From a bacterium (GTDB taxonomy: Bacteria; Patescibacteriota; Minisyncoccia; UBA6257; JAUSGH01): a stretch of 64,000 bases of DNA. The translations under genes were made by a program, and so were the position numbers. Location: positions 1,454 through 65,453 of the forward strand of contig JAUSGH010000019.1 in the NCBI GenBank assembly GCA_030649055.1, in the 5' to 3' direction. The notes beneath the pieces were generated by a model. That model searched no databases and was not told where the DNA came from. It saw nothing but the letters and a program-made list of their open reading frames with translations. Of this stretch, positions 1 to 64,000 are shown in pieces; within the stretch, counting starts at the first letter, position 1; each line of letters starts with the position of its first letter.

Positions 1-235
1 ATCAGCTTCATCGTGCTTCCATGGCTCGGTGTGAGTACTTTCAACGTGCTCCGGTACGGACTTCCCTGGTATTGGCTTACTGGCGGAATAAACTTCACGC
101 TCATTGCATGCCCGCCAGGGGGCGGATGTGGGCGAACTTGGACATTTGATGCTATTGCTCTCTTTGCCGACTTTGCAGTCTCGTACCTTATTGTGTGTGC
201 TATCGTCACTTTACGCACGAGGGCAAAAAAGACTC

Positions 236-1111
236 ATGCAACCCCTCCGCGAACGAATTAGGGATGCCGAGGCGAAGAAAGTCGCCATCGGGCACTTCAA
301 CATCTCGAACCTCGAGCAGTTGAAAGCCGTGGCGCACGCCGCGATGCGGCTCGACGTGCCGGTCATTATCGGCGTCTCGGAGGGGGAGCGTGCCTACCTC
401 GGCCTTCACCACGTGAAGGACTTTGTCGCGAGCTACAACGCCGAACACGCGAAGGAGCACGGCTTCCGCCTGTACCTGAACGCCGACCACACGCACGACC
501 CGGGGAAGGTGCGCGAGGCGGCGCGGGTGGGGTTCGACGCGGTGCTTTTTGATGGCGGGAAGCTGCCGTTTGCGGAGAACGTGGCGCTCACGCGGACTGC
601 GGCGACGCTCGCGCGGGAGGTGCAACCGAATGTGCTCGTTGAGGGGGAGCTCGGGTACATCGGAAGTGGATCCCAGGTTCTCGAGAAAATTCCCGAGGGT
701 GCGGCGGTCACGCCAGTGCAGATGACGACACCCGAGGAGGCGGCGCGGTTTGTGAAAGAAACGGGCGTGGACCTCTTGGCACCCGCCGTGGGAAATGTGC
801 ATGGCCTCGTTGAGGGGGGGAACCCGAAGCTTAATATTGACAGAATCCGTGAAATCAAAAAGGCAGTAAACATCCCTCTCGTCCTCCATGGCGGGTCTGG
901 TGTCTCCGACGAGGATTTCCGTGCGGCCATCGAGGCCGGCATTTCAATCATTCATATTTCGACCGAACTCCGCCTCGCTTGGCGGGAGGGGATAGCGGAA
1001 TCGCTCCGGGCGAACCCGAACGAGGTGGCGCCCTACAAGCTCACCGAGCTCGCCCTCGCGAAGATGGAACGGGTAGCAGAGTCCCGGCTTCGGCTCTTCA
1101 ACCGAATCTAG
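236..1111 (+). CDS. fba: class II fructose-bisphosphate aldolase family protein
   Basis: ORF 104..1111 trimmed to ATG at 236 (MQPLRERIRDAEAKKVAIGHFN). Class II aldolase hallmarks NADHTHD, EGELGYIGSGS, LVLHGGSG. TAG stop. Confidence 0.8.
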   Translation: MQPLRERIRDAEAKKVAIGHFNISNLEQLKAVAHAAMRLDVPVIIGVSEGERAYLGLHHVKDFVASYNAEHAKEHGFRLYLNADHTHDPGKVREAARVGFDAVLFDGGKLPFAENVALTRTAATLAREVQPNVLVEGELGYIGSGSQVLEKIPEGAAVTPVQMTTPEEAARFVKETGVDLLAPAVGNVHGLVEGGNPKLNIDRIREIKKAVNIPLVLHGGSGVSDEDFRAAIEAGISIIHISTELRLAWREGIAESLRANPNEVAPYKLTELALAKMERVAESRLRLFNRI

Positions 1112-1229
1112 GCCAATCTATTGCATTTGAAGTTAGAATTTAGGATAATTCTCGCAGATCTTCGTGCGATGAGCGTCCTGATTCAAAAGGGAATTCGCGC
1201 GTTTTTGTATCATATAGTGTGGAGGGCGC

Positions 1230-1532
1230 ATGCTTTTCAAAGTTGTGTTTGGGTATTGGGTTGATTGGAGCGAACCGATATTTGACAGCGCTTCAAAGGA
1301 GGAAAAGGAAGAGGTTCGGAGTCGGCGCGAGGTATTTTGGGTGGAAGCAGAGGATGAGGACAAGGCACGCAGGTACGCACAACGATTTGAGGGGCTTGAA
1401 ACGAATTCATATGAAGGCCTCGGAGATTTACTGGAGATTTCGGTCGTTACTCCGGAAGAGGTTAAGAGCTTGCCGAGTCTTGTGGTGTATGAGAGGTATC
1501 TGCCAAAGAAAGAAAGGTTGTATTTGAACTGA
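1230..1532 (+). CDS. hypothetical 100-aa acidic protein inside low-GC insert
   Basis: Intact ORF in a region of lower GC than its flanks, followed by a hairpin terminator. No recognisable motif. Confidence 0.3.
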   Translation: MLFKVVFGYWVDWSEPIFDSASKEEKEEVRSRREVFWVEAEDEDKARRYAQRFEGLETNSYEGLGDLLEISVVTPEEVKSLPSLVVYERYLPKKERLYLN

Positions 1533-1553
1533 ACCGACGCTGCTCCAATAAAA

Positions 1554-1580
1554 AACTTCCTCTTTCTGAGGAAGTTTGCT
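1554..1580 (+). terminator. intrinsic terminator hairpin AACTTCCTC-tttct-GAGGAAGTT then TGCTTT
   Basis: Perfect 9-bp stem read directly from the sequence. Confidence 0.5.
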
Positions 1581-1593
1581 TTAATGAGGTCAT

Positions 1594-2343
1594 ATGGATA
1601 CGACATTGATTGCAAAGATCATTATGGAAATCCGCGCGGGTGCGGGGGGTGATGAGGCCTCGCTCTTCGCGGGCGACCTCATGCGCATGTACCAGCGGTA
1701 CGCGCAGAAGCGCGGGTGGGGATTTGCGATTCTCGACGCGTCCGAGTCCGGTGCGCGTGGCTATAAAACGGTGAGCGCGGAGGTAAAGGGAACTGGCGCC
1801 TATGAAGCTCTCCGGCACGAGTCCGGTGTGCATCGAGTCCAGCGCGTCCCTTCAACGGAGCGACAGGGAAGGATACATACTTCGACGGCGTCGGTCGCCG
1901 TCCTGCCTGTCGTGGAAGCGAAGCAGGTTGACCTGAAGGAGAGCGATATTGAGGTTTCATTCTCGCGTGCCGGCGGCCCCGGGGGGCAGAATGTGAACAA
2001 GGTGGAGACGGCGGTGCGTGTCACACACAAGCCGACCGGCATCGTGGTTTCCTGCCGCGTGGAACGCTCCCAGCACGCGAACCGTGAGAAGGCGATGGAG
2101 ATGCTGCGCGCGATGCTCTATGACGCCGAGCAGCGCCAGTCTGTGGGGTCTGTTGCAGACCTCCGGAAGTCGCAGATCGGCACCGCCGACCGGTCGGAAA
2201 AGATTCGCACGTACAACTTTCCCGAGGACCGCATCACCGACCACCGCATTGGGAAGAAGTTCCACAACATCGAGAAGATACTGGAAGGTGCATTCGACCC
2301 CATCGTGGAGGCGTGGGCGAAGCAGGGGAGCGTAAATAGTTAA
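1594..2343 (+). CDS. prfA: peptide chain release factor 1-like protein lacking N-terminal domain 1
   Basis: [18 protein letters not shown] box, [14 protein letters not shown] (RF1 PxT-type tripeptide, not SPF), GGQ motif ([10 protein letters not shown]), [15 protein letters not shown]-terminus. Only 249 aa. An in-frame TGA at 1585-1587 lies two codons upstream of the ATG. GAGG lies 5 nt upstream of the ATG. Confidence 0.7.
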
Positions 2344-2382
2344 CAAATTTTGATCTTCTGGAGTTTGTGGTATAGTAGAGAT

Positions 2383-2985
2383 ATGGAAACGTATCAACCT
2401 GAAAAGGAGAAAAAGTCTCCGAAAGTAATATTGCCAGAAATCTTGGGGAGTTCACTCAAATCCGCGATGGGCGGAAATAACCCAAGGTGTGGAATCACTG
2501 CCCTTTTTGAAGATGTTTTGGATAAATTCGAGCATGATCTTAGTTTAAGGAAGGGTGATCTTCACTATACTGACGGGACACTAGTGCAAAGACCAGCGGA
2601 CGCAATGCGTGAGGTTGAAGCAACTTTTAGTTGGGAAACGGATAAGAACCATACGGAAAGTTCTAGTGTCAGATTCTCGTCAGAAAATCCCGAAGAAGAA
2701 GAGGTGGTGAAGCAGCAATATAAAAATCCGCCACTATCCAGAGAGGCGGTTGTCGAACTAACAAAAATATTAGAAAATCTTCGATCGCAGGTTGAGCCAG
2801 TGACTATTTTCGACAGTCGCGGTTCTTATGACGCTTATATACTTGAAGATGAAAGCGGAAATAAATATACGCTTTCTAACCGTGGTAGTTCTGTTCGCCT
2901 TGAGAAGTTTGAGGATAAAATTAAGGAAATTCAAAAAATCATTGATGAGTCAACTGATTCAATAGAGAGACTCGAGGCAATCTAA
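2383..2985 (+). CDS. hypothetical protein (AT-rich gene)
   Basis: ORF 2350..2985, likely start METYQPEK. GC is clearly lower than in neighbours. No recognisable domain. Confidence 0.45.
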   Translation: METYQPEKEKKSPKVILPEILGSSLKSAMGGNNPRCGITALFEDVLDKFEHDLSLRKGDLHYTDGTLVQRPADAMREVEATFSWETDKNHTESSSVRFSSENPEEEEVVKQQYKNPPLSREAVVELTKILENLRSQVEPVTIFDSRGSYDAYILEDESGNKYTLSNRGSSVRLEKFEDKIKEIQKIIDESTDSIERLEAI

Positions 2986-2990
2986 AGTGC

Positions 2991-3019
2991 AAAAACCCCG
3001 ACCTTGGCCGGGGTTTTTC
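2991..3019. terminator. bidirectional terminator hairpin between convergent genes (AAAACCCCGACC-tt-GGCCGGGG-TTTTT)
   Basis: A-run, GC stem, T-run. Confidence 0.5.
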
Positions 3020-3033
3020 GTTCGAATAGGTCG

Positions 3034-4548
3034 CTAGCCGTTCGACTGGCTCGGGGAGGTCGATCCGCCTCCGGCGGGTTGCTTCGCCTGCTCGAGCACC
3101 TCGATGTCGTCCTGGAATCCGGCGGCCGCCTCGAGCACCTTCGATGCATAGAACTGGCAGGCGGAGCGTTGCCACCGGGAACCGCAGTAGTAGGTAGCGG
3201 ACGCCTTTTTTTCTGCCGCCGCGGTTTGTGCCGCCGCGCCGTTGTCCTCCAGGTAGAGTGCGGTCCCGGTGAATGCGTCCGAGTTGTTCCACGGGTTCGC
3301 GGGCTCGCTCCCGGTGATACGCGTGATCTCGGGGGAGTAGATTTTCCAGGTTGAGGGAATGAATTGCGCTGGCCCCATGGCGCCGCCGTAGGTGCCGTCC
3401 TGGTTCGGGCAGGAGATGCGCGCGAAAGCGGAGTGCGGATCGATGCCGAGCCCTCCGGTGAGCTCGAGGAAGTAGGCATGGTCCTTTGGGTTCATGGCGG
3501 TGGTACCGCCCTTCATCACCTGGTCATACGCGCACCGTCCGGTGTTTTTGCCGAGGAGCGATTCACGGTTCAGGATGCCGAGAATGAGCGCCGGACGGAT
3601 GCCGGCCGCGCCGCCCGCGAGCTTCGCGTACTCGTACGCCTTTTCGAAGGTGAGCTCACCGCCGCCCAGGAGCTCGAAGATGCGGTTTCGAATTTGCGCC
3701 GCCTCCTCTTTCGTCTTAGTAAGAATTTTCTGATATTCAGCCTCTTTCCCCTTCGTTGTTTTCAAGAGGGTCGCCTTTTGCGTCTGGGTCGACTGAACGC
3801 CACGCTTCTGCGCCTCTTGGATTACCTTCAAGTTTTCAGTATCCTCCCGTTCGAGCGCGAGCTCCTGCTTCTGGTCCAGGAGCTGTTCCCGAAGCTTTGT
3901 GATTTCCGCGAGTGAGTTCCGGAGACTCGACTGAACGAGCATCACATTTTCAATATTACCAAAAAAGTCAGAGAGACGGGCGTTGCCCACCAAAACCGCT
4001 AAGAGTGGCTCGCGGTCTGATTCGTAAAGGTTTCGGACCGCTCGCGAGATGGCATCCTTATGTACCACGATGCGGTTCTCGGTGCTCACGATGGTCCGTT
4101 GCGTGGCGGCAGTATCCTTCTCAAGCTGGCTGATGTTCAAGTTCACCGCCTTGATTTGGAGGTTCAGCTTATTGATTTTTGCGTTCAACGAACTGATTTC
4201 CCCGGAGAGCGACTTACCCTGCTTTTGGTACGACGCGATGGTCTTTTGGTGCTCCGCGATTTGCGTCTCAAGCTCTGTGAGCTGCGCTTCGAGCTCACTC
4301 CGCTGTTCTTTGGTTGTCGGCGTCGTCTCGGCGGTCTGCTCCGCGACTCCCTGGTCTTCCTGTGCGGCAACCTGGCCCGGCGCTTGTACGGAACCAAGCA
4401 TGAAACTCACCACCCCGAGGATGGCCACACATTTTATCGCGAGCCGCAGCTGCGATGCCGAATGGACCGGCGTCCACCCAAGTGAAATACGCCGCGGGAG
4501 GGTTCGGGCGACATCTCGGACAATCGGAGGAATCGAGGATTCAGGCAT
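3034..4548 (-). CDS. secreted coiled-coil protein with C-terminal MltB-like lytic transglycosylase (SLT_2) domain
   Basis: N-terminal signal-like segment, long heptad-like region (ELEAQLTELETQIAEHQKT, LNAKINKLNLQIKAV). C-terminus has ILGILNRESLLG and GAMGPAQFIPSTW, resembling MltB GAMGQxQFMPSTW. Confidence 0.6.
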   Translation of the reverse strand: MPESSIPPIVRDVARTLPRRISLGWTPVHSASQLRLAIKCVAILGVVSFMLGSVQAPGQVAAQEDQGVAEQTAETTPTTKEQRSELEAQLTELETQIAEHQKTIASYQKQGKSLSGEISSLNAKINKLNLQIKAVNLNISQLEKDTAATQRTIVSTENRIVVHKDAISRAVRNLYESDREPLLAVLVGNARLSDFFGNIENVMLVQSSLRNSLAEITKLREQLLDQKQELALEREDTENLKVIQEAQKRGVQSTQTQKATLLKTTKGKEAEYQKILTKTKEEAAQIRNRIFELLGGGELTFEKAYEYAKLAGGAAGIRPALILGILNRESLLGKNTGRCAYDQVMKGGTTAMNPKDHAYFLELTGGLGIDPHSAFARISCPNQDGTYGGAMGPAQFIPSTWKIYSPEITRITGSEPANPWNNSDAFTGTALYLEDNGAAAQTAAAEKKASATYYCGSRWQRSACQFYASKVLEAAAGFQDDIEVLEQAKQPAGGGSTSPSQSNG

Positions 4549-4635
4549 CTATCAGATAGAACGATACAGGAAGCGTATCGTCACGTGCAATCCAGCACCG
4601 CGCGGTTTTATAATGTGGTGCGAGAAACGGCTCGG

Positions 4636-5283
4636 CTATGCCTGCGTTGCCGGTTCTGTGGCTGTATTCGCCGCAACCGCTCCGGCCGCGGGCGCCGCCA
4701 CCGGTCCGCCAGCTGGCGGAGGGGCGGTAACCTCCTCCTTCGCCTTCTCGCCAACCGTCACGATTGCGGTATCCTCGTTTGCGCGGACCTTGACCTCGGC
4801 AGACACGATGAGATCGCGGACGTAAATTGTCTGGCCGGGCTGTGCAAGCGTCTCAACGGAAACAATCAGTTCGTGCGGCATGCGGTCGGGAAGCGCCTCA
4901 AGCTCGATTTCAGAGAGCACCAGGAGGATGGGGAACCCCTCTTTCTTTGCGGGCGCCTCGCCCACCAAACGGATGGGCACGTTCGCCTGTATCTTTTCGT
5001 CCATGCGGACGTAGTGGAAATCAATGGCACGCACCGTGCCCGCACGGTAGTCCTGCTGGATGTCTGCGAAGACGGCGGGGATGCGTTCGGCACCGTCCAC
5101 GACGAGCGTGACCACCGTGTGCTCGCCGGCGGTCTTATACGCCGCGGCAGCGTCGCGCGCCGCGACCGCGAGGTGCCGGTTCTCGATACCGCGGCCGAAG
5201 AGCTCCGCGGGCACGAGTCCCTTTGTGCGGAGTGCGGCGACCTTCTTGCCGAGGATGGTGCGGGTGGTGACGTTGAGGTCCAT
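4636..5283 (-). CDS. rplY: 50S ribosomal protein L25 / general stress protein Ctc
   Basis: ORF 4636..5319 trimmed to MDLNVTTRTILGKK. L25 N-terminal beta-barrel pattern plus A/P-rich C-terminal tail. TAG stop. Confidence 0.75.
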   Translation of the reverse strand: MDLNVTTRTILGKKVAALRTKGLVPAELFGRGIENRHLAVAARDAAAAYKTAGEHTVVTLVVDGAERIPAVFADIQQDYRAGTVRAIDFHYVRMDEKIQANVPIRLVGEAPAKKEGFPILLVLSEIELEALPDRMPHELIVSVETLAQPGQTIYVRDLIVSAEVKVRANEDTAIVTVGEKAKEEVTAPPPAGGPVAAPAAGAVAANTATEPATQA

Positions 5284-5364
5284 AAGAGTAACGTACAACC
5301 TACAACCAACAACGGACAACAGTCATAAGGTTCACGTTGTTTGTTGTCGGTTGTTTGTTGTTGG

Positions 5365-5616
5365 TTATTTCTGCTTCTTCACCCTCTGCTTCTTTGCCGT
5401 CTTTGGCGCGGCCGCGGCTTTCGTGCGGCGCGCCGTGAAGCGCTCGACGCGGCCCGCAGTGTCAATTAAGGATTGCTTCCCGGTGTAGTAGGGGTGGCAC
5501 TTCGCGCAGATTTCGACGCGGATGGATTCCCGGGTGGAGCCGGTCGTGAACGTGTTGCCGCAACCGCAGATCACTTTGGCGTTCGGGTAGTACCGGGGGT
5601 GAACACCTTGTTTCAT
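5365..5616 (-). CDS. rpmE: 50S ribosomal protein L31
   Basis: [28 protein letters not shown]...[10 protein letters not shown], the L31 CxxC zinc motif. Confidence 0.85.
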
Positions 5617-5660
5617 GGTGTTTTTATTGTACCCAGGAAGTCGAAAATAGCAAGGATTGT

Positions 5661-5692
5661 AAAAAAAATAAGCCGCGGGGCTTATTTTTTTG
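5661..5692. terminator. bidirectional terminator AAAAAAAATAAGCC-gcgg-GGCTTATTTTTTT overlapping the stop of the downstream minus-strand gene
   Basis: Symmetric A-run, stem, T-run. Confidence 0.55.
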
Positions 5693-5882
5693 TGCGGCGC
5701 GTTGCGATTCTTTTCTCGTCTCTCTCGGGTAGAAGTTTATATTTTTTCAGGATTCCCACAATTGATTTTCCGCAGGCAGCACAGAGCGAGCGGTGAGCAA
5801 GCATGGTGCCGTACCCGACGGTCACGTACGGACTCTTTTCGGCTATTATTCTCTTACAGCGATCGCACTTAAGTATGAACAT
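5682..5882 (-). CDS. small zinc-ribbon protein (CxxC...CxxC)
   Basis: [13 protein letters not shown]...[11 protein letters not shown], 66 aa. Confidence 0.45.
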
Positions 5883-6192
5883 ATAAGCGATTGAAGTTTA
5901 ACAGCCGTGCATGACTCGTCAATTGTGGATAAAAGTGGGGGAATTATGGCGCCCCCGGATGGGGGCGGAAAAGGCAAGAAACATCCGGTCTTATTCGTAC
6001 GAATGTGCGAATAAGTCCGGCGGGGGCGGAGCGTGAAAATGTCCGGCGGCGGAAAGAATGCAACCGTAGCCCCGCCCTTGGGCAAGAGTGAACAGCAAGC
6101 CCCGCGTAGGGTTTGTTTTTGTTCGCGGGAGTGGCAAGTCGGCGTTGCAACGCAAGGTTGTTACCCTTGTTGGAATCATATACAATAGGGCC

Positions 6193-6396
6193 ATGAAGTA
6201 TCTGACCGTCATTCATAAGAGCAGATATGGGTATGACGTGCACGTTCCGGTGCTCCCGGGCTGTCACAGCCAGGGGAAACTAAAAAAAGAGGCGCTCGAA
6301 AACATCAGAGACGCCATTTTCACGTATCTGGCGATGTCTCACAGAGAACTCAAGGGGGCGGAGGTGCGGGAGGTGGAGGTTGCAATTCCTGCATAG
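6193..6396 (+). CDS. hicB: HicB-family antitoxin (UPF0150/RNase H-like fold)
   Basis: ORF 6088..6396 trimmed to MKYLTVIHKSRYGYDVHVPVLPGCHSQGKLKKEALENIRDAIFTYL, a typical HicB N-domain. Confidence 0.6.
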   Translation: MKYLTVIHKSRYGYDVHVPVLPGCHSQGKLKKEALENIRDAIFTYLAMSHRELKGAEVREVEVAIPA

Positions 6397-6401
6397 CTGT
6401 C

Positions 6402-6575
6402 ATGCTCTTTACCGATGTTTCCGCGAAACGCGCGGTAACAGCTTTTCTCAAGGCTGGTTTTTGGGTTGCGAAGACGTTCGGTCGGAAACATATTGGGATG
6501 ACGGATGGTACCAGGAAGATTGTGATACCTCGAGCTACGAGAATTAACCCGTACACACTCAAGGGCATTATTTGA
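6402..6575 (+). CDS. hicA: HicA-family mRNA interferase toxin, ending at in-frame TGA; conserved C-terminal motif continues in frame to 6617
   Basis: 57-aa ORF MLFTDVSAKRAVTAFLKAGFWVAKTFGRKHIGMTDGTRKIVIPRATRINPYTLKGII then TGA, followed in frame by DAGLTDEEFKKLL and TAG. HicA proteins end ...ILKQAGLTxEEFxxLL. Confidence 0.55.
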   Translation: MLFTDVSAKRAVTAFLKAGFWVAKTFGRKHIGMTDGTRKIVIPRATRINPYTLKGII

Positions 6576-6626
6576 GACGCTGGATTAACTGATGAGGAGT
6601 TCAAGAAGCTCCTGTAGCGGTCATTG

Positions 6627-6657
6627 AAGTCAGACTTCCCGGGAAAGTCTGACTTCC
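6627..6657 (+). terminator. hairpin GAAGTCAGACTTCCC/GGGAAAGTCTGACTTC after hicA
   Basis: 14-bp inverted repeat. Confidence 0.4.
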
Positions 6658-6812
6658 AAAGATTATGACCGCACCTATAGAGGTGCGACGTTTGTATCTT
6701 AGCACCTACACACCAACCACTTGCGCCCAGCCCCCCCATGACATCTCGGGCTCTTGCGCCCAGGTCGAGAGGGGGGGGTAGGATTATGGGAAAGGAAAGG
6801 TCGGGGTGACCT

Positions 6813-7346
6813 TTGAGGAAACTAAAATTTATGTTTGAAAGAGAAAAAAACATAGAGACTTGCCCACACGGAAATGTTCCTGAAGGGTGCGGCGCGTGTA
6901 AGCTAACTCTCGAGGAGGCTGGTTCTCGGGCGAATGCCATGCGGGTGATGACGGGTCAAGGTGCTGAGGGGGCAAAAAGAAGAGCCCGCACCGATTTTGT
7001 TGATGTAATAACGCATGAGGCAACCAACGAAGAGTACGAGTCTGCCGACAAAGAGCTTGAGCTATTTGAGCAGACAGGAGAACACTATAACAGCAACGTG
7101 ATTTATAAAGCGATTGACTTCATTGAGCGCGCGATAGAGGGAGACTCTTTTCTTCCATCTTATAATGAAATTTCAAAACGACATAAGGAAGCCTATGAAG
7201 CGAGTATGGAACGAGGAGAGGCGTTTGCTGAAGAGAGGGTAAATCATGAAGAGGGCGAAAGGAGCCTGAAAGTGCGAGAAAAGAAGTTACACGAGCTCTA
7301 CGAAAAATTAAAAACACGATTTGAGGGAAAGGAAAATAGTCGGTAG
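6813..7346 (+). CDS. hypothetical protein with CPHG...CGAC cysteine cluster
   Basis: 177-aa ORF, lower GC, followed by terminator. Confidence 0.4.
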   Translation: MRKLKFMFEREKNIETCPHGNVPEGCGACKLTLEEAGSRANAMRVMTGQGAEGAKRRARTDFVDVITHEATNEEYESADKELELFEQTGEHYNSNVIYKAIDFIERAIEGDSFLPSYNEISKRHKEAYEASMERGEAFAEERVNHEEGERSLKVREKKLHELYEKLKTRFEGKENSR

Positions 7347-7362
7347 CAATCGGTTTTCTACA

Positions 7363-7396
7363 GCAAGCACCCCAACACAAGGGGGTGCTTGTTTTC
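7363..7396 (+). terminator. intrinsic terminator CAAGCACCCC-aacacaag-GGGGTGCTTG-TTTT
   Basis: 10-bp perfect stem plus T-run. Confidence 0.6.
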
Positions 7397-7409
7397 TCGC
7401 TCCGGCTTG

Positions 7410-7438
7410 TTGACATAACCCAACTCACCCCCTATACT
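7410..7438 (+). promoter_or_regulatory. sigma70-type promoter TTGACA-17 bp-TATACT upstream of 16S rRNA
   Basis: TTGACA at 7410-7415, 17-nt spacer, TATACT at 7433-7438, about 300 nt upstream of the 16S 5' end. Confidence 0.5.
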
Positions 7439-7445
7439 TCCCCCT

Positions 7446-7501
7446 GCTTGCCCGACGTGAATGTGGCAGGCGGGCTTGCCCGACGTGAATGTGGCAGGCG
7501 G
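7446..7501 (+). repeat. perfect 28-bp tandem duplication GCTTGCCCGACGTGAATGTGGCAGGCGG in rRNA leader
   Basis: Two identical adjacent copies. Confidence 0.7.
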
Positions 7502-8618
7502 GTCTGTACGACCGGCGGGGCTTCTGCCGGTCAGAACATCGATTGAACCGACCGAACGTTCCGAACTGAATATTAGAAGCACTAAAAGTAAAAAAATGAA
7601 TGTAACATAGAATGTTTCTATTACGGTGAGCTTGTCGAACCGCTGGAAATTTTCTATGTTACCCCAAATCTGTTCCGAAGGTGGGCGTTTCGCCGACTGT
7701 GTGCACTCGTGCACATTCGAGGCGAGCCGCGAACCTTCTTTCGAGGATTTGATCCTGGTCCAGGATGAACGCTGGCGGCGTGGATAAGGCATGCAAGTCG
7801 AACGGTCGAGCGCACGTTGCGCTCGGTAGTGGCAAACGAGTTAGTAACGCCCTGGTACGTACCCCCGAGTCGGGCATAATTCCGCGAAAGCGGGACTAAT
7901 TCCCGATGGTGTCGCCTTAGGCGACTAAAGGAGCGATTCGCTCGGGGAGCGGCCTAGGTCCTATCAGCTAGTTGGTGAGGTAAAAGCTCACCAAGGCTAC
8001 GACGGGTAGGGGGGGTGAGAGCCCGATCCCCAACGAGGAGACTGAGACACGGCTCCTACACCTACGGGTGGCAGCAGTCGAGAATATTCGACAATGGGCG
8101 AAAGCCTGATCGAGCGACGCCGCGTGCAGGATGAAGGTCTTAGGATTGTAAACTGCTTTTCTACGGGAAGAAGTGTGCGTAGCACACAGTTTGTTAGTTC
8201 GTCAGTTACGCTTCGCTCTAGTTTATTAGTTGGTGAAACTAATTAACTAGCAAACGAACAGCGAGCGGAGCGAGCGGAACTAGTCAACTATGTGCTGCGC
8301 ACATTGACGGTACCGTGGGAATAAGGGGCGGCAAACTTCGTGCCAGCAGCCGCGGTAATACGAAGGCCCCGAGCGTTATCCGGATTCATTGGGCGTAAAG
8401 GGCGCGTAGGAGGTTCGGTCCGTCTCTCGTGAAATCTCGGAGCTCAACTCCGAACCCGCGGGGGAAACCGCCGAACTAGAGGGTGTTAGAGGCAGATGGA
8501 ACACACGGTGTAGGGGTGAAATCCGTTGATATCGTGTGGAACACCAAAGGCGAAGGCATTCTGCTGGGACACTCCTGACTCTGAGGCGCGAAAGCGTGGG
8601 GAGCAAAAAGGATTAGAT

Positions 8619-9690
8619 AAATCCCGTTCCGGCTCCAAAGAAACGGAACAAAGGGTGTCCCCTCCGACGGCGACGTCGGGGTGCGCATTCAGCTATATCG
8701 GGGAAGGCCGTCTTGTCAGGCGGTTAATCCCGAGGGAAGTTATTCAAGCCTCACTTTCGACTCTTTAATTATAGAGAAAAGTGGAGCTTGTGTAACCCCG
8801 TAGAGACTATGTAAGTAAGAAAATAGAAAATGACCAAGTCATTTTTGTTGGATCGATGTAAGGAAATTATTCTGGGTTCTTTGTTGGGTGATGGGTCCTT
8901 AAAGATCTATAAGCCCTACAAAAATGCCCGATTTTCCTTTCGACATTCGGTACATCAAAAAGATTATTTTTTCTGGAAAGTTGAAGAATTAAAAGAAATT
9001 TCCGGAGAGAAATCTTTTTGGGAACAAAAACCGAATAGTTTGGGAGGAGATATGTTGCGATACCAAAGTTTAGCATTAGAATTGCTTACGGAACTGCATC
9101 GGCTGACTTACGAGCATAATTGTCTCGTAATACGTCGAAAATGGCTGAACATGATGACGCCATTATCGCTTGCGATTTGGTGGCTTGATGATGGTTCGCT
9201 TATTGGCAATGGAAAGCGAGGTGTGTTTTGTACCGACCCGTTTTCGTTTCATGAACAAGAGATTTTATCGCAGTATTTACTCAAGGTTTGGAAAGTAAAA
9301 ACTGCGATTGGAAAAATTGTCCGCGAGCGGGAAGGAAAAAAAGTTGAGTACTATCGGCTATGGATTCGTTCAAGCGAAGAATTAAAAAAATTTCTTCGGA
9401 TAATCCTCCCCGAAATACCATCCGCATCTACATTGCCTAAAGTTCTTATTCTTTACAAAGATTCCCAATTACAGCAACGCTGGGTTTCTGAAGTTGTTGA
9501 AGCAACGCATTTTTCTCGAGAGATTATTGAAAGGTATCTTGCTGAGAAAAAAGCGAAATATAAGCGATTTCAGAAAATGATATAGTCCGATCCTCCGAGT
9601 AATCGGAGCATCTAATAGGTCTAAATCCCTAACGCTTAGGAATTAGGATTTAGAAATTAGAAATTGCAATTTTGCCAAGCAAAATTGTTG
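8619..9690 (+). mobile_element. group I intron in 16S rRNA (inserted after GGAUUAGAU, ends with G before ACCCUUGUAGUCC) carrying a homing endonuclease ORF
   Basis: Exon sequence diverges from the universal 16S at 8619 and resumes at 9691. The intron ends in G. Boundaries are accurate to about 1 nt. Confidence 0.75.
8830..9585 (+). CDS. LAGLIDADG homing endonuclease (two-motif, single-chain) encoded within the 16S intron
   Basis: ILGSLLGDGSL and AIWWLDDGSLIG motifs. Low-GC ORF inside the rRNA gene. Confidence 0.8.
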   Translation: MTKSFLLDRCKEIILGSLLGDGSLKIYKPYKNARFSFRHSVHQKDYFFWKVEELKEISGEKSFWEQKPNSLGGDMLRYQSLALELLTELHRLTYEHNCLVIRRKWLNMMTPLSLAIWWLDDGSLIGNGKRGVFCTDPFSFHEQEILSQYLLKVWKVKTAIGKIVREREGKKVEYYRLWIRSSEELKKFLRIILPEIPSASTLPKVLILYKDSQLQQRWVSEVVEATHFSREIIERYLAEKKAKYKRFQKMI

Positions 9691-9786
9691 ACCCTTGTAG
9701 TCCACGCCCTAAACGATGCTGATTAGCTGTCTCGAGTATCGACCCTCGGGGTGGCGTAGCTAACGCGTTAAATCAGCCGCCTGGGA

Positions 9787-9818
<32 letters not shown>

Positions 9819-9829
9819 AGACGGGGACT

Positions 9830-9864
<35 letters not shown>

Positions 9865-9942
9865 GTAAGCGAAGAACCTTACCAGGGCTTGAAATGCACT
9901 TGAAGACCGGCAGAAACGTCGGTCGTCTCTCAAGGACAAGTG

Positions 9943-9973
<31 letters not shown>

Positions 9974-10828
9974 ATCGTGAGACGTTCCCTTAAGTGGGGT
10001 AACGAGCGCAACCCCTCTCTGGTGTTATAAGTGTCACCGGAAACCGCCCCCGTTTTTGCCCGCAAGCAATGAAATGCTTGTGTTCAAAAACGGGGGAGGA
10101 AGGCGGGGATGACGTCAAATCCGCATGGCCCTCTGATGCCCTGGGCCACACACGTGCTACAATGGCCGTTACAAAGGGTTGCCAAGCCGCAAGGCGGAGC
10201 TAATCCCAAAAACACGGCCCCAGTTCAGATTGGAGGCTGCAACTCGCCTCCATGAAGTTGGAATCGCTAGTAATCGTAGGTCAGCTACACTACGGTGAAT
10301 ACGTTCTCGAGTCCTGTACTCACCGCCCGTCAAGCCAGCGGAGTCGGTAATACCTGAAGCCCAGCACTTTGTTCGCAACGCAGTTGTTAACAAAGTGCTG
10401 GGTAAGGGTAGGATCGATGATGAGGGCTAAGTCGTAACAAGGCACGCGTAGCGGAAGCTGTGCGTGGATCATCTACATAAACTTCTATAATTTTTGTTAT
10501 AGAACATAATAGATCGGAGCGCGTCGAAAGGCGCGCGTATGGCGTTCGTCGATGAGCCAAAAGTCTCGACGCGGACTTGCTTTCTGATGAAGCAAGGTTG
10601 GGATAACGCAAAAGTTTTTGATCCTTAGTTTTTACAAAAAATGCGAATGAGGCATTGCGCTCTCTTTCGCGTTTTTTGGTTGTCGTGTAACATAGAATAC
10701 ATGCCCCGTGCTACAACTTCGATGGCGCATAAGCGCGTAGAGATAGGCGAAGTCGGCGCGGAACAAGAGATGCTCTTAACATCAACGACAACCCATTATC
10801 AACATCAATCGAAGTTGTAGCACAGGGT

Positions 10829-11209
10829 ATGGCAGACGAACATAAAAAAATTCTTTTAGTTGAGGACGACCATTTTTTATCGTCGCTGTTAAAAAGCCGT
10901 CTTGAGAAAGACGGCGGTTTTGAGGTGGCGCTGGCGACAAACGGAGATGAGGCGTTGGGAGCGTTGGACGAAATGACGCCCGATCTTATTGTTCTGGACA
11001 TCATCCTTCCCGGCCGCTCCGGTTTTGAGGTGTTGGAGGAAATGCGCGCGAAACCCGGCATGAAGGCGCCGGTGATCGTTATGTCTAATCTTGGTCAGGA
11101 AACGGATGTCACGCGCGGGAAGTCGCTTGGCGCCGTTGAATATTTCGTGAAGGCGAATACGTCCATTGACGACTTGATTGTGAAGATTCGGGCGATGATA
11201 GGAGAGTAA
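10829..11209 (+). CDS. single-domain response regulator (CheY-like receiver)
   Basis: KKILLVEDD...LDIILPGRSGFEVLEEMRA...VIVMSNLG...K fits the receiver D-D-K pattern. First gene of the pilus cluster. Confidence 0.75.
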   Translation: MADEHKKILLVEDDHFLSSLLKSRLEKDGGFEVALATNGDEALGALDEMTPDLIVLDIILPGRSGFEVLEEMRAKPGMKAPVIVMSNLGQETDVTRGKSLGAVEYFVKANTSIDDLIVKIRAMIGE

Positions 11210-11377
11210 TCGCGCTGTTTGGTTATCCACAGTTGCGTTTTTGCGCGCGCGAAGTAATCGCGGTATAGTAAGCAGGTAATAGTGCTTCGGAAAAAGCACT
11301 ATTGTTGAAGTATAAAAGGTCGATGCGACAGAGTAGCAGATACAAAGAAAAATATTCGTTATTAAAAAAATAAAAAA

Positions 11378-11959
11378 ATGAAAAAAGGATTTACCCTCAT
11401 TGAACTTTTGATCGTTATCGGCATTCTTGCCATTCTTGCGACAGCGACAATTCTCGTGTTGAACCCGGCGCAGTTGTTCGCGCAAGCGCGCGATTCACAG
11501 CGCATCTCGGACCTCTCGGCATTAAAGAGCGCGCTTGGTTTTTATCTCGCAACTGCGGCAACGCCGGACTTGGATGCGGCGGGTGGAACTTGCGCGGCAA
11601 ATTATTGGGCAAGCGTAACCCCCGCGGCGCGTCGTTTGACTGGCGCGCTTAACGTTGATCAGTCGGCAAACGTTGCGTTAACGGTGGGAGGCGCGGGCTG
11701 GGTGCCGGTGGACTTCTCCGGCGCATCAGGCGGAGCTCCACTTTCGTCTTTGCCGAAAGACCCGACCAATGCAACTGTGGGCGGAGTTGAGTACAACTAC
11801 CAGTATGGCTGTGACAGCACGAATCGCTGGTTTGAAATAGACGCGAAGATGGAGAGCACGCGCTATTCCAATGGTGGAACGAACGATGTTGAGTCAACCG
11901 ATGGTGGTCTGACGGCCGCGGTTTACGAAGTCGGAAACGACCCGGGTCTTGACCTCTAG
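11378..11959 (+). CDS. type IV pilin (prepilin N-terminal methylation motif)
   Basis: MKKGFTLIELLIVIGILAILA class III signal with G|F cleavage and E5. Confidence 0.8.
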   Translation: MKKGFTLIELLIVIGILAILATATILVLNPAQLFAQARDSQRISDLSALKSALGFYLATAATPDLDAAGGTCAANYWASVTPAARRLTGALNVDQSANVALTVGGAGWVPVDFSGASGGAPLSSLPKDPTNATVGGVEYNYQYGCDSTNRWFEIDAKMESTRYSNGGTNDVESTDGGLTAAVYEVGNDPGLDL

Positions 11960-11969
11960 TTGACGCCTT

Positions 11970-12560
11970 ATGACGCTCGCTGCAGCATATAGCATTGCAG
12001 TGCTTGTCATACTCATTGGGACGGTAGCCTTGGGCTACCGTCCTTTTGTGGTCGGACGCCCACGCTTTTTTGCCTCGGCAATTATTGCCGGACTTTTTAT
12101 TTTGCTCGGCGTTGAGGCGGCGACTCAATATCACGCGTGGACGCTTTCCGCTCCGCAGAAGTTTTTGCTACCACCGCATCAACCTATTGGATACTTCTTC
12201 ACATATGTCGGATGGCGACTGTTCGCGCCTTACATTCTCTCGCTTCTTGTCGCGCTTGTGATGGTGGCGCTGGCGCGGATATATAATAGGCGGCACGACG
12301 GCGCGTTTTTCTATGACGATGAATTTTTTATGATCGGACTTGGCCTTTTTCTTTCGGGAACTCCGGGTTGGATATTGTACGCGGTTTCAATGATTGCTGT
12401 CGCGGCGGCCATTATCGCGTTTCGGACGGTTTTTTTGCATCATTCTGATAAGTTTTCGCTGCGTGAGTTATGGCTGCCCGTCGCGCTCTTTGATATACTG
12501 ATATATACATGGGGTGCACAGTTGCCGGTGCTTCGATTAATGCAATTTGCAGCGCCATAG
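11970..12560 (+). CDS. polytopic membrane protein, possible prepilin peptidase (A24-like) by position
   Basis: About 6 hydrophobic segments. DDEFFMIGLGLFLSGTPGW loosely resembles the GGGDVKLLAAxGAWLGW box. Sits between the pilin and pilB. Confidence 0.3.
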   Translation: MTLAAAYSIAVLVILIGTVALGYRPFVVGRPRFFASAIIAGLFILLGVEAATQYHAWTLSAPQKFLLPPHQPIGYFFTYVGWRLFAPYILSLLVALVMVALARIYNRRHDGAFFYDDEFFMIGLGLFLSGTPGWILYAVSMIAVAAAIIAFRTVFLHHSDKFSLRELWLPVALFDILIYTWGAQLPVLRLMQFAAP

Positions 12561-12597
12561 GGTCCTGGGGCTTGGGATACCAAGTTCTTTGAAGCGC

Positions 12598-14304
12598 ATG
12601 CGCCAAATTCCTCCGGAACAACTTGAAAAGATTTTACAGCGGGATGGCGTTGTCTCGCCGGCGGACTTTGCCGCGGCGGTCAAGGATGCCGCTCGTTTGG
12701 GCCAGGACGTGGTGCACGTGCTCATCGCGCACGGCATCATTACGTGGGAATATTTTTATGACCTGCTCGCGAAGTTTTTGGGCGTTCCGCGCGCCAACCT
12801 CGGGGGCATCACCATCAACGAGGAATTGTTGCGCAAGCTTCCGGAGGATGTTTCCCGGGAAAAACACGCGATTGTGTTCGGCGAATCCGCAGGGGCTCTT
12901 TTGGTCGCCATGGCGGACCCCAGTGATTTACAAACCATAGATTTTTTACAGCAGTATCTCCAACAGCCGGTTAAGCCATATCTTGCGTCGCAGGATGATT
13001 TGAACCGCGGTTTTTCATTTTACAGCAAGCGTCGTTATGAAGATTTTCAGCGCGCTATAGATGAAAACATTCAGGCGACGCTGCGTCTTAAGGCCGGCGG
13101 AAGCGAAGAGTCCGCCGAAGAGCTCCCTATTGTCGCTATTGTGGATACGATACTTTCGTATGCCGTGGCAATGCGCGCGTCCGATATGCACCTGGAGATT
13201 CTGGAGAGCGAACTGCTGGTGCGCTACCGCATTGACGGCGTGCTGCACGAAGTGATCCGTATGCCGAAGGAAGTGCACAGCGCCGTTATCGCGCGCATCA
13301 AGATTCTTTCCAACTTGAAACTTGATGAACACGCCAAGCCCCAAGACGGACGGTTTCGCTACAAAATCGGCGATGACAATGTGGACGTCCGTATTTCGGT
13401 GATGCCGACGCTGTATGGTGAAAAAATCGTGGGGAGAATTTTGACCGCCACGCAGCGGCCGCTGTCGTTTGAAGAAATCGGCATGTTGCCGGACACTGTC
13501 GCGATTATCAGGGAAAATATTTCCAAGGCGTACGGGATGGTCTTGGCGTGCGGACCGACCGGCTCCGGAAAAACCACGACGCTATACGCTGTTCTTACCA
13601 CATTGAATCGTCCGGAGGTGAACATCGTGACCATTGAAGATCCAATTGAGTTCGGTATTCCCAATGTGAACCAGACGCAAATTAATCCCGATGCGGGCAT
13701 CACGTTCGCGGCGGGGCTCCGGTCGATTGTGCGCCAGGACCCGAACGTTATTATGGTCGGCGAAATCCGCGATAAGGAAACCGCGGAAATTTCCGTGCAT
13801 TCGGCGCTTACGGGCTCCTTAGTGCTTTCAACGCTGCACACCAACGATGCCGCGACCGCGGTGCCGCGGCTCTTGGATATCGGCATCGCGCCGTTTTTGG
13901 TCGCGGCGGTGCTGAACCTTGTTGTCGGTCAGCGTCTGGTGCGGCGTATTTGCCTTGACTGCATTGAGTCTTATGAGCCGGATGCGGCGACAGCGAGCGC
14001 GATCGTGGCGCAGTTTCAAACTATGGGCATTGTTACCGCGTACAAGCCGCCGAAACTGATGTATCGCGGCGCGGGATGTGAGCGTTGTGGGCACATCGGT
14101 TATCGCGGACGGTTCGGTATTTATGAGTTGCTGCAGATCTCCGAATCCACCCGCCGGATGCTTGTTTCTTCGGATTTTTCTCTTGATGGGTTGCGGAAAA
14201 CGGCGCGTGAAGAGGGGATGATTACCATGTTTGAAGATGGCCTGCGCAAAGTCGAGCGTGGGATGACCACCATCGAAGAAGTGTTCAGAGTGATAAGAGA
14301 ATAA
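12598..14304 (+). CDS. pilB: type IV pilus assembly ATPase PilB (GspE family)
   Basis: Walker A GPTGSGKTTT, Asp box, His box, tetracysteine CLDC...CERCGH. Confidence 0.9.
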   Translation: MRQIPPEQLEKILQRDGVVSPADFAAAVKDAARLGQDVVHVLIAHGIITWEYFYDLLAKFLGVPRANLGGITINEELLRKLPEDVSREKHAIVFGESAGALLVAMADPSDLQTIDFLQQYLQQPVKPYLASQDDLNRGFSFYSKRRYEDFQRAIDENIQATLRLKAGGSEESAEELPIVAIVDTILSYAVAMRASDMHLEILESELLVRYRIDGVLHEVIRMPKEVHSAVIARIKILSNLKLDEHAKPQDGRFRYKIGDDNVDVRISVMPTLYGEKIVGRILTATQRPLSFEEIGMLPDTVAIIRENISKAYGMVLACGPTGSGKTTTLYAVLTTLNRPEVNIVTIEDPIEFGIPNVNQTQINPDAGITFAAGLRSIVRQDPNVIMVGEIRDKETAEISVHSALTGSLVLSTLHTNDAATAVPRLLDIGIAPFLVAAVLNLVVGQRLVRRICLDCIESYEPDAATASAIVAQFQTMGIVTAYKPPKLMYRGAGCERCGHIGYRGRFGIYELLQISESTRRMLVSSDFSLDGLRKTAREEGMITMFEDGLRKVERGMTTIEEVFRVIRE

Positions 14305-14306
14305 AT

Positions 14307-15521
14307 ATGAAATTCCATTATATTGCGACTACGTCGTCCGGAAAGACTGTTGAAGGGGATTATGACGCGACTGCCACCGCTGACGTGCTGGTGTACCTCG
14401 GTTCAAAAGGGTTGAAGCCTATTACCGTTAGGCGCGCTGATGCTTCGGCGTCTAGTGAGCGCGCGAAGCGGTTTTTCGGCCAGCCGATTACTGTCGCCGA
14501 CCAGATTTTTCTCACGCGTTATTTGGGGTTAATGCTCAAAGTCGGCGTGGATCTCTTCCGTGTTATTGATATTCTGACTGCGGACGTTGAAAAGCCGGCG
14601 ATGAAGGCGTTTTTGATGGAGTTGAAAGGTGGACTTGAAAAAGGGCAGCCGTTTTATCTTGCGTTCGCCCGTTATCCGAATTATTTTTCTCCGGTATTCG
14701 TGAATCTTATTAAAGCCGGCGAGCTTTCCGGAAATCTTGATTTTGCATTTGAGAGTTTGAGTGTTTCGCTGGAGCGGGAGCAGTCGCTTCGGAATAAGGT
14801 GAAAGCGGCGGTTATTTACCCTGTGATTCTGCTCGTGCTCGCGACGACCATTCTTTTTTTCCTCGTCACCTTCGATCTGCCGAAAATCGCGAACGTGTTT
14901 TTGAGCACTGGCGCCGAGCCGCCGGCGTTCTCCCGCATCGTGTTTACTGTGGGGCTTTTTCTGGCGGATTACGTTTGGTTCTTTGTCGCGGGTATCGTGC
15001 TCCTTGCCGGCGGCGCGTGGTTTTTCTTCGCGCAAACACTTGCCGGGCGGCGGATGCTGTATCTTGGGCTCGCGTATGCCCCCGTTTTTCGGACGGTATT
15101 CCAGCGTATTTCATTGCAGCAGTTCGCTTCAACGCTTTCGGCACTCATGCGGTCAGGTATGCCGATTCTGGAAGCGCTCCGGATTACCGGGGACGTGGTG
15201 AGTTTCCCTTCAATGCATGATGGTCTGCATCGTATCGCGGATGAAGGCGTCGCGAAGGGCACTGGCCTGGGCGAAGCATTCCGCCGCGAACCGGCGTTTC
15301 CACTTGTCGTCTCAAACCTTATCGCGGTTTCGGAAAAAGCCGGACATACCGCTGAAATTTTGGACACGCTCGCGAAGTTCTACGATTCCGAAATTGACTC
15401 GTCGCTCAAGACTTTGGTGTCGCTCGTGGAGCCGCTGATGTTGTTCTTTATCGGCGGCATCGTGGGACTTATCGCGCTTGCCATCATTATTCCGATTTAT
15501 CAATTAGTGGGACAGTTTTAA
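14307..15521 (+). CDS. pilC: type IV pilus inner-membrane platform protein PilC (GspF family)
   Basis: Two GspF repeats and 3 TM segments, immediately downstream of pilB. Confidence 0.85.
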   Translation: MKFHYIATTSSGKTVEGDYDATATADVLVYLGSKGLKPITVRRADASASSERAKRFFGQPITVADQIFLTRYLGLMLKVGVDLFRVIDILTADVEKPAMKAFLMELKGGLEKGQPFYLAFARYPNYFSPVFVNLIKAGELSGNLDFAFESLSVSLEREQSLRNKVKAAVIYPVILLVLATTILFFLVTFDLPKIANVFLSTGAEPPAFSRIVFTVGLFLADYVWFFVAGIVLLAGGAWFFFAQTLAGRRMLYLGLAYAPVFRTVFQRISLQQFASTLSALMRSGMPILEALRITGDVVSFPSMHDGLHRIADEGVAKGTGLGEAFRREPAFPLVVSNLIAVSEKAGHTAEILDTLAKFYDSEIDSSLKTLVSLVEPLMLFFIGGIVGLIALAIIIPIYQLVGQF

Positions 15522-15636
15522 TTTGAACATTGGACAAGTGACAATTGACAGGTGACCAACGGACGCGGGTGTTACTTCTCGTCCGTCGTCAAGTCAATGG
15601 TTAAATGTCAGTGGTCAAATGTTTCATAAACGCATT

Positions 15637-16092
15637 ATGCGCGGCTACACTCTCATTGAATTACTTATCGTCAGCGGGATTTCGATTGTGATTCTTTCCG
15701 TGGGCGCATTAGGGCTTTTGAATTATCGCGCGAGCCAGGATTTGCGGCTGGCCGCGCAGTCGGTTGCGTCAACGCTTCGCGACGCGCGCTCCAACGCGAC
15801 AACAGGGGAAGACGGATTGCGGTGGGGTGTGCGTTTTGTGGGAGGCGTGAGGGGATCCGCCACGCTATTCTCTACCGACGGAACAAGTTATCTGGCATCC
15901 GCGACAATGACGTTAAAAAGCGATTTGGAGTTCCGTGATCCGGCAACCGGCAGCACCAAAGACGTTATCTTTGACCGGTTAACCGGATATCCAATTGGGG
16001 GCACCGCTGTTATAATAGAAATAGGCGTCATAGGAAATGATGCCGTCAGTACAACGCTCAATATTTATGCGAACGGACGGATTGAATTTTAA
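15637..16092 (+). CDS. minor pilin / pseudopilin
   Basis: MRGYTLIELLIVSGISIVIL prepilin signal. Confidence 0.65.
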   Translation: MRGYTLIELLIVSGISIVILSVGALGLLNYRASQDLRLAAQSVASTLRDARSNATTGEDGLRWGVRFVGGVRGSATLFSTDGTSYLASATMTLKSDLEFRDPATGSTKDVIFDRLTGYPIGGTAVIIEIGVIGNDAVSTTLNIYANGRIEF

Positions 16093-16738
16093 TGAAAGAC
16101 GCCTGCGCCAAAAGGCTTCGGCGAGCCAAGGCGGGCAATCGCTGCTTGAGCTGATGGTGGCAATCGGCATCAGCGCGTTACTTATCGGCGGCGCCGCGAC
16201 GGTCATTGCGCTCGCGTTGCGCGTTGACGCGGTAAATAAGCCGTTGCAAGGCGCGCTCTTTGCCGCGCAGGGTTTGATTGATAATATCGCGGTGCTTGGG
16301 GAGGCGGATTGGCGGGGGAATATTGGCGCGCTTTCGCCCGCGCCGGCTACGTATTACGTGGACTCTTTGGGGGGCGATCTCGCTATTCTTTCCGGCGCTG
16401 AAACGCTCGTTATCGATGCCGTGCAATATACCCGTTATTTTACGATTGAAGACGTTACGCGTGACACGACAGGCGCCATAGCGACTCCCGGAACGCTTGA
16501 CCCGTCAACAAAAAAGATTACCGCGACGGCGGAGTGGCAGGAGGGGGTGTCAACGCCGAAATTTTCTCTGGTGAAGTATGTCGCGCGTTCGGCGCGGAAT
16601 ACGTCAAGCGCGCAAGTCGACTGGTCCGGCGGTTCGGGGCAGGTGGGTACCTTCGCGGCGAGCGATAAATATGATGTTGCCGGCGCCGGAATTGATACCG
16701 TTTCGCAGCCGGGTACGATTAAATTGCAGCTACCGTAA
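16067..16738 (+). CDS. minor pilin / pseudopilin (overlaps upstream gene in another frame)
   Basis: QGGQSLLELMVAIGISALLIGG prepilin-like N-terminus. ORF 16037..16738. Confidence 0.55.
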   Translation: MRTDGLNFNERRLRQKASASQGGQSLLELMVAIGISALLIGGAATVIALALRVDAVNKPLQGALFAAQGLIDNIAVLGEADWRGNIGALSPAPATYYVDSLGGDLAILSGAETLVIDAVQYTRYFTIEDVTRDTTGAIATPGTLDPSTKKITATAEWQEGVSTPKFSLVKYVARSARNTSSAQVDWSGGSGQVGTFAASDKYDVAGAGIDTVSQPGTIKLQLP

Positions 16739-16741
16739 ATC

Positions 16742-17701
16742 ATGGAAGCAACAAAGCAACAAAGCAATAAAGCAATAAAGCAAGGGAGCATTGCGGTAAA
16801 ACATAAAAGGGCAGTCTTGCTTCTTTGCTTCTTTGCTTCTTTGCTTTTTGTTATCCCTGCGCTCGCCGGAAACATCTCATCACAGCCGTCGGAGCGTTGG
16901 GCGTGGAGCGACGCGGTGGGCTGGATTGATTTCTTCGGCGTGACGGCAACTCCACCGGTGCTTCAGGGGTATGGGACGGGAAGCGCCATCGGAGAAGTGG
17001 CAATGGATTGCGCCACTACATCCATCGGCAATATTTGCGCAGTGAGTAATTTTAAGGTTGTGAATGACGGCTACGGTAATCTTTCGGGCTGGGCGTGGAG
17101 CGACGCCATCGGCTGGATCAGTTTTTGGTGCGGTAATGTTTCGCCGGGCGATTGCCAATCTTCAAATTATCAGGTGACGATTGATGGCGCCGGAGATTTC
17201 CACGGCTGGGCGTGGAATGACGCCATCGGCTGGATCAGTTTTAATTGTGATCATTCGGGCGATGGGGGGGCTAATCAGTGCACGACCTCAAGTTATAAAT
17301 TGAAGACGACGTATATTCCGGGGGTTCCGATGTATAGCGGTTCCTTGACCTCCAGCGTGTTTGACGCCGAGGTACCTGTTGCCTTGAATGCCATTCTTTG
17401 GAAGGGCACGCTGAACAGTCTTGTATCTTCGTCGGTGCGGTTCCGCGTCGCGTCTTCCAATTGCAGTAATGGGAAAACCAATCCGCCGGTTTGCGACGAC
17501 TCGGGAACGTGGGAGTTTTTGGGACCTAACAGCTCTACAACTGATTATTATATTCCCACCGGTCCGGACGCTCCCGCGGCGATTGATACGCGCGACCACA
17601 ACAACGTCCGCTACTTCCGTTACGAGGTTTTTATTGACTCCGATGTGTTCGGCGCGGTGACGCCCGAAATCAACGACATAATCATCAATTGGAGCCCATG
17701 A
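16742..17701 (+). CDS. secreted protein with three GWAW(S/N)DAIGWISF repeats, candidate pilus-associated adhesin
   Basis: Signal peptide KHKRAVLLLCFFASLLFVIPALA|GN. Repeats WAWSDAVGWIDFF, GWAWSDAIGWISFW, GWAWNDAIGWISFN. Octamer DNA repeats lie in codons 3-14. Confidence 0.6.
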   Translation: MEATKQQSNKAIKQGSIAVKHKRAVLLLCFFASLLFVIPALAGNISSQPSERWAWSDAVGWIDFFGVTATPPVLQGYGTGSAIGEVAMDCATTSIGNICAVSNFKVVNDGYGNLSGWAWSDAIGWISFWCGNVSPGDCQSSNYQVTIDGAGDFHGWAWNDAIGWISFNCDHSGDGGANQCTTSSYKLKTTYIPGVPMYSGSLTSSVFDAEVPVALNAILWKGTLNSLVSSSVRFRVASSNCSNGKTNPPVCDDSGTWEFLGPNSSTTDYYIPTGPDAPAAIDTRDHNNVRYFRYEVFIDSDVFGAVTPEINDIIINWSP

Positions 17702-18162
17702 TAATAAAACAAGAAAACAACCCTTCGACGCGGCTCAGGGCAGGGAAATCAAGAAAGCAACGGGGGGTAGTGGCGTTTTCAACTATACTGGTCCTTAGCG
17801 CCATCGTTGTTGAGGTGGGCATCGCGGCGAGTCTTCTGGTGTATTTTTTGAATCGTTCCAACTATGGTATCCGGCTCACCAATGAGGCGTTCGCGGCGGC
17901 GCGTGCCGGTGTTGACGATGCCATGATTCGCATCGTGCGCGCGAGGTTTTACCCATCGTGCGAAACAACATACAACCTTGTCGTCAGCGGCGCTGTAAGC
18001 GCGGATGTGACGATTCAAAATGTCGCGTGCAGTAGCGTTGCTGAAACGCAGTACATCATTTCCTCTACCGGAAAAGCGTTAGGGAAGCGCCGGACGCTTA
18101 CGGCAACGCTCGACATCAATCCCTCAACGCGGGAAGTCCGGGTGCTGAATATCGCTGAGTAG
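17689..18162 (+). CDS. pilus-associated membrane-anchored protein (PilX/pseudopilin-like N-terminal helix)
   Basis: KQRGVVAFSTILVLSAIVVEVGIAASLL single N-terminal TM. Confidence 0.4.
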   Translation: MEPMIIKQENNPSTRLRAGKSRKQRGVVAFSTILVLSAIVVEVGIAASLLVYFLNRSNYGIRLTNEAFAAARAGVDDAMIRIVRARFYPSCETTYNLVVSGAVSADVTIQNVACSSVAETQYIISSTGKALGKRRTLTATLDINPSTREVRVLNIAE

Positions 18163-18170
18163 AACTTGTT

Positions 18171-19682
18171 ATGATAAATATCAAAACCGCTTTCACTAAG
18201 TTTCTTCGTCTTGTGAGTCCCGCTACTCCCGTGGGCGGGCTTGAAATTTCCGATAATTTTCTGCGGTTTTTTGGCGTAGTGGCGGGCGTTCCTAAAACCG
18301 CGGCAATCCATCTTCCGCCCGGAGTTGTCACTGGAGGACGCGTTGCCGAGCCGGTGAATTTCCGCAAAGCGCTCCACGAACTCCGCGCGAATGTCGCAGG
18401 TGGCGAGGCGCGATGCCACGTGGTCGTCACCCTTGAGACGCCGGCCGTGTATAGCCAGATATTTTCCGTGCCCGTTGTCGCCCCTGATCGTCTCGGTGAG
18501 GCAGTGGAGCTGAATCTGCGGATGATTTCTCCTATGAGTGTTGATCGTGTGTACGCGGATGCCGAACGCGTGGGATCCGGCGCCTCCGGAGAAACGGAAT
18601 ACCTCGGAGCGTTTTTGGAGCGCGCGATTGCCGACGAGTTTAGCGCGGCATTGGCGAGCTCCGGTTTTGTGCTATTGGCTTTGGAATTTACCGGGCTTTC
18701 CGTTGCCCGCCTTATCGGCACGCTCGGCGTTGGGTATGTCAAAGGTGAATCCTATCTTGTATTGCGTGTTTCCGCCGGAGGTCTTGAGTTGCTCATACTC
18801 CGGAACGGTAATTTGCACTTTGACCATTTTTCTCCGTGGGGTGAGGTCGGCGCGGATGGCGCGCGTGCGATTGATGATGCCCGTTTTGAAGACGTGCTCC
18901 GTCGCGAAGTGCAGCGCGTCCTGAATTTTTACTCCGGCAAGTGGCCGGGGAGTTTCAAGGGCGTTATTCTTCTTGCGCGGGATGTCGCGCCGCGCGTGGA
19001 GCGTGTGCTTACGCAATATTTTGACCTTGCGGTCATGCCGCTTGCCGTGACGCAGTTCGGAGATGTTATTCCGTCGTTTGCCGGCGCCTTGGGCGCGTAT
19101 CTTCGTGGCAGTATTTCCCGTGAAAGCGACACATTCATCAGCGTTGCTCCGGTGGGTACGGAAGAGGCGTTCGCGTGGAGTCGTTTACTGCGTTTTCTCG
19201 CGTTTTGGCGCAATGTGGCGCTGACTGCCTGTAGCTTTCTGTTTCTTGTCACACTTGTCGCGGCAAGTATCTCCGCGCGTATTGAGACGTCGCTGCGCAC
19301 CACTTCCACGCTTGTTCCGCCGGGCGTGGACGCGAATGAAGTGGCAATGTTAGAGAGCCAGGCAAAAGCGTTTAATTCCGATCTCGGCGCGGCGCTCCGC
19401 GCGCGCGGATCGGCAAAAGTTTTATCGCCGCTGTTTACGGAACTCCGTAAAATTTCGGGTGAAACCGTGACGCTTGAACGTGTTTCGTTTTCGCCGTCCG
19501 GTGGTGAGATGAATATTTCGGGGCGCGCCATTTCCGAACTTGCGGCGATTAACTTCAAAAACGCCTTGGCGCGTCGGGAGGGATTTACCGCGGTGAATTT
19601 ACCGCTCGCGAATATCGTTCCTGATTCTGACGGCAAGGTGACGTTCCAGCTTACGCTGCGCGTGGAAAAAGAGGCGCCGTAG
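18171..19682 (+). CDS. PilM-PilN fusion (actin-like ATPase-fold domain, TM helix, periplasmic PilN-like domain)
   Basis: N-terminal ~330 aa is PilM-like. TM LRFLAFWRNVALTACSFLFLVTLVAASI near residue 340, then a ~150-aa C-terminal domain. Confidence 0.5.
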   Translation: MINIKTAFTKFLRLVSPATPVGGLEISDNFLRFFGVVAGVPKTAAIHLPPGVVTGGRVAEPVNFRKALHELRANVAGGEARCHVVVTLETPAVYSQIFSVPVVAPDRLGEAVELNLRMISPMSVDRVYADAERVGSGASGETEYLGAFLERAIADEFSAALASSGFVLLALEFTGLSVARLIGTLGVGYVKGESYLVLRVSAGGLELLILRNGNLHFDHFSPWGEVGADGARAIDDARFEDVLRREVQRVLNFYSGKWPGSFKGVILLARDVAPRVERVLTQYFDLAVMPLAVTQFGDVIPSFAGALGAYLRGSISRESDTFISVAPVGTEEAFAWSRLLRFLAFWRNVALTACSFLFLVTLVAASISARIETSLRTTSTLVPPGVDANEVAMLESQAKAFNSDLGAALRARGSAKVLSPLFTELRKISGETVTLERVSFSPSGGEMNISGRAISELAAINFKNALARREGFTAVNLPLANIVPDSDGKVTFQLTLRVEKEAP

Positions 19683-19703
19683 CCGCTTCATTCCGCTACG
19701 ACG

Positions 19704-20195
19704 TTATTGCGGTATTTCGGGCGCGCCGAAAAGCTCGTTCGCCGCTTTTTGGAATACATCCATGAACTGTTTTTTTCCGGTCGCGGAGATTTTTTTGAGC
19801 ACGAACGTTTCCGCCTTTGGGTGGCGCGCGCCTTCTGTCTTCGGTCGGATGCCGACACGTAGACGCGTGAAGTCTGTTGACCCCGTGGCGTCAAAAACGC
19901 TTTGTACGCCTTTGTGTCCGGCGGCGCCACGAGCGGTAGAAATTTTATATTCGCCGATATATATGTCGGATTCGTCGTGAACGATGAGTGTGTGTTCGGG
20001 CGAGGCAAAAGTTTTTTTCATCATAGCGCCGACGGATGCGCCGGATTCGTTCATATAGCCCGCGGTCTTTTTCGCTGCCAGCGCGGGATAATGCTTCTCA
20101 AGGTAGTCAACAAAAAGATGTCCGACGTTGTGGTAGGTGTTGGCATACTGGGGATCGTTGTTTCCGAGGCCGATAATCAGTTTGAATGGCTTCAT
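19704..20195 (-). CDS. pth: peptidyl-tRNA hydrolase
   Basis: ORF 19704..20246 trimmed to MKPFKLIIGLGNNDPQYANTYHNVGH, the Pth signature. Confidence 0.85.
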   Translation of the reverse strand: MKPFKLIIGLGNNDPQYANTYHNVGHLFVDYLEKHYPALAAKKTAGYMNESGASVGAMMKKTFASPEHTLIVHDESDIYIGEYKISTARGAAGHKGVQSVFDATGSTDFTRLRVGIRPKTEGARHPKAETFVLKKISATGKKQFMDVFQKAANELFGAPEIPQ

Positions 20196-20298
20196 GTCCG
20201 ATGTCGGATGTCCGATGTCCGAGGTTGACCGTCCGTCACCCGTCACCCGACACTCGTCATATTTGCTTTAATGCTTTTATTCTAGTAGAATATGATGT

Positions 20299-20859
20299 AT
20301 GAAGCAATTCTTCCTGGCATCGCGCGAGATTTTGGAGGTTGTGCTCATTTCGCTCTTTACGGTATACATCATCCGCTCTTTTCTTGTGCAGCCGTTTTTG
20401 GTCTCCGGGGCTTCCATGGAGCCGAATTTTTCCGACGGTAATTATCTCCTGATCGATGAACTGACGTACCGTTTTCGTCAGCCGGCGCGCGGCGAGGTGA
20501 CGGTGTTCCGCTACCCCGGGGACGTCAAAACATTTTACATTAAGCGCATCGTCGGGTTGCCCGGTGAGCGCGTGGTGATTCAGGATGGCGTGGTGCGTGT
20601 ATACAACAGCGAGTATCCCGGAGGATTGTTGCTTTCCGAGGAGTACATCGCGCCGAGCGTCACTACCATCGGTGATGTGGACCGGACGCTTGATACCGAT
20701 GAGTACTTTGTGCTGGGTGATAACCGTTACTTCAGCTTTGACTCGCGCAACTGGGGCGTCCTTCCGAAGAGCGATATCATCGGCGTTGTGCGGTTGCGGT
20801 TGCTTCCGATTCGCGCCGCGCAGACGTTTACGGTGCCGAGTTATGAGGGGGGACAATAA
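20299..20859 (+). CDS. lepB: signal peptidase I
   Basis: SGASMEP catalytic Ser box, RIVGLPGE, GDNRYFSFDSR. Confidence 0.85.
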   Translation: MKQFFLASREILEVVLISLFTVYIIRSFLVQPFLVSGASMEPNFSDGNYLLIDELTYRFRQPARGEVTVFRYPGDVKTFYIKRIVGLPGERVVIQDGVVRVYNSEYPGGLLLSEEYIAPSVTTIGDVDRTLDTDEYFVLGDNRYFSFDSRNWGVLPKSDIIGVVRLRLLPIRAAQTFTVPSYEGGQ

Positions 20860-20860
20860 G

Positions 20861-20924
20861 GCAACGAAGCAAAAGAGCAACGAAGCAAAAAAGTAAGAAA
20901 ACAATAAAGCAACGAAGCAAAAAA
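20861..20924 (+). repeat. eight tandem 8-bp units GCAAMRAA (gcaacgaa gcaaaaga gcaacgaa gcaaaaaa gtaagaaa acaataaa gcaacgaa gcaaaaaa) filling the lepB-hisS spacer
   Basis: Read directly. Begins 2 nt after the lepB stop and ends 1 nt before the hisS ATG. Confidence 0.85.
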
Positions 20925-20925
20925 T

Positions 20926-22299
20926 ATGCCGCAAAAAGATAAAAAAGTATCAGAAAAAGGAAAGGTGAAAGCGCCGTTTCAGTCGCCGAAGGGTATGCAC
21001 GATATCTTGCCGTTGGAGGAGCCGTATTGGGAGAAGCTCCGCCGTGATTTGCGCGCGGTCGCGGAGGTGTACAATTTTCGCCGTATTGACACGACATTGT
21101 TGGAAACAACGGACCTTTTTGAGCGGTCGCTTGGCGCCACGAGCGACATTGTTGAAAAACAAATGTTTTCGTTCCGCACGAAAGGCGGAGATATGTTAGT
21201 CTTGCGCCCGGAAGGGACTGCTTCCGTAATGCGCGCGTACATCCAGCACGGGATGAGCCACATGGGGACTCCGCTGAAGCTTTATTACATCGGCCCGATG
21301 TTCCGCTATGAACAGCCGCAGGCCGGACGGTTGCGCCAGTTGCATCAGGCGGGGTTTGAAATTCTTGGCGGCGATGAAGACGCGGTCTACGACGCGCAGA
21401 TCATGCTTGCGTGTTACCGTTTTATTGAGTCGACGAAGGTGAAGCAGCTCATGGTGCACATCAATTCCATCGGCTGCAAAAATTGCCGCCCGAATTACCG
21501 TAAAAAACTCACCGACTACTATACCGGACGCGGTGGAAATACTAATAAGGAAAAATTGATTTGTAAGGACTGTCGCCGTCGGCTGGAAACAAACCCGTTG
21601 CGTTTGTTGGATTGCAAAGTGTCCGGGTGCATTGAGCTCAAAAAGGACGCCCCCGTTATGCTGGATCAGCTCTGCAGTTTTTGCAAAAACCATTTCAAGA
21701 ACGTTTTGGAATATGTGGAAGAGCTGAAGATTCCGTATACGCTGGATCACGCTCTTGTCCGCGGTTTGGATTACTATAACCGCACCGTGTTTGAAATCTT
21801 TACAGAAGGTGAGGCGCCGGCTGATCCGAAAGCCGAAGGGGCTCTGAAGGGCGTGCCGCGAAAATTTGACTTTGCCTTGGCGGGCGGCGGACGGTTTGAT
21901 TATCTTGCCGAAATGATCGGCGGCAGGCCTACGTCCGCGGTTGGTGGCGCGGTGGGACTTGACCGCCTCATTGAAGTCATGAAGGCATTTGGCACGGCTC
22001 CGCTCCGTACGATAGAAAAAGTATTTTTGATTCACATCGGCGACCTCGCGAAGAAAAAAAGTTTGGCGATTATTGAACTGCTTCACCATGAGGGCATCAC
22101 CACCGCCGAAACATTGGGCAAGGAATCGTTGAAGGCCCAGCTCCGTTCCGCGGACAAAGGCGGCGCTCCGATGGCACTTATCTTCGGACAGAAAGAAGCG
22201 TTGGAGGGATCCATTATCATCAGAGATCTCCGCACCGGCGCGCAAGAAACCGTGCCGCTTCATAAAATGGCGGGGGAAGTGAAGCGCCGGTTGAAATAG
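20926..22299 (+). CDS. hisS: histidyl-tRNA synthetase with cysteine-rich insertion
   Basis: HDILP, motif 2 FRYEQPQAGRLRQ, HisRS anticodon-binding C-domain. About 60-aa insert with CKNC...CKDC...C..C...CSFC. Confidence 0.85.
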   Translation: MPQKDKKVSEKGKVKAPFQSPKGMHDILPLEEPYWEKLRRDLRAVAEVYNFRRIDTTLLETTDLFERSLGATSDIVEKQMFSFRTKGGDMLVLRPEGTASVMRAYIQHGMSHMGTPLKLYYIGPMFRYEQPQAGRLRQLHQAGFEILGGDEDAVYDAQIMLACYRFIESTKVKQLMVHINSIGCKNCRPNYRKKLTDYYTGRGGNTNKEKLICKDCRRRLETNPLRLLDCKVSGCIELKKDAPVMLDQLCSFCKNHFKNVLEYVEELKIPYTLDHALVRGLDYYNRTVFEIFTEGEAPADPKAEGALKGVPRKFDFALAGGGRFDYLAEMIGGRPTSAVGGAVGLDRLIEVMKAFGTAPLRTIEKVFLIHIGDLAKKKSLAIIELLHHEGITTAETLGKESLKAQLRSADKGGAPMALIFGQKEALEGSIIIRDLRTGAQETVPLHKMAGEVKRRLK

Positions 22300-22333
22300 G
22301 ACGTATACGTCCTGTAGGACCTATTGGTCGTAT

Positions 22334-22741
22334 ATGAACTGTCTCTTCTGCAACATCGCAACCAAAGAAATTTCCGCGCGCATTGTTTATGAAGACGATG
22401 CAACGCTCGCGTTTCTGGACATTCATCCGCGGACGATGGGGCACACGGTCATCATTCCCAAAACGCATACCGAAAATATCGTGATGGCACCGGAGGCGCT
22501 CATCACCCCGACCTTTTTGACAGTGAAGAAGATAACTGTTATGCTTCAACACACGTTGAGCCCCAAAGGATTCACTATCGGCATCAATCACGGGCGGATC
22601 AGCGGGCAGGCGGTGGATCACTTGCACGTGCATGTTATCCCGCGCTACGAGGGGGACGGCGGCGGTTCAATCCATAGCGTCGTCAACTACTCTTCACTAT
22701 TATCATTAGACGAGGTCGCAGCAAAAATTAAGCAGAATTAA
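22334..22741 (+). CDS. HIT-family (histidine triad) hydrolase
   Basis: CLFCNI zinc motif and HLHVHVIPR histidine triad. Confidence 0.8.
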   Translation: MNCLFCNIATKEISARIVYEDDATLAFLDIHPRTMGHTVIIPKTHTENIVMAPEALITPTFLTVKKITVMLQHTLSPKGFTIGINHGRISGQAVDHLHVHVIPRYEGDGGGSIHSVVNYSSLLSLDEVAAKIKQN

Positions 22742-22748
22742 TAATACT

Positions 22749-22973
22749 ATGTCTGTCGAAGTACGTAAAAAAGAAGGGGAGTCCGCGAGCAGCTTGCTCT
22801 ACCGCTTTACAAAAAAAGTGCAGCAGAGTGGCGTATTAAAAGAAGCAAAGAAGCGTCGATTCCATAAGCGCGCTCAGAGCGGTTTGAAGCGCAAGCTTTC
22901 CGCCCTGCACCGCGTAGGAAAGAAAGTGGAGATGGATCGGATGCGGAAATTGGGATTGACCCCCGAGAGATAG
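22749..22973 (+). CDS. rpsU: 30S ribosomal protein S21
   Basis: MSVEVRKKEGE...LLYRFTKKVQQSGVLKEAKKRRFHKRAQSG resembles S21 [26 protein letters not shown]. Confidence 0.75.
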   Translation: MSVEVRKKEGESASSLLYRFTKKVQQSGVLKEAKKRRFHKRAQSGLKRKLSALHRVGKKVEMDRMRKLGLTPER

Positions 22974-22980
22974 AGAGGTA

Positions 22981-23069
22981 GCTTCCTTAGCTTTTAGCTT
23001 CATTAGAAGGGAGGTTGTACGGTCTAATGAAGCTAACGAAGCTAACCCAGCTAACCATCTAACGAAGCC
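22981..23069. repeat. inverted arms built from 9-bp units: GCTTYMTTA x3 (22981-23006) and TAAYSNAGC x5 (23025-23069)
   Basis: TAGCTTCATTAG/CTAATGAAGCTA perfect 12-bp stem. Units share AACGAAGC with the hisS-upstream octamers. Confidence 0.7.
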
Positions 23070-23074
23070 ATCGT

Positions 23075-23527
23075 ATGTTAAAAGAAAAAATCACCGCGGA
23101 TATTAAAGAGGCGATGAAATCCGGAGCCGCAGAGCGGCTTGGAGTTTTGCGCATGCTTTCATCCGCTATTGGCAATCGGAAGATTGAAAAGCGCGCGAAG
23201 ACCGGCAAAGACGAAGATTTGACCGATGATGAGGTTATGGAAGTCATCGGCAAAGAAGCAAAAAAACGCAAAGAATCCATCGCGGTGTTTGTTTCCGGCG
23301 GACGGAGCGACCTCGCGGCGCAGGAGGAAAAAGAGCTCGTTATTCTTGGCGCATATCTTCCCGCGCAGATGAGCGAAGCGGATACCGTGGCGGCGGTTAC
23401 CCGCATTGTTGATGCCGCGCCGGTTAAGGAATTAGGTCCGGTCATGAAGGCGGTGATGGCGGAGCTCAAGGGAAAAGCGGACTCCTCGCTTGTTTCACGT
23501 CTTGTAAAAGAGCGGCTTGGAGCGTAA
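23075..23527 (+). CDS. GatB/YqeY-domain protein
   Basis: MLKEKITADIKEAMKSGAAERLGVLRMLSSAI YqeY N-terminal signature. Confidence 0.75.
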   Translation: MLKEKITADIKEAMKSGAAERLGVLRMLSSAIGNRKIEKRAKTGKDEDLTDDEVMEVIGKEAKKRKESIAVFVSGGRSDLAAQEEKELVILGAYLPAQMSEADTVAAVTRIVDAAPVKELGPVMKAVMAELKGKADSSLVSRLVKERLGA

Positions 23528-23532
23528 TACGT

Positions 23533-23919
23533 ATGCTGCAGATCATACTCACTGCAGAAAAAAAATTTGGACGCTATGCATCGCGCGCTCGCGCGATGTT
23601 GCGTTTCTTGGGGCGGCTCGTAAAGGAAAAAGCCGCGGTAGAGGTGCATCTTGTGGGGAACGCGGTGATGAACAAAAATGTGTTGTCTTATGTTTCACCG
23701 CGGAAATTTTTTCGTCCGGATATTTCCGGCAAGGCGCTTGGAGAGATTTATTTGAACCCGACCTACATTGCCGCGCACGGCGAAGATGTTGATCTTATGC
23801 TTGTGCACGGCTTTTTGCATTTGCTGGGGTATGACCACAAACGGAAAAGTGATAGAATAAAGATGGAAAAGAAAGAAGACGCGTTGTTGAAGCAATTTTA
23901 CCGGAGCAAAAGTTCGTAG
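23533..23919 (+). CDS. ybeY: rRNA maturation endoribonuclease YbeY
   Basis: HGFLHLLGYDH, the H3xH5xH metal site. Confidence 0.8.
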   Translation: MLQIILTAEKKFGRYASRARAMLRFLGRLVKEKAAVEVHLVGNAVMNKNVLSYVSPRKFFRPDISGKALGEIYLNPTYIAAHGEDVDLMLVHGFLHLLGYDHKRKSDRIKMEKKEDALLKQFYRSKSS

Positions 23920-23927
23920 AAATTTTT

Positions 23928-25160
23928 ATGAAATCGCGATTCATCGTCGGGTTGGACATCGGATCGCTCGCCATCAAAGCTGCCGTGCTCGAACAAAAGA
24001 GCGACGGTAGCTTAGTGTTGCAATACGCGACTAAAGCTCCGGTGGAAGGTATGCGCAAAGGAATGGTGGATGACTTGGGCGCGGTGACGCGGTCGGTCAA
24101 CGTCGTCTTGGCGGATATTCGGCAAATCCACAAAAACGCGGCAAAACATATTTACCTCAGCATCGGCACGCCGAACGTCCGCGTGCAGATATCTAAGGGA
24201 ATCGTCGCTGTTTCCCGCGCGGATTTTGAAATTTTTAATGATGACATCGGGCACGCGATTGAAGCGGCGGAGTCCGTGAAGCTTCCGGCGAACCGGATGG
24301 TGATTCACACTATCACCGATGAGTTTGTGGTGGATGATGTCGCGGATATCAAGGACCCGTTGGGCATGATCGGGCATCGGCTGGAAGCAAAAAGTATGAT
24401 TATCGACGCGTTCGCTCCGGCGGTGAAAAATATCACGCGCGCGGTGGAGGTCGCGGGTGGTGGCATCGCGGGTCTTATTTTTGGACCTATCGCCGGCGCG
24501 CGGTCGGTGTTCAGTAAAAATCAGCGGGAGCTCGGCACGGTACTTCTTGACATCGGATTCAGCACCACGGGCATCGCGCTGTATCAGGAGCACAAACTGC
24601 TACATACGAATATTTTTCCGTATGGCTCTGGCCATATTACCAATGACCTGACGCACGGACTTAAAATTTCCGTGGAAGCCGCGGAGGGAGTGAAGCTTGC
24701 CTATGGCGCCGCGTTTGCGAAAGATGTGTCCGTTCGCGAGACTGTGGATATCTCTAAATTTGAGCCGCACGCGCGGGGGAGCATCACTCGGCGATTCATC
24801 GCGGACATCGTGGAAGCCCGGCTTGCAGAAATTTTGGAGTTCGTCAATAATGACCTTAAGGCGGTGAATAAGTCCGGTCAGCTTCCCGGGGGCGTGGTGC
24901 TTGTGGGTGGCGGGGCAAAAACTCCGGGACTTGTTGACCTTGTCCGACAAGAGTTGCGTTTGCCCACTCGGGTTGGCATTCCGGATCTTTCTATGTTCCA
25001 GATTCCCTCTGCGGAGCTTGCCGCCACGGTGGAAGACCCTGAATACGCGTGTGCCCTGGGATTAGTGCTCTGGGGTGTGGATAAGTCCGGCGAAGGAGTG
25101 CGCGTAAAGGGAGATGCTTTCGGCTGGTTGAAAAAACTGGTGAGTTACATCGTGCCTTGA
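23928..25160 (+). CDS. ftsA: cell division protein FtsA
   Basis: GLDIGSLAIKAAV N-terminus, actin-fold motifs, DIGFSTTGIALY. TGA stop. Confidence 0.85.
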   Translation: MKSRFIVGLDIGSLAIKAAVLEQKSDGSLVLQYATKAPVEGMRKGMVDDLGAVTRSVNVVLADIRQIHKNAAKHIYLSIGTPNVRVQISKGIVAVSRADFEIFNDDIGHAIEAAESVKLPANRMVIHTITDEFVVDDVADIKDPLGMIGHRLEAKSMIIDAFAPAVKNITRAVEVAGGGIAGLIFGPIAGARSVFSKNQRELGTVLLDIGFSTTGIALYQEHKLLHTNIFPYGSGHITNDLTHGLKISVEAAEGVKLAYGAAFAKDVSVRETVDISKFEPHARGSITRRFIADIVEARLAEILEFVNNDLKAVNKSGQLPGGVVLVGGGAKTPGLVDLVRQELRLPTRVGIPDLSMFQIPSAELAATVEDPEYACALGLVLWGVDKSGEGVRVKGDAFGWLKKLVSYIVP

Positions 25161-25466
25161 ACCCATCTCAAAAATCCCTCACAGTCGCGTTCGTAGCGAT
25201 TTCCTCGCATCCGCTAGGCGCGAGGAGGAGGTTGTAACCTCTGGGTTACGTCGACGACGAGCAACGCCGCGGGGTGAGGAAATCGCACGAACCCGAAGGG
25301 ATACGGCCAATTCCGGCGATTCCGGCGTCGCTCCTCCTCGGAGTATCAAGAGGATACACCTTCGGTCGTCGCTCCTAGGACTCGCCGGAATTGGCCAGTA
25401 TCGCGGCGGGAGAGATTTTCGAGATGGGTTCTAAAGTAATCGCAAATAATGCGAATCAGGCTCTTT

Positions 25467-25510
25467 AATAATGCGAATGGGCGCATCGAAGCCATTTGCA
25501 TTATTTTTTG
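25467..25510 (+). terminator. intrinsic terminator AATAATGCGAATGGGC-gcgcatcgaa-GCCATTTGCATTATT-TTTTT inside the ftsA-ftsZ spacer
   Basis: About 14-bp stem with one G-U pair, then T6. Lies ~300 nt after ftsA and ~75 nt before ftsZ. Confidence 0.5.
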
Positions 25511-25584
25511 CAGGCGTTCATGATGAAAATAATAGGATGCATGAGATAAATAGCCCCTGAGCTTGTCGAAGGGCTACGATATAT

Positions 25585-26817
25585 ATGAAGCAAAACGGAA
25601 GCAACAAAAAGTCAGCGGCAAAGAACAAGGTCATCCGGCCGAGTTATGCCGCGAATATTAAGGTGGTTGGCGTCGGTGGCGGCGGCTGCAGCGCGGTTTC
25701 GCGTATGCGCGACTCAATGGACTTTAAGGGCATTGATTTCATTGCCATCAACACCGATGTGCAGGATTTGGATTATTGCAATGCGAAAAAGCGCATCTAT
25801 ATCGGAAAAAATTTGACGAAAGGTTTGGGCACGGGTATGAATCCGGAGCTTGGTCGTCAGGCGGCGGAAGAAAACCGGTCGGAAATCGTGGAGTCGTTGA
25901 AAGGCGCGGATCTTGTGTTCATCACTACCGGCTTAGGCGGAGGCACTGGGTCAGGGGCCTCGCCAGTCATTGCCGAGGCGGCGCGCGAAGCCGGGGCGTT
26001 AACCGTTGCGGTGGTCACAAAACCGTTTTCTTTTGAAGGTGTACAGCGGGGACGTATTGCCGGTGAGGCACTCACGAAATTGAAAGAGAAGGTGGACACC
26101 TACATCGTTGTTCCAAACGATCGGATTTTCAGCATCATCAGCAAGGACACGCCGATAATGAAGGCGTTTGAAGTGATTGATAATGTGTTGAAGTCCGCTA
26201 TCTCCGGTATCGCGGAACTCATTGCGATGCACGGGCTCGTGAACGTGGACTTCGCGGACGTGAAAGCGACCATGCAGAATACCGGCGGGGCGGTGGTGAC
26301 CGTGGGCTATGCCGGCGGGGCGGAGCGCGCCACCAACGCGGTGAACGCGGCTATCAATTCGCCATTGCTTGAAACGTCTATCGAAGGCGCGCGGAGCGTG
26401 TTGTTCAGCGTTTCCGGCGGACGGGATTTGCGGATGAATGAAATCAACGACATCGCGAAGGTCATTGTCGGCGCGATTGATCAGAACGCCCGCATTATTT
26501 TTGGCGCGTATCACGACAAAAAGCTGAAAGTTGGTCAGCTGAAGGTGACACTCATCGCTACAAACTTCAACGGAGGCGGAGTGCAAAAAGGAGCGGAAAC
26601 TCCGGCAACCAGCTTGTTCGCGTCAACCGCGGCGGAAATAAAAACCGAGCGGGCCGGACTTGCCGGCGCGACGCTCGCGGCGACGAAAGACATGAAGGAC
26701 GCGGCGAACGATATGAAAAAAGAGGCGGATAAAAACGCCGCGGTAACGAAAAAGAAATCAAATGAGATTTGGGATATCCCGACGTTTTTGAGGAGGAATA
26801 AGAGAGGGGATGTGTAG
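25585..26817 (+). CDS. ftsZ: cell division protein FtsZ
   Basis: GVGGGGCSAVSRM, tubulin signature GLGGGTGSGASPVIAE, basic C-terminal tail with DIPTFLRR. Confidence 0.9.
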   Translation: MKQNGSNKKSAAKNKVIRPSYAANIKVVGVGGGGCSAVSRMRDSMDFKGIDFIAINTDVQDLDYCNAKKRIYIGKNLTKGLGTGMNPELGRQAAEENRSEIVESLKGADLVFITTGLGGGTGSGASPVIAEAAREAGALTVAVVTKPFSFEGVQRGRIAGEALTKLKEKVDTYIVVPNDRIFSIISKDTPIMKAFEVIDNVLKSAISGIAELIAMHGLVNVDFADVKATMQNTGGAVVTVGYAGGAERATNAVNAAINSPLLETSIEGARSVLFSVSGGRDLRMNEINDIAKVIVGAIDQNARIIFGAYHDKKLKVGQLKVTLIATNFNGGGVQKGAETPATSLFASTAAEIKTERAGLAGATLAATKDMKDAANDMKKEADKNAAVTKKKSNEIWDIPTFLRRNKRGDV

Positions 26818-27234
26818 GGTTTAATTTTGTCATTCCCGCCCTGATCGGGAATCCAGCAATTCTCCCTTTCATACTGTGTGCCGCCGTAGTTTTAACGAAG
26901 GAGCAAAGGGAGTGGCTGATAAGCCGGTGAATTTTAAATAGTAAATCCAAAAAGGTGCCCGCGGGCCCGAGGGGATTTAATATTTGTTTTCACCGTGCCC
27001 CCCGTCTCCGGACACCCGTCACCCGACCCGCCCTTTTTGACTCCGCGCGGTTTTCGGCGGTAGAATGGAGAAATTAAGATGAAGCAAAAAGAAAACAATT
27101 GCGATCGAAAGCGATCCCAAGAGAAAAGAACAAATGGTGGCGCCGGCAACGCGGTTGCTGAAATAAAACCAAGACCATTGATTCTTCTCGCAATTTAATC
27201 AAAGGCAGAATCGCGGGGGCGTAGCCCGTCTTAA

Positions 27235-27984
27235 ATGATCAGGATGACCTATCCAAGGAAATTGTATTTAATAGCCCAAATTAAACTTTGGGGTATTCTT
27301 TTCGCAATGGTGGTTTTTTTGTATCTTGATCTCCGCTATTTTTTTAGCAACACAAGTTTTACCCTCAAAACCGTTGAACTACTTCTGGCTACGTTCATCG
27401 GTTATATTTTTTACCCAATACACTCGGCTTTTCAAAAAAGAGTTGACGAAATTCAAGAAAAAATCTTAATCGAAGCAGGTTCCGCAAAGTTGGGATTCAA
27501 GGGGGAAGACAAGGTTGCTGAATGGCTTGAAGAGTCGTTACCGACAGACAAGTATTCAATTTTACGAAACGTTACTTTACCCGAACATAAGTTTGACATT
27601 GATTTTGTTATCATCGGACCTCAAGGAGTCATTGTGTTGGAGGTCAAAAACTTTAGCGATCAGAGAACTTTTATTGAGGATGAATACTATCAGGTTAAAG
27701 ATGGACAGAGATACGTCTTGTCCGTCGATTTCGATCCTAGATTTCAGGTACAATTGCATGTTTATTATCTCAGAAAGTATTTGGAGGATAACGGGCTTCG
27801 CGACGTCAGAATTTTAAAAGCTATTGTTTTTCCTAAAAGCGACGCGGCAAATGTTATTGGAAGCGTTGGCGTCTATATCGCAAGCGGACTTGATGCGTTA
27901 AAGAGGTTTTTTGATGGTGCAACTTTTGACCCTAGATATACGTCGGAACTTCGATCAAGAATCAAAGCAGTTTTATCGAAATAA
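27235..27984 (+). CDS. membrane-anchored NERD (nuclease-related) domain protein, low-GC gene
   Basis: Two N-terminal TM segments, then GFKGEDKVAEWLEE...YSILRNVTLPEHKFDIDFVIIGPQGVIVLEVKN, the NERD pattern. GC is clearly lower than in neighbours. Confidence 0.6.
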   Translation: MIRMTYPRKLYLIAQIKLWGILFAMVVFLYLDLRYFFSNTSFTLKTVELLLATFIGYIFYPIHSAFQKRVDEIQEKILIEAGSAKLGFKGEDKVAEWLEESLPTDKYSILRNVTLPEHKFDIDFVIIGPQGVIVLEVKNFSDQRTFIEDEYYQVKDGQRYVLSVDFDPRFQVQLHVYYLRKYLEDNGLRDVRILKAIVFPKSDAANVIGSVGVYIASGLDALKRFFDGATFDPRYTSELRSRIKAVLSK

Positions 27985-28213
27985 GTTATACCCCTTATTC
28001 ACGCGCCTGCCCGCCGAAAGAGGGAATGGGTGAACGATATTTTTCCGCTTGCGTTTTTTTGAGAAAGTTTCGCGGAAATTTTATGCACACTCGCCGTGAA
28101 GAGCCGAGTGCTATACTAAAAGTAAGGAGAAATAAATTATTAATTAATTTAATCGAGACGAACTTCGAGGCTTCAGCGATGAAGTCTTGAATCATCTCTA
28201 GGGGCCAAAATAT

Positions 28214-30508
28214 ATGGCAAAAAAGTCGCTCACGAAAGCAAAGGTTTCAAAAAAGGTTGCGGTGTCGAAGGTGTTTCAGTTCACGCGAAAACGCGATGGC
28301 CGGATTGTTCCATTTGATCAAACGCGCATCACCGAAGCGTTATTGAAAGCGCTCCATGCCTCGGGCGAGGGTAATGGACGGGATGCAAAAAAGATTTCCG
28401 ACCGCGTGGTGAAAGTTCTGTTGAAAAAGTTTTCTCCAACCTATGTGTTGAGCATTGAAGAGATTCAGGATTCCGCGGAAAATGCCCTTATCCTCCTTGA
28501 TTACGCAAAAACCGCGAAGGCATATATTTTGTATCGTAAAGAACGCGAGCGGTTGCGCGAAGCGCGCAAAGAAGTGCCGGCGGCGGTGAAACAGCTGGTC
28601 GCCGCGAGTAAAAAGTATTTCAAAAATCCGCTGGCGGAGTTTGTATATTACCGCACCTATTCGCGCTGGATTGACGAAGATGGTCGCCGCGAGACTTGGA
28701 TTGAGACCGCGGGACGCTATATGGCTTTTATGAAGGAGAATTTGGGCGACAAGCTTTCCGAAAAAGAATATGGCGAAGTCCACGAGGCGATTTTGAACCA
28801 GCAGGCGATGCCGTCCATGCGTTTGTTGCAGTTCGCGGGCAAAGCCGCGCGGAAAACAAATGTCTGCGCCTATAATTGCTCGTTTATCGCGCCGACGCGT
28901 TTTGAAGATTTCGCCGAAATTGTCTATATCTCTATGTGCGGCACGGGTGTAGGGTTTTCCGTGGAGCATCAGAATGTGGAAAAACTTCCGCAAATTGAAC
29001 GGCAAACGGGCGAAAAACTTCCGGACTATGTGATTGAAGACAGCAAGGAAGGATGGGCGGATTCGCTACTTTTCGGCATGAAAACGTGGTTTGCCGGCAA
29101 GGACGTGGTGTTTGACTATTCTGGATTGCGTGCCGCGGGCGTACGGTTGAAAACCATGGGCGGACGATCATCCGGCCCCGCGCCGTTGCACGAACTACTG
29201 GACTTTACACGGCGGAAAATTTTGGCAAAACAGGGGCGACGGCTCGGGACGATTGATGTGCACGACATCATCTGCAAAATCGGCGAGATTGTGGTGTCGG
29301 GCGGCGTGCGCCGCAGTGCCTTGATTTCGCTTTCGGATTTGGACGATCCGGAAATGCGCGACGCGAAGAACGGCCAGTTTTATTTGACCGAACCCCAACG
29401 GAGCTTGGCGAATAACTCGGCGGTCTATAATGAAAAGCCGACCGCGAGCCAGTTTCTGGATGAATGGGTGTCGCTCGCGAAGAGCGGAACAGGGGAGCGC
29501 GGCATCTTTAACCGCGGAGGATTGCACACCATGCTTCCGAAGCGCCGCATTAAGGCGTTGAAGGGATATTTGGGTAACTTGGGTACTAATCCGTGCGGAG
29601 AAATTATTTTGCAGTCGCGGCAATTCTGCAACTTATCTGAAGTGGTGGCGCGCCCCGAAGACACCGAAGCGACGCTTTTGGAAAAAGTGCGCGTCGCGAC
29701 GATTGTGGGCACCTATCAGTCAACGCTCACGAATTTTGGCTATCTTTCCAAAGAGTGGAGGGAAAATTGCGAGGCGGAGCGTTTACTCGGCGTTTCGGTC
29801 ACCGGCCAGTGGGATTGCGAAGCGGCGCGTAACCCCGAAGTGCTTCGCAAGATGCGCGATACGGCAATCCGCGTCAATGAAGAATACGCGAAACGGTTTG
29901 GTGTCGGTGCGTCCACCTGTATCACGTGCGTGAAGCCGTCGGGCAATCTTTCACAAACTGTGGATGCCTCCTCCGGCATGCACACGCGCTATGCGGAGTA
30001 TTATATCCGCCGTGTGCGCATTTCGGCAACGGACAGTTTGTTCAAAATGCTCAAGGATCAGAAACTTCCGTATCATCCGGAAGTGGGGCAGTCGGCGGAC
30101 ACCGCCAATACATATGTCTTGGAGTTTCCGGTTAAGGCTCCCGAGGGAGCGGTGACGCGCAAAGATATCACCGCGCTTGTTCAGCTGGAACACTGGAAGC
30201 TCGTGAAGACTAACTACACCGAGCATAACCCTTCGGTCACGGTGTATGTTGCCGAAAACGAGTGGATCATGGTGGCGAACTGGTTGTATAACAATTGGGA
30301 ATACATCGGCGGCCTCTCGTTCTTGCCGAAGGACAACCACGTGTATGCCTTGGCGCCATACGAAGAAATTACCAAGGAGCGGTACGAGGAGCTTCTCGCG
30401 AAGTTCCCGGACGTTGATTTCTCGCAAATCTTTGTCTACGAGCATCAGGACGAAACGGAAAACGCGAAGGAGCTGGCGTGCGTGGCCGGTGTGTGCGAAA
30501 TTAGCTAG
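28214..30508 (+). CDS. nrdJ: class II (adenosylcobalamin-dependent) ribonucleotide reductase with N-terminal ATP-cone
   Basis: ATP-cone VFQFTRKRDGRIVPFDQTRITEALLKA. Monomeric RNR core with NPCGEI and a C-terminal CxxC. Confidence 0.8.
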   Translation: MAKKSLTKAKVSKKVAVSKVFQFTRKRDGRIVPFDQTRITEALLKALHASGEGNGRDAKKISDRVVKVLLKKFSPTYVLSIEEIQDSAENALILLDYAKTAKAYILYRKERERLREARKEVPAAVKQLVAASKKYFKNPLAEFVYYRTYSRWIDEDGRRETWIETAGRYMAFMKENLGDKLSEKEYGEVHEAILNQQAMPSMRLLQFAGKAARKTNVCAYNCSFIAPTRFEDFAEIVYISMCGTGVGFSVEHQNVEKLPQIERQTGEKLPDYVIEDSKEGWADSLLFGMKTWFAGKDVVFDYSGLRAAGVRLKTMGGRSSGPAPLHELLDFTRRKILAKQGRRLGTIDVHDIICKIGEIVVSGGVRRSALISLSDLDDPEMRDAKNGQFYLTEPQRSLANNSAVYNEKPTASQFLDEWVSLAKSGTGERGIFNRGGLHTMLPKRRIKALKGYLGNLGTNPCGEIILQSRQFCNLSEVVARPEDTEATLLEKVRVATIVGTYQSTLTNFGYLSKEWRENCEAERLLGVSVTGQWDCEAARNPEVLRKMRDTAIRVNEEYAKRFGVGASTCITCVKPSGNLSQTVDASSGMHTRYAEYYIRRVRISATDSLFKMLKDQKLPYHPEVGQSADTANTYVLEFPVKAPEGAVTRKDITALVQLEHWKLVKTNYTEHNPSVTVYVAENEWIMVANWLYNNWEYIGGLSFLPKDNHVYALAPYEEITKERYEELLAKFPDVDFSQIFVYEHQDETENAKELACVAGVCEIS

Positions 30509-30632
30509 GCGCAGAAACAAAAAATGCGCGATTGCTGCGTTGCTCTTCGTCGGAGTACCTCAGTGGGTACACCTTCTCGGAGCGCTCAAGCACCTCGCGC
30601 ATTTTTTGTTTTTGCGTTATCTGTCACTGTTA

Positions 30633-31070
30633 TTACTGTCCTATCGTTTCGTCTTCTGCTTGTTCCTCCGGTTTGATTGTTTTGATGAGCTCCTCCATGA
30701 GTTCGTTGTGCCGTTCCGTCAGCCACGCAAAAAATTCTCCCGCGGTTGTGTTCGGCAGTTTTCCTTTGTATTCGTTCAGCGCTCCGCGTAAATCCCTTGC
30801 CGCCGCTTTTCGCGGCGGTTCTGGAGATTGATACGTCGCGAGTCCGTTCAAGAGTTCGTCGAATGTTGCAGAGGTTTCGGATTTGCCGGACTTGAACAGG
30901 TCATTTAACACGTCTTGCATTCCGCGGATTTTGGAAATTTCAAGCTTGAGCTCCTGAATTTTATGAATGCGGTCGCGTTCCAGCATCTCGTAAAATTCTT
31001 TTTCCATTTCGCCCGGCGTTCCGCCCTTGTCGGGATCCGGCGCGCCTTCGAATGTCGGGTTACCTTCCAT
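30633..31070 (-). CDS. hypothetical acidic helical protein (third of a three-gene array)
   Basis: 145-aa ORF. Its start lies 3 nt from the stop of the upstream gene. Confidence 0.45.
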   Translation of the reverse strand: MEGNPTFEGAPDPDKGGTPGEMEKEFYEMLERDRIHKIQELKLEISKIRGMQDVLNDLFKSGKSETSATFDELLNGLATYQSPEPPRKAAARDLRGALNEYKGKLPNTTAGEFFAWLTERHNELMEELIKTIKPEEQAEDETIGQ

Positions 31071-31072
31071 GG

Positions 31073-31579
31073 TTATTCTTGGTGTTCCTGTTCCCGCATC
31101 TTTTTTATTTTCTTTTCGTTTTCATCAAGCTGAGCTTGAAGTAAGTCGTATAATTCGCCGATGTGTTTTGCTTCGGACGGCATAAATTTTTCATCTTTCA
31201 GCTTACTTATCATTGCCGAGATGTTGTTCCCTCCCTCATAATTGTGGCGACCATCTATTTCTTCCGCCGCGTCGCGTCCGGCGAATTCAATAAGGTCATA
31301 AATGGTTGAGAATTGATCAAGATGACGGCCGGGTTCTTTACCAACGGCGTGGCGCGAGAGCATTCCACCGATCCAATCCAGGAACCGCTTAGTTTCTTTA
31401 ATGTACGCCGTGTATTCCGTGCCTCTTTGCTCAAATTCGTCTATTTCGGCGTGAAGTCGCGCGTCTTCTTTGCGCGCCTGCCATTCGTCACCCGGTCCCG
31501 TAAATTGTGGTCTTTCCGTCGGCATAAATATTTCCTGAGCTTGTCGAAGGATTACATTACCCCCTTGCCTCACGCGCAA
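31073..31579 (-). CDS. hypothetical acidic protein (alternative start MPTERPQF at 31525)
   Basis: 168-aa ORF tightly packed with its neighbours. Confidence 0.45.
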   Translation of the reverse strand: MRVRQGGNVILRQAQEIFMPTERPQFTGPGDEWQARKEDARLHAEIDEFEQRGTEYTAYIKETKRFLDWIGGMLSRHAVGKEPGRHLDQFSTIYDLIEFAGRDAAEEIDGRHNYEGGNNISAMISKLKDEKFMPSEAKHIGELYDLLQAQLDENEKKIKKMREQEHQE

Positions 31580-31937
31580 GTTTAGCCATGCGCTCGTATC
31601 CGTCGCTTAATGCGTCAATAATTTCTTGCACTGTTTGCGCTTCGGGCGGAACAATATCCTTGTTTGCAAAGCGTTCGCGCATTTCTTCAAGTTTTGCGGC
31701 GCCTTCAATGTCGCCCTGCTCCTCGGCTGCTTGCTGATCGTGTGTTATCGCGGCGGCAAAATTCTCACGCCGTGACTCATCATCAAGCGGCTGTTCGGCG
31801 TCTTCTCCCGCATGGCGCGCCATAAACGGTTCCAGCCAATTTTTCATGGAGCGAAGCAAAATTGCCCGTTCCAATAACTTGTCCACGGATAACGGCTCGT
31901 TTTCGCGTTGTTCTTCGCCTTGATGTTCAAAATTCAT
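31557..31937 (-). CDS. hypothetical acidic protein (first of the array)
   Basis: Upstream part of the 340-aa track ORF is antisense to 32037..32555, so the plausible start is MNFEHQGEE at 31937. Confidence 0.4.
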   Translation of the reverse strand: MNFEHQGEEQRENEPLSVDKLLERAILLRSMKNWLEPFMARHAGEDAEQPLDDESRRENFAAAITHDQQAAEEQGDIEGAAKLEEMRERFANKDIVPPEAQTVQEIIDALSDGYERMAKLAREARG

Positions 31938-32096
31938 ATGTTGAGAATAAAATAATTTCGCGGGGAATTTCCCCGCGTTAGATCGACGATGAAGCGAACC
32001 TATGTTTAGTATATCACGTCGCAAATTTTTTCGCTGTTGAAAACTCGGCGCAGTTGGTCTATAGTATCCGCAGAGGTTCGTTTCGGAGGAAGGATA

Positions 32097-32555
32097 ATGA
32101 AGATTCCGTATGTGAATCGAAAGAAACAGACGCCGCAGGCATTGGAGGCGCAGCTTGTCGAAATGAGCGACGCGCGAGATGAGCCCATGCTTGCAAAGTC
32201 CGGTCTTCTCCAATGGAGTCCGGATCATGAACGGCTCGCGCGGCTTATCCTGGACTACTGCGTCGGGGCGCGCGGCTGGAAAACCTTCACGATGCGGCAG
32301 GCGAAGAAGTTCGCGGGAATGCACAGCGACAATCTTCCGCACTTTGTACGCGCGGGACTGCTGGTTGAGGCCGACGGGCGATACCTCATAACCGACGTGC
32401 TCATCCTTTGGTTTGCCGAGCATCTTCGGAAGCCCGAGGAGCGCGCGCAGTCGGTATGGAGACGCATCGCTGGCGTGCTCAACAATCATGAGCACATTCT
32501 CTACTTCTACGACCACAAACTGTGGTTTGTGAAAGAGGGATTGGACGAGCAATAG
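32097..32555 (+). CDS. hypothetical protein, divergent from the acidic-protein array
   Basis: ORF 32037..32555, likely start MKIPYVNRKKQ. Followed by a strong terminator. Confidence 0.45.
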   Translation: MKIPYVNRKKQTPQALEAQLVEMSDARDEPMLAKSGLLQWSPDHERLARLILDYCVGARGWKTFTMRQAKKFAGMHSDNLPHFVRAGLLVEADGRYLITDVLILWFAEHLRKPEERAQSVWRRIAGVLNNHEHILYFYDHKLWFVKEGLDEQ

Positions 32556-32592
32556 ACGGTGGTCGCCAAAGGCGACCACCGTCTACCATTTT
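32554..32592. terminator. bidirectional terminator AGACGGTGGTCGCC-aaa-GGCGACCACCGTCT
   Basis: Perfect 14-bp palindrome between convergent genes. Confidence 0.65.
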
Positions 32593-32875
32593 ATTTCCTC
32601 CGTCGTTTCCCGACCATCGTCCCGATAACTCCTCCGATAACCGCCGCGCCGACATTGAACATTCCCAGCAGGATGACGAGTGCCGGAAGCAGAGCAATGA
32701 TGCCAAGCCCAACATCCTTCGGATTACTGGAAAGGTAAAGCCCAAGTGAGAGCGCGGCAATGCCCGCGCCAGCGAGTAGCGACACAAACAAAAAGATAAA
32801 GCGTTTCGTAAAAAACCCGATCGCAAACCCGATCGCGAACGATACGCCGATGAGCAGTTTAAAGAGTTGGTTCAT
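32591..32875 (-). CDS. small membrane protein (3 TM)
   Basis: 94 aa, hydrophobic, basic C-terminus KRRRK. Confidence 0.5.
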   Translation of the reverse strand: MNQLFKLLIGVSFAIGFAIGFFTKRFIFLFVSLLAGAGIAALSLGLYLSSNPKDVGLGIIALLPALVILLGMFNVGAAVIGGVIGTMVGKRRRK

Positions 32876-32961
32876 ATAGTACTACTATTGTACCATTGCG
32901 CGGGCATTTGAAAATTGCCGCGTATTTTGTTATAGTCGTTCTAGCGTCATAAACAACGCAT

Positions 32962-33240
32962 TCCCCGGTAGCTCAGCGGTAGAGCGGCGCCCTGTAAGCA
33001 ATTTGCAGCTTTCCGTCGAAAGGCGGATTGAAAAATTTCGGGATAACGGTGAAACCCTCGCAGTGCGGGGGCAATACCGTGGGAACTCCGACGCGAGGTC
33101 GGAGGCACCGTAGAGACTAGATACCGAAATCCCTAACATCCGACATTTGTTGGATCACGGGAGTGATATAGTCCACCCCTATTAGTAATAGTAGGACAAG
33201 TGTAAGGCGAAGGTCCCAGGTTCGATCCCTGGCCGGGGAG
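32962..33240 (+). tRNA. tRNA interrupted by ~207-nt group I intron in the anticodon loop. Anticodon most consistently UGU (Thr), with GUA the alternative.
   Basis: 5' half TCCCCGG-TA-GCTC-AGCGGTA-GAGC-G-GCGCC-CT at 32962-32993. 3' half TGTAA-GGCGA-AGGTC-CCAGG-TTCGATC-CCTGG-CCGGGGA-G at 33201-33240. 7-bp acceptor, U8, A14, G18G19, TTCGATC T-loop. Confidence 0.8.
32994..33200 (+). mobile_element. compact group I intron in tRNA anticodon loop
   Basis: R-like CCGTAGAGACTAGATA and S-like GTGATATAGTCCAC core elements. The 5' exon ends in U and the intron ends in G at 33200. TGTAAG is duplicated at both junctions, so boundaries are uncertain by a few nt. Confidence 0.65.
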
Positions 33241-33280
33241 CAAAAACAAAAATACCCATATACGGGTATTTTTGTTTTTG
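33241..33280 (+). terminator. long AT-rich palindrome AAAAACAAAAATACCC-atatac-GGGTATTTTTGTTTTT after the tRNA
   Basis: Perfect ~16-bp stem. Confidence 0.6.
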
Positions 33281-33355
33281 CGACCGGCAGGGATTGAACG
33301 GGAAGGGGTCGGGAAAACGCGGTCGCGGAATGTGATACAATAAAATAATAATCAT

Positions 33356-34978
33356 ATGAAAAAAGTTTTTATCGGTTTGGGTGTGCTCATTGTTGGCGCG
33401 GTTGCGCTGGTGTCAACAAATCCTAGCGGTATATTTACGCCATGGTTGGCAAAAATTTCGCGCGGTCCGGAGATGAGCGGGTTGGCGACGCAAAAAGGAG
33501 ACAAAAACATTCCGTATAGCGCGATCTTTACTGTGGTTCCGCCGAAGCCGGTTATCGCGCGCCAGGTATCAAAGCTGATAATTGCCCGATTAGGAGGCGC
33601 GCTCACCGTCACCGATGCAAAAGGCGTAGTGGCAACGCTTGTCGTTCCCGCGGGCGCCGTGAAGCGTGACACCACCATCACCATGGCGCCGCTCCAGGAA
33701 GTGCCGATAGCGAATTTTACCGATGCGTTTAGTAACGGAGTAGTTATTGAACCCGCGGGTTTGCAATTTGAAAAAAATGTGCAACTGACGTTTGACTATA
33801 AGCCGACAGCATCGGCAAGTCGCGCAAGCGTTAATCCGTATCTAGCACAAGTGTTGGCGCTCACGAGCGAGGAGGAAGACCGGGCGCTGTATGAAAAATT
33901 CAAAAATCAGACACCGGAAGAAAACGAAAAATACATGAATGACTTGTTCGGCGACGCGATCCAGAAATTAGAAAAAGCCGGATTTCCCGTGAATGCAGTC
34001 CCTGCGAAGGCGCCGGCGGTAAGCGCTCCTCAACCGAGCAGCTTCAGCAACGGTACAAAAGGATCAAAAAACACATTACCTAAAAAACTTGCCGTTATTC
34101 ACGTTGACCATAATACCGGGCGTGTGAATGTCGCGGAAACTACTCATTCGGTATATGGCTCCAAAATCACCGCGACTGTCCGCAGTTTAAGTTCTTTTCC
34201 TACGGTTGATATGGGCGGACCGGCGGGACCCGGACTTGGGCAAAATGATTTGCAAAATGGCGCGGCTGATGCGGGGGGAGCGTGCACTCCATCATTTATC
34301 AACGCCATGCTTAGGGTGGCTTCTTGGCAGATGGCAACCGGTGCCGGCGGCGAAGCTACGGCTATGCAAGCCGTAGAAGATTGCGGCAGGAGCGCGTTTG
34401 AAGAGATGAAACAACGCTGTGAAGCTGATCCCCAGCATGTCACTCGTCGCGAAATGCTCGGGCTTATTCAGCTACTTCAACAACTCGGCGTTGAGCCGGA
34501 AGCGGAGCAGTCAATGGAATTGATGCAAACCTGTAAACGCATTTATTCTGTCTATGCGAACGTGGATGTGCCGGTCCCCGAAGGCAAATCAACGTATGGA
34601 ATAAACGCTCAGCTCTGCGGGTACTTGGATGAACAGTGGGTTGGAACGGAAATCGCGGATTATACGATTTATTTGACTGAAGGTTGGACCGAGCAAGTGT
34701 ATACGGGGGATATCCGATTTACGCTTCCACATGGTGGCGGACAATTCCAAACAGTAACGCGCGGTAATGTCTTGGTCACGGGTCGTGTTCCAAGAATCAA
34801 TGTGCCGGAGACGGTTATGTCGGTTGAGGGCGATGGACAAATTGGTAACTACGACGGCAATAAGCAGGTAACAATTTTTTATAGTATGTTCGGACATGTA
34901 GATGTGCCGATGACGATTGAGATAACAAAGCAACAATGCGAAAGCACAAACGAAGTACTGGAACAATCCGGAATGTAG
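33356..34978 (+). CDS. hypothetical secreted protein (540 aa)
   Basis: N-terminal signal/anchor MKKVFIGLGVLIVGAVALV. No recognisable catalytic motif. Confidence 0.5.
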   Translation: MKKVFIGLGVLIVGAVALVSTNPSGIFTPWLAKISRGPEMSGLATQKGDKNIPYSAIFTVVPPKPVIARQVSKLIIARLGGALTVTDAKGVVATLVVPAGAVKRDTTITMAPLQEVPIANFTDAFSNGVVIEPAGLQFEKNVQLTFDYKPTASASRASVNPYLAQVLALTSEEEDRALYEKFKNQTPEENEKYMNDLFGDAIQKLEKAGFPVNAVPAKAPAVSAPQPSSFSNGTKGSKNTLPKKLAVIHVDHNTGRVNVAETTHSVYGSKITATVRSLSSFPTVDMGGPAGPGLGQNDLQNGAADAGGACTPSFINAMLRVASWQMATGAGGEATAMQAVEDCGRSAFEEMKQRCEADPQHVTRREMLGLIQLLQQLGVEPEAEQSMELMQTCKRIYSVYANVDVPVPEGKSTYGINAQLCGYLDEQWVGTEIADYTIYLTEGWTEQVYTGDIRFTLPHGGGQFQTVTRGNVLVTGRVPRINVPETVMSVEGDGQIGNYDGNKQVTIFYSMFGHVDVPMTIEITKQQCESTNEVLEQSGM

Positions 34979-34979
34979 T

Positions 34980-35519
34980 ATGAGCGGTATAAAAAACAAC
35001 ATTATTGCCGTGGCGCTCGCGATAACCGTCGCAATTCCGGTTATTTCTTTTGGCGCAACAGAGCCGGAAGTAACACCAAGAAGCATCTTTGCTTTTTTTG
35101 ACGCTGCCGTAAAAAAGATATCACGTTTTTTTTCGGCGTTGTCGCGAAGCGAAAAGGTTGCGCCAAAAACCGAACAAGCAAAGCCGGAGACGACGGAGAA
35201 AAAAATTCCGGAATCGGCGTTGGAGAAAAGACTGAAAAATGATCCGGAGTATGGCCGGGTATTTCAAAAGTTAAATCCCGAAGACAAGTTGCGGGCGCAA
35301 AACGTTCGCACTATTGAAGATCGGCCCGTTTCGCCGCTTGAACAATTACCCAGTAACCGCTTCCCGATTTTTGAAGCGCCGGCATCAGGCGTTGTGTTGC
35401 CGAACTGTCTTTCGTCCGGAACCGTGTGCGCCGCAAACGGTAAAACCTATGTGAACGCTTGTTTGCCCGAACAGGCGAAGGTGGCAATTGCTCATGCGGG
35501 CCCGTGCGGAGCGCGATAG
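34980..35519 (+). CDS. secreted protein with C-terminal Kazal-type protease-inhibitor domain
   Basis: Signal peptide, then LPNCLSSGTVCAANGKTYVNACLPEQAKVAIAHAGPCG with Kazal-like Cys spacing and the Y-x-N-x-C core. Confidence 0.55.
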   Translation: MSGIKNNIIAVALAITVAIPVISFGATEPEVTPRSIFAFFDAAVKKISRFFSALSRSEKVAPKTEQAKPETTEKKIPESALEKRLKNDPEYGRVFQKLNPEDKLRAQNVRTIEDRPVSPLEQLPSNRFPIFEAPASGVVLPNCLSSGTVCAANGKTYVNACLPEQAKVAIAHAGPCGAR

Positions 35520-35536
35520 CAACGAATTAATGCGAC

Positions 35537-36292
35537 GTGTTTATGAAAAAGATTTTGAAAATCATCGGTGCGCTCATATTGTTTTTGCTATTGGGCATGC
35601 TCCTTCTTTTTATTGCAGCCCGGAAAGCGTCACCTCCGCAGATTGTTGCTAATTTCACCGAACTCGACAAAATAGAAAAAATCTCAAAATATCGAAGTTG
35701 CGCCGGACATACTACTGTTCCGCAAGACGAACGCGAGATGCGGCGGAGCATGAAGCACTATTTTTCGGTGAAGCCGGAATATCTTGGCGGCAACACGGTC
35801 AATATTTATGCTCCGTATGACGGTTTTGTCGCCGTTACTCGCGAAGACCGCGCGGATGGCTTGGAGGGGGAGATCTGGATTGTGCCAAATGATATATATG
35901 TAATGCTTCCTCCAATATGGAGATGGAGTTTTAGCGTTCAGCACATCAATATACGCGAAGGATTAAAACGAGGGAGCGAGGTGAGGGCGGGTGAGCTTAT
36001 CGGTTACGCGGCAGTTGCCGGCGGAAACAGGAATACGTTTGATGTCGTTTACGCCAAAGGAAGCCCGATCCCCAAACGCATAGATAATTGGATGGGGCCG
36101 TTTAGTGATTTGGACTCTGTGTTTAATCACATGTCGGAAGATGTTTTCGCGCAATATCAAGCAAGGGGGATTGAGTCAAAAGAAGATTTTCTGATTACTA
36201 AAGAGGAAAGGGATCTGAATCCGTGTACATACAAGGATGACGGCCCGTATTTCCTTAATCAGGATGATTCCAAAAATTGGGTTGTGTTTTGA
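35537..36292 (+). CDS. membrane-anchored hypothetical protein (possible degenerate LytM/M23-like fold, weak)
   Basis: N-terminal TM. VRAGELIGYAAVAGGNRNTFDVVYAKG resembles the M23 G-x-IG-x-G-xTG-STGPHLHFE region but lacks the His residues. Confidence 0.35.
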   Translation: MFMKKILKIIGALILFLLLGMLLLFIAARKASPPQIVANFTELDKIEKISKYRSCAGHTTVPQDEREMRRSMKHYFSVKPEYLGGNTVNIYAPYDGFVAVTREDRADGLEGEIWIVPNDIYVMLPPIWRWSFSVQHINIREGLKRGSEVRAGELIGYAAVAGGNRNTFDVVYAKGSPIPKRIDNWMGPFSDLDSVFNHMSEDVFAQYQARGIESKEDFLITKEERDLNPCTYKDDGPYFLNQDDSKNWVVF

Positions 36293-36492
36293 TTCCGGAA
36301 CATAGTTCTATGTTATAATTGAGCCATGGCTTTGAATTACAAAACTCCAATTTCAATGCTTTTGTGCAAATTTCGACTACAGCGTGCGATAAAAAACTTA
36401 CGAGATACTAGTGTATATCGTTCATTTTTTCTCGCCCGCTTCGCTCGAAATTATCTACAAAATCATTTGAAAGGAGTTTCGTAACTCAAAGC

Positions 36493-36975
36493 ATGGATAT
36501 TGTCGCCATACTGCAAAGCAAGCCCGTGCTTATTGGCCTCCATCTCGGTTTTGCCATTATCGGCATTGACGCGTTTTTGTGGCTGTTGGGGAAATTGAAG
36601 GGGGATGGAGGGTCGTCGAAAGCCACGATCGTCACCGCTGCGATCGGCGTTGTTGCTTTCGTCGCGAGCTGGATTGCCGGCGGCTACTACTACGTCGTAT
36701 ATTATGGAACGTTGGTAAAGCCAATCATCAAAGCCGGTGTTGCGCCGTGGGTGCACAATATTGTCATGGAAACCAAGGAGCATATTTTCCTGTTCGTTAT
36801 TCCGCTTGCGATGACCGTATTGTTTATTACCCTGCTTCCGAAAGAGGACATGGATCGGCTTATGCTTCGCCGCATCGCTCTGTGGCTCGCCGGGGTTGTC
36901 GCCGCGCTCGGGCTTTTAATTGGCGCGATGGGGTTTGTTATTTCCGCCGCGGCCCGTTGGGGAGCAGTCAGCTAA
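36493..36975 (+). CDS. hypothetical membrane protein (4 TM)
   Basis: Hydrophobic 160-aa ORF. Confidence 0.4.
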   Translation: MDIVAILQSKPVLIGLHLGFAIIGIDAFLWLLGKLKGDGGSSKATIVTAAIGVVAFVASWIAGGYYYVVYYGTLVKPIIKAGVAPWVHNIVMETKEHIFLFVIPLAMTVLFITLLPKEDMDRLMLRRIALWLAGVVAALGLLIGAMGFVISAAARWGAVS

Positions 36976-36984
36976 CATACTTTC

Positions 36985-37305
36985 ATGGACAAACCAAAAT
37001 TAATTAGTTCATCGGCGTACGCGGCAATTTTGACCATTATTTTTGTCGTGGTCATTACCGTTTGGGCGGAATTGTCGGTTCCGCTGAAGGATTGGCTGAA
37101 GAATTTTTCCGGTCATCACTGGACATCAAAGAGTATCTTTTCCGCGTTGCTGTACGCGGGCGCCACTGCGGCGTTGTATTTGTCGCCCTATCAACACAAC
37201 GACAGTCGTCTTAAAAAAATGCTCGGACTTCTTTTGGCGTCTACGGCGCTTGGCACCGTCGTTCTCACGCTATTCTTTACGGGGCATCATTTCCAGCTCT
37301 TTTAA
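36985..37305 (+). CDS. hypothetical membrane protein (3 TM)
   Basis: Hydrophobic 106-aa ORF. Confidence 0.4.
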   Translation: MDKPKLISSSAYAAILTIIFVVVITVWAELSVPLKDWLKNFSGHHWTSKSIFSALLYAGATAALYLSPYQHNDSRLKKMLGLLLASTALGTVVLTLFFTGHHFQLF

Positions 37306-37308
37306 CGT

Positions 37309-37632
37309 ATGAAGCTCGGTATCATACTACAATCCAACAACCCGGAGCACATTTGGAACACATTCCGTTTGGGCATTACTTCCCTTAAGGCCGGTCACGC
37401 GGTGACCATCTTTTTGATGAGTGAGGGAGCCGAACTTGACACCATTGCTGACACGGAACACTTTGATATTTCCAGGAAGGTTGCCGAATACAAGGAATTG
37501 AAAGGAGGCCTCTATGCCTGCGGCACTTGTTTGAAGATCCGGGGTAAAAAAGAAAGCGGGGTTTGCCCGGTCTCTACCATGACGGATTTGCTCAAGATGG
37601 TTGAAGAATCGGATAAAGTGCTCGTCTTCTGA
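37309..37632 (+). CDS. DsrE/DsrF/TusD-like sulfur-relay family protein
   Basis: MKLGIILQSNNPEHIWNTFRLGITSLKAGHAVTIFLMSEGA...LYACGTCLK matches the DsrE-like fold and Cys. Confidence 0.55.
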   Translation: MKLGIILQSNNPEHIWNTFRLGITSLKAGHAVTIFLMSEGAELDTIADTEHFDISRKVAEYKELKGGLYACGTCLKIRGKKESGVCPVSTMTDLLKMVEESDKVLVF

Positions 37633-37738
37633 CCTAGCTATTGACAAAAATTTAGTTATCTGCTATACTTTTAGCACGTCATTAGATTCCTCGTCGAACT
37701 TCTATCGCACGTACATTATTAAGCAAATCAATCATCCT

Positions 37739-37939
37739 ATGAACGGAACAATCAAAACGCTCGTAAAGGAAAAACGGTTCGGATTTATCGCCCGCGAGGG
37801 TCAGGTAAAAGACCTTTTCTTCCATGCCAACGAATTGAAAGGTATCGAATTTGACCAACTGAATGTTGGCGATGCGGTCACCTTTGAAGTCGGGGACAGC
37901 GAAAAGGGCCCGAACGCAACGGGTGTGTCGCGCGCTTAA
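37739..37939 (+). CDS. cspA: cold-shock protein (CspA family)
   Basis: MNGTIKTLVKEKRFGFIAREGQVKDLFFHANEL with RNP1/RNP2 motifs. Strong terminator follows. Confidence 0.85.
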   Translation: MNGTIKTLVKEKRFGFIAREGQVKDLFFHANELKGIEFDQLNVGDAVTFEVGDSEKGPNATGVSRA

Positions 37940-37950
37940 GCGCCGATAAC

Positions 37951-37986
37951 AAAAACCCGGTCGCCTGAGGCGACCGGGTTTTTTGT
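37951..37986 (+). terminator. intrinsic terminator CCCGGTCGCC-tgag-GGCGACCGGG-TTTTTT
   Basis: Perfect 10-bp GC stem plus T-run. Confidence 0.8.
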
Positions 37987-38011
37987 TGCGCGAGTTTGTT
38001 ATAATAGAAGT

Positions 38012-38293
38012 ATGAATAAAAAAACTATATTGGTCGCGTTTGCGGTCGCGGTTTTTGTGTTACTCGGCGCGGGATATTATTATTGGAAAACAAGCACGCG
38101 GGAAGCTCCGAAGTCCGCGGCTGAGCAGGCGCTGGATGATCTTCAGCAAACGGCTGCCGGTGTTTCGGCCGATGTCGGAAGTAGTGTTGCGCCGGATGTT
38201 ACAACGCCGAATGTTAATCCGATTACAACCGATACGAACCCGTACAACAAAACCAACCCGTTCTCGGGTTTAAAAACTAATCCGTTTCAATAA
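38012..38293 (+). CDS. small secreted protein
   Basis: Signal peptide MNKKTILVAFAVAVFVLLGA and a T/P/N-rich tail. Confidence 0.45.
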   Translation: MNKKTILVAFAVAVFVLLGAGYYYWKTSTREAPKSAAEQALDDLQQTAAGVSADVGSSVAPDVTTPNVNPITTDTNPYNKTNPFSGLKTNPFQ

Positions 38294-38299
38294 AAAGTT

Positions 38300-40972
38300 A
38301 TGAATAAAAACATATTAAGCGTTTGTATTCTTATCTCCGGCATGCTGATTTCCGGCGCGATCGTCGGCGTTACGGGAATCGTGAACGCGCAAGAAACGGA
38401 TTCGGCGCCTGCCGGTATTCAATTTCCGATAGCGGAATTGGGTAACTGCGGAAGCAAGGAGGAGTGTAAAGTGTTTTGCAATGACTCGCAAAACAGCGAC
38501 GTGTGCTTCGCGTTCGCTGAACGGAATAATCTGATGAGCGCCGAGGAATTGGATCACGCGAAAAAGTTTAAGGATGGCGGAATGATCGGTCCCGGCAGCT
38601 GCAAGGGGCAGGCGGAGTGCGACCAATACTGTGGCAACGGGGACCACATGGAGGAATGCATCGCGTTCGCGCAAAAGAACGGAATGATGTCGTCTCGGCA
38701 ATTGGAAGAATCGCAAAAAGTGTTGGCGGCTGTCAAAAAAGGGGTGAAGCCTCCTGCGTGCGGCGGACCTAAACAATGCGATGCGTATTGCGGTAGTCCT
38801 GAACATATGGAGGAATGCATGAATTTTTCTATTGAGGCCGGACTCATGCCCGACAACCAGAAAGAGCAGATGCAGAAGACGCTTGCCGCCATAAAGCGGG
38901 GAGTGAAACCACCTGCGTGCCGTGGTCCGCAGGAATGTGATGCGTATTGCAGTAACCCCGACCACATGGAAGAGTGCGTGAATTTTGCCGTAGAGAGCGG
39001 GATGATGCCGGACAATCAAAAGGAGCAAATGCAGAAAACTTTGGGCGCGCTCAAACAGGGCATTAAACCGCCGGCGTGCCAGCCGAATCGGCCACCAAAT
39101 CAGCAAGGGCAACCTGGTGGACCCGGTCAGCAAGGTGGTCCGAATGAAGGCCAAGGTTTTAACCCGGGCTCCGGAGCGAACGGCAACGGTCCGGGTCGCG
39201 GTCAGGGCGGTCCGAGTGAGCAATTTAATCGACCGGACAATGGCTTGCCGTCGTGTGACCAGTATTGCGGCGAAGATAGCCACGTTGATGAATGTGTGAA
39301 ATTTTCCGTGGCGGTCGGCAATATGACGGAAGAGCAGGCGCAGGTTTCTATAAAAACCCGCGGCAAAGGTCCGGGCGGATGCGTGGGGAGGGAAGCGTGC
39401 GATGCGTTTTGCGGCAATCCTGACAACCAAGAAACCTGTTTTAATTTCGGAAGAGACAACGGAATGATTCCGCCTGAGGATTTGCAGCGCATGGAGGAAG
39501 GCCAGCAGCGTATGAAGGAATCGTTTTCGCAGATGCCGCAGGAAGTTGCGGATTGTCTCGCGACTTCTCTCGGCGCTGATGTTGTTGAAAAGATAAAGAG
39601 CGGATCCGGGGTCAATCCGTCGGTTGGCCGCGCGATGGGAGAATGTTTCCAAAAAAATTCTCCGCGGCAGCCGGATGGGCAGCAGCCCGGAGGGCCCGGT
39701 CAATTCGGCCAGTCGGGACAAAGCGGTCCGGGCGATCCTATGTCCGCGGATCTGAAAGAATGTGTTCGATCTCAAGTTGGAGAAGATGGTCTTACAAGAA
39801 TGCAGTCCGGAAATGTTGACGACTCCGCGTTTATGGAGAAAGTGCAAACGTGTTTTGAGAAATTCGGTCAGCCGGGTCAGTTTGGTCAACCTGGGCAATT
39901 TGGTCAGCAAGGACAAAATCAGACCGGACAGCAAAATGAGCAGATTCTGCCATGGGCGGATATGTGCGAACCTGATGGAAACGGGAATCCGACGGCGTTG
40001 GCGTGCGTTGACGGGACCGGAAAATTTGTAGTATCGGCAAAGGTAGGCTCAGATGGAAATCCGGTTTGTCCTGAAGGTTCGACGGCGAAGTGCGGTGATT
40101 ATCATCAGGATAATCAACGGAGTCAGTTTAATCAGGGCCAACCCGGTCAGAATCAAGATGATCGGGGTCAGTTCGGTCAACCGGGTGAGCCCGGACAGCC
40201 GGGCCAGCAAGGGCGGGGTTTTGGTCAGTTCATCAAAGGGTTCTTCGGGGGTCAACAGGATCAATCAAATCAGCAGGGTCCGCAGGGACAAAATCAGCCA
40301 GGTCTGGGCGGTATAAATCCGGGTAATCAGCAGATGCCGCAACAGGCCGGTCCCGGTGGCTGCAAAGGGCCGGAGGAGTGCCAAAAATACTGTACTGCTA
40401 ATCCGGAAGTATGTAAAAATTTCCAGCCGCCACAAAATCAACAAGGTCAGCCGGGACGCAATCAGCAGGGGCAACAACAAAAGCAAACCGGTCAGCGAGG
40501 ACAAATACAGCCTAACCAGCCTAAACAGCAAGGTGCCGGCTTGGGTCCCTGTGGTACGGGTCCGGGTACTTGTTCGGGTATAGGGCCTGATGATGTGAAA
40601 GGTAATAGGGGAAACGGCCCCGGCGGTCCTAACGAGGGACAAGGCTTTGATCCCGGCACAAGACAGCGTGGAGATGGCTCTGGTCAAGGTGGTCAACCCG
40701 GACAATCGGGACAGTTTCCTCCGGGAGGGGCATCGTCCGGACAATTCCCCTCCATTCCGCAATTTATACAAGGGCAACCCGGATCGACCGGTCAATTCCC
40801 GTCCCCCGGACAGTTTCCGTCCCCTCCGCAGTTTATGCAGGGACAACCCGGTCCGACCGACGGAACGCAACCCGGTCAGTTTGTGCCGCCGCCGCCGAGC
40901 CAATCCGGACAACCGGGACAATTCAATCCGCCCGTAGAGATGCAACCCCAACAACCGCCGCCGCAGCCGTAA
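38300..40972 (+). CDS. giant secreted Cys-rich repeat protein (about 7 copies of a ~57-aa C-x-G-x-x-E-C-D-x-Y-C-G-x-P-D-H-M-E-E-C-x-x-F module, Q/G/P-rich low-complexity tail)
   Basis: Signal peptide. Repeats include KPPACGGPKQCDAYCGSPEHMEECMNFSIEAGLMPDNQKEQMQKTLAAIKRGV. Tail has QPGQFGQPGQFGQQGQ runs. Confidence 0.6.
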   Translation: MNKNILSVCILISGMLISGAIVGVTGIVNAQETDSAPAGIQFPIAELGNCGSKEECKVFCNDSQNSDVCFAFAERNNLMSAEELDHAKKFKDGGMIGPGSCKGQAECDQYCGNGDHMEECIAFAQKNGMMSSRQLEESQKVLAAVKKGVKPPACGGPKQCDAYCGSPEHMEECMNFSIEAGLMPDNQKEQMQKTLAAIKRGVKPPACRGPQECDAYCSNPDHMEECVNFAVESGMMPDNQKEQMQKTLGALKQGIKPPACQPNRPPNQQGQPGGPGQQGGPNEGQGFNPGSGANGNGPGRGQGGPSEQFNRPDNGLPSCDQYCGEDSHVDECVKFSVAVGNMTEEQAQVSIKTRGKGPGGCVGREACDAFCGNPDNQETCFNFGRDNGMIPPEDLQRMEEGQQRMKESFSQMPQEVADCLATSLGADVVEKIKSGSGVNPSVGRAMGECFQKNSPRQPDGQQPGGPGQFGQSGQSGPGDPMSADLKECVRSQVGEDGLTRMQSGNVDDSAFMEKVQTCFEKFGQPGQFGQPGQFGQQGQNQTGQQNEQILPWADMCEPDGNGNPTALACVDGTGKFVVSAKVGSDGNPVCPEGSTAKCGDYHQDNQRSQFNQGQPGQNQDDRGQFGQPGEPGQPGQQGRGFGQFIKGFFGGQQDQSNQQGPQGQNQPGLGGINPGNQQMPQQAGPGGCKGPEECQKYCTANPEVCKNFQPPQNQQGQPGRNQQGQQQKQTGQRGQIQPNQPKQQGAGLGPCGTGPGTCSGIGPDDVKGNRGNGPGGPNEGQGFDPGTRQRGDGSGQGGQPGQSGQFPPGGASSGQFPSIPQFIQGQPGSTGQFPSPGQFPSPPQFMQGQPGPTDGTQPGQFVPPPPSQSGQPGQFNPPVEMQPQQPPPQP

Positions 40973-41018
40973 CTCCTGACGCGGTAGCAACCCCGCGGGC
41001 GTTTTCTCCGCTTTATTT

Positions 41019-43781
41019 TTGTTTGTTCGCGGAAGCGGCACGCATGCAATGTGCTACAATGAAGGCATGAATGGCTGTAATAATTATGCGTATTGTACAT
41101 CAGCGCGACGGTTTGTCGCGGGTTTTATTATGTTCGCGAGTTTATTTCCGGCCGGTTTTTCGCTCGCAGTGTATAGTCCGATTAATTATTTTCAAATTAC
41201 TTATTCGCCTACGGTGTTCAGTAAAACTCTGATAACGAACGGGGGGACTTTTACCGCCACAATTAAAAGCAAGGGCGTTGCAACGCAAAACCCTCCATCT
41301 TCAGCGGATGCGGTCAGATTTTCATATCGTTACACTGCCAATAATAAAGCAACCGGTAAGGAGATCGTGTTGAATCCGTTACAAACTCTTACCGTAGAAC
41401 CCTTCCCGCAAAAACAGGGAGAAAGTTATTCAGCGACGAATGTAGCGTCGCTGCGGTTTCCCGCAGGGAGCGCCTCGGGCGATTATACGGTGGTTGAGAC
41501 AATTACCAATATTGAAATGAAAGACTCCGGACTTGATTGGCGACCCGCTCCTAAACCCTCTAAACCCGCTCCGCCCACGAAACCCTCCGCGCCGTCACAA
41601 CCAACCCAGCCGTCCGGTCCGGGGAGCGGGGGAACAGAGTCGTCACAACCTACGCAACAATCTAAACCCACCAAACCATCAAAGCCACCCGAGCCAACAC
41701 GGCCATCTGAACCCACAAGACCGGCAGAACCGACTGCGCCTCCGGGACCTCGCCGTGAAATAGGGACGGTAACATATGCGCCGGCAGTTGCGCCGGAACC
41801 AATGATCCCTGCGCCGGAGCCGGAGTTAGCAACAGAACCGGAATTAATACCGGTTTCTGATCTCAAGGCAGCGCCGGCAGCAAGATCTACTGTAGCCGCA
41901 TTGGCTCTTTCGCCGGCTTCTGTTATTGGTGGCGCGACTTCAGTCGGTAAAATTACATTAGTCAAGCCCGCGCCCGTAGGCGGTCAGGAGGTGATGTTGC
42001 TGTTGATGGCCCCCAATAACACCTTGTCGTTTCCCGCGAAAGTGACAGTGAGTGCTGGCGCAACAACCGGTATTTTTAATATCACGACCAAGGCAGTAAA
42101 TTCGCCGTTGAATGTGACTATTACGGCTACGTTGGGCATGGGTAGTCCAAAGCAAGCCGCTGTATTAACCATTAACCCGACACCGATTCTAACCGTGTCC
42201 GCGTTGTCTATATCTCCGGCAACGGTTACGGGCGGTGACTCCGCAATTGGCACGGTGACGTTGAGTGGTCCCGCGCCTACCAGCAATAAAGTTGTGCGGC
42301 TATCTGCTTCGCCAAGCGATTCGCTAATAATTCCAGGGAATGTGGTTGTGAAAGCTAGTGAGACGTCGGCTACGTTTGATATTAAAACCAAAAAGGTTAC
42401 ATCTGCTGCGAGTGCGATTATTACAGCCACACTTGATAGCTCCCAAAAAACCGCTTCGCTTACGATCAATTCGGCGCCTGCGGTTTGCGCCGGCACATGT
42501 GTCCGCTCCGATCAGCCGGGTCCTTCGGGTATGATGGGTCAAGGAACCGATAGTTGTCCGTCTGCGAAGACCGGTTCTTATAGATGCCGGTTGTTTAGTA
42601 CGTGCTATTATTACACCCCACAGGTTTGCTATGTTCCCATCCCAATTCCTCTTATATTAAATGTTTCTCCGGCATCAGTGATCAATAACACTTCCGCGGT
42701 CGGCACCGTTATTTTGGGTTATCCCGCGCCTGCCGGCGGGCAAGTTGTGCAATTGTCGGCCAACACCTCTGCTGTAACGGTTCCCACGAACGCGACAGTC
42801 CCGGCTGGAGCGACAATGGGTACTTTCGAGATTAAAACCAATACGGTGAGTTCAATCGCGCGCGCGACCATTGAGGCAACGCTGGGTAATTATCGGGGAA
42901 GTGCGACGCTTACCGTTGAACCGACTCCGCCGCCGCCAATATTCGCGTTTACTGTGTCTCCGAATAGTCTCGTGAACGGCGGATCTGCGGTCGGCACAGT
43001 GACGTTGAGTAATCCTGCGCCTGCCGGTGGTCAAGTCGCGCAGTTGTTAGCGAATCCAACAGGTACCATTACGTATCCTTCAATTGTAAGGTTTCTCGCC
43101 GGCGCGACAACGGGCACGTTTAACATTCAGGCTACTAAAAAGGTGACCGCGCCTCTTACGGTGACCATTACGGCTACGCTGAATAACTTTCAGAAAATTA
43201 CTACGTTCATAGTGAATCCGACGCCTCCGCCACCCACCATGTCTGCGGTGACTGTATCCCCGGCGCAACTGGTTGGTGGCGCCGCCGCGGTCGGCACGGT
43301 CACTTTGGATAGCGTCGCGCCCGCTAACGGTCAGGTGGTGATGTTGTCGTCTAATACCTTTGGCGTCTCATTGTATGGCGACACATTCACTACTTCGTGG
43401 TATTCGTGGTCGCCGCCTCCTCCGCAAGTAACAGTGAAGGCCGGAGCTACAACGGGCACGTTTAAAATCCAAACCAATAAAGTCAGTTCACTCGTAACCG
43501 CGGTCATTACGGCCACGGCAAATAAGTCGCAAAAAACCGCTCAATTCACGATCAATCCGGCACCCGTAGCTTGCACTGACAGTGATAACGGAAGGAATTA
43601 TACCGTGAAGGGATCCGTTAAAACCGCGACGTTCTCCGGAAATGATAGTTGCGACGATTCTAAGCTGGCTGAATATTATTGTCTGAATTCGCCAAGTGCA
43701 TATGGCGATATGTTTGGCGTAGTCGAATATAACTGTCCGAATGGTTGCAAGGACGGGGCGTGCTTGCCGGCTCCACGCTGA
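41019..43781 (+). CDS. large cell-surface protein with proline-rich linker and about 7 tandem ~95-aa Ig-like repeats, Cys-rich C-terminus
   Basis: Repeat pattern SP-x-SV-x-GG-x-SAVGTVTL-x-PAP-x-GGQVV-x-LSAN...AGATTGTF-x-I-x-T...ATL...KTA-x-LTINP. Linker PAPKPSKPAPPTKPSAPSQPTQP. Confidence 0.6.
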   Translation: MFVRGSGTHAMCYNEGMNGCNNYAYCTSARRFVAGFIMFASLFPAGFSLAVYSPINYFQITYSPTVFSKTLITNGGTFTATIKSKGVATQNPPSSADAVRFSYRYTANNKATGKEIVLNPLQTLTVEPFPQKQGESYSATNVASLRFPAGSASGDYTVVETITNIEMKDSGLDWRPAPKPSKPAPPTKPSAPSQPTQPSGPGSGGTESSQPTQQSKPTKPSKPPEPTRPSEPTRPAEPTAPPGPRREIGTVTYAPAVAPEPMIPAPEPELATEPELIPVSDLKAAPAARSTVAALALSPASVIGGATSVGKITLVKPAPVGGQEVMLLLMAPNNTLSFPAKVTVSAGATTGIFNITTKAVNSPLNVTITATLGMGSPKQAAVLTINPTPILTVSALSISPATVTGGDSAIGTVTLSGPAPTSNKVVRLSASPSDSLIIPGNVVVKASETSATFDIKTKKVTSAASAIITATLDSSQKTASLTINSAPAVCAGTCVRSDQPGPSGMMGQGTDSCPSAKTGSYRCRLFSTCYYYTPQVCYVPIPIPLILNVSPASVINNTSAVGTVILGYPAPAGGQVVQLSANTSAVTVPTNATVPAGATMGTFEIKTNTVSSIARATIEATLGNYRGSATLTVEPTPPPPIFAFTVSPNSLVNGGSAVGTVTLSNPAPAGGQVAQLLANPTGTITYPSIVRFLAGATTGTFNIQATKKVTAPLTVTITATLNNFQKITTFIVNPTPPPPTMSAVTVSPAQLVGGAAAVGTVTLDSVAPANGQVVMLSSNTFGVSLYGDTFTTSWYSWSPPPPQVTVKAGATTGTFKIQTNKVSSLVTAVITATANKSQKTAQFTINPAPVACTDSDNGRNYTVKGSVKTATFSGNDSCDDSKLAEYYCLNSPSAYGDMFGVVEYNCPNGCKDGACLPAPR

Positions 43782-43803
43782 TGGTGTCTTGCCGGCTTTT
43801 TGT

Positions 43804-44319
43804 TTACGGCTTTTCCCGCACCACGATAAATCTCCGCTTCCAGCCTTTTAAGAAATCCGATTCGGAAATACTCCGGTCCTTTTTAATTCCGTACGCGGGG
43901 TCGTGATATATCACTGTGCCGTCGTCGTGAATGCCCACAACGACAATGAGGTGACCCAGCGTTGTTTTGGGATTGAACTTGTTGTGGATGGACACCATGA
44001 CCGGTCCTCCGGTCAAAAATTCTTTGAGCTTCGCGAATGCGGCATCGTTTGTCGCGTTCCAGAAGTCGTAATTTTTTCCGGAAAGGCCGTACAAATCTGC
44101 CAGCGCGGCTAACCGTTTATGATTCCAGCCCACATCCTTTGTATACGCGCCAAATTCCAGCGCTTCTAACAGCAGCTTTGTTACCGACACGCGTTTTGCG
44201 GTATAGAACTCCAGCTGCATGGCTAAGCTTGCCACGCCGCAGCCCTCGCGCTGCCACTCCACCTGAGGAATGTCCTGGAATTGCGAGTAAAAGGGGACGT
44301 TGTCCGCGTGAATAATCAT
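43804..44319 (-). CDS. C39-like (papain-fold) cysteine peptidase domain protein
   Basis: GCGVASLAMQLEFY candidate catalytic Cys and GHLIVVVGIHDDGTVIYHDP candidate His/Asp. 171 aa. Confidence 0.5.
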   Translation of the reverse strand: MIIHADNVPFYSQFQDIPQVEWQREGCGVASLAMQLEFYTAKRVSVTKLLLEALEFGAYTKDVGWNHKRLAALADLYGLSGKNYDFWNATNDAAFAKLKEFLTGGPVMVSIHNKFNPKTTLGHLIVVVGIHDDGTVIYHDPAYGIKKDRSISESDFLKGWKRRFIVVREKP

Positions 44320-44394
44320 AGGTTATATTATAGCACTCCACGTTATTCTTGTCAATGGTAGCTAATGATGCGCTAAAAACGCTACAATAGAGTC

Positions 44395-46248
44395 ATGTGG
44401 CAACGTATCGTACGGCGGCATCGTTTGGTTATTCTCATCATTCTCATGCTCGCCAGCATCGGCGTATTGGGCTTGTCGTATGAACAGCAATACCGCGGGA
44501 GATTTTATCCGGGCGTAATTCTTGGGGGCATTGATGTTGGCGGGAAGTCTTATGGGGACGCGCGGGCGTTGTTTGAGCGGCGCGCCGGCGAGTTCGCTGA
44601 GCACGGGCTTGATTTTATTTTTGAGCGTGGCGACAAACAAAAAGAAGTGCGGGTGCCCGCGTTTATCGCCGGTCTCACTCCCGACAACCTTGTGGTATAT
44701 TTTTCGCTTGGTAATTGGGCGGCAACCATTCGTGATGCATACGCCTTCGGCCGGACGGGTTCGTTGTGGCGCCGTGGCACGGAGCAATTCGGCGCGCTTG
44801 TCTCCCGCAAAAATATTGACATGCCCGGCACCGCAAACAGAAACGCCGTGCAGTCGCTGTTGAATCGCGAACTTGTAAAGTTCTTTTCAACCGCCGCGCC
44901 GGCGCAGTTTGTTAAAAGGGGTTCGCTCATGGTCATTGCATCGGAAAAAATCGGCGAGCGGGTGGATGACGCGGAGATATTTGATGCCATAAGTCGGAAC
45001 CTCGCCGTGTTCGACGCAAGCGTCATTCGCTTGCGCGCCAAAACTGAAACGCCAGAAGTGACGGCGGAAAAACTTGAGCCGTTTTTGAAGCTCGCGAATG
45101 ACATCGCCAATTCGGCCCGTCTGACCTTTTATTATCGGGACGCGCGCTGGCGGGTGAATGGCGCGACGCTCGCAAGCTGGCTCACGCTCAAGAGTTCCCG
45201 CGAAATCGGTATTGATACCACGAAGCTCAAAAATTTCCTCGACAAAACCGTGGTGCCGGTTATCAACGACCCTCCGCGCAACAGCCGTTTTGAAATGCGT
45301 TCCGGCACGCTCGTCGAAACTATTCCCGGAAAATCCGGCAATGTGGTGGATATTGAGGCGACGGTGCGGCATGTGGAAAAGGTGGTGTACACGGTACAGC
45401 GTTCGTATGCCCAGAACGGTAATTTGTATCTCGCGCTCGTTTCGGCAAACGCGCAGGTGAACGTCACCGCGGATAGCGGCGCAATGGAAATCCCCATTGA
45501 AACCATTGAAGCCAATCCGGAGATCACTAAAGCGACTATTGAGGAATATGGCATTCGGGATCTTGTCGGCTCCGCGAAAACAAGTTTCAAGGGAAGCAGT
45601 TCCGACCGGCGGCATAACATTGAAATCGGCGCCGCGAAGTTGAATGGCATACTCATCGCGCCCGGGAAAGAGTTTTCCGCGGTCACCTCCATCGGCACCA
45701 CTAGCGAGGCGGAAGGGTTTCTTCCCGAATTCGTCATCAAAGAAAATAAAAGCGTCAAAGAATTGGGCGGCGGACTTTGCCAGGTGGCGACAACGCTTTT
45801 TCGGCTCGCGTTAAATGCCGGACTTCCGGTCACGGAGCGGACTAACCACCGCTACGTTGTGTCATATTACGGGCCGGGGCTGGACGCAACCATCTACGAC
45901 CCGAAGCCGGATTTGAAGTTTGTGAACGATACGGATACGTATTTATTGTTGCAGGGAAGAGTGGAGGGCGATGAGGTAGTGTTTGAGCTGTATGGCCGGC
46001 GGGATGGGCGGTTGGCGTTGATTTCTGATCCGATATTGACGGATGAACTACCGGCGCCGGACGTAAATTATGTTGCCGCTCTCGATTTACCCGTCGGAGA
46101 GATTCAGTGCAGCGAGACGCCGCGCAAGGGGATTACCGCCGATGTCACCTATACGGTGCGCTATGTATACGGAGAAATAAGGGAACAGAAATTTCACAGC
46201 GTGTATCAGCCGTGGCAACGCATTTGTCTTGTGGGATTACTGCAGTAA
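44395..46248 (+). CDS. VanW-family protein
   Basis: N-terminal TM. C-terminal VanW box LGGGLCQVATTLFRLALNAGLPVTERTNH. Confidence 0.7.
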   Translation: MWQRIVRRHRLVILIILMLASIGVLGLSYEQQYRGRFYPGVILGGIDVGGKSYGDARALFERRAGEFAEHGLDFIFERGDKQKEVRVPAFIAGLTPDNLVVYFSLGNWAATIRDAYAFGRTGSLWRRGTEQFGALVSRKNIDMPGTANRNAVQSLLNRELVKFFSTAAPAQFVKRGSLMVIASEKIGERVDDAEIFDAISRNLAVFDASVIRLRAKTETPEVTAEKLEPFLKLANDIANSARLTFYYRDARWRVNGATLASWLTLKSSREIGIDTTKLKNFLDKTVVPVINDPPRNSRFEMRSGTLVETIPGKSGNVVDIEATVRHVEKVVYTVQRSYAQNGNLYLALVSANAQVNVTADSGAMEIPIETIEANPEITKATIEEYGIRDLVGSAKTSFKGSSSDRRHNIEIGAAKLNGILIAPGKEFSAVTSIGTTSEAEGFLPEFVIKENKSVKELGGGLCQVATTLFRLALNAGLPVTERTNHRYVVSYYGPGLDATIYDPKPDLKFVNDTDTYLLLQGRVEGDEVVFELYGRRDGRLALISDPILTDELPAPDVNYVAALDLPVGEIQCSETPRKGITADVTYTVRYVYGEIREQKFHSVYQPWQRICLVGLLQ

Positions 46249-46298
46249 ATGCAAGCGCCGGCCCCGCATTTGCGAGACCGGCGTCTTGTGCGACGAAC

Positions 46299-46559
46299 CT
46301 ATCGGCAACCGCGGTCGCGGCGCCAGCGATGATCGTTTCTGGGCGGCGGATCGCAGCGCGGCGGAGTATACCTCGGCGGGTTGTGCCGCGGACGGTTCCA
46401 GTTGTCACTGGGGCAGGCTCCCTGCTCGTGGCGGTAACCGCACCGTCCGCAGCGGTCGTATTCCACGCCGACGTTGACGCGCCAATCGATGCCATTGCAA
46501 CCGACGGCGCCGAGGCCGAGGGCGATGGCAAAACCGAGACAGAGCACGACGCGCTTCAT
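46299..46559 (-). CDS. small Cys/Pro/Arg-rich putative lipoprotein
   Basis: MKRVVLCLGFAIALGLGAVGC signal with possible lipobox. High-GC region with many overlapping ORFs, so uncertain. Confidence 0.3.
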   Translation of the reverse strand: MKRVVLCLGFAIALGLGAVGCNGIDWRVNVGVEYDRCGRCGYRHEQGACPSDNWNRPRHNPPRYTPPRCDPPPRNDHRWRRDRGCR

Positions 46560-46660
46560 GGGGTTCTCCTTTCAAAAAAACCAATCGAAGCACCGATCTA
46601 CTATAGCACAAGCATGCGGAAAATGAAAAGCGCTTGGTTTATTCAGTTCGTCAGTCGGCA

Positions 46661-46704
46661 TTAATAACATTCCGACATTCTCAAGAATGTCGGAATGTTA
46701 TTAA
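46661..46704. repeat. palindromic element copy A (TTAATAACATTCCGACATTCTCAAGAATGTCGGAATGTTATTAA)
   Basis: Perfect palindrome. Embeds the TAA stop of the helicase gene. Confidence 0.85.
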
Positions 46705-48431
46705 TCGTCTTTGAAAAGTATGCGGGCGAAGCGGAGGTCGTCGAAGGAATATTTTTCCCGGAAATGTTGAAACACCGGCGTCAATTTTTCGTGTCCGATG
46801 GTGTGAAACGCGGCGTGGATTTCCGGCAGGGCGTTTTTTAATTCCGTGGATATAAATGTGGCGAGTTCTGCTTGCGTCACGGCGCCTTTTTTATAGAGAT
46901 CGGTAATGTGCGCGCAGACCGTTCCCGGCGTGAGGTTCCGGATTGCGGCAACTTCGGCGATTGTTTTTCCGCTTTGAAGCAGCGCATGCGTCATGGCAAT
47001 CGTCGGTTGTTTTGCCCCGCCCCGAGCCCCGTTTGTTTCCATGTTTTTTTGTTTCATTGTTTCATTGCTCGCTGTATTGCCTCCGCACGCGAGAATAAAA
47101 TCCCTATGCGCCGCCGCGGCGGTTTCCGCGGACGTGGCGCTCTGTGCGTGTGCCGCCACAACCGATGCGCCGCGGAATGCTTCGTCTTTCACGAGTATCT
47201 CCGGATGCACCTGAAACGCGCGTTCATTCCAGCCCAAAAGATGCAGTCCCGAAAGTTGCCGCACGCGGGAGAGTGCCACATACCCCTGGCCGAATTCAAA
47301 CACATTCCGTAAATCCATCACCGCTTCGTCCAAACTCATTCCTTGGCTTTTATGCACGGTGATTGCCCAGGCGAGGCGCAACGGAATTTGTTTGATGCGC
47401 GCGAGCGGCCGGTCGTTTTCCTCTATCATCCACTCCACCGGCTCAACTTCAATGCGTTCCCTTCGGCGTGTTTCCACTATCGGGTAACCGTCATGCGCGC
47501 TAAAACCCACCACTACTCCCAGCGTGCCGTTCACATAACCCTCCTTCTGATTATTCTTTGTGAACATCACCGCCGCGTTGATTTTCAAGAATAGCGTTTC
47601 CGGCGAAAGGCAGTTTTTGATGAGTGTAGCCGCGAGCTTCGGCGCTCCCTGTGAGGTCATCAAAAATGAATTTTCGTGACCCGGGAGGCGCTTGAGCATC
47701 TCCGCATTGATGCGGTCTACGTCGGCATTATGCGTGAAAAGTTTCGGCGCGTTTTTCGGCGCGGTCGCCAGTGAAGTCATTCTTTTTGCGATGTGCGCGA
47801 GGTGCGTTTCGTTAAATATGTTTTGCCTGATGGCGGAAAGCACGCCGAGGAATTCCGGGTCATCCTGCCGGTGCTGTTCCTCGAGGTAGCACACCGTGAG
47901 GTTGGCGTCTCCCCAAGCGGTTGAGTCATACGCGAACACCGGCGGGTTGTCGTCGGCAAATGATGCTTGCCCGGCTTCTGCTTCCCGCCGCTTCACAATC
48001 GGAGGAAGCTGGAAAAAGTCGCCCACCAGCACCACTGGCAACCCGCCGAACGGTTCTGTTTTTGATAAAACTTCCCTACATGCGGCGTCTACCATCGTCA
48101 ACGTGTTTGCGGAAAGCATGGACACCTCGTCAATAATCAGCACCTTCGCGCGGCGCATGCGTTTCACCACGCGCTCATTTGCGGCTATCATGCGCAGGTC
48201 ATATTTTGTGAGCGCTTCTTTGATGCCAATGCCGCTCCACGCGTGGATGGTCATGCCGCCGATGTGCGTCGCGGCTATACCCGTTGAAGCGGTGATTGCC
48301 GGCTCAATATCGTGCTCGTGCAGCCAGCGTACATAGTGATTCACCGTGTGCGTTTTCCCGCTGCCCGGCTCGCCGGTCAAAAATACATTCGCTCCGGTCT
48401 TCAATATTGTGAGCGCCTCCTCTTGTGTCAT
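46701..48431 (-). CDS. PIF1/RecD-family ATP-dependent DNA helicase with C-terminal HTH domain
   Basis: Walker A GEPGSGKT, AAA_30-type core, LVGDFFQLPP, C-terminal helix-hairpin region. Confidence 0.7.
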   Translation of the reverse strand: MTQEEALTILKTGANVFLTGEPGSGKTHTVNHYVRWLHEHDIEPAITASTGIAATHIGGMTIHAWSGIGIKEALTKYDLRMIAANERVVKRMRRAKVLIIDEVSMLSANTLTMVDAACREVLSKTEPFGGLPVVLVGDFFQLPPIVKRREAEAGQASFADDNPPVFAYDSTAWGDANLTVCYLEEQHRQDDPEFLGVLSAIRQNIFNETHLAHIAKRMTSLATAPKNAPKLFTHNADVDRINAEMLKRLPGHENSFLMTSQGAPKLAATLIKNCLSPETLFLKINAAVMFTKNNQKEGYVNGTLGVVVGFSAHDGYPIVETRRRERIEVEPVEWMIEENDRPLARIKQIPLRLAWAITVHKSQGMSLDEAVMDLRNVFEFGQGYVALSRVRQLSGLHLLGWNERAFQVHPEILVKDEAFRGASVVAAHAQSATSAETAAAAHRDFILACGGNTASNETMKQKNMETNGARGGAKQPTIAMTHALLQSGKTIAEVAAIRNLTPGTVCAHITDLYKKGAVTQAELATFISTELKNALPEIHAAFHTIGHEKLTPVFQHFREKYSFDDLRFARILFKDD

Positions 48432-48515
48432 GCACCAAGTGTAGCAGAATTTTCTTCGTCATTGCGAGGCGGTGCACAAATTGGAGATTAGCGAACGGTG
48501 TAGTAAAATTAAAAT

Positions 48516-48725
48516 ATGGCTCAGCAAGGAATGTTTAATGCCGCACTCGCCCTTCTTCTTTTCTTGATTTATTTTTTGCCGACCATTATTGCCGGCTTCA
48601 GTGGGAAGCGGAATGGCTGGGCGATTTTTGCATTAAACTTTTTTCTCGGGTTTACATTTATCGGCTGGATTATTGCGCTGGTGTGGGCATTAACAAAAGA
48701 TAGCGTCCAAGTGGAGATAAAATAG
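48516..48725 (+). CDS. superinfection-immunity-like small membrane protein (Imm_superinfect family pattern)
   Basis: YFLPTIIAGFSGKRNGWAIFALNFFLGFTFIGWIIALVWAL. Confidence 0.55.
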   Translation: MAQQGMFNAALALLLFLIYFLPTIIAGFSGKRNGWAIFALNFFLGFTFIGWIIALVWALTKDSVQVEIK

Positions 48726-48734
48726 AGTTAGTGT

Positions 48735-49241
48735 ATGACCCTCGGCAACATATTCAAGCTCATCATTTCCATTGTCGTCTCCGAACTCGCCGGCGTGATC
48801 GGCGCGTTATATACGACTCCGGCGATACAATCCGGTTGGTATGCCGGCCTTATCAAACCCGCCATCAACCCTCCGGCGTGGGTGTTCGGTCCCGCGTGGA
48901 CAACCCTCTACGCGCTGATGGGTATTTCGCTTTTCCTCATCTGGAAAGAACATTCTAGCATTCTGCAGAATGTTAGAATGTTCCGAATATGGAAAATCGG
49001 CGTCGCGGTATTTTTTATTCAACTTGCGCTTAACACTCTCTGGTCAGTTATCTTTTTCCGTCTTCATTTACTTGGTGGAGCGTTTATTGAAATCATCTTC
49101 CTCTGGCTCGCTATTCTTGTCACTATCATCGCGTTCGCCAAAATTTCCCGCCCCGCGGCATACTTGCTTTTACCCTATATCCTTTGGGTAGCTTTCGCGG
49201 CGTACTTGAACTACAGTATTTGGGCGTTGAATGTGCTTTAA
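48735..49241 (+). CDS. tspO: TspO/MBR (tryptophan-rich sensory protein) family
   Basis: WYAGLIKPAINPPAWVFGPAWTTLYALMG signature, 5 TM. Confidence 0.8.
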   Translation: MTLGNIFKLIISIVVSELAGVIGALYTTPAIQSGWYAGLIKPAINPPAWVFGPAWTTLYALMGISLFLIWKEHSSILQNVRMFRIWKIGVAVFFIQLALNTLWSVIFFRLHLLGGAFIEIIFLWLAILVTIIAFAKISRPAAYLLLPYILWVAFAAYLNYSIWALNVL

Positions 49242-49246
49242 CGACT

Positions 49247-49288
49247 AAATAACATTCCGACATTCTCAAGAATGTCGGAATGTTATTT
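49247..49288. repeat. palindromic element copy B (AAATAACATTCCGACATTCTCAAGAATGTCGGAATGTTATTT)
   Basis: Perfect palindrome immediately after the tspO stop. Confidence 0.85.
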
Positions 49289-49308
49289 TATAGATTTACG
49301 GGTGTATA

Positions 49309-49968
49309 ATGAAATTAATGAATATATTATTTCAAGATTTTTTCGCTAATCTTTCCGGCGTGTTTCGCGGGCGGAACTTGTATTGGCACTTGCTCGCCGT
49401 TCTGTTGACGCTCGGGCTGGTTCTTTCCGGATTTGATTGGTATTACGCGACTATAACCCGTGGCGGCGTTGTCGCAAAAATTTTATTCCCCGCAGTTTTT
49501 TTCGGCGGTCTTTTGCCGATTATTTTGCCGCTCGTTATCGTGACGCTCGGGGCGGTGAAGCGGAGCGCTTATACCATCCGTGCCGGCTGGGCGACGGGGC
49601 AAGCGGCCATCGTCGGATTACTTGCTTCATTTTTCTATAAAGCACTCACGGGCAGGGCGCATCCGGAATTGATATCGGCGGCGCTTGGCGACATTTCGCG
49701 CGTGTTCCATTTCGGATTTTTACGTGGCGGAGTATTTTGGGGCTGGCCATCTTCGCACACTACCGTTGCCTTTGCCGTCGCGGCGGCGCTTGCGACGCTG
49801 TATCCGAAAAATACATACGTCGTATATCTCGGATTTTTGTATGCGCTGTACGTCGGATTTGGCGTTTCTATGAGCATCCACTGGTTTTCGGATGCCGTCG
49901 CCGGCGCTATTATCGGCATCGTTGCCGGGGTAACCATCGGCAAAAGTTTTCTTAATCCGAAAATATAA
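49309..49968 (+). CDS. PAP2-family phosphatase (undecaprenyl-diphosphatase/phosphatidate phosphatase-like)
   Basis: KALTGRAHP, PSSHT, SIHWFSDAVAG motifs (KxxxxxxRP, PSGH, SRxxxxxHxxxD). Confidence 0.75.
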   Translation: MKLMNILFQDFFANLSGVFRGRNLYWHLLAVLLTLGLVLSGFDWYYATITRGGVVAKILFPAVFFGGLLPIILPLVIVTLGAVKRSAYTIRAGWATGQAAIVGLLASFFYKALTGRAHPELISAALGDISRVFHFGFLRGGVFWGWPSSHTTVAFAVAAALATLYPKNTYVVYLGFLYALYVGFGVSMSIHWFSDAVAGAIIGIVAGVTIGKSFLNPKI

Positions 49969-50002
49969 CATTCCGATATTCTTGAGAATGTCGGAATGTT
50001 AT
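49965..50002. repeat. palindromic element copy C (ATAACATTCCGATATTCTTGAGAATGTCGGAATGTTAT, inverted loop orientation)
   Basis: Embeds the TAA stop of the PAP2 gene. One arm mismatch (GATATT vs GACATT). Confidence 0.8.
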
Positions 50003-50016
50003 GGTACGCTGGAACG

Positions 50017-50286
50017 ATGAAAAATTCAAAACAGCTTGAGCGGCACTTCAAGGGTGCGGCGAATCATTCGCGTATCGATATTTTGTTTTTGATTTCCGGA
50101 AACCCCGATATTACCGTGGAGGGAATTGCTGAAGGGACGCACAAAAATTTTAAAACGGTTTCCGAGCACACTAAGCGGCTGGTTCACGCCGGCCTTGTGA
50201 ATAAAAGCTATCGCGGCCGGAACGTGCTTCATGCCCTTTCGCCGTACGGAATAAAGTTTGTTCACTTCATAAAAACGTTCATTTAA
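50017..50286 (+). CDS. ArsR/SmtB-family HTH transcriptional regulator
   Basis: ORF 49996..50286, likely start MKNSKQL. Includes HSRIDILFLI...DITVEGIAEGTHKNFKTVSEHTKRLVHAGLVNKSYRGRNVLHAL. Confidence 0.7.
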   Translation: MKNSKQLERHFKGAANHSRIDILFLISGNPDITVEGIAEGTHKNFKTVSEHTKRLVHAGLVNKSYRGRNVLHALSPYGIKFVHFIKTFI

Positions 50287-50321
50287 CATTCCAACATTCT
50301 TGAGAATGTTGGAATGTTAAA
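50282..50321. repeat. palindromic element copy D (TTTAACATTCCAACATTCTTGAGAATGTTGGAATGTTAAA)
   Basis: Perfect palindrome with a compensated arm variant (CCAACA/TGTTGG). Embeds the TAA stop of the ArsR gene. Confidence 0.85.
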
Positions 50322-50337
50322 TACGGATTTTAAAATT

Positions 50338-50841
50338 ATGCAAATACCCAGACGAAAATCTGATTTATTACGGAAGCGGGACAGCGGACCGGTGTATTTG
50401 ACTGCGGAGGGACTGGCCGCGATGCGGGAGGAGTTGGCGCACTTGAAACAAGTGTTACCGGCACGCATCGCCGAGACGGCGCGGACTGCGGCGTATGGCG
50501 ACCGGTCGGACAATGCCGAATACAAAGAAGCGAAAGGGACGCTGCGCCGCACGCACTGGCAGATCTTAAACATTGAGGAGCAGCTAAAACGCGTTGAAGT
50601 TATTTCTTCGGGTGTGAATGCCTCCGGCACTGTGCAGCTTGGTTCTACGGCGGTGCTTGAGCACAACGGAACGCAAACAACATTTCATATCGTCGGACCG
50701 CTCGAAACCGATCCTGACGCGGGACGCATTTCTCATTTGTCGCCGCTTGGGAGCGCGCTCATTAATCATGCCAAGGGCGAAATCGTTACCATCCAAACGC
50801 GCGGCGGAGCGCAGACATATCGCATCGCAGAAATCCGATGA
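50338..50841 (+). CDS. greA: transcription elongation factor GreA
   Basis: ORF from 50314, likely start MQIPRRK. Includes LTAEGLAAMREELAHLK, DRSDNAEYKEAK and a C-terminal FKBP-like domain. Confidence 0.8.
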   Translation: MQIPRRKSDLLRKRDSGPVYLTAEGLAAMREELAHLKQVLPARIAETARTAAYGDRSDNAEYKEAKGTLRRTHWQILNIEEQLKRVEVISSGVNASGTVQLGSTAVLEHNGTQTTFHIVGPLETDPDAGRISHLSPLGSALINHAKGEIVTIQTRGGAQTYRIAEIR

Positions 50842-52100
50842 TATACGATGTTGTGATTATAGGAGGAGGGCCCGCGGGGATGATGGCGGCGGGAAGGGCG
50901 GCGGAGCGCGGCCGTTCGGTGTTGTTGTTGGAAAAAAATTCGGGATTGGGCAAAAAGCTGCTTATCACCGGCGGCGGCAGGTGCAACGTGACGAATAATA
51001 AACAGCAGGTTCGCGAGATGCTCCTTCAGTACAACGGAAGCGACCAATTTCTTTTTTCCGCGTTCGCGCAGTTTAGCGTCAAGGACGCGCTGGAGTTTTT
51101 TAATGCACGAGGCGTTGCAACAAAAGAGGAGAATGAAGGAAGAATGTTTCCGGTATCGGATAGCGCAAAGTCGGTTTGGGACGCGCTGGTGCAATACATG
51201 AAGGAAGTCGGCGTGAATATTCAGGTGGGCGTCGCGGTTACCGGTCTAACGGTTGATAAGGCAACCGGACACGTGATTGTTAAAACTAAAACCGGAGCGC
51301 CTATTGCCGCAAAATCGTGCGTGGTAGCGACTGGTGGCGTTTCGCGACCCGAGACCGGGTCAACCGGTGAGGGATTCCGGTGGCTGCAAAAATTGGGGCA
51401 CAAGATTCTTCCGAATGATCAGGCACTTGTTCCGGTGGCGCTTACTGACCTGTGGGCAAAAAAACTCGGCGGCGTGACGCTGAAGGACATCAAGCTTACG
51501 GCGTTTCAGGGCGGATCGCCCCAGGCAAAAGCAAACGGCAAACTGCTGTTCACGCACTTTGGCGTTAGCGGTCCGACGGTGTTAAATATGAGCAAAGAAA
51601 TAGGCGAGCTTCTGAAATACGCCGAAGGTCCCGAGGTATCCCGAGGGAGCGCGGTGACGATTGAGATTGATTTGTTTCCGAAGACGAATCTTGGCGCGCT
51701 CCGTAAGCAGCTGCAGGCGCTGTTGGTCGGCGAGAGTAACAAAAAACTTAAAAACATATTGAGCAAGCTGATTCCTTCGGCGCTTGTTGCGGCGCTTTTG
51801 GAGATCGCGAAGATCAACGGCGAAACAGCAAGTCACAGCGTGAGTACAGAGGAACGAAAAAACTTGGTTGCGCTAATGAAAGCGACTCCGCTCCATGTTT
51901 CGGGCTTGCTCGGCGCGGACAAGGCGATTGTTTCTTCCGGCGGCGTGGCACTGCAAGAGGTGAACTTCAAGACCATGCAATCGCGCCTTATCCCTAATCT
52001 GTATCTTGTTGGTGACGTGCTGAACGTTGACCGGCCGTCGGGAGGATATAGTCTGCAGCTTTGTTGGACAACGGGGTATGTCGCGGGGAACAGTTGTTAG
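50838..52100 (+). CDS. FAD-dependent oxidoreductase, BaiN/HI0933 family
   Basis: MIYDVVIIGGGPAGMMAAGRAA dinucleotide fold and GGGRCNVTN box. Confidence 0.75.
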   Translation: MIYDVVIIGGGPAGMMAAGRAAERGRSVLLLEKNSGLGKKLLITGGGRCNVTNNKQQVREMLLQYNGSDQFLFSAFAQFSVKDALEFFNARGVATKEENEGRMFPVSDSAKSVWDALVQYMKEVGVNIQVGVAVTGLTVDKATGHVIVKTKTGAPIAAKSCVVATGGVSRPETGSTGEGFRWLQKLGHKILPNDQALVPVALTDLWAKKLGGVTLKDIKLTAFQGGSPQAKANGKLLFTHFGVSGPTVLNMSKEIGELLKYAEGPEVSRGSAVTIEIDLFPKTNLGALRKQLQALLVGESNKKLKNILSKLIPSALVAALLEIAKINGETASHSVSTEERKNLVALMKATPLHVSGLLGADKAIVSSGGVALQEVNFKTMQSRLIPNLYLVGDVLNVDRPSGGYSLQLCWTTGYVAGNSC

Positions 52101-52132
52101 CGGGATTTTTCCCGCGGCGCGTGATATATTAG

Positions 52133-52474
52133 ATGTACGGAGTTCATTTTATGTTTATCAAAAAATATATCGCGTACGCGAAGGACAATCCCTATGGTTA
52201 TTGGTTCAAAGCAAAGCCATACGGCTGGGGCTGGACTCCGGTGCGGTGGCAGGGGTGGCTGACACTGCTGGTGTTTATCGGGCTTATGGTGTTGAACTTT
52301 TTTCGCATTGACGCGCAGTCGTACTCCGTAAGCGACACCGTGCGACCGTTTGTTATCCAGAACGTTATTTTGGTTATCATTTTGCTCGCGGTTTGCTGGA
52401 AGACCGGTGAACGGCCGCGTTGGATGTGGGGTCTGCCGGATCCGAATGAAAGTAAAAAAATGGACGGCGCATAA
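52133..52474 (+). CDS. hypothetical membrane protein
   Basis: 113 aa, 2 TM. Confidence 0.35.
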   Translation: MYGVHFMFIKKYIAYAKDNPYGYWFKAKPYGWGWTPVRWQGWLTLLVFIGLMVLNFFRIDAQSYSVSDTVRPFVIQNVILVIILLAVCWKTGERPRWMWGLPDPNESKKMDGA

Positions 52475-52492
52475 GAGTATAATGAAATTATT

Positions 52493-52888
52493 ATGAAAGG
52501 ATTTGTCGCAAACATCGAAAAACTTTCGCTCGAGAACGACTATTTTCGGAAGGTGCTGTATACCGCGGAACACAGCCAGCTTGTGGTGATGAGTTTGAAT
52601 CCGGGAGAGGAAATCGGCGCGGAGGTGCACCATCTTGATCAGTTTATTCGCGTGGAAGCGGGGACCGGCAAGGCAATTTTAGATGGCGCGGAGCATGCGT
52701 TGAGCGATGGGGTTGTCGTGATTGTCCCTTCCGGGGCAAGACACAATATTGTGAATACGTCCGTCGACAAGCCGATGAAATTATATACGCTGTACGCTCC
52801 GCCGAACCATCGCGACGGAGTGATTCACCGCACGAAAGCAGACGCGGAGAAAGACGAGGAAGCGTTTGACGGAAAAACAAGCGAATAA
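52493..52888 (+). CDS. cupin-domain protein
   Basis: SLNPGEEIGAEVHHLDQFIRVEAGTGKAILDG...VIVPSGARHN cupin motifs. Confidence 0.65.
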   Translation: MKGFVANIEKLSLENDYFRKVLYTAEHSQLVVMSLNPGEEIGAEVHHLDQFIRVEAGTGKAILDGAEHALSDGVVVIVPSGARHNIVNTSVDKPMKLYTLYAPPNHRDGVIHRTKADAEKDEEAFDGKTSE

Positions 52889-52898
52889 CCACCACCAC

Positions 52899-53333
52899 AT
52901 GGAACCAATAACAAAAACGGAAGTGCTGAAATTCCTGCGCGCGCATCCCGAGTGCGTACTGGCGACGGTTTCGCCCGAGGGAAAACCGGAAGCGGCCACC
53001 GTGCTTTTCGCGGTTGATGACGACTTTGTGTTTTATTTTGGCACGTTCGAGAAATATCGGAAGTATCAGAACTTGGCAAAAAATAAACAGGCGGCGATTG
53101 TGGTCGGTGCAACGGTTAAAGAGCCGAAGAGCGCGCAAATTGAAGGCGTGATGGAGCCGATTGAACATGAAGCGGATATCACGAAGACGAAGATATTTTT
53201 CGCGGAACAGAATCCCGCGATGAAACCGTTTTTTGCATCACCTCTTAAGTTTTTTAAGTTACACCCCGCATGGTTGCGGTTTCTTGACGAAACAAAAAGC
53301 GAGGCGGAAAATTTTCAGCAGATTATTCCGTAA
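52899..53333 (+). CDS. pyridoxamine 5'-phosphate oxidase-like FMN-binding protein
   Basis: ORF 52866..53333 trimmed to MEPITKTEV. Includes VLATVSPEGKPEAATVLFAVDDDFVFYFGTFEKYRKYQNL. Confidence 0.6.
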   Translation: MEPITKTEVLKFLRAHPECVLATVSPEGKPEAATVLFAVDDDFVFYFGTFEKYRKYQNLAKNKQAAIVVGATVKEPKSAQIEGVMEPIEHEADITKTKIFFAEQNPAMKPFFASPLKFFKLHPAWLRFLDETKSEAENFQQIIP

Positions 53334-53409
53334 TACGATATTGTTAAAGACTTAATTATAGAAAGTTGAGCTGTTTCCGTTCGCGTTGCCGGTGACGAAT
53401 CAAGCGTAC

Positions 53410-55335
53410 TTACATCGCTTCGCCGCCCATATCTTTAATTCGCTGTATGAGACGGTTGAATAGCGCATTGAGCGCGTCAAAAATGCGTTGTTGCGCGACG
53501 TTGATTTGTCCGGCGTGGATTGACGGGTTTTTTGTAGTTAACAGATACACATCGAGCGGTATCGTTACCGTCGCTCCTTCTTCCCCGGCGGCGTTCACGG
53601 GAGTCATGCGTATGGTATAGCGTCGTGGGTCAAGCAATAGCTTGATCGTCTGGGATCGGTTCACGCTTTGCTTGAACATGAGGTTGCCGTCCGCGTCATA
53701 CACCTTCACTAACACCAGGCTTTTCCCGGAGGTGATGTATGAAAAATTATTGAATGACGGGATACGCAGGGTAACAACAAATTGATCTTTTATGCGCCCC
53801 AACTGCTCAATGTTAACCTCGCTTGCCGCAAACGCGGCGGGAGTCCAGATGCGCGATTCCACGCAAAACTCCGCGTTGTTTTGGTGCGTATAGCAAAGCT
53901 GTACGGGAAGTTCCGCGTTTGAAGGCCAGGGAAAACGAAAAGTGGTCAGCTCTTTATTGCGCTCGACGGCGAAGGGAATGTGGCGATGATTTTCGCTTTG
54001 ATGAAGGGTAAACCGTTCAAGCTCGGCATCTTCTGGCGATTTGAATTGAAGAATCGCATCGCAAGAAGTGGACGTGCAATGTTCGGCGCGCAGCGCAAGA
54101 TCGCGTGGGATATATGCGCGGGAGGCATACCGCGCCGCGAAACCTCCTTGCAGGCGTCGCACAAATCCTGAAAGACCAGCGCCACCGGAATTAGTAGAAG
54201 CGGCGGCGACTGTGGTGTTCAGAAAAATTGAGACGGTATTGTCGGAATAATTCGCAACCGCAAGATCTAACTTGTTGTCGCCGCTAAAATCGGCGGCGCG
54301 GACGAATGTCGCCGTTGTTCCCGCGGCAATGCTTGTTGCCGCGCCAAAGGTGCCGTTTCCCGCGCCAATAAGCACGGAAACGTTGTTGGAGGTGTTATTC
54401 GCAGTTGCGAGATCCGCATTTCCATCACCGTCAAGATCTGCGGAAGTTATTGACCACGGATTTGTCCCGACGGTGTAATTTGTCGCCGAACCAAATGAAC
54501 CGTCACCAACGCCGAGAAGCACGGAAACATTGTTGTCAAAATAATTCGCGGCGGCAAGGTCTTGGTCGCCGTCTCCGTCAAAATCTCCTGACGTAATAGA
54601 AACCGGATCGTCGCCGACCGCTTTAGAGCTTACCGTAAAGCTTCCACTACCGTTGTTGAGACCGATAGAAATTGAATCACCGTCTCCGTTGACGTTGGCG
54701 AAGTCAATGTCGGTATCGCCGTCAAGATCAAGGGCGACGATAAAGGTAGGTGCGGCACCAACCGTAGCCGCTAAGCTAACCACGCCGAAAACACCGCTAC
54801 CGTTGTTTAAAAGAACGGTGACGGCATTATTGGCGTTCGTTACCAAGATATCTTTGCCGTTGGCGCCGTTGATATCTCCAAGCGCGAGCCCTGAAGGAAA
54901 GTCCGCTAACACGGCTCCATAATTAACCGCGTCGGCGAATAAACCCGCGCCATCACCGATGAGCACGGAGACAGTGATGACGCCACCGTTTGCCACCACA
55001 AGGTCTTGTTTGTTATCCCCGTTTAAATCTGCGGCGGCGATTGCGACCGGAGTGGAGCCGACCGTAAAGTTAGTTCTTGCGCCGAATGTTCCGTCGCCAA
55101 CACCTAAGAATACCGATATATTACTACTCCCGGCATTTACGATCGCGAGATCGTTTATTGCATCACCGTTAAAATCGGCGATAACCGTGTCTCGAGGATT
55201 GGTTCCGGGCGTGATGTTTGTCGCCGATCCGAATGTCGCGGCCGCCTCGGCACTCGCGACGGGCAGGAGTGCCGCAAGCGCGAGTAAAAATACAAAAAGA
55301 CTAAGGAGTTCAACGCGTTTAGTAAACCAATTCAT
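53410..55335 (-). CDS. secreted FG-GAP/VCBS-repeat (beta-propeller) protein
   Basis: Start MNWFTKRV with signal peptide. Multiple GDGTFGxxTNxxVGxxPxxIxxADLNGDxxxDL repeats. Confidence 0.65.
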   Translation of the reverse strand: MNWFTKRVELLSLFVFLLALAALLPVASAEAAATFGSATNITPGTNPRDTVIADFNGDAINDLAIVNAGSSNISVFLGVGDGTFGARTNFTVGSTPVAIAAADLNGDNKQDLVVANGGVITVSVLIGDGAGLFADAVNYGAVLADFPSGLALGDINGANGKDILVTNANNAVTVLLNNGSGVFGVVSLAATVGAAPTFIVALDLDGDTDIDFANVNGDGDSISIGLNNGSGSFTVSSKAVGDDPVSITSGDFDGDGDQDLAAANYFDNNVSVLLGVGDGSFGSATNYTVGTNPWSITSADLDGDGNADLATANNTSNNVSVLIGAGNGTFGAATSIAAGTTATFVRAADFSGDNKLDLAVANYSDNTVSIFLNTTVAAASTNSGGAGLSGFVRRLQGGFAARYASRAYIPRDLALRAEHCTSTSCDAILQFKSPEDAELERFTLHQSENHRHIPFAVERNKELTTFRFPWPSNAELPVQLCYTHQNNAEFCVESRIWTPAAFAASEVNIEQLGRIKDQFVVTLRIPSFNNFSYITSGKSLVLVKVYDADGNLMFKQSVNRSQTIKLLLDPRRYTIRMTPVNAAGEEGATVTIPLDVYLLTTKNPSIHAGQINVAQQRIFDALNALFNRLIQRIKDMGGEAM

Positions 55336-55418
55336 TTGTCGTGGGCATCGGATTTCTTTTAAGGAGGCAAATGCACTCATTATTTATAGTATAGCATGCG
55401 TGAAACGGTTTTTGTGAT

Positions 55419-56087
55419 ATGATGAATGGTATGAATTTCTTTGCCGAACATTATTACTTTTGGACGCCGCGCAATAAAAAATCGTTGTACGTGGGCGTGC
55501 TGCTTTTGGCGATGGCGATGCTTATCCAGGCGTACGCAGGGCAGTATTCGTATCACAAAGCGATTTCTGCCGCTGCCGCGGAGGATACGCTGCTGGATAT
55601 CTTGCCTGCCGTCAATTTGGGCTGGCTTATCGTGCAGGGGTCGCTCATTTCCATTCTTATCGCTATGTTTTTGCTTGTCCGCTACCCGTATCATTTTCTG
55701 TTCGGGCTCAAAGTGACCGCGCTTTTTATTGTTGTCCGCGCGGTGTTTATGACGCTGACGCAGATCGGTATTTATCCGGAGGGGGTTGATTTCAAGTTGA
55801 GCGTCGGTTCCGGTATTTACAACTTTTTTAATTTTCCCGGTAATTTCTTTTTTTCCGGGCATACCGGACTACCGTTTTTGATGGCGCTGGTGTTTTGGCA
55901 CGAACGGCCGCTCCGGGCATTTTTTCTTTGTTTGTCGCTGGTGTTCGGTGTCAGCGTGCTGCTCGCGCGAGTGCATTATTCCATTGATGTGTTTGCCGCG
56001 CCATTTATTGCGTACGGGATTTTTAAAATCGCGCAATGGCTGTTTAATGGAGACTATCTTATTTTGCTCAAGGATTACGAAGGGTAG
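55419..56087 (+). CDS. PAP2-superfamily membrane protein
   Basis: FFSGHTGLPFL and LARVHYSIDVFAA motifs. Confidence 0.5.
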   Translation: MMNGMNFFAEHYYFWTPRNKKSLYVGVLLLAMAMLIQAYAGQYSYHKAISAAAAEDTLLDILPAVNLGWLIVQGSLISILIAMFLLVRYPYHFLFGLKVTALFIVVRAVFMTLTQIGIYPEGVDFKLSVGSGIYNFFNFPGNFFFSGHTGLPFLMALVFWHERPLRAFFLCLSLVFGVSVLLARVHYSIDVFAAPFIAYGIFKIAQWLFNGDYLILLKDYEG

Positions 56088-56141
56088 TAGTGTTTTGCGC
56101 GCGTGCTATAATGGAAGCAGGCTTCTTTTTTAGCGAGGTGC

Positions 56142-56549
56142 ATGATGCTCAGGCAGTCGTTGGCGCTGTTTGCCGTCGGAGTAGCGGCGTTTGTCGGGAT
56201 TTTGGCCGCGTTGAACGCGGCCGACGAGAAGACGAACGGCAAGGACGTCTTCTTGAAATACAAGTGCGACAACTGCCACTCGGTTTCCTCGGCCGGCATC
56301 GAGGGGAAGAACAAGAAGATGGTCGCCCCCGACCTTCTTGACGTGACCGCGCGGCACGAGGCGGAATGGATTCCGCGTTTCATCCGCAAAGAAGAGGGCG
56401 CCGGTCATGTCCGTTGTGACAAGGTCCCGAAGGAGCGCGACGGCAAGCCGCACATGCTGAAGTTCGCGGGAACGAAGGAAGAAGAGGACGCGCTTCTCGC
56501 ATGGTTTGCGGAGCAGCGGACAAAGGAGGAGGAGGAGGAGAAGAAGTGA
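56142..56549 (+). CDS. monohaem c-type cytochrome (CxxCH), secreted, with E/K-rich tail
   Basis: Signal peptide, KCDNCH haem-binding site, downstream Met candidates. GAGGTG SD-like motif upstream. Confidence 0.5.
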   Translation: MMLRQSLALFAVGVAAFVGILAALNAADEKTNGKDVFLKYKCDNCHSVSSAGIEGKNKKMVAPDLLDVTARHEAEWIPRFIRKEEGAGHVRCDKVPKERDGKPHMLKFAGTKEEEDALLAWFAEQRTKEEEEEKK

Positions 56550-56684
56550 GTTGCTGACCTTCGGTGTGTGCGATGGGCTTGCCTGGCGGCAGGCCCATTT
56601 CTTTTCGCGATATCTTCCCACGCTATTGTGCGCGGCACTCGTGGTATACTTGTACACATGTGACCGCGACTTGTTTCTGGCGGG

Positions 56685-57416
56685 ATGAATATGGAAAAAA
56701 ACGAACTTATTTTTCTTGATACCGAAACAACCGGCAACGACGTTGCGAATGACCGGCTGGTTGAAGTTTGTTATAAAGTCCCAGATGGAATACATAAGGG
56801 ATATTTCAAGCCGCCTCTACCGATGTCGGTTAAAGCCATGAGTATCACAAACATTTCAAACCGGATGTTGATGGATAAAGAGCCGTTTCGCGACAGCCAT
56901 TTGCGCGCCGACCTTGAAGCGCGTCTCGCAGAGGGGATTTTGGTCGCGCATAATGCCAAGTTTGACTGCGCGATGCTTGAAGCTGAAGGGCTCTCTGTTC
57001 CGCGGCGTATTTGCACCTTCCGCGTCGCAAGACACCTGGATTCGGAAAATCTCATCCCGGAATACAACCTGCAGTATTTGCGGTACCAGCTTGATCTTGA
57101 TGTTCGCGGCGCGGGTGCCCATGACGCCAAAAGCGACGTGAAGGTGCTTTACGCGCTCTTTAATTGGCAGCTCAAAGAAATGAAAAAGGGTGGGCTCACG
57201 AAAGCAAAAGCGATTGAGGCGATGCTGGATGTTTCTTCGCGGCCAACGCTTTTCAAGCTTTTCCCGTTTGGAAAATATAAGGACAAGAAAATTGAGGAGG
57301 TGGTAAAAACCGACCGCGCGTATTTGGAATGGCTACTGAATAAAAAGTATGAAGAGGGCGGGACGGACGAAGACTGGATTCACACGTTGAAATATTATTT
57401 AGCTCGCGTACTATAA
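56685..57416 (+). CDS. DEDDh 3'-5' exonuclease (DnaQ-like) with C-terminal extension
   Basis: Exo I IFLDTETTG, Exo II LVAHNAKFD, Exo III HDAKSD. Confidence 0.7.
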   Translation: MNMEKNELIFLDTETTGNDVANDRLVEVCYKVPDGIHKGYFKPPLPMSVKAMSITNISNRMLMDKEPFRDSHLRADLEARLAEGILVAHNAKFDCAMLEAEGLSVPRRICTFRVARHLDSENLIPEYNLQYLRYQLDLDVRGAGAHDAKSDVKVLYALFNWQLKEMKKGGLTKAKAIEAMLDVSSRPTLFKLFPFGKYKDKKIEEVVKTDRAYLEWLLNKKYEEGGTDEDWIHTLKYYLARVL

Positions 57417-57432
57417 TATATTTTGGATATTT

Positions 57433-58461
57433 ATGAGTGATACGACGCACACGCAGGCAAATGCGCGACGGGGATTAGTTATTCCTGCCGTGTTATTTTT
57501 TGCCGGAGCCGCGGTCGGGATTGCCGGCGGATACACGTTTGCGTTATCCGGCAACACCGGCGTGACATTTGGCGAAGATTTATATCAGCAACATCAGTAT
57601 AAATTTATCAATCCGCTGCTTGCATGTAATGCGACCGATGCGGTGACTTCGGCAGAATTTCGCCCGCTTGAGTCAGAGTTAAAAAGCGCGATACAGCGGT
57701 TAGCCGAAGGATCGGGCGCTACCGTTTCGTTGTATTTTAAGGAATTAAATAGCGGCCATCAGACCGCGATAAACGAAAATACGCGGTACGCGCCGGCGAG
57801 CTTGCTGAAGGTTCCTATTATGATGGCATTCTATAAAATCGCGGAATTCAAACCCGAAATTCTCGCTCGGACGTTGACGTATGCCGGGAGCGTCGATTTA
57901 AATCTGGAGGAAAATTTTATGCCTGACAGGTTTATTCAGCCCGGGAAAACATATACGGTCGCCGAGTTGATTGAATATATGGTTATTGATTCCGACAACA
58001 ACGCAATGATGCTGCTCCGAGAGGTGATTGATGAATTGGCGCTCAATGAGGTGTTTATTGATTTGGGGTTGACGGTGCCGACCGTGGGAGATGATCCGGA
58101 TTTCATCAATGTAAAAAATTACTCGCGTTTTTTCAGAGTATTATATCACGCGACGTATTTGAGCCGTGAGAGTTCGGAAAAAGCGCTGGAGCTTTTGACG
58201 CGGGATAAACCGTTTAAAGGCATTGTCGGCGGCGTGCCCTCGGACGTAACGGTCGCGCAAAAATTTGGTGAGCGGGGTTTTGTGACGAGCTCGGGTGATG
58301 TTACCGATCGTGAACTTCATGATTGCGGCATTGTCTACGACCCGGATGGTCCTTATCTGCTCTGTGTCATGACGAAGGGAAGAGCGAGTTTTGAAAAGCT
58401 CACGGATATTATCCGGAAAATCTCAACCGTTGTGTATGAATATCGTCGGCGCGGCGCATGA
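57433..58461 (+). CDS. class A beta-lactamase-like serine hydrolase
   Basis: Signal/TM, then PASLLKV (SxxK), DSDNNA (SDN), KFGERG (KTG-like). Confidence 0.6.
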   Translation: MSDTTHTQANARRGLVIPAVLFFAGAAVGIAGGYTFALSGNTGVTFGEDLYQQHQYKFINPLLACNATDAVTSAEFRPLESELKSAIQRLAEGSGATVSLYFKELNSGHQTAINENTRYAPASLLKVPIMMAFYKIAEFKPEILARTLTYAGSVDLNLEENFMPDRFIQPGKTYTVAELIEYMVIDSDNNAMMLLREVIDELALNEVFIDLGLTVPTVGDDPDFINVKNYSRFFRVLYHATYLSRESSEKALELLTRDKPFKGIVGGVPSDVTVAQKFGERGFVTSSGDVTDRELHDCGIVYDPDGPYLLCVMTKGRASFEKLTDIIRKISTVVYEYRRRGA

Positions 58462-58488
58462 CGCTTCGCGCTGTGTTATGCTGAACAT

Positions 58489-58758
58489 ATGATGGAACTA
58501 CAACATAAAAAAGTAGCGCTGACGTTCGGTGTGTTTGTCGGAGGGTTGCACGTGGTCTGGAGCGCGCTTGTGGCGTTGGGTTGGGCACAGGGGCTTTTAG
58601 ACTTCATCACCACGCTGCATTTCATTAATAACCCCGTTGCAGTCGGACCGTTTTCGTTCGGCATCGCGGCATTGCTCGTCGCGGTTACGTTTGCCGTGGG
58701 TTACGCGGTCGGTTGGGTGTTCGCTTCGGTTTGGAATAAGATGCATGCGCAATCGTAA
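58489..58758 (+). CDS. small membrane protein
   Basis: 89 aa, 2 TM. Confidence 0.35.
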   Translation: MMELQHKKVALTFGVFVGGLHVVWSALVALGWAQGLLDFITTLHFINNPVAVGPFSFGIAALLVAVTFAVGYAVGWVFASVWNKMHAQS

Positions 58759-58768
58759 GGGATTGGCG

Positions 58769-60445
58769 TCAGTTAACGGTGAAGCGGTATGCCTTAAAGG
58801 CGGCGCGTCCCGCGTCGTCAGCCGCGGTGAACTGCGGGTTATTTTTGTTGGCGATAAATATTTTTTCAATATTTTCCGCGGCCCCGACATGCGCGCGTTT
58901 TAATGGCGCGCCATTCTCGGCTTTGACGAAATACAACGCGACATTTTTAAACATCGCGGTGTTACCGGTTTTTTGCGCCTCAAGAAACACGCTTGCGGGC
59001 ATGATGGGAATGCCGTGGTAATATTGTCGGCGGCTGAAGAGCCAGAGCATCGGGCCGACGGCAAGGTTGTCGTCGTAAATGATGCCCGAGGGAGGAATCG
59101 TTGCCGGAATGTTACGCGCGTATGTTTGTATGACGCTGTCCAGTGTCGGGCTCGGGTGGCGGGGAACATTTACCGGTCGGGCGCTGCCGAAGACGCCGTC
59201 CAGGTACCGGTCAAGCTGTACCACACCGTAGTTCGGCGTATCGGTGAATTGCGCCTTAACAGTGAACACGGTTTCGCTCGCGATGATGATTCCCAGCGCT
59301 ACCGTGAGTACCTCTCGTTTTGGAAATCGCTCGGTGCATCGGAGTATGGCGAATGACGCGAGTGGAATGATTGAAATAATGTATAGCGCGGTGAATCGCG
59401 GAGCGGAGCCGACGGCGATAAGTAAGAACGTGATGCTTGCGCCGGTGAAAAGTACGAGTGACAGCGCGTTTCGCGCCTGCCTACCGGTAGGAATGGCGCG
59501 GCGCGCGCCTGTCGCAAGAATGACGCCCGCCGTTCCGAGTATCAGCAGTAACGGCGAGTATAGCGCGCGGAGATTCATGAAAATACGCGAGAAGGACTCT
59601 TGTGTTTTGCCGGAATCACCCTGCCAATACGGCGGCATTTTTCCGAAGAGATATGAGAATTGAAGGTCGAAATGGCCGAAGGTTTTGTAAAGCATGATGT
59701 TGTAGATGACGACGGGCGCGAACAGTATGGCGGCGAGCAGCGCCGCCGCGTACATGCGCCAATTTTTAAACAGTGCCGGCTGTTGCAGCGCGATGACTGC
59801 GAGATACGCGGGCATGAGAAAAATTCCGACATATTTGGTGAGGAGTACCAAGCCGAACGTCGCGCCGAACGCAATCCAGCGGCGCGGGTTTTCCATAAAT
59901 CGCAGGAAGGTTAGTATGTTCAGGAGTGAGAGCGCGATAAGCACAGACTCCATCATTGCAAGTCGTGAAATAAAAACATGCGCAAAATTTACGCTGATGA
60001 GCGCGGCGGCGATAAGGCCCCCGATGGACATCGGGGAGAGGCCGTTTAACGTCAGTTCGGGGAAAATATTTTTGAATAATCTCCGGACGACAAAAAAGAT
60101 GAGCAGTATTGACGCGATACCGGCAAGCGCCGAGGGGATGCGCGCGACGAGCAGTGAGTCGCCGAGCATCGCGAAGCAGATGTGCTGAATCAGGAAAAAA
60201 AGCGGCGGATGGTCGTGGAACGAAAGTTTTGTCCACCACGGTAGCGGGTTATTCTCGAACCAGTGGACCGGTGTCGGCTGGGCGGCGCTTTCAAGGTAGT
60301 CCAAATATCCGATGGAGCGGAATGCGTAGAGCCCTTCGTCGAAGGTTAGTTCGGCGGAGCCTAAATTCCAGAGCCGGAATCCCGCGCCGATGATGACGAT
60401 GCCGATGAGCGCGATGGCGACGCGATGTTTTGCGAAGAAGTTCAT
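58769..60445 (-). CDS. GT39/ArnT-PMT-family glycosyltransferase (dolichyl/undecaprenyl-phosphate sugar to protein or lipid)
   Basis: N-terminal FRLWNLG, DEGLYA, HPPL motifs. About 11 TM. Confidence 0.65.
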   Translation of the reverse strand: MNFFAKHRVAIALIGIVIIGAGFRLWNLGSAELTFDEGLYAFRSIGYLDYLESAAQPTPVHWFENNPLPWWTKLSFHDHPPLFFLIQHICFAMLGDSLLVARIPSALAGIASILLIFFVVRRLFKNIFPELTLNGLSPMSIGGLIAAALISVNFAHVFISRLAMMESVLIALSLLNILTFLRFMENPRRWIAFGATFGLVLLTKYVGIFLMPAYLAVIALQQPALFKNWRMYAAALLAAILFAPVVIYNIMLYKTFGHFDLQFSYLFGKMPPYWQGDSGKTQESFSRIFMNLRALYSPLLLILGTAGVILATGARRAIPTGRQARNALSLVLFTGASITFLLIAVGSAPRFTALYIISIIPLASFAILRCTERFPKREVLTVALGIIIASETVFTVKAQFTDTPNYGVVQLDRYLDGVFGSARPVNVPRHPSPTLDSVIQTYARNIPATIPPSGIIYDDNLAVGPMLWLFSRRQYYHGIPIMPASVFLEAQKTGNTAMFKNVALYFVKAENGAPLKRAHVGAAENIEKIFIANKNNPQFTAADDAGRAAFKAYRFTVN

Positions 60446-60446
60446 A

Positions 60447-62150
60447 TCAGATGTTCAGACGGAAGACGTTGAACACCGTAACGCCCTCTGCGTTTTTTAT
60501 TTCATCTACCGGAGCGGCTACGCGCGCAATTTCTTCCGCGGCACGCGTGCGCGCGTCGCTCGCCGGTATTGCCGTCATGACGCTTTCGTTTGCTGCCGTG
60601 ATGATGGTCACATCCGTAAACCCGAGCGTGCGGTAGAAGCCCGCTCCTTGCCCGCGCATTTTTTCCGAAAACTGCGTCAGTGAATGGATCGGCGCGAAGT
60701 TGTACAAACGGCGGCGTTCAAAAATCCATACCCACGGGAACCATTGCATGCGGTCATCAAAAATCAAGAGGTGTGTTTGGATTGGTTGCGTGGGATTCTT
60801 CGCGAGCGCCGCGCGGATGCGTGATTCTTGGTACGCGGCAAGCTGCGGCTCTTCGGAAAAAATGACGATGGTGGAGAGTTCGGGGTGTTCGGCGTAGAAG
60901 TTTTTGACATATGACTCCAGCGCCGCAAATCCCGTGAACGCGGGGCGGTTTTTCGCGAGAAGGAGGGGATTCGCGATGAGCGGCGTCGGCAGAAGCTGGC
61001 TTTGCGCGGCAAAAATAATCTCCCATAATCCCGCGAGTGTTACGACGGTGATGAATAGCACCCTTGTTTTATTGTTCGCGGCGGCGGATTGCCATAGCCG
61101 GGTTGTGCCGATGCCGACAACGAGCGTCACAAACGGCAAAAGTACCGTTCCGAAATGGTCGTCGCCGGAAGTGATGCCAAGCATGACCAGCGCCCAGAGC
61201 CCGCCGAGTCCGAAAAGCGCATATGTCGCGCGCGTTTCGGGGCGTTGCCATGCACGCATCGCGGCCGCGGCAAGCGCTGCGAGTAAGAGCGCGATGAATC
61301 CCGCGCTTGCATTGCGGATGCCGAGTGATGCCGCCACCGCGGCGATATTGAAATTTTTTGTTGCTACGCGCGTCAGAACCTTAAAATCTTCCGGGTGTTG
61401 CCCCGTGAGCGTTGAAAGCGCCGCGTCAACATGTCCGCGCGTGCGGAACATCATCATGTTGTAGATGATGATGGGGGAGATGAGGATGAGTATTGTGGCG
61501 CACCCGGCGTAGAACCATTTTTCTTTCCACGCTCGTCGCTGCCACGCGAGTAACGCGACGAGGAACACCGGTCCCATAAAGAGGAATGTGTATTTGGTGA
61601 GCAGTCCCGCGCCTACGCACGTCCCCCACCACAAATAATTTTTCGGGGCATTTTTTGCTTTGATGAAAAAGTATAGGGCAAAAAGAATTTCCGGAACGAG
61701 AAATCCTTCCAAATATCCGATGCGGGAAATCCAGATCGCGTAATTTGAAACCGCGAGTGTCGCCGCGGCGACAAGCCCCGCTGTTGTGCCGGCCGTGAGC
61801 GTTCCTAAAAGGTATGCGCCGTATATGGCAAGTACGCCTGCGGCGACAAACGGTAATCGCGCGGCAACGGCGTTATCGCCGAAGAGCTGAAACGAAATCC
61901 ATTGCGTAATAAAAACGAGCGGCGGCGCGTCGTGGAAGGAAAGTGATTGCCACCACTGCGAGGTTGGAAACCAGGAGACGGGCGTGGATTGCTTGTTGGT
62001 TGAGGCGACGTAGTCAACGTAGTCGACAGAACGTAGCGAATAGAGCGCGTCGTCTGATGCAATGTCGGGAAGCGAAAGATTCCAGAGGCGGAGTCCTAAT
62101 CCCAGCGCGAGAATGCCAAGGAGTATATATATGGTAGCGTGGCGGTTCAT
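60447..62150 (-). CDS. GT39/ArnT-PMT-family glycosyltransferase, tandem paralog
   Basis: LRLWNLS...DDALYS...FHDAPPL and the same architecture as the downstream gene. 1-nt gap between them. Confidence 0.65.
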   Translation of the reverse strand: MNRHATIYILLGILALGLGLRLWNLSLPDIASDDALYSLRSVDYVDYVASTNKQSTPVSWFPTSQWWQSLSFHDAPPLVFITQWISFQLFGDNAVAARLPFVAAGVLAIYGAYLLGTLTAGTTAGLVAAATLAVSNYAIWISRIGYLEGFLVPEILFALYFFIKAKNAPKNYLWWGTCVGAGLLTKYTFLFMGPVFLVALLAWQRRAWKEKWFYAGCATILILISPIIIYNMMMFRTRGHVDAALSTLTGQHPEDFKVLTRVATKNFNIAAVAASLGIRNASAGFIALLLAALAAAAMRAWQRPETRATYALFGLGGLWALVMLGITSGDDHFGTVLLPFVTLVVGIGTTRLWQSAAANNKTRVLFITVVTLAGLWEIIFAAQSQLLPTPLIANPLLLAKNRPAFTGFAALESYVKNFYAEHPELSTIVIFSEEPQLAAYQESRIRAALAKNPTQPIQTHLLIFDDRMQWFPWVWIFERRRLYNFAPIHSLTQFSEKMRGQGAGFYRTLGFTDVTIITAANESVMTAIPASDARTRAAEEIARVAAPVDEIKNAEGVTVFNVFRLNI

Positions 62151-62356
62151 GTATCTTATGATACGGGTGTTTCATGCCTGTTGCCAATATATATAGATAG
62201 AAGGGACCCTGCCGGCGATGTGGCGCGTTGACGGCGACGTTTTATATATCTTATATTGAGGACAGCACTCGGTAACTGATTTCACTGTGGAGGTGAGCGA
62301 TGTATCGTCGCAGTGCGGAACACGAAGATAGGGCAGAGCGTAGTGCCGCGACTGTC

Positions 62357-63151
62357 ATGGATCATTGGAAGATTTCCAAGGATCCTGTGGTGCCGCGCAT
62401 TTGCGTTGTGCTCGGAGGAGCCGGCTGGGGAGATGTGTCCGTCATGCAACCGGAACGCTCCTTTTTCCTCGTGCCCACCGAGGACTACAATCGTAGGCCG
62501 ATTCTCATGGCCTTCTCGGGGCTGAAGGAGTTGTCGGATCACAAGCGCGTGGTGGAGTACGGTCACGTGTCCGGCAAGGAGGTGCTGATATTGAAAGGCC
62601 GCGTGCATATCAATGAGGCGCTGGCGCATCCGGAGTATGCGTTTTACGCGCGGCTGCAGATTGAGATGCTCATCAAGATGGGGTGCCGTACGTTTATCCT
62701 CACGAGCGCCGCCGCGAGCTTCCGCGAAAACGTGAAGCTTGGCGACATCATTGTTGCAAGCGGATTTTCGGGACATTCTGCTCCGAACATGCCGCTCGAG
62801 GCGGACGAGAAGCCCGAACCGGAGCGGGTGTTGGACCCCGAACTGCAACATCTGGCGTGCGAAGTGGGGAAGAGCGCCGGACTTCGGATTTACGGAGGCG
62901 GCGTGGTCATGGTGCGTGGCCCTTTGGTTCCGACACTCTCGCATGACGTGAATCATTTGTGCGATTCGGGCGCCGATGTCACTGTGACAAGTATCCTTCC
63001 CGAGGCGACGTTCGTGGCGCTTTATCCGAATACGCGGGCGGTGGGGCTCTCGTCTGTTTCCATCGCTGCCGACGGGACGAAGTACGTGGCAACTCCCGAA
63101 TACACGGCGAAGCGCGGCGAGCTGCTCCAAAACATGATTGCGGGGCTGTAA
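62357..63151 (+). CDS. purine nucleoside phosphorylase/MTA phosphorylase-family (PNP_UDP_1) protein
   Basis: ORF 62300..63151 trimmed to MDHWK. LILKGRVHINEAL resembles GRxHxYEG. Also GCRTFILTSAAASF and VALYPNTRAVGLSSVS. Confidence 0.55.
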   Translation: MDHWKISKDPVVPRICVVLGGAGWGDVSVMQPERSFFLVPTEDYNRRPILMAFSGLKELSDHKRVVEYGHVSGKEVLILKGRVHINEALAHPEYAFYARLQIEMLIKMGCRTFILTSAAASFRENVKLGDIIVASGFSGHSAPNMPLEADEKPEPERVLDPELQHLACEVGKSAGLRIYGGGVVMVRGPLVPTLSHDVNHLCDSGADVTVTSILPEATFVALYPNTRAVGLSSVSIAADGTKYVATPEYTAKRGELLQNMIAGL

Positions 63152-63305
63152 CGACAACGTAGGCGACAACAAGGGGGCGGAATCCGGATTCGGACCGCCC
63201 TCTTTCTTTTTCTGGTTTTGTCATTCGTTCATTCCCTCCAAAGGCGGGCAGGCGCGCGAATGAACGAATGACGGAGTCGGCAGATAGGTCAAATTTACGT
63301 TTTTC

Positions 63306-63917
63306 ATGAATTTGCATCATAATAAAACTATGTCCGGTCTCTCCGACATGATGAAGTTTATTGAGTTGACACACCGCTTGCAGCAGGTGCGGCGGACGAT
63401 TTTTGTTAATCACGAAGAGAGAAATGAAAACGACGTGGAGCATATGTACCAATTGGCAATGGTTAGCTGGTATATTATTGAACGCGAAAAGTTACCGCTT
63501 GATATTCCGAAAGTCCTTCGTTACGCGTTGGTTCATGATGTTGTAGAGGCCTACGCGGGAGATACGTATTTTTATAGCGACGATAAGGATGATAAAGCAA
63601 GGCGCGAGCATGCCGCGGCAGAGCGGCTCAAAAAAGAATTTCCCGAGTTTCCGGATTTGCATGAATGCATCGAAGCGTTTGAGCGCCGTGAGGACGCGGA
63701 GAGCAAATTTGTCTACGCGTTGGATAAGGTGATTCCCGTCGTGAATATTTATATGGACGGCGGTCGCTCGTGGAAGCGTGACGGCGTGACATTCGTGGAT
63801 GTGCTGAAATATAAAACCGATAAAGTGGCGGTGTCTCAGGAAGTGAAGGTATATTTTGATGAACTTGTAGAGCGTCTCCGCGCGGAGGAGACGTCGTTGT
63901 TTCCGAGGAAAGCATGA
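63306..63917 (+). CDS. HD-domain phosphohydrolase (YfbR-like 5'-deoxynucleotidase)
   Basis: ENDVEHMYQLAMVSW...LVHDVVEAYAGD, the H...HD...D metal ligands. Confidence 0.7.
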   Translation: MNLHHNKTMSGLSDMMKFIELTHRLQQVRRTIFVNHEERNENDVEHMYQLAMVSWYIIEREKLPLDIPKVLRYALVHDVVEAYAGDTYFYSDDKDDKARREHAAAERLKKEFPEFPDLHECIEAFERREDAESKFVYALDKVIPVVNIYMDGGRSWKRDGVTFVDVLKYKTDKVAVSQEVKVYFDELVERLRAEETSLFPRKA

Positions 63918-64000
63918 GGAGCTGTTAGTGTTCAGTTGTTCCACTTTGCCGCATGCAAAAGATGAGATACATCGCATTGACGGCGCAATTTTTTTATGCG

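Follow-up and report, generated by a model that had tools for sequence, protein, structure and literature searches.

A 64,000-nt stretch of bacterial DNA, which we call the window, carries a tRNA gene (32962-33240, plus strand) that is interrupted inside its anticodon, and this raises the question of which tRNA the gene encodes and where the interruption is removed. The answer is not obvious from the junctions, as the hexamer TGTAAG stands at both of them (32993-98 and 33201-06), a duplication already pointed out in an earlier note made from the sequence alone. That note had read the gene as tRNA-Thr(UGU) with a group I intron of 207 nt inside it, and had also weighed tRNA-Tyr(GUA). Here we describe the locus as what is almost certainly a tRNA-Asn(GUU) gene whose anticodon is interrupted at 35/36 by a group I intron.

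The interrupted tRNA gene and its surroundings

The flanks of the insert form a class I tRNA, and every element that the earlier note had named in them is in the sequence. The 7-bp acceptor stem pairs TCCCCGG (32962-68) with CCGGGGA (33233-39); U8, A14, the D-loop GG and a D arm of GCUC/GAGC are all present; the T arm reads CCAGG-TTCGATC-CCTGG and the variable loop has 5 nt (AGGTC). The anticodon stem consists of GCGCC (32987-91) and GGCGA (33206-10), with G27·A43 mismatched. The discriminator is G73 (33240), and CCA is not encoded by the gene. The U1-A72 pair and G73 are traits of bacterial tRNA-Asn, as in E. coli tRNA-Asn.

Run with default settings, ARAGORN reported zero tRNAs across the 64-kb window. 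In its intron mode it returned a single tRNA, Asn(gtt), with a 207-nt intron (aagcaa...caagtg, 32996-33202). The intron length given in the earlier note was thereby recovered, with asparagine in place of threonine as the amino acid. When 801 nt were searched in Rfam with an E-value threshold, the Intron_gpI model (RF00028), which the earlier note had advised, matched 32971-33195 over its whole length (model positions 1-253) at 42.8 bits (E = 1.8e-9; gathering score 50). The match is thus below the curated cut-off, yet far from chance. Because 42.8 bits is less than that cut-off, a gathering scan of the whole window reported 16S rRNA only and no intron at this locus. The core elements that the earlier note had recognized as R and S are present as GAGACTA at 33113 and GATATAGTCC at 33165. 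The anatomy, the intron-mode prediction, and the fold and covariation described below all agree on a group I intron of 207 nt in the anticodon loop.

On either side of the gene there are candidate transcription signals (Table 1). Between the end of the promoter-like site and tRNA position 1 downstream there are 26 nt. The hairpin behind the gene has the look of a terminator on both strands, and it went unmarked in a consensus scan for terminators. Matches to microRNAs and sRNAs at 33223-33297, returned by an Rfam search with an E-value threshold, were rejected as spurious, because they arise from this terminator-like palindrome after the tRNA.

As for the organism, the best named matches of the HisRS encoded in the window belong to Candidatus Harrisonbacteria (76%), Pacebacteria, the Parcubacteria group, Liptonbacteria and the Patescibacteria group. 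The 16S rRNA gene in the window is 2743 nt long and contains an insert with a LAGLIDADG ORF. Judged by its sequences, the host belongs to the Patescibacteria and is of the Parcubacteria/Paceibacteria type.

Table 1 Features of the interrupted tRNA-Asn(GUU) locus, in window coordinates.
Feature	Start	End	Strand	Basis
Promoter-like site: TTGAAA, 17-nt spacer, TG-TATAGT	32908	32936	+	Consensus scan, 10/12 matches, extended -10 TG; putative function
5' exon, tRNA-Asn(GUU) positions 1-35, ending C32 U33 G34 U35	32962	32995	+	ARAGORN intron mode; equals nt 1-34 of the intronless orthologue L029
P1 hairpin: exon CUGU and intron AAG (32992-98) with UUU and guide GCAG (33002-08)	32992	33008	+	Drawn pairs, fold, covariation
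Group I intron, 207 nt, no ORF, at anticodon 35/36	32996	33202	+	RF00028 match; ARAGORN boundaries; fold; covariation
P2 hairpin CCGUC-GAAA-GGCGG	33013	33026	+	5/5 pairs change on both sides in relatives
P3 5' strand UUUCGG, partner 33124-29	33036	33041	+	3/6 pairs compensatory; 100% of cells paired
P4 (ACGGUG with UACCGU) around P5 hairpin 33055-33071	33046	33080	+	P4 invariant, P5 covaries
P6 (GG with CC) and P6a (CUCCGAC with GUCGGAG)	33081	33109	+	Fold; Rfam alignment
J6/7, P7 5' strand GACUA (33115-19), J7/3 and P3 3' strand CCGAAA (33124-29); holds R element GAGACUA	33113	33129	+	Rfam alignment, drawn pairs
P8 (UCCC with GGGA) and P8a (AUCCGAC with GUUGGAU)	33130	33162	+	P8 base pairs covary
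S element GAUAUAGUCC, with P7 3' strand UAGUC (33169-73) pseudoknotted to 33115-19	33165	33174	+	Rfam alignment, drawn pairs
P9 hairpin CCUAUUA-GUAA-UAGUAGG	33178	33195	+	Fold; invariant in the 31-mer subfamily
Omega-G, last intron guanosine; 3' splice site after it	33202	33202	+	Family end GUG/UAA; junction set by the intronless orthologue
3' exon, tRNA-Asn(GUU) positions 36-73, beginning U36 A37 A38	33203	33240	+	ARAGORN intron mode; orthologue match
Perfect 18-bp hairpin, A/U-rich, directly after the tRNA, terminator-like on both strands	33240	33281	+	ViennaRNA -31 kcal/mol; putative function

Splice register and identity of the tRNA

We enumerated the possible junctions by combining every 5' end from 32990 to 32999 with every 3' start from 33198 to 33208, and examined all the products with ARAGORN. 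Only two registers leave U as the last base of the 5' exon and G as that of the intron and also give a loop of 7 nt, namely 32993/33201, which gives Thr(UGU), and 32995/33203, which gives Asn(GUU). The earlier note had been right to apply the rules on the exon and intron ends, but these rules allow two registers and it had considered one. Registers leading to Tyr(GUA) or Thr(GGU) were discarded, since the intron would not end in G.

For comparison we collected relatives of the intron by scanning metagenomes with a 31-mer that covers the P7 3' strand and P9, which yielded 18 loci. Pairing of the guide GCAG with the exon CUGU is common to 15 distinct relatives and 7 published introns. In the P1 of the window, U32995 (U35) lies opposite G33005 and forms a U·G wobble, and U32993 (U33) lies opposite A33007. 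Both pairs, U35·G and U33-A, are fixed in 15/15 distinct family members and in 7/7 published introns, among them one validated in vitro. Across this same set the first base of the intron covaries with the base that it pairs with, the combinations being A-U, G-C, C-G and U·G. One locus, L022, was omitted from this P1 comparison, its guessed 5' exon having mismatched its own 3' exon. The intron end reads ...GUG/UAA at all loci whose 3' junction falls inside the contig (17/17), and the intron follows CUGU at all those with a securely placed 5' exon (15/15).

The register could be fixed without an experiment because an orthologue with an empty site exists. This locus (L029), from a groundwater metagenome, shares the gene order T2SS-F, HisRS, FtsA, FtsZ, RNR with the window and is ~84% identical to it in nucleotides across 12 kb. 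At the orthologous site it has an intronless tRNA-Asn(GUU) (17372-17443) that is identical in 72/72 positions to the exons joined 32995/33203, whereas the product of threonine splicing differs from it at 2 positions. On the Rfam tRNA model (RF00005), whose gathering score is 29, this spliced-product sequence reaches 65.9 bits. In this comparison with an intronless relative, of the kind that the earlier note had proposed, the tRNA is Asn and not Thr. The intron boundaries are 32995/32996 and 33202/33203, two nucleotides away from those placed earlier after 32993 and 33200, and the mature anticodon loop is CUGUUAA, that of tRNA-Asn(GUU).

The identity was also approached in a manner blind to the anticodon. 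We scanned one genome per species with a query made of the T loop, the 3' strand of the T stem and the 3' strand of the acceptor only. All six intronless tRNAs with the same 3' half were Asn(GUU) (6/6), from sources including Saccharibacteria and Thermoguttaceae. The scan also gave two intron-bearing homologues, L001 (Parcubacteria) and L007 (Saccharibacteria), and one match that is not a tRNA. The Asn-spliced product equals the tRNAs of L003, L006 and L008 at 68/72 positions, and the 4 differences are two compensatory pairs of the anticodon stem.

As regards the TGTAAG duplication, its TGT part is universal among the relatives because the exon contributes UGU and the intron ends in ...GUG/U. 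The AAG part is common only to L019 and L026. A P10, sought by setting UAAG of the 3' exon against the bases that lie just 5' of the guide, reaches at most 2 pairs beyond a U·U mismatch and is not conserved among the relatives, so that the AAG is left without a shown role. We dropped the duplication as a clue to mechanism, given that group I introns create no target-site duplications.

Fold and covariation of the intron

All pairs in the drawn P1-P9 structure are standard (67/67). An unconstrained free-energy fold of 32987-33210 reached -85.3 kcal/mol (z = -4.29), and none of 200 shuffled sequences folded as well. It recovered the anticodon stem, P1-P6, P8 and P9, and the P7 pseudoknot was not among the recovered helices. 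Of the P3-P7 pairings on which the earlier note had staked its reading, P3-P6 are accordingly found by the fold itself, and P7 stands as drawn with standard pairs.

Covariation was assessed in a MAFFT alignment (A1) with 5 relatives of the same architecture. In it 94.3% of the cells are paired, vs 34-48% after a shift of the partner by 1-3 columns, and 28 pairs change on both sides, a number reached in 0/500 shuffles. The covarying helices are P2, P3, P5, P6a and P8; imperfect alignment of the variable loops leads to an understatement of pairing in distal P1, distal P5 and P6a. In P4, P7 and P9 the compared relatives show no variation, and these helices hence give no evidence from covariation in either direction. 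The guide, the terminal G and the core motifs of J6/7-P7 and J8/7-P7 are conserved in the relatives.

Two further motifs are retained in all aligned relatives (5/5), the GAAA loop of P2 and a P8 motif of the form CCUAA-N ... N-A-Y-GG, which appears in the window as the internal loops CCUAAC...CACGG. These internal loops resemble the 11-nt receptor of the GAAA tetraloop, and by their sequence the P2 loop is likely to be the partner that would dock there. The pair resembles a tetraloop-receptor contact such as that of the Azoarcus intron.

Alternative readings of the locus

According to the reading as tRNA-Thr(UGU), the intron would sit at 33/34 (32994-33200), with splicing after U32993 and G33200. 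This register obeys the rules for the U and G ends, yields a 7-nt loop (CUUGUAA), and is the one that ARAGORN reports at many homologous loci, e.g. L001, L007 and L011. It is nevertheless refuted in silico by the P1 wobble, the orthologue and the intronless homologues, and we regard it as extremely unlikely: U32993 has a Watson-Crick partner in A33007, the corresponding U33-A pair recurs in 22/22 introns and the wobble lies at U32995; the orthologous gene reads GTT; and not one of the six intronless tRNAs with the same 3' half (0/6) is a tRNA-Thr. The acceptor end, with U1-A72 and G73, also fits tRNA-Asn. The reading as tRNA-Tyr(GUA) takes the 5' flank literally as CUGUAAG, and junctions at 32996/33204 or 32997/33205 would indeed give a 7-nt loop with GUA. 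The last base of such an intron would be U or A instead of G, and no U·G pair would stand at its 5' splice site; in bacteria tRNA-Tyr is marked by a long variable arm, whereas the variable loop here has only 5 nt, and the syntenic orthologue is Asn, all of which leaves this reading virtually without probability. The threonine call has in addition a known origin. ARAGORN and tFind often call such asparagine genes Thr(UGU) with a 33/34 intron owing to a two-base shift, an artefact that was demonstrated experimentally in homologues (PMC13011429), and the earlier note had made the same error as these programs.

A different objection accepts the tRNA-Asn identity and holds that the gene is a pseudogene whose intron is decaying or dead for splicing, with a working copy elsewhere in the genome. 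An Rfam score under the gathering cut-off, an intron free of any homing endonuclease, and a view limited to 64 kb of the genome are consistent with this. On the other side, all helices are intact, the guide, terminal G and core motifs are conserved, the exons equal the intronless gene of a relative, and both a promoter-like and a terminator-like element flank the gene; moreover, intron-bearing and intronless copies of one anticodon seldom coexist in a Patescibacteria genome (PMC13011429). We therefore hold a dead intron to be very unlikely.

Proposed route of splicing

For the tRNA-Asn(GUU) gene with an intact 35/36 intron, the following course can be proposed. Transcription would yield the precursor, with the promoter-like site (32908-36) as its probable promoter and the hairpin at 33240-81 as its probable end. 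The intron would fold into P1-P9, and its guide GCAG (33005-08), paired with exon C32-U35, would set U35·G33005 at the 5' splice site. An exogenous guanosine would then attack after U32995. Next, G33202 would enter the guanosine-binding site of P7, and the freed 3'-OH of U35 would attack after G33202. Joining of the exons would produce the loop CUGUUAA and a 72-nt tRNA-Asn, to which CCA would be added later. The anatomy, splice register, host identity and helix covariation come from the analysis itself; that the intron is catalytic we infer from its homology to relatives tested in vitro.

Relatives and possible mobility of the intron

Four of the relatives carry an HNH endonuclease ORF of 104-132 aa in the loop of P1, and the window intron has no ORF. 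The relatives also differ in architecture. In relatives such as L001 and L025 a pair of hairpins separates P7 from P3', and the window intron has none there; we take extra hairpins at this place to be a hallmark of subgroup IA. Introns of both architectures, with and without the two P7-P3' hairpins, are found in tRNA-Asn genes that have the same 34-nt 5' exon. An invariant 31-nt module from P7' to P9 is common to both and is present in Saccharibacteria as well. This sharing stems partly from retrieval with that same 31-mer, and L001 and L007 were found independently of it. Finally, the presence of the intron differs between the window and L029, which are ~84% identical with identical exons, the target site in L029 being intact and empty.

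The polymorphism, the two architectures and the shared module are hints of a recent gain, of a precise loss or of recombination, and they are no proof of any of these. We consider it possible, though rather doubtful, that 35/36 introns are still mobile or recombining within Parcubacteria even where they have no endonuclease. If this were true, the observations would speak for a recent gain, by reverse splicing or with the help of a trans-acting HNH endonuclease, together with modular recombination between intron lineages, contrary to the published inference of limited horizontal transfer (PMC13011429).

Consequences for annotation

The locus opens no new question, and its main value is practical. 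Because default tRNA finders miss the gene, the metagenome-assembled genome (MAG) could appear to be without a tRNA-Asn, and intron-aware tools often report homologues as a spurious extra tRNA-Thr(UGU). The missed Asn and the spurious Thr both distort estimates of completeness and of decoding capacity for Patescibacteria genomes. Since an orthologue with an empty site accompanies it, the locus is a clean test case for annotation. The self-splicing introns already published from essential tRNA genes of Patescibacteria thereby gain a further example, and with it a presence/absence polymorphism among close relatives.

Comparison with known introns

The classic compact group I introns of bacterial tRNA genes are those of Azoarcus tRNA-Ile(CAU), Agrobacterium tRNA-Arg(CCU), cyanobacterial tRNA-Leu(UAA) and tRNA-fMet. 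The window intron is like them in its size of ~200-250 nt without an ORF, its site in the anticodon loop, and its short P1 with a U·G wobble. It shares with them the layout of P2, P4-P6, P3-P8 and P9, the GNRA loops on P2 and P9, the conserved core motifs GUAGAGACUAGA and GAUAUAGUCC, and an anticodon stem able to remain paired before splicing. The sites of insertion differ, being 35/36 (Asn) in the window as against 33/34 for fMet, 34/35 for Leu and 36/37 for Arg, and the classic tRNA introns mostly belong to subgroup IC, whereas the Patescibacteria lineage is assigned to IA (PMC13011429).

Group I introns that Patescibacteria carry in their tRNA genes were described by Nakagawa et al. (mSystems 2026; PMC13011429; preprint 10.1101/2025.07.03.662931). 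Among 95 complete Patescibacteria genomes they found 35/36 introns in 15 tRNA-Asn(GUU) and 3 tRNA-Asp(GUC) genes, accepting introns at E < 1e-4 and assigning nearly all to subgroup IA (PMC13011429). Guanosine-dependent self-splicing was obtained in vitro for GCA_016700035.1 (Asn) and GCA_001029755.1 (Asp); the 35/36 junction was confirmed by in vitro splicing and sequencing, and mutation of the terminal G blocked exon ligation (PMC13011429). These published and validated asparagine introns make the novelty suggested in the earlier note, which had listed only Leu, fMet, Ile and Arg as hosts, out of date.

With this class the window locus has in common the host tRNA, the site, the phylum, the junction CUGU/...GUG/UAA and the P1 of CUGU with GCAG; the failure of default finders and the miscall as Thr(UGU) 33/34 are likewise the same. 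The 205-nt intron of GCA_030583765.1 (Paceibacteria, Asn; Table S3 of PMC13011429) has the same helix layout, including the reduced form without P7-P3' hairpins, and is 72% identical to the window intron. With the validated intron of GCA_016700035.1 the identity is 67%, and the P1 is the same. HNH endonucleases occur in some of the introns of that set (PMC13011429), as they do in the set found here. The 35/36 introns of Asp(GUC) and Tyr(GUA) genes (Table S3) share the 5' exon end CUGU and are 71-75% identical to the window intron; they differ in the host tRNA and in a 3' exon that starts with C36 or A36, not U36. The core layout GGGAUAACGGUG...GUAGAGACUAGAUACC is also present in the Tyr intron of GCA_016699995.1, and the Asp intron of GCA_023898525.1 has it with a single substitution (GGGAUAUCGGUG). 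The window copy comes from a MAG outside the 95 complete genomes, and the invariant 31-mer of its subfamily does not occur in the accessible part of the supplementary tables (PMC13011429). What is added here goes slightly beyond the published work, namely the polymorphism in intron occupancy, two architectures on one 5' exon and a shared 3' module. The window locus is a further member of the published 35/36 intron class in Patescibacteria tRNA-Asn(GUU) genes.

An orthologous site without the intron and variation among related introns

The syntenic relative L029, a groundwater metagenome locus that shares the gene order of the window, carries an intronless tRNA-Asn(GUU) gene at the orthologous site. 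Its sequence is identical to the exons of the split tRNA-Asn in the window, and therefore the intron is polymorphic between genomes that are approximately 84% identical in nucleotide sequence. Just upstream of this tRNA, L029 contains an insertion of ~63 nt relative to the window, which is flanked on both sides by the 9-nt direct repeat ATTCCCCGG, consisting of two leader bases followed by tRNA positions 1-7. This segment could be a scar left by insertion or integration at the tRNA 5' end.

Features of the window and of the syntenic locus L029
Feature	Location	Strand	Description
16S rRNA gene	window 7737-10479	+	2743 nt vs 1533-nt model
First 16S insert	window, near 8181-8300		120 nt
LAGLIDADG_2 ORF in second 16S insert	window 8830-9585		251 aa; Pfam E = 2.1e-34
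Intron_gpI match within 16S gene	window 9336-9609		weak; 24.6 bits, E = 0.0019
Ribonucleotide reductase	window 28214-30508	+	764 aa; ATP-cone, RNR_Alpha and class II insertion domains
Insertion upstream of tRNA	L029, about 17300-17371		~63 nt
Intronless tRNA-Asn(GUU)	L029 17372-17443		ENA ERZ978523, groundwater

Among the related introns that carry the invariant 31-nt P7'-P9 segment, the comparison of L001, L011, L016, L021, L025 and L027 with the window, L010, L014, L015 and L019 revealed two layouts: one has a pair of additional hairpins between P7 and P3', and the other lacks them. The 34-nt 5' exon of the window was also found in four loci whose introns have the other layout (L011, L021, L025 and L027). 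In addition, HNH endonuclease ORFs of 104-132 aa lie within the P1 loop of the tRNA-Asn introns in L007, L013, L018/L023 and L024, which are homologous in other respects; the Pfam HNH matches of the L007 and L013 ORFs (E ~1e-4) are just above the Pfam cut-off. The end of the ORF in L007 overlaps the guide sequence and P2.

Other genes of the window and the 16S rRNA inserts

For the ribonucleotide reductase of the window, the match to the catalytic barrel domain was only marginal, at 22.8 bits. A counterpart of equal length is conserved in L029, so the gene is probably not broken but encodes a divergent class II enzyme. ARAGORN, intron mode included, found the split tRNA-Asn as the only tRNA gene across the window (1-64000), and neither 23S nor 5S rRNA was found beside the 16S gene within the window.

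The 16S rRNA gene itself is interrupted by two inserts, a short one and a large one that contains the LAGLIDADG_2 ORF, and a weak group I intron match also lies inside the gene. The large insert is likely to be an intron or insertion carrying an endonuclease, of a type known from CPR 16S genes.

Follow-up and report, generated by a model that had tools for sequence, protein, structure and literature searches.

Three open reading frames, here designated S, A and B, were confirmed in the window, that is, the whole 64,000-nucleotide stretch of DNA that was analysed (Table 1). The frame of B extends from 41019 to 43781 and would encode 920 aa from a TTG start; the NCBI annotation uses the ATG at 41067, which gives 904 aa. 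Long antisense ORFs, such as 38315–39934 on the minus strand, were discarded as shadows of the coding strand; their clustering across loci is due solely to the conservation of A. A preliminary description of this DNA expected all three products to be extracytoplasmic, and this was borne out: A has a Sec-type signal peptide, and a hydrophobic anchor lies at the N-terminus of both S and B.

Table 1. Genes and sequence features of the S–A locus and its surroundings (positions in the window)
Feature	Position	Strand	Remarks
Terminator-like hairpin with T-run	37963..37985	+	3' of the upstream cold-shock gene, parting that gene from S
Extended -10-like box TGnTATAAT	37997..38005	+	6 nt 5' of the S ATG; tentative, read by eye
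Gene S, 93 aa, NCBI Q7R85_04150	38012..38293	+	
Conserved C-terminal NP-repeat tail of S, NVNPITTDTNPYNKTNPFSGLKTNPFQ	38213..38290	+	Consensus of 49 homologues; putative docking peptide
Gene A, 890 aa	38300..40972	+	Start 6 nt past the S stop codon, same frame as S
Sec-type signal peptide of A, aa 1–30, ...GIVNA/QETD	38300..38389	+	Cleavage-like site VNA/Q
Modules 1–4 of A, aa 46–255	38435..39064	+	Three-helix units, C-x5-C-x3-C-x8-C; profile matches, AF2
Module 5 of A, split	39065..39370	+	C260, insert aa 261–318, then C319, C323, C332
Module 6 of A, aa 357–408	39368..39523	+	Profile match, AF2
Two helical 2-Cys units of A	39533..39865	+	C419...C449, C488...C518; each ends CF(Q/E)K
Low-complexity G/Q/P/N tail of A with QF/FG motifs	39866..40969	+	
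Truncated module 7 of A, aa 684–708	40349..40423	+	Profile match
Overlapping terminator-like hairpins with T-runs	40980..41011	+	3' of A
Gene B, 904 aa from ATG (P0069, Q7R85_04160)	41067..43781	+	Neighbour outside the conserved S–A pair

Terminator-like hairpins occur at both bounds of the S–A pair, which points to a transcription unit of its own. The -10-like box in front of S has no -35 match, hence its absence from the promoter scan list, and its closeness to the start codon suggests that the transcript may be leaderless or have a very short leader.

The signal peptide of A has no twin-arginine motif. Before module 1 lies the family motif (Y/F)PxxELGNC, an N-terminal motif found in 234 out of 265 family members. 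A profile built from family modules gave seven matches in A (aa 46–98, 97–149, 150–202, 203–255, 318–357, 357–408 and 684–708; E from 3e-26 to 9e-8), far beyond chance and in agreement with the seven or so copies originally counted, and no match outside A in a six-frame translation of the window. The period of the modules is 53 aa (51 in the first unit) instead of the 57 or so first described, and each unit has four cysteines rather than six. Module 5 is split by an insert of 58 residues, rich in G, Q, N and P, between its first cysteine and the other three. The same layout is found in the homologues P0003 and P0008, and the 2-Cys helical unit has also been seen in homologues. The low-complexity tract reported earlier as rich in Q, G and P was recovered: these three residues account for 53% of positions 470–890, and G, Q, P, N and S together for 67% of positions 520–890. 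The tail is interrupted by a 4-Cys segment (C556–C598), the truncated module 7 and a 2-Cys loop (C751, C758). Recent duplication or slippage of the DNA was considered and rejected, as DNA identity between modules 3 and 4 is only 72% and the tail repeats are short (18 nt). Most homologues of A end in a PPPP stretch and a short amphipathic segment; both are missing from A of this locus, so anchoring may differ between members of the family.

Structure prediction of the repeat, proposed in the preliminary description as a check, was carried out with AF2 on A (alignment of 69 sequences; mean pLDDT 84, pTM 0.65). Each module is predicted to consist of three helices, with module pLDDT above 90, and the array is all-alpha; the insert of module 5 is predicted to be disordered, its two ends joined by a beta-bridge. 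Searches for a well-known family behind the repeat returned none, and the earlier view that the module is not a recognised domain therefore stands. Pfam and NCBIfam gave nothing above threshold for S, A, B and their sub-domains, PDB sequences contained no match to the whole proteins or to profiles of the module and the repeat, and Foldseek found nothing significant for the A model in PDB and BFVD. Weak AtDEF-like, ADAM10 Cys-rich and SEP matches were set aside as artefacts of the cysteine pattern or the signal peptide. Those to AtDEF-like (PF25052) occur in 41 of 69 family members; in the five members inspected the scores are 13–16 bits against a gathering threshold of 25, and most of the matches cover the signal peptide together with the first cluster of Cys. 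A defensin-like CS-alpha-beta fold, in which a helix is packed on a beta-sheet, was likewise rejected, the AF2 modules being all-alpha. No description of the A family was found in the literature.

S begins with MNKK, followed by a transmembrane helix (aa 5–25), a GYYYWK motif, and a linker rich in T, P, V and S. Its C-terminal tail contains four NP motifs and ends in KTNPFSGLKTNPFQ; the tail peptide considered here as a candidate docking ligand is TDTNPYNKTNPFSGLKTNPFQ. The S family comprises 39 proteins; a transmembrane helix and an aromatic belt are conserved in all S members. Across deep lineages the tail is the most conserved part of S, with the consensus '...NP....pD.NP..KTNPFs..KtNPF' in 49 homologues, and divergent variants likewise end in NPF. 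The N-terminal flank of the helix has a mean of 2.1 K/R and the 15 residues past it 2.4 K/R and 1.6 D/E, which makes the topology ambiguous under the positive-inside rule.

An S-like ORF, recognised by its motif, is located directly upstream of A in all 60 loci with upstream sequence; by BLAST clustering an S-family ORF is found there, on the same strand, in 49 out of 63 loci. The gap between the two genes is mostly from -8 to +36 nt. The next commonest neighbour of A is common to 8 loci only: the S–A linkage is universal, and no other neighbour is conserved. The top 150 representatives of the family included no S–A fusion protein. NP-motif counts in S and module counts in A are only weakly correlated (rho 0.28, p 0.03, uncorrected for phylogeny).

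Clustered at 50% identity, the module family of A accounts for 1,864 clusters in a set of 1.84 billion representative proteins, and it was not found in known phages, plasmids or IMG/VR viral contigs. The 59 genome loci retrieved are all from Patescibacteria except one archaeal contig (DPANN, genuinely archaeal), in which the S–A pair lies between aEF-2, EF-1alpha, uS7 and uS12. The pair is therefore independent of peptidoglycan and of its neighbours in this window, and its archaeal occurrence suggests that S–A works whatever the cell-wall type.

CPR bacteria represent a large share of bacterial diversity, and most of their surface proteins are unannotated. We tentatively propose, with a probability of roughly 0.4, that in CPR bacteria of the Paceibacteria type S and A make up a self-contained cell-surface module of two genes. 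A would be exported through Sec, and its N-terminal half would fold into seven three-helix modules of 53 residues, lined up in an extended array and each locked by its four near-invariant cysteines, followed by the two 2-Cys helical units. The C-terminal ~370 residues, predicted to be disordered and rich in G, Q, P and N with scattered Phe, could be a flexible spacer or form a cohesive layer at the surface. S would be a single-pass membrane protein of ~90 aa, its tail probably outside the cell and ending in KTNPFxxxKTNPF. S probably tethers A through this NPF tail, which would dock onto the helical array and hold A at the membrane; such tethering would account for the lack of an anchor in A itself. 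The pair may serve as an envelope scaffold, a coat or an adhesive layer.

The preliminary description treated S, A and B as one cluster and saw in its giant repeat proteins the likely attachment apparatus of an episymbiont. If all three together formed such an apparatus for host attachment, A and B would be adhesins, with the modules or a Cys-rich tip contacting the host. All three proteins are exported or anchored, and an attachment role has been suggested for large extracellular proteins of CPR bacteria that are rich in Cys (PMC4736985). The middle and the tail of A diverge fast, A being 62% identical to its orthologue compared with 86% for S; the modules of A, on the other hand, are strongly conserved and not variable. 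B is laid out like a fibrillar adhesin. It has an N-terminal hydrophobic helix, a beta-sandwich (aa 42–153) that differs from the Ig-like repeats, a Pro-rich stalk (aa 157–275), Ig-like repeats of 93 aa (aa 276–371, 377–469, 530–619, 625–718 and 725–831; HMM E 1e-40 to 1e-44) and two Cys-rich parts with six Cys each, an insert (aa 470–528) and the C-terminal region (aa 834–904). The Pro-rich segment and the Cys-rich end had been described correctly, but the repeats number five and not about seven. AF2 predicts five all-beta domains with pLDDT above 90, and Foldseek matched B to titin, alpha-2-macroglobulin and ciliary Ig arrays (E 1e-18 to 1e-11). Neither the whole of B nor its single repeats gave a Pfam threshold match to the named bacterial Ig families (Big_1-3, CARDB, Calx-beta and others), and no PDB sequence relatives of B were found. 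The repeat forms an unannotated family of its own: it occurs in over 1,485 proteins, spread across many phyla and combined with a wide variety of partner domains, and a distribution this wide with such varied partners marks it as a generic building block.

The order S–A–B–C39 peptidase–VanW is retained in the closest relative. Beyond that relative, however, B is not linked to S–A, and it was rejected as a conserved partner of the pair. Since B adjoins S–A only there, is preceded by the terminator-like hairpins and has a separate -10 box in the A–B intergenic stretch, the three genes are not one unit, and the cluster first described shrinks to S and A. B is an ordinary Ig-repeat surface protein that lies next door to S–A, and we consider an attachment apparatus made of all three proteins unlikely.

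Whether the cysteines form disulfides or bind metal bears on the role of A. All four are retained in 1746 of 1752 distinct module instances (99.7%), an invariance that leaves no paired losses from which to read the disulfide connectivity. Of 66 family ORFs, 61 have an even number of cysteines past the signal peptide (38 in A), and the cysteines of A outside the modules come in pairs (C419/C449, C488/C518, C751/C758). In module 5, C1 has been retained despite the 58 residues before C2. A thus combines an export signal with even, paired cysteines, as expected of a disulfide-type protein; the argument from cysteine parity to disulfides was reportedly used by Dutton et al. in 2008. Judged from these patterns, the four cysteines of a module most likely form two disulfides. 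The knotted, disulfide-bonded domain envisaged earlier is plausible as regards the disulfides, given the even counts; the knot does not agree with three alpha-helices. Two disulfides in each module would be evidence of oxidative folding of envelope proteins in organisms with reduced genomes.

The competing view is that the four cysteines, with or without the His/Asn, make up a tetrahedral Zn or Cu/Fe site, and that A buffers or stores metal outside the cell, or acts there as a redox protein, with S as its membrane partner. The near-invariant cysteines are contributed by a loop and two helices, with His, Met, Glu and Asp close to C4. One helix carries C-x3-C, as is also the case in Cys-lined copper storage proteins. 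Thiols can moreover remain reduced in anoxic groundwater, the habitat indicated by the sample origins. The HMEEC sequence is, however, not invariant as had been supposed: it occurs literally in only three units of A (His 116, 169 and 222), and among 246 family modules the position of its His is occupied by His in 59% and by Asn in 37%. The signal peptide is of the Sec and not the Tat type, so no preassembled cofactor would be exported. The isolated pairs of cysteines outside the modules and the even totals fit disulfides and not 4-ligand sites, and no metal-binding family was matched, whether by sequence or by fold. Metal binding by the modules therefore seems rather improbable.

A more far-reaching form of the two-gene reading, to which we attach only a low probability, is that the 53-residue module is a new extracellular peptide-recognition repeat for the NPF tail of S, and that the pair is a portable anchor-plus-coat cassette shared between CPR and DPANN. 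S–A would then serve host contact or surface scavenging, for example of lipids, in both groups. CPR and DPANN are the two groups of ultra-small episymbionts, and many such organisms are thought unable to make lipids. The archaeal locus suggests a transfer of the cassette across domains of life, among organisms of similar lifestyle. It is very unlikely that S is instead a client or substrate, for example a precursor with an NPF-rich tail that A binds, processes or presents, or that A scaffolds or chaperones other proteins of the envelope in the manner of TPR and Sel1-like repeat proteins: the genes are tightly coupled (6 nt apart, same frame), helical repeat arrays commonly bind peptides and the S tail is conserved right up to its C-terminal end, but no protease or modifying enzyme is conserved beside S–A, and all S members keep the transmembrane helix and aromatic belt.

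Among known systems, TPR/PPR alpha-solenoids resemble A as extended arrays of short helical repeats and were the top-ranked, non-significant Foldseek targets of the A model. With E of at least 3.3 and TM-scores of 0.16–0.18 there is no real similarity, and unlike A these proteins are cytoplasmic, have no Cys and consist of two-helix repeats of 34–35 aa. The Helicobacter cysteine-rich proteins (Hcp) and other Sel1-like proteins are secreted, with tandem alpha-helical repeats stapled by Cys, and serve as protein- or ligand-binding scaffolds. A is like Hcp in being a secreted bacterial protein of tandem helical repeats, each with conserved Cys; the Hcp repeat, however, has 36 aa, two helices and one disulfide, compared with 53 aa, three helices and four Cys in A. 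The Sel1 profile (PF08238) gave no match in A or any of 69 family members at E<=1, and we know of no S-like partner gene for Hcp. Eukaryotic EH domains are small, all-helical, cytosolic EF-hand pairs that recognise short Asn-Pro-Phe peptides; for the proposed contact between the S tail and A they offer an analogy only, no homology having been found or being claimed.

B shares with fibrillar surface proteins of monoderms the anchor or signal, a Pro-rich wall-spanning segment, the five Ig-like repeats and the Cys-rich end. It differs from them in lacking LPXTG and a match to Pfam Big, CARDB or Calx; neither LPXTG nor a C-terminal TM segment, the marks of a sortase signal, was found in S, A or B. 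Large Cys-rich extracellular proteins with signal peptides have been described from Peregrinibacteria, which also belong to the CPR, and a role in rigidity or attachment was proposed for them; they average ~1,650 aa with ~7% Cys and have weak similarity to Cys-rich repeats of Myxococcus (PMC4736985). They are like A in being Cys-rich, signal-bearing CPR proteins, and neither the 53-aa module nor the S partner is described in that study. The analysis of S–A newly defines a large unannotated domain family, its predicted fold and its strictly conserved partner gene, and recasts a 'hypothetical protein' as a two-component system with a peptide-docking hypothesis.

The three open reading frames that the preliminary description placed at 38012-43781 are present as described, on a 68.8-kb contig of a metagenome-assembled genome where all three are annotated as hypothetical. 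The B sequence matches NCBI entry "MAG: hypothetical protein Q7R85_04160 [bacterium]" exactly.

Genes S, A and B in the window and predicted features of the A module and of B
Feature	Position	Size or content	Remark
S	38012-38293	93 aa	Q7R85_04150, annotated hypothetical
A	38300-40972	890 aa	annotated hypothetical in NCBI
B	41019-43781 (ORF)	904 aa from NCBI start	NCBI start is the ATG at 41067
Module helix 1		short, carries C2-x3-C3	AlphaFold2
Module helix 2		begins at (H/N)-hydrophobic-(E/D)-(E/A)-C4-x2-F	AlphaFold2
Module helix 3		longer	AlphaFold2
B, helix	N-terminus		AlphaFold2
B, beta-sandwich	aa 42-153		AlphaFold2
B, 6-Cys insert	aa 470-528		AlphaFold2, low confidence

The genes of the small membrane protein S and the modular exported protein A lie 6 nt apart in the same frame. 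A terminator-like hairpin and a TGnTATAAT box are found 5' of S, terminator-like hairpins follow A, and a separate TGnTACAAT box lies 6 nt upstream of the B start codon (ATG); the S-A pair looks like a separate transcription unit. The -10 boxes (TATAAT or TACAAT) of S (37997-38014), B (41052-41069) and a C39-like peptidase (44355-44319, minus strand) end 6-7 nt before the start codon, two of the three with an upstream TG, which suggests that leaderless transcripts may be common in this organism. Antisense ORFs opposite A of up to 539 aa (e.g. 38315-39934, minus strand) were rejected as genes; their recurrence in other loci only mirrors the conserved A coding strand.

L001 was the first homologous locus examined. 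There, the A homologue is preceded at a distance of 10 nt by a 65-aa gene whose product shares YYYWKT and NPYNKTNPFS..K.NPF with S and is clearly its homologue. All ORFs of 63 loci were compared by all-against-all BLAST clustering. A was present in all 63, and in 49 it was immediately preceded by an S-family ORF of the same strand, whereas no other neighbour was common to more than eight. The gap between S and A is mostly -8 to +36 nt. Eleven of the remaining 14 loci have a divergent small ORF in the position of S, each encoding an N-terminal transmembrane helix and C-terminal NP(F/L/Y) repeats that finish with NPF; the other three loci end at a contig edge and were left outside the count. With the motif as criterion, all 60 assessable loci have S ahead of A. 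The conserved unit is S and A, and not the three-gene unit proposed earlier. The S consensus consists of MnKK, a transmembrane helix, GY.YWK, QGVLPS and a C-terminal NP....PD.NP..KTNPFs..KtNPF, with an N-in, C-out topology weakly predicted. No natural S-A fusion was found among the 150 best representatives. We tentatively read the pair as a self-contained two-component surface module, in which S probably tethers A through its NPF tail (probability about 0.4).

An S-like ORF and an A homologue are also found at L060:3606-5212 (JAFCDW010000019.1), from a Pacearchaeota bin. They are flanked on one side by aEF-2 (TIGR00490, 1022 bits) and archaeal/eukaryotic-type uS7 and uS12, and on the other by BacA and EF-1alpha (TIGR00483, 610 bits). 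This contig is genuinely archaeal. The position of the pair amid archaeal genes indicates an apparent transfer of both genes together between CPR bacteria and a DPANN archaeon, which argues that the pair would be self-sufficient, working alone and independently of peptidoglycan.

A role of S and A together with the adjoining B in a host adhesin complex could also be considered. The AlphaFold2 model of B (83-sequence alignment) has a mean pLDDT of 76.5, with beta domains mostly above 90. The Ig-like nature of its repeats was correctly recognised, but there are five, each about 93 aa long (HMM E 1e-40 to 1e-44), instead of about seven. The proposed proline-rich stalk corresponds to a Pro-rich disordered segment, and the Cys-rich knob to a C-terminal 6-Cys region modelled with low confidence. 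Foldseek matched B to tandem Ig-like arrays (E 1e-18 to 1e-11), among them ciliary central-apparatus proteins, titin and alpha-2-macroglobulins. Neither a Pfam model nor a PDB sequence relative was found for the repeat. More than 1,485 relatives of the repeat occur in many phyla with many different partner domains. The repeats lie at 41892-43559; relatives are found in Armatimonadota-like, Dongiaceae, Woesearchaeota and other lineages, elsewhere fused to beta-propellers, peptidases, deacetylases and other domains. Given its Ig folds and this widespread repeat with varied partners, B is best described as a generic Ig-repeat surface protein of predicted fibrillar-adhesin layout, outside the conserved S-A unit, and the three-gene adhesin is doubtful.

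A Peptidase_C39_2/C70-like papain-fold protease without an attached ABC transporter (43804-44319, minus strand, 171 aa) lies 3' of B, near a VanW and PG_binding_4 protein (44395-46248, plus strand); the closest relative has both of them in synteny with S-A-B. Upstream, 33356-36292 encodes a series of proteins, exported or unknown, whose only domain matches are marginal (ZU5, E 5e-4; Kazal_2, E 8e-4), and a 251-aa transmembrane protein. Two small membrane proteins and a DsrE-like protein (37309-37632) come next. This region looks like an island of envelope proteins.

Returning to the S-A pair, A begins with a Sec-type signal peptide ending ...GIVNA/QETD, without a twin-arginine. A profile built from 77 family modules matched A seven times (E 3e-26 to 9e-8), in agreement with the copy number first estimated, and matched nothing outside A in a six-frame translation of the window. 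Unit starts are 51 or 53 residues apart, not about 57, and each unit has four cysteines, not six, in the pattern C-x5-C-x3-C-x8-C. Module 5 is split, with a 58-residue insert rich in G/Q/N/P between its first Cys, C260, and C319/C323/C332, and module 7 is truncated (aa 684-708). The low-complexity tract is real: aa 520-890 are 67% G/Q/P/N/S, with 13 QF and 6 FG dipeptides.

The module remains outside recognised domains, as first supposed. A gave nothing above threshold in Pfam and NCBIfam, and 69 aligned relatives gave only sub-threshold matches driven by the Cys pattern. AtDEF-like matches were rejected, those inspected reaching 13-16 bits, below the cutoff of 25, and mostly covering the signal peptide. 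No PDB sequence relatives were found for A or the profile, and Foldseek of the A model gave nothing significant in BFVD or PDB (best E 3.3, PPR/TPR-type solenoids). The AlphaFold2 model (69-sequence alignment, 435 residues) has a mean pLDDT of 84.4, modules above 90, and a pTM of 0.65. The latter is fairly high for this length and points to one continuous array of packed modules. Each module is modelled as three helices, with C1 in a (G/K)P(G/P)x loop before the first. The unit would thus be all-alpha, without the knot previously suggested, whereas the disulfides of that suggestion are retained as the favoured reading.

All four cysteines are kept in 1746 of 1752 distinct module instances and are thus essential; no paired losses that could show connectivity occur among them. 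They are most likely disulfide-bonded. This is supported by Sec export without a twin-arginine, by even Cys counts after the signal peptide in 61 of 66 family ORFs (38 of 39 cysteines in A follow it), by the isolated pairs of non-module cysteines in A (C419/C449, C488/C518, C751/C758), and by module 5, where C1 is retained despite the insert and a beta-bridge joins the insert ends in the model. A Cys4 metal site, metal binding having been suggested as well, is considered unlikely, and the lack of conservation of the His speaks against that residue as a ligand. Far from being invariant, literal HMEEC occurs in only three units of A. Of 246 family modules, 59% have His and 37% Asn at its first position; Tyr at position 10 (89%) and Phe at position 23 (96%) vary less.

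A word-indexed protein search found 68 relatives of A, all hypothetical, and the named organisms among them are almost all Patescibacteria. Against 1.84 billion representative proteins the profile identified 1,864 proteins with E<=1e-3, of which 1,034 reached E<=1e-30. Scanning a single genome for each GTDB species with a sequence pattern gave 59 loci, which fall in Paceibacterota, Lloyd-, Nomura-, Jorgensen-, Wolfe-, Kaiser-, Azam-, Lipton-, Harrison-, Curtiss- and Wildermuthbacteria, Saccharibacteria-labelled bins and one Pacearchaeota bin. None was found in phage, plasmid and IMG/VR collections. Going by these matches, the module is an unannotated, widespread domain family mainly limited to CPR bacteria.

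Family members usually comprise, from the N-terminus to the C-terminus, a signal peptide, a (Y/F)PxxELGNC motif (234 of 265), modules (2-9 in the loci, up to 13 among representatives), CL...CFEK units, a low-complexity G/Q/P/N region, a PPPP stretch and a short amphipathic segment, the last of which is missing in A of the window. The closest relative, on groundwater contigs L065 and L066, keeps the order cold-shock gene, S, A, B, C39 peptidase, VanW. Its S is 86% identical, and its A orthologue (L065:10287-13430, 1047 aa) is 62% identical overall. The comparison of repeat number proposed earlier gave the same seven modules there. An extra N-terminal domain of ~110 aa is present, and two Kazal-like Cys units replace the 4-Cys segment at A residues ~540-600, indicating that the non-module parts turn over quickly whereas modules and S are conserved. 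The A homologue in Nomurabacteria GCA_016186435.1 (L003:6730-6732) is broken by an in-frame TAA (…GLISEE*MKEMEAGRQ…), also seen in an independent Logan assembly (L004); possible explanations are a split gene, a pseudogene and read-through. The homologue in L005 is split too, probably by a frameshift.

A has neither an LPXTG motif nor a transmembrane anchor of its own. In the two-component module, A would be a Sec-exported helical array, Cys-stapled, most likely by disulfides, with a long disordered tail. S would span the membrane once and, with its conserved NPF tail as the evident candidate for docking onto A, would hold A at the membrane. That S is a client or precursor and not the anchor seems very unlikely.

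No published description of the module family was found in the literature searched, the nearest being a general remark on Cys-rich exoproteins of Peregrinibacteria (PMC4736985). The obligate partner gene S is previously unnoted, whereas the general kind to which the pair belongs, secreted Cys-stapled helical-repeat proteins, is already known.

Follow-up and report, generated by a model that had tools for sequence, protein, structure and literature searches.

A palindrome flanking an ArsR-like regulator gene in Patescibacteria is its predicted cognate operator

The window, a 64-kb stretch of DNA analyzed in full, contains five copies of a palindrome whose 34-bp core reads AACATTCYNAYATTCT-NN-AGAATRTNRGAATGTT. 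All five lie inside one 3.7-kb cluster; no further copy was found elsewhere in the window, and no site with up to 8 mismatches of 32 occurred in shuffled windows. The genes of the cluster encode a PIF1/RecD-like helicase with a C-terminal HTH_40 domain (46701-48431, minus strand) and, on the plus strand, TspO (48735-49241), a PAP2-family phosphatase (49309-49968), an 89-aa winged-helix protein of the ArsR/SmtB fold (50017-50286) and GreA (50338-50841). The first-pass annotation had described four perfect palindromes here, each containing in its left arm the TAA stop codon of the gene upstream. The four palindromes are present as described, but a fifth lies inside tspO, one of the four is imperfect, and the stop-codon rule applies only in part.

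Copy A (46660-46705; 46 bp, perfect, core 46666-46699) sits between the helicase stop and the promoter of a gene encoding a small lipoprotein. The helicase stop, on the minus strand at 46703-46701, falls in the outer ATTAAT extension beside the core and fits the rule approximately. In loci L121/L136 and L123, the homologous helicase gene also carries a copy at its 3′ end. Copy B (49247-49288; 42 bp, perfect) begins 5 nt past the tspO stop (49239-49241), which lies outside it, and leaves 20 nt between its end and the −10 hexamer of the PAP2 gene (49305-49310). As read from the sequence, this hexamer is part of an extended −10 element, TGTATAAT (49303-49310), which places the likely true start of the PAP2 gene, leaderless, at 49318. 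Copies B and C bracket the PAP2 gene. Copy C (49965-50002) has one T.G mismatch and coincides in part with the core promoter of the ArsR-like gene. Copy D (50281-50322; 42 bp, perfect, with consensus arms) ends 15 nt before greA begins. In these two, the left-arm TAA is indeed a stop codon, that of the PAP2 gene in C (49966-49968) and that of the ArsR-like gene in D (50284-50286). In agreement with the earlier description, copies A and B are centered on CA, copies C and D on TG, and none of the four has a clean T-tract. The arms read CCGACA/TGTCGG in A to C and CCAACA/TGTTGG in D; the difference is real, but D carries the family consensus, CCAACA, and CCGACA is the local variant.

Copy E (48948-48983, plus strand) is slightly degenerate and lies within the tspO reading frame, where it is translated as EHSSILQNVRMF in the loop between TM2 and TM3. 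The insert QH[SP][NY]ILENVRML is inherited in one subfamily of Patescibacteria TspO, and this loop is 7 aa shorter in other TspO proteins. The DNA palindrome within tspO is retained in L133, L134 and L135, the variant in L135 changing SN to PY in the peptide.

The ArsR-like protein matches Pfam HTH_5 (E=1.4e-7), and its AF2 model (pLDDT 96.5) shows a canonical fold similar to CadC, CzrA, HlyU and YgaV (TM 0.8-0.88). The recognition helix is near-invariant. The protein has 76 close homologues and at least 529 relatives in metagenomes. The protein contains no cysteine and no recognizable metal site or metal-sensing residues, and it scores under the NCBIfam metalloregulator cut-off (36 versus 55 bits). 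It shares the fold and the small, dimer-type winged helix of the ArsR/SmtB autorepressors (SmtB, CzrA, CadC, AzuR and the non-metal HlyU), but, unlike the metalloregulators among them, lacks a Cys/His metal site.

The association of this gene with the palindrome was analyzed in 80 metagenome loci harboring an ArsR-like homologue (59-85% identity). Of the 79 assessable loci, 75 have a palindrome 15-88 nt before the start, and 78 of all 80 have one at the stop codon. In 67 of 80, the downstream copy begins at a fixed offset of −6 nt relative to the end of the protein match; the C-terminal residues TF(QHS) and the stop are encoded within it. The same layout, palindrome-ArsR-palindrome, was seen in independently fetched loci and in a genome scan. 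It is kept even in the outlier L131 (56% identity), in which the site has diverged on both sides of the gene (GAATAC for GAATGT). Conversely, when palindromes were searched for by pattern, the ArsR-like gene was the sole recurrent neighbor. The helicase gene adjoins it in 8 of 81 loci, making it a recurrent but not an obligatory partner, and tspO in 5 of 81, including L134 and L002, where the order is GreA-palindrome-ArsR-palindrome-TspO. No conserved efflux or resistance operon was found beside the ArsR-like gene in the 81 loci. The copies in the window are confined to 3.7 kb, and the sequence recurs in well over 100 other genomes. Gene and site form a module conserved across the tiny-celled Patescibacteria. 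We found no account of this module in the literature.

The position of the upstream copy suggests what the module does. The predicted promoter of the ArsR-like gene (49982-50010, plus strand; read from the sequence) consists of a −35-like TTGAGA (49982-49987) formed by the center of copy C, a 17-nt spacer and an extended −10-like element, TGGTACGCT (50002-50010). The ATG begins just 6 nt after this element, which makes a leaderless mRNA probable. In 51% of loci the upstream copy is followed by an extended −10 (TGnTAnnnT), compared to 3% in the background, with offsets peaking at +1 and +10. The recurrent arrangement is [palindrome]-TGnTAnnnT-N6-7-ATG, in which the upstream copy spans roughly −16 to −49 of the promoter. 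Since this copy lies in the promoter, ahead of the predicted transcript, an RNA-level role in that mRNA is excluded. Copy C is thus a predicted autoregulatory operator. Each 34-bp core contains four AYATTCY heptamers (> > < <), which is enough for two dimers. ArsR/SmtB proteins bind N-2-N inverted repeats (12-2-12; PMC8790569), and the autorepressors of this family have such operators over the regulator's own promoter. Here the arrangement is likewise N-2-N, but a 16-2-16 site whose heptamers repeat every 8 bp is not usual for these proteins. Further differences are the nearly perfect symmetry, the second copy forming the end of the gene and the copies within coding sequences.

Together, the palindrome-ArsR-palindrome layout, the promoter overlap and the clustering strongly support the earlier suggestion that the palindromes are operators of the ArsR-like protein. 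We consider it probable that they are its cognate, autoregulatory operators, occasionally copied elsewhere. Of the 16 arm positions, 11 are ≥94% conserved across classes, eight of them ≥98%. In support of the operator reading, variants are genome-specific and common to all copies of a genome (AACACTCC three times in L123; AACATCCTTACA three times in L135, including the copy inside tspO). Site distance was 3.5 within and 4.7 between loci (permutation p<0.0005). It could not be demonstrated that the protein covaries with the site (Mantel r=0.08, p=0.11), and the peaks of mutual information are in columns that are simply variable.

Copies are strongly concentrated around the regulator gene, with 4.7 per kb within 200 bp of it, 0.21, 0.15 and 0.11 per kb farther out to 3.5 kb, and none in the 233 kb lying beyond. 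Each locus has 2-6 copies. The rare distant copies are found at gene 3′ ends or in frame within genes (TspO, Pgk, TsaD, Tgt, HsdS, a nuclease and a glycosyltransferase), and the in-frame copies are all read in one frame, HSNIL.NVGM. At distant copies, convergent junctions outnumbered divergent ones (13 versus 2 with loose and 9 versus 3 with strict ORF calls), and an extended −10 was found at 4% of copies outside the ArsR promoter, equal to background. Favoring convergent junctions, lying in some cases inside genes and lacking a promoter link, the distant copies are not classical operators. Some copies are demonstrable insertions. In the Pgk of L090, a 15-aa insert corresponds to a 42-bp perfect palindrome flanked by AGA/AGA and is missing from all ten closest homologues. 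Furthermore, L150 has the order EamA-palindrome-GIY-YIG-palindrome, and in the related L161 these genes lack palindromes.

These insertions raise the question of a selfish mobile palindrome similar to REP, MITE or Rickettsia palindromic elements (RPE), for instance two abutted terminal inverted repeats. Some enzyme would move such a non-autonomous element, the ArsR-like gene would be cargo or a mobility repressor, and the copies would have no regulatory role for host genes. The avoidance of divergent, promoter-containing junctions by distant copies would fit, as would the palindrome-gene-palindrome layout, which resembles REP-RAYT-REP. Like REP/BIME, the palindromes are short, often located at gene 3′ ends and flank an associated gene. 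However, RAYT is a Y1 (HUH) transposase, whereas the gene here encodes a DNA-binding regulator, and REP elements are species-specific and number hundreds per genome, whereas these are very few, tightly local and conserved in sequence across classes. The first-pass idea of a REP-like genome-wide repeat was therefore not borne out: there is no RAYT gene, the five copies in the 64 kb form one cluster, and none was found in the 233 kb lying more than 3.5 kb from ArsR genes. The in-frame insertion into unrelated housekeeping genes, adding a conserved peptide, is shared with RPE (PMC10969869) and other intragenic MITEs. These, however, measure ~100-150 bp, while the palindromes are 34-46 bp long, have no internal sequence or evident TIR/TSD, are very low in copy number and are linked to one particular regulator gene. 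The surroundings of the copies showed no recurrent family of transposases, recombinases or nucleases, no clear target-site duplication was seen, and viral, plasmid and phage collections contained no copies. Moreover, the upstream copy is built into a conserved promoter and the downstream one into the coding end of the gene. We therefore regard a purely selfish element as unlikely.

The palindromes could instead act in RNA, mainly by terminating transcription in a factor-independent or bidirectional manner or by stabilizing mRNA 3′ ends. Predicted RNA hairpins are very stable (−21 to −32 kcal/mol; z −6 to −10.6), and many copies abut or contain stop codons or fill convergent junctions. In addition, the stems run past the conserved core into variable sequence; 13-26% of copies gain ≥3 bp in this way, whereas base composition would predict ~2-3% by our own estimate. 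Within a genome, the two arms of one palindrome also resemble each other more closely than they do the arms of other palindromes (0.86 versus 0.66 and 0.59; positions 2 and 7). Because both arm symmetry and flank extension exceed expectation, a hairpin-related process, either selection or templated mutation, appears to contribute, which points to protein binding alone being insufficient. Nevertheless, terminators need no sequence conservation, yet these arms are conserved across classes. There is no U-tract, and ordinary GC-rich terminators with T-tracts exist elsewhere in the window (e.g., 37951-37983, 5662-5691 and 2991-3018). The upstream copy precedes the predicted transcript start, and other copies lie inside essential coding sequences. 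No Rfam family matched the palindromes at threshold. For single-arm transitions, a sense-strand G.U bias is unclear (by our tally, ~8 consistent versus 5 inconsistent). Finally, conserved non-pairing variants exist: L125 has the same T/C arm mismatch in both copies, and the asymmetric CCAACA/TGTGAG recurs in TspO copies, so perfect pairing is not required. Selection for pairing had been read from seemingly compensatory changes in copy D, but this is unsafe, since symmetric variants present in all copies of a genome could equally reflect protein specificity or homogenization. A terminator or stabilizer role is thus conceivable as a secondary one at gene ends; as the main function it is improbable, leaving the conservation and the upstream copy unexplained.

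Site-specific recombination sites delimiting gene cassettes, similar to attC sites or pdif modules, are very unlikely. The genes for ArsR, PAP2, GIY-YIG and a 113-aa HTH protein would then move as units between palindromes. Indeed, copies bracket the PAP2 and ArsR-like genes of the window, the HTH gene of L134 and the GIY-YIG gene of L150, and the only asymmetry, the central dinucleotide (CA/TG), would resemble a crossover region. L104 has PfkB-palindrome-transketolase and L132 transketolase-palindrome-ArsR-palindrome-PfkB, and the right edge of an indel between the window and L121 falls on copy C. The left edge of this indel, however, has no palindrome, no recombinase is associated, L150 and L161 both have the bracketed gene and differ in palindromes only, and attC sites are much longer and less perfect than these copies. 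Still less credible is a chromosomal centromere (AspA-like) or a fork barrier (RTP/Ter-like) acting with the PIF1 helicase, for although a small winged-helix gene sits amid its own multicopy palindromic sites, shows weak similarity to AspA (E 6e-3) and has the helicase as a recurrent neighbor, the helicase is missing from ~90% of loci, no partition ATPase is nearby, the promoter-embedded geometry suits a repressor better, and GC skew of one sign over the entire window places the cluster at neither origin nor terminus.

Returning to the autoregulatory operator, we propose that the ArsR-like protein binds the upstream copy, blocks RNA polymerase and thereby represses its own gene. The downstream copy, built into the end of the gene, could serve as an auxiliary operator (~320-bp loop), a roadblock or a hairpin terminator. 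In lac O2 and gal OI, auxiliary operators inside genes strengthen repression by looping. The CIRCE inverted repeat, the operator of HrcA, is conserved with its repressor over large phylogenetic distances and controls a conserved chaperone regulon. The module described here would be comparable in its conservation, but it has no visible conserved target regulon, and its sites multiply by insertion. Extra copies may arise by local duplication or insertion within ~3.5 kb, as with A, B and E in the window. Such local copies probably put neighboring genes under the same control or merely persist as bound sites, while the rare copies landing far away would survive only where they fall on a gene 3′ end or, in frame, on a tolerant protein loop.

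The palindrome occurs five times in the window, and all five copies lie inside 3.7 kb. At a threshold of at most 8 mismatches over the 32 arm positions, exactly these five sites (copies A to E) were found, and shuffled windows contained none. Copies A (46660-46705, 46 bp), B (49247-49288, 42 bp) and D (50281-50322, 42 bp) are perfect, copy C (49965-50002) has one T.G mismatch, and copy E (48948-48983) is degenerate and located within the tspO reading frame. The first-pass annotation had counted four copies; these four are present, and copy E in tspO is the fifth. It had also placed the TAA stop of each upstream gene in the left arm. This holds for PAP2 (copy C) and for the ArsR-like gene (copy D), but not for the helicase gene and tspO: the stop of the helicase gene (minus strand) is in the outer ATTAAT extension of copy A, and that of tspO is outside copy B, 5 nt upstream. 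Pfam identified the products of the region as a PIF1-type helicase with HTH_40, Imm_superinfect, TspO, PAP2, an HTH_5 (ArsR) protein and GreA. Downstream of copy A, an additional gene (46299-46559, minus strand) encodes a small, Cys-rich predicted lipoprotein of 86 aa, which gave no Pfam match; it has a TG-extended -10 promoter of its own (46629-46600). A long plus-strand ORF (46107-46664) that seemingly ends in copy A is probably spurious.

When the window was compared with Rfam 15, only the 16S rRNA passed the gathering score, and an E-value scan of the region returned only sub-threshold, unrelated eukaryotic miRNA hairpin models; membership in a curated RNA family was rejected. The 16S rRNA gene itself (7737-10479) spans 2743 nt compared to 1533 nt in the model, which implies an insertion of approximately 1.2 kb. 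The insertion carries a 251-aa ORF (8830-9585) with the LAGLIDADG-like motifs LLGDGSL and WWLDDGSL; such an arrangement of intron and homing endonuclease is typical of Patescibacteria rRNA genes.

From 296 half-sites, the arm consensus is A-A-C-A-T-T-C-Y-N-A-Y-A-T-T-C-T. There is essentially no variation at A3, T5, A9, A11 and T12-T15, and position 8 is unconstrained. Given this consensus, each arm can be read as two AYATTCY heptamers 8 bp apart. The whole 34-bp site thus consists of four heptamers (> > < <) about a 2-nt centre, which is mostly GC, TG/CA or TA. Copy D, described earlier as the variant with compensatory changes, turned out to be the regular one: its CCAACA is the family consensus, and the CCGACA of copies A to C is a local variant. 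The core consists of the arms and 2 nt only, except in a Parcubacteria contig (L028), in which the arms are 21 nt apart and separated by the insert GACTTGCCCGCCTCTGGAGGG instead. This unit occurs twice (1787-1839 and 4952-5004), each time with about 40 nt of flank per side and once at the contig end. It may have derived from the palindrome as a longer, MITE-like form.

One genome per species was scanned with a 16-mer, which matched at least 120 loci, and the full palindrome was present in 53 of those listed. The matches listed belong nearly all to Patescibacteria of many classes (Saccharibacteria, Paceibacteria, Doudna-, Giovannoni-, Nomura-, Jorgensen-, Harrison- and Brennerbacteria); the palindrome was likewise present in a few MAGs under the labels Kiritimatiellia, Verrucomicrobia or Bdellovibrionales. 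Perfect palindromes, some with an ArsR-like gene, were seen in loci L040, L068, L071, L011, L036, L081 and L117, the labels of which are Verrucomicrobia, Kiritimatiellia, Gammaproteobacteria or Bdellovibrionales. Such labels could result from mis-binned Patescibacteria contigs or from genuine transfer beyond the superphylum.

Among the matches listed, homologues of the ArsR-like protein were the sole gene family recurring beside palindromes. The reciprocal test, in which the loci of protein homologues were searched for palindromes, was decisive for this association. The ArsR-like protein has 76 close homologues with a length of 88 to 97 aa, and metagenome contigs encode at least 529 relatives. 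In the best 80 of these at least 529 relatives, a palindrome was located 15 to 88 nt upstream of the start codon in 75 of 79 assessable loci and at the stop codon in 78 of 80. Moreover, in 67 of the same 80 loci, the downstream copy starts 6 nt short of the point where the protein match ends. Given this fixed offset, it is the left arm that encodes the conserved C-terminus ...K-T-F(-Q-H-S)-stop. Independently fetched loci showed the same layout. It was kept also in L131, the locus of the most divergent homologue examined (56% identity); here, the sites at both ends of the gene are diverged and read GAATAC instead of GAATGT. We conclude that a palindrome, a small ArsR-fold gene and a second palindrome form a superphylum-wide module; its first copy lies in the promoter, and its second constitutes the gene end.

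The assignment of the protein to the ArsR family is based on Pfam HTH_5 (31.7 bits; cut-off 22) and on an AF2 model (pLDDT 96.5) with the winged-helix order a1-a2-a3-aR-b1-b2-a5. The predicted fold is confidently that of a canonical ArsR/SmtB protein. Foldseek returned CadC, CzrA, HlyU and SmtB with TM scores of 0.8 to 0.88, YgaV was also among the closest structures, and the best sequence match in the PDB was HlyU. Neither an a3N CXC motif nor an a5 His/Asp/Glu site was found, the window protein contains no cysteine, and the invariant residues of the homologues make up no known metal site. The NCBIfam model HTH_metalloreg scored 36.1 bits, under its 55-bit cut-off. Mutual-information and Mantel tests for protein-site covariation were uninformative, because the recognition helix and the core bases are both near-invariant.

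The position of the upstream copy relative to promoter elements is well defined. Within 32 nt after this copy, an extended -10 element (TGnTAnnnT) was present in 51% of the loci versus 3% in the background, and a TATAAT-like hexamer in 64% versus 16%. The -10 offsets peak at +1 and +10, and the ATG follows 6 to 7 nt past the -10. For copies away from the gene and for downstream copies, the corresponding extended -10 frequencies were 4% and 5%, respectively. In the window, the centre of copy C provides a -35-like TTGAGA (49982-49987), followed by a 17-nt spacer, TGGTACGCT (50002-50010) and the ATG at 50017. Copy C thus covers about -16 to -49 of this predicted, probably leaderless promoter. Judged by sequence, the upstream copy is at the classic position of an autorepressor site, outside the predicted ArsR transcript, and its N-2-N inverted-repeat geometry (16-2-16) over the gene's own promoter is that of a putative operator. 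Copy B happens to end 20 nt ahead of the hexamer TATAAT (49305-49310), which is part of a TGTATAAT element (49303-49310) located before PAP2. At both PAP2 (49303-49320) and the ArsR-like gene (50002-50019), an extended -10 appears to lie 6 to 7 nt before the ATG, with no Shine-Dalgarno sequence, an arrangement suggestive of leaderless mRNAs. The annotated or longest-ORF starts at 49309 (PAP2) and 49996 (ArsR-like gene) are probably wrong; 49318 and 50017 are likelier.

The conserved symmetry could reflect a duplex site bound by protein or a hairpin. The RNA hairpins have a very high predicted stability (-21 to -32 kcal/mol), pairing runs past the core into variable sequence in 13 to 26% of the copies, and the arms within one palindrome are more alike than those of different palindromes of the same genome. 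These three observations favour a process at the hairpin level. For a duplex protein site speak the conservation across classes of the sequence, and not merely of the pairing, the predicted lack of transcription of the upstream copy, and the conservation of non-pairing variants (both copies in L125; CCAACA/TGTGAG in the TspO copies). A protein site is further supported because ordinary terminators are present elsewhere in the genome (window), while the palindromes have AT-rich stems without a clean T-tract, which is not the GC-rich stem with U-tract of a terminator. The orientation of G.U and A.C mismatches with respect to transcription, tallied by hand, showed no clear bias (about 8 versus 5). 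We infer that hairpin-templated correction of quasi-palindromes could also produce symmetry without selection. Weighing both sides, we conclude that protein recognition is the primary constraint, with a hairpin-related mutational or functional component on top.

Copies were also found inside genes. All credible intragenic copies are in one frame and encode the peptide [EQK]HS[ND]IL[EQK]NV[GR]M. They occur in TspO, TsaD, Tgt, Pgk, HsdS, a nuclease, a glycosyltransferase and an additional long ORF. By sequence comparison, the tspO copy is old: WKQH[SP][NY]ILENVRML is present in most close Patescibacteria TspO proteins, the loop is 7 aa shorter in a subset, and the DNA palindrome is kept in L133, L134 and L135. 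In L135, a genome-specific variant, AACATCCTTACA...TGTAAGGATGTT, is common to the intragenic copy and two intergenic copies and alters the TspO-encoded peptide from SN to PY. The target of the constraint, or of the homogenisation, is therefore the DNA rather than the protein. (A 92-aa ORF beside the L135 tspO was rejected as an ArsR homologue.) The Pgk copy is a lineage-specific insertion. Its 15-residue insert RPQHSNILQNVGMLW is missing from all ten closest homologues (63 to 76% identity) and is encoded by a 42-bp perfect palindrome between AGA/AGA. These flanks are the one case resembling a target-site duplication; none was consistent across copies.

A search for empty sites among the loci gave a single convincing case. 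L150 has the order EamA-palindrome-GIY-YIG-palindrome, and in the related L161 these genes occur with no palindromes; the small gene for the 82-aa GIY-YIG-domain protein has a perfect palindrome on either side in L150 (2308-2648) and none in L161 (2040-2290). The EamA C-terminus in L150, ...NGTFQHS*, is the same palindrome-encoded tail as in many ArsR homologues. In homologous HsdS genes, the same position holds an intact copy in L061 (1943-1976) and a decayed one in L213 (about 4233). HsdS genes repeatedly contain the in-frame palindrome in the central conserved region or end at an ArsR-upstream copy (L061, L213, L175 5293-5922), which could matter for shuffling of target-recognition domains. 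Together, the intragenic copies and the empty site show occasional insertion elsewhere, including in frame in essential genes. Small genes bracketed by copies raise the question of a cassette, yet L150 and L161 share the gene with and without palindromes. A simple cassette model for the difference between the window and L121 was rejected, with a palindrome at the right boundary only.

The copies are concentrated at the ArsR-like gene. In 81 non-redundant loci, copy density was 4.7 per kb within 200 bp of this gene, 0.21 at 0.2-1 kb, 0.15 at 1-2 kb, 0.11 at 2-3.5 kb and 0 beyond 3.5 kb (233 kb examined). The window copies obey the same steep distance decay, and the counts show steep local clustering. 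They do not fit a high-copy, genome-wide repeat of the REP type, given five copies in the 64 kb of the window and their confinement to the vicinity of ArsR genes. Furthermore, REP/BIME sequences are species specific, whereas here the same core is found in many classes. Membership in REP/RAYT was rejected, as the flanked gene encodes a winged-helix regulator and not a Y1 (HUH) transposase, and no transposase family recurs among the neighbours. In-frame insertion into unrelated coding genes is a feature shared with MITEs and the Rickettsia palindromic element. Far copies were at convergent more often than at divergent junctions (13 versus 2 with loose and 9 versus 3 with strict ORF calls).

A conserved operon or regulon was rejected because the neighbours in the 81 loci are heterogeneous (PIF1 helicase, 8; RadC, 6; DNA methyltransferase, 6; TspO, 5; HsdS, 4). 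The module tends to be located in variable islands. Its neighbourhoods in L123, L125, L130 and L133 are rich in defence and DNA-repair genes: LexA-like Peptidase_S24-methyltransferase fusions, restriction enzymes, Mrr/NERD nucleases, RadC, Fic, toxin-antitoxin pairs and SLFN-type helicases. A defence system was not supported by PADLOC, which gave generic HTH and helicase similarities only. In at least two loci (L134, 5093-5527; L140, 2868-3304), palindromes bracket a second small gene, whose 113-aa product combines a hydrophobic segment at the N-terminus with an HTH; this gene adjoins the ArsR-like gene in 5 of the 81 loci.

Integron attC or Xer pdif modules would come with a tyrosine recombinase; no recombinase recurs among the neighbours. 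Phage or plasmid carriage was rejected (0 pattern matches in viral contigs; no tblastn matches for the protein in plasmids and phages), and so was an origin or terminus (Ter/RTP-like) location, the sign of the GC skew being constant across the window.

The system is best classed as a putative ArsR/SmtB-type autorepressor-operator pair whose operator behaves in a REP/RPE-like manner. The ArsR-like protein would bind the palindrome and repress its own gene; nearby copies may bring neighbours under this control or serve as auxiliary, roadblock or terminator sites, and distant copies would be rare insertions filtered by selection. A bolder version, which we regard as rather unlikely, is a self-propagating repressor-operator module. 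In it, a minimal winged-helix gene would be framed by its own predicted 34-bp site, and this site would be copied into nearby gene junctions and, now and then, would enter essential genes in frame. Superphylum-wide, the protein or hairpin-templated correction would keep the site intact. At gene ends, it might work by roadblock or termination and not in the manner of a classical operator. If true, such a mobile cis-regulatory element would belong to a new class, with a DNA-binding protein and not a transposase as partner.

Patescibacteria have few regulators and cannot grow alone, and to our knowledge, almost nothing is known about transcription control in this group (CPR). A full-text literature search returned nothing relevant on the palindrome sequence or on a Patescibacteria palindrome-ArsR system. 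The predicted regulator-site pair is very widespread, as judged by its metagenome relatives, has a defined promoter geometry and is directly testable, in vitro or in a heterologous host; its 34-bp core is a marker that flags such loci. In CPR annotations, the palindrome also accounts for odd "conserved" peptide inserts (HSNILENVGM) and for over-extended ORFs. The predicted binding site behaves like a low-copy mobile element, which supplies stop codons and C-termini and adds an invariable peptide to Pgk, TsaD, Tgt, TspO and other enzymes. This bears on how cis-regulatory sites spread and how they are tolerated by tiny genomes.
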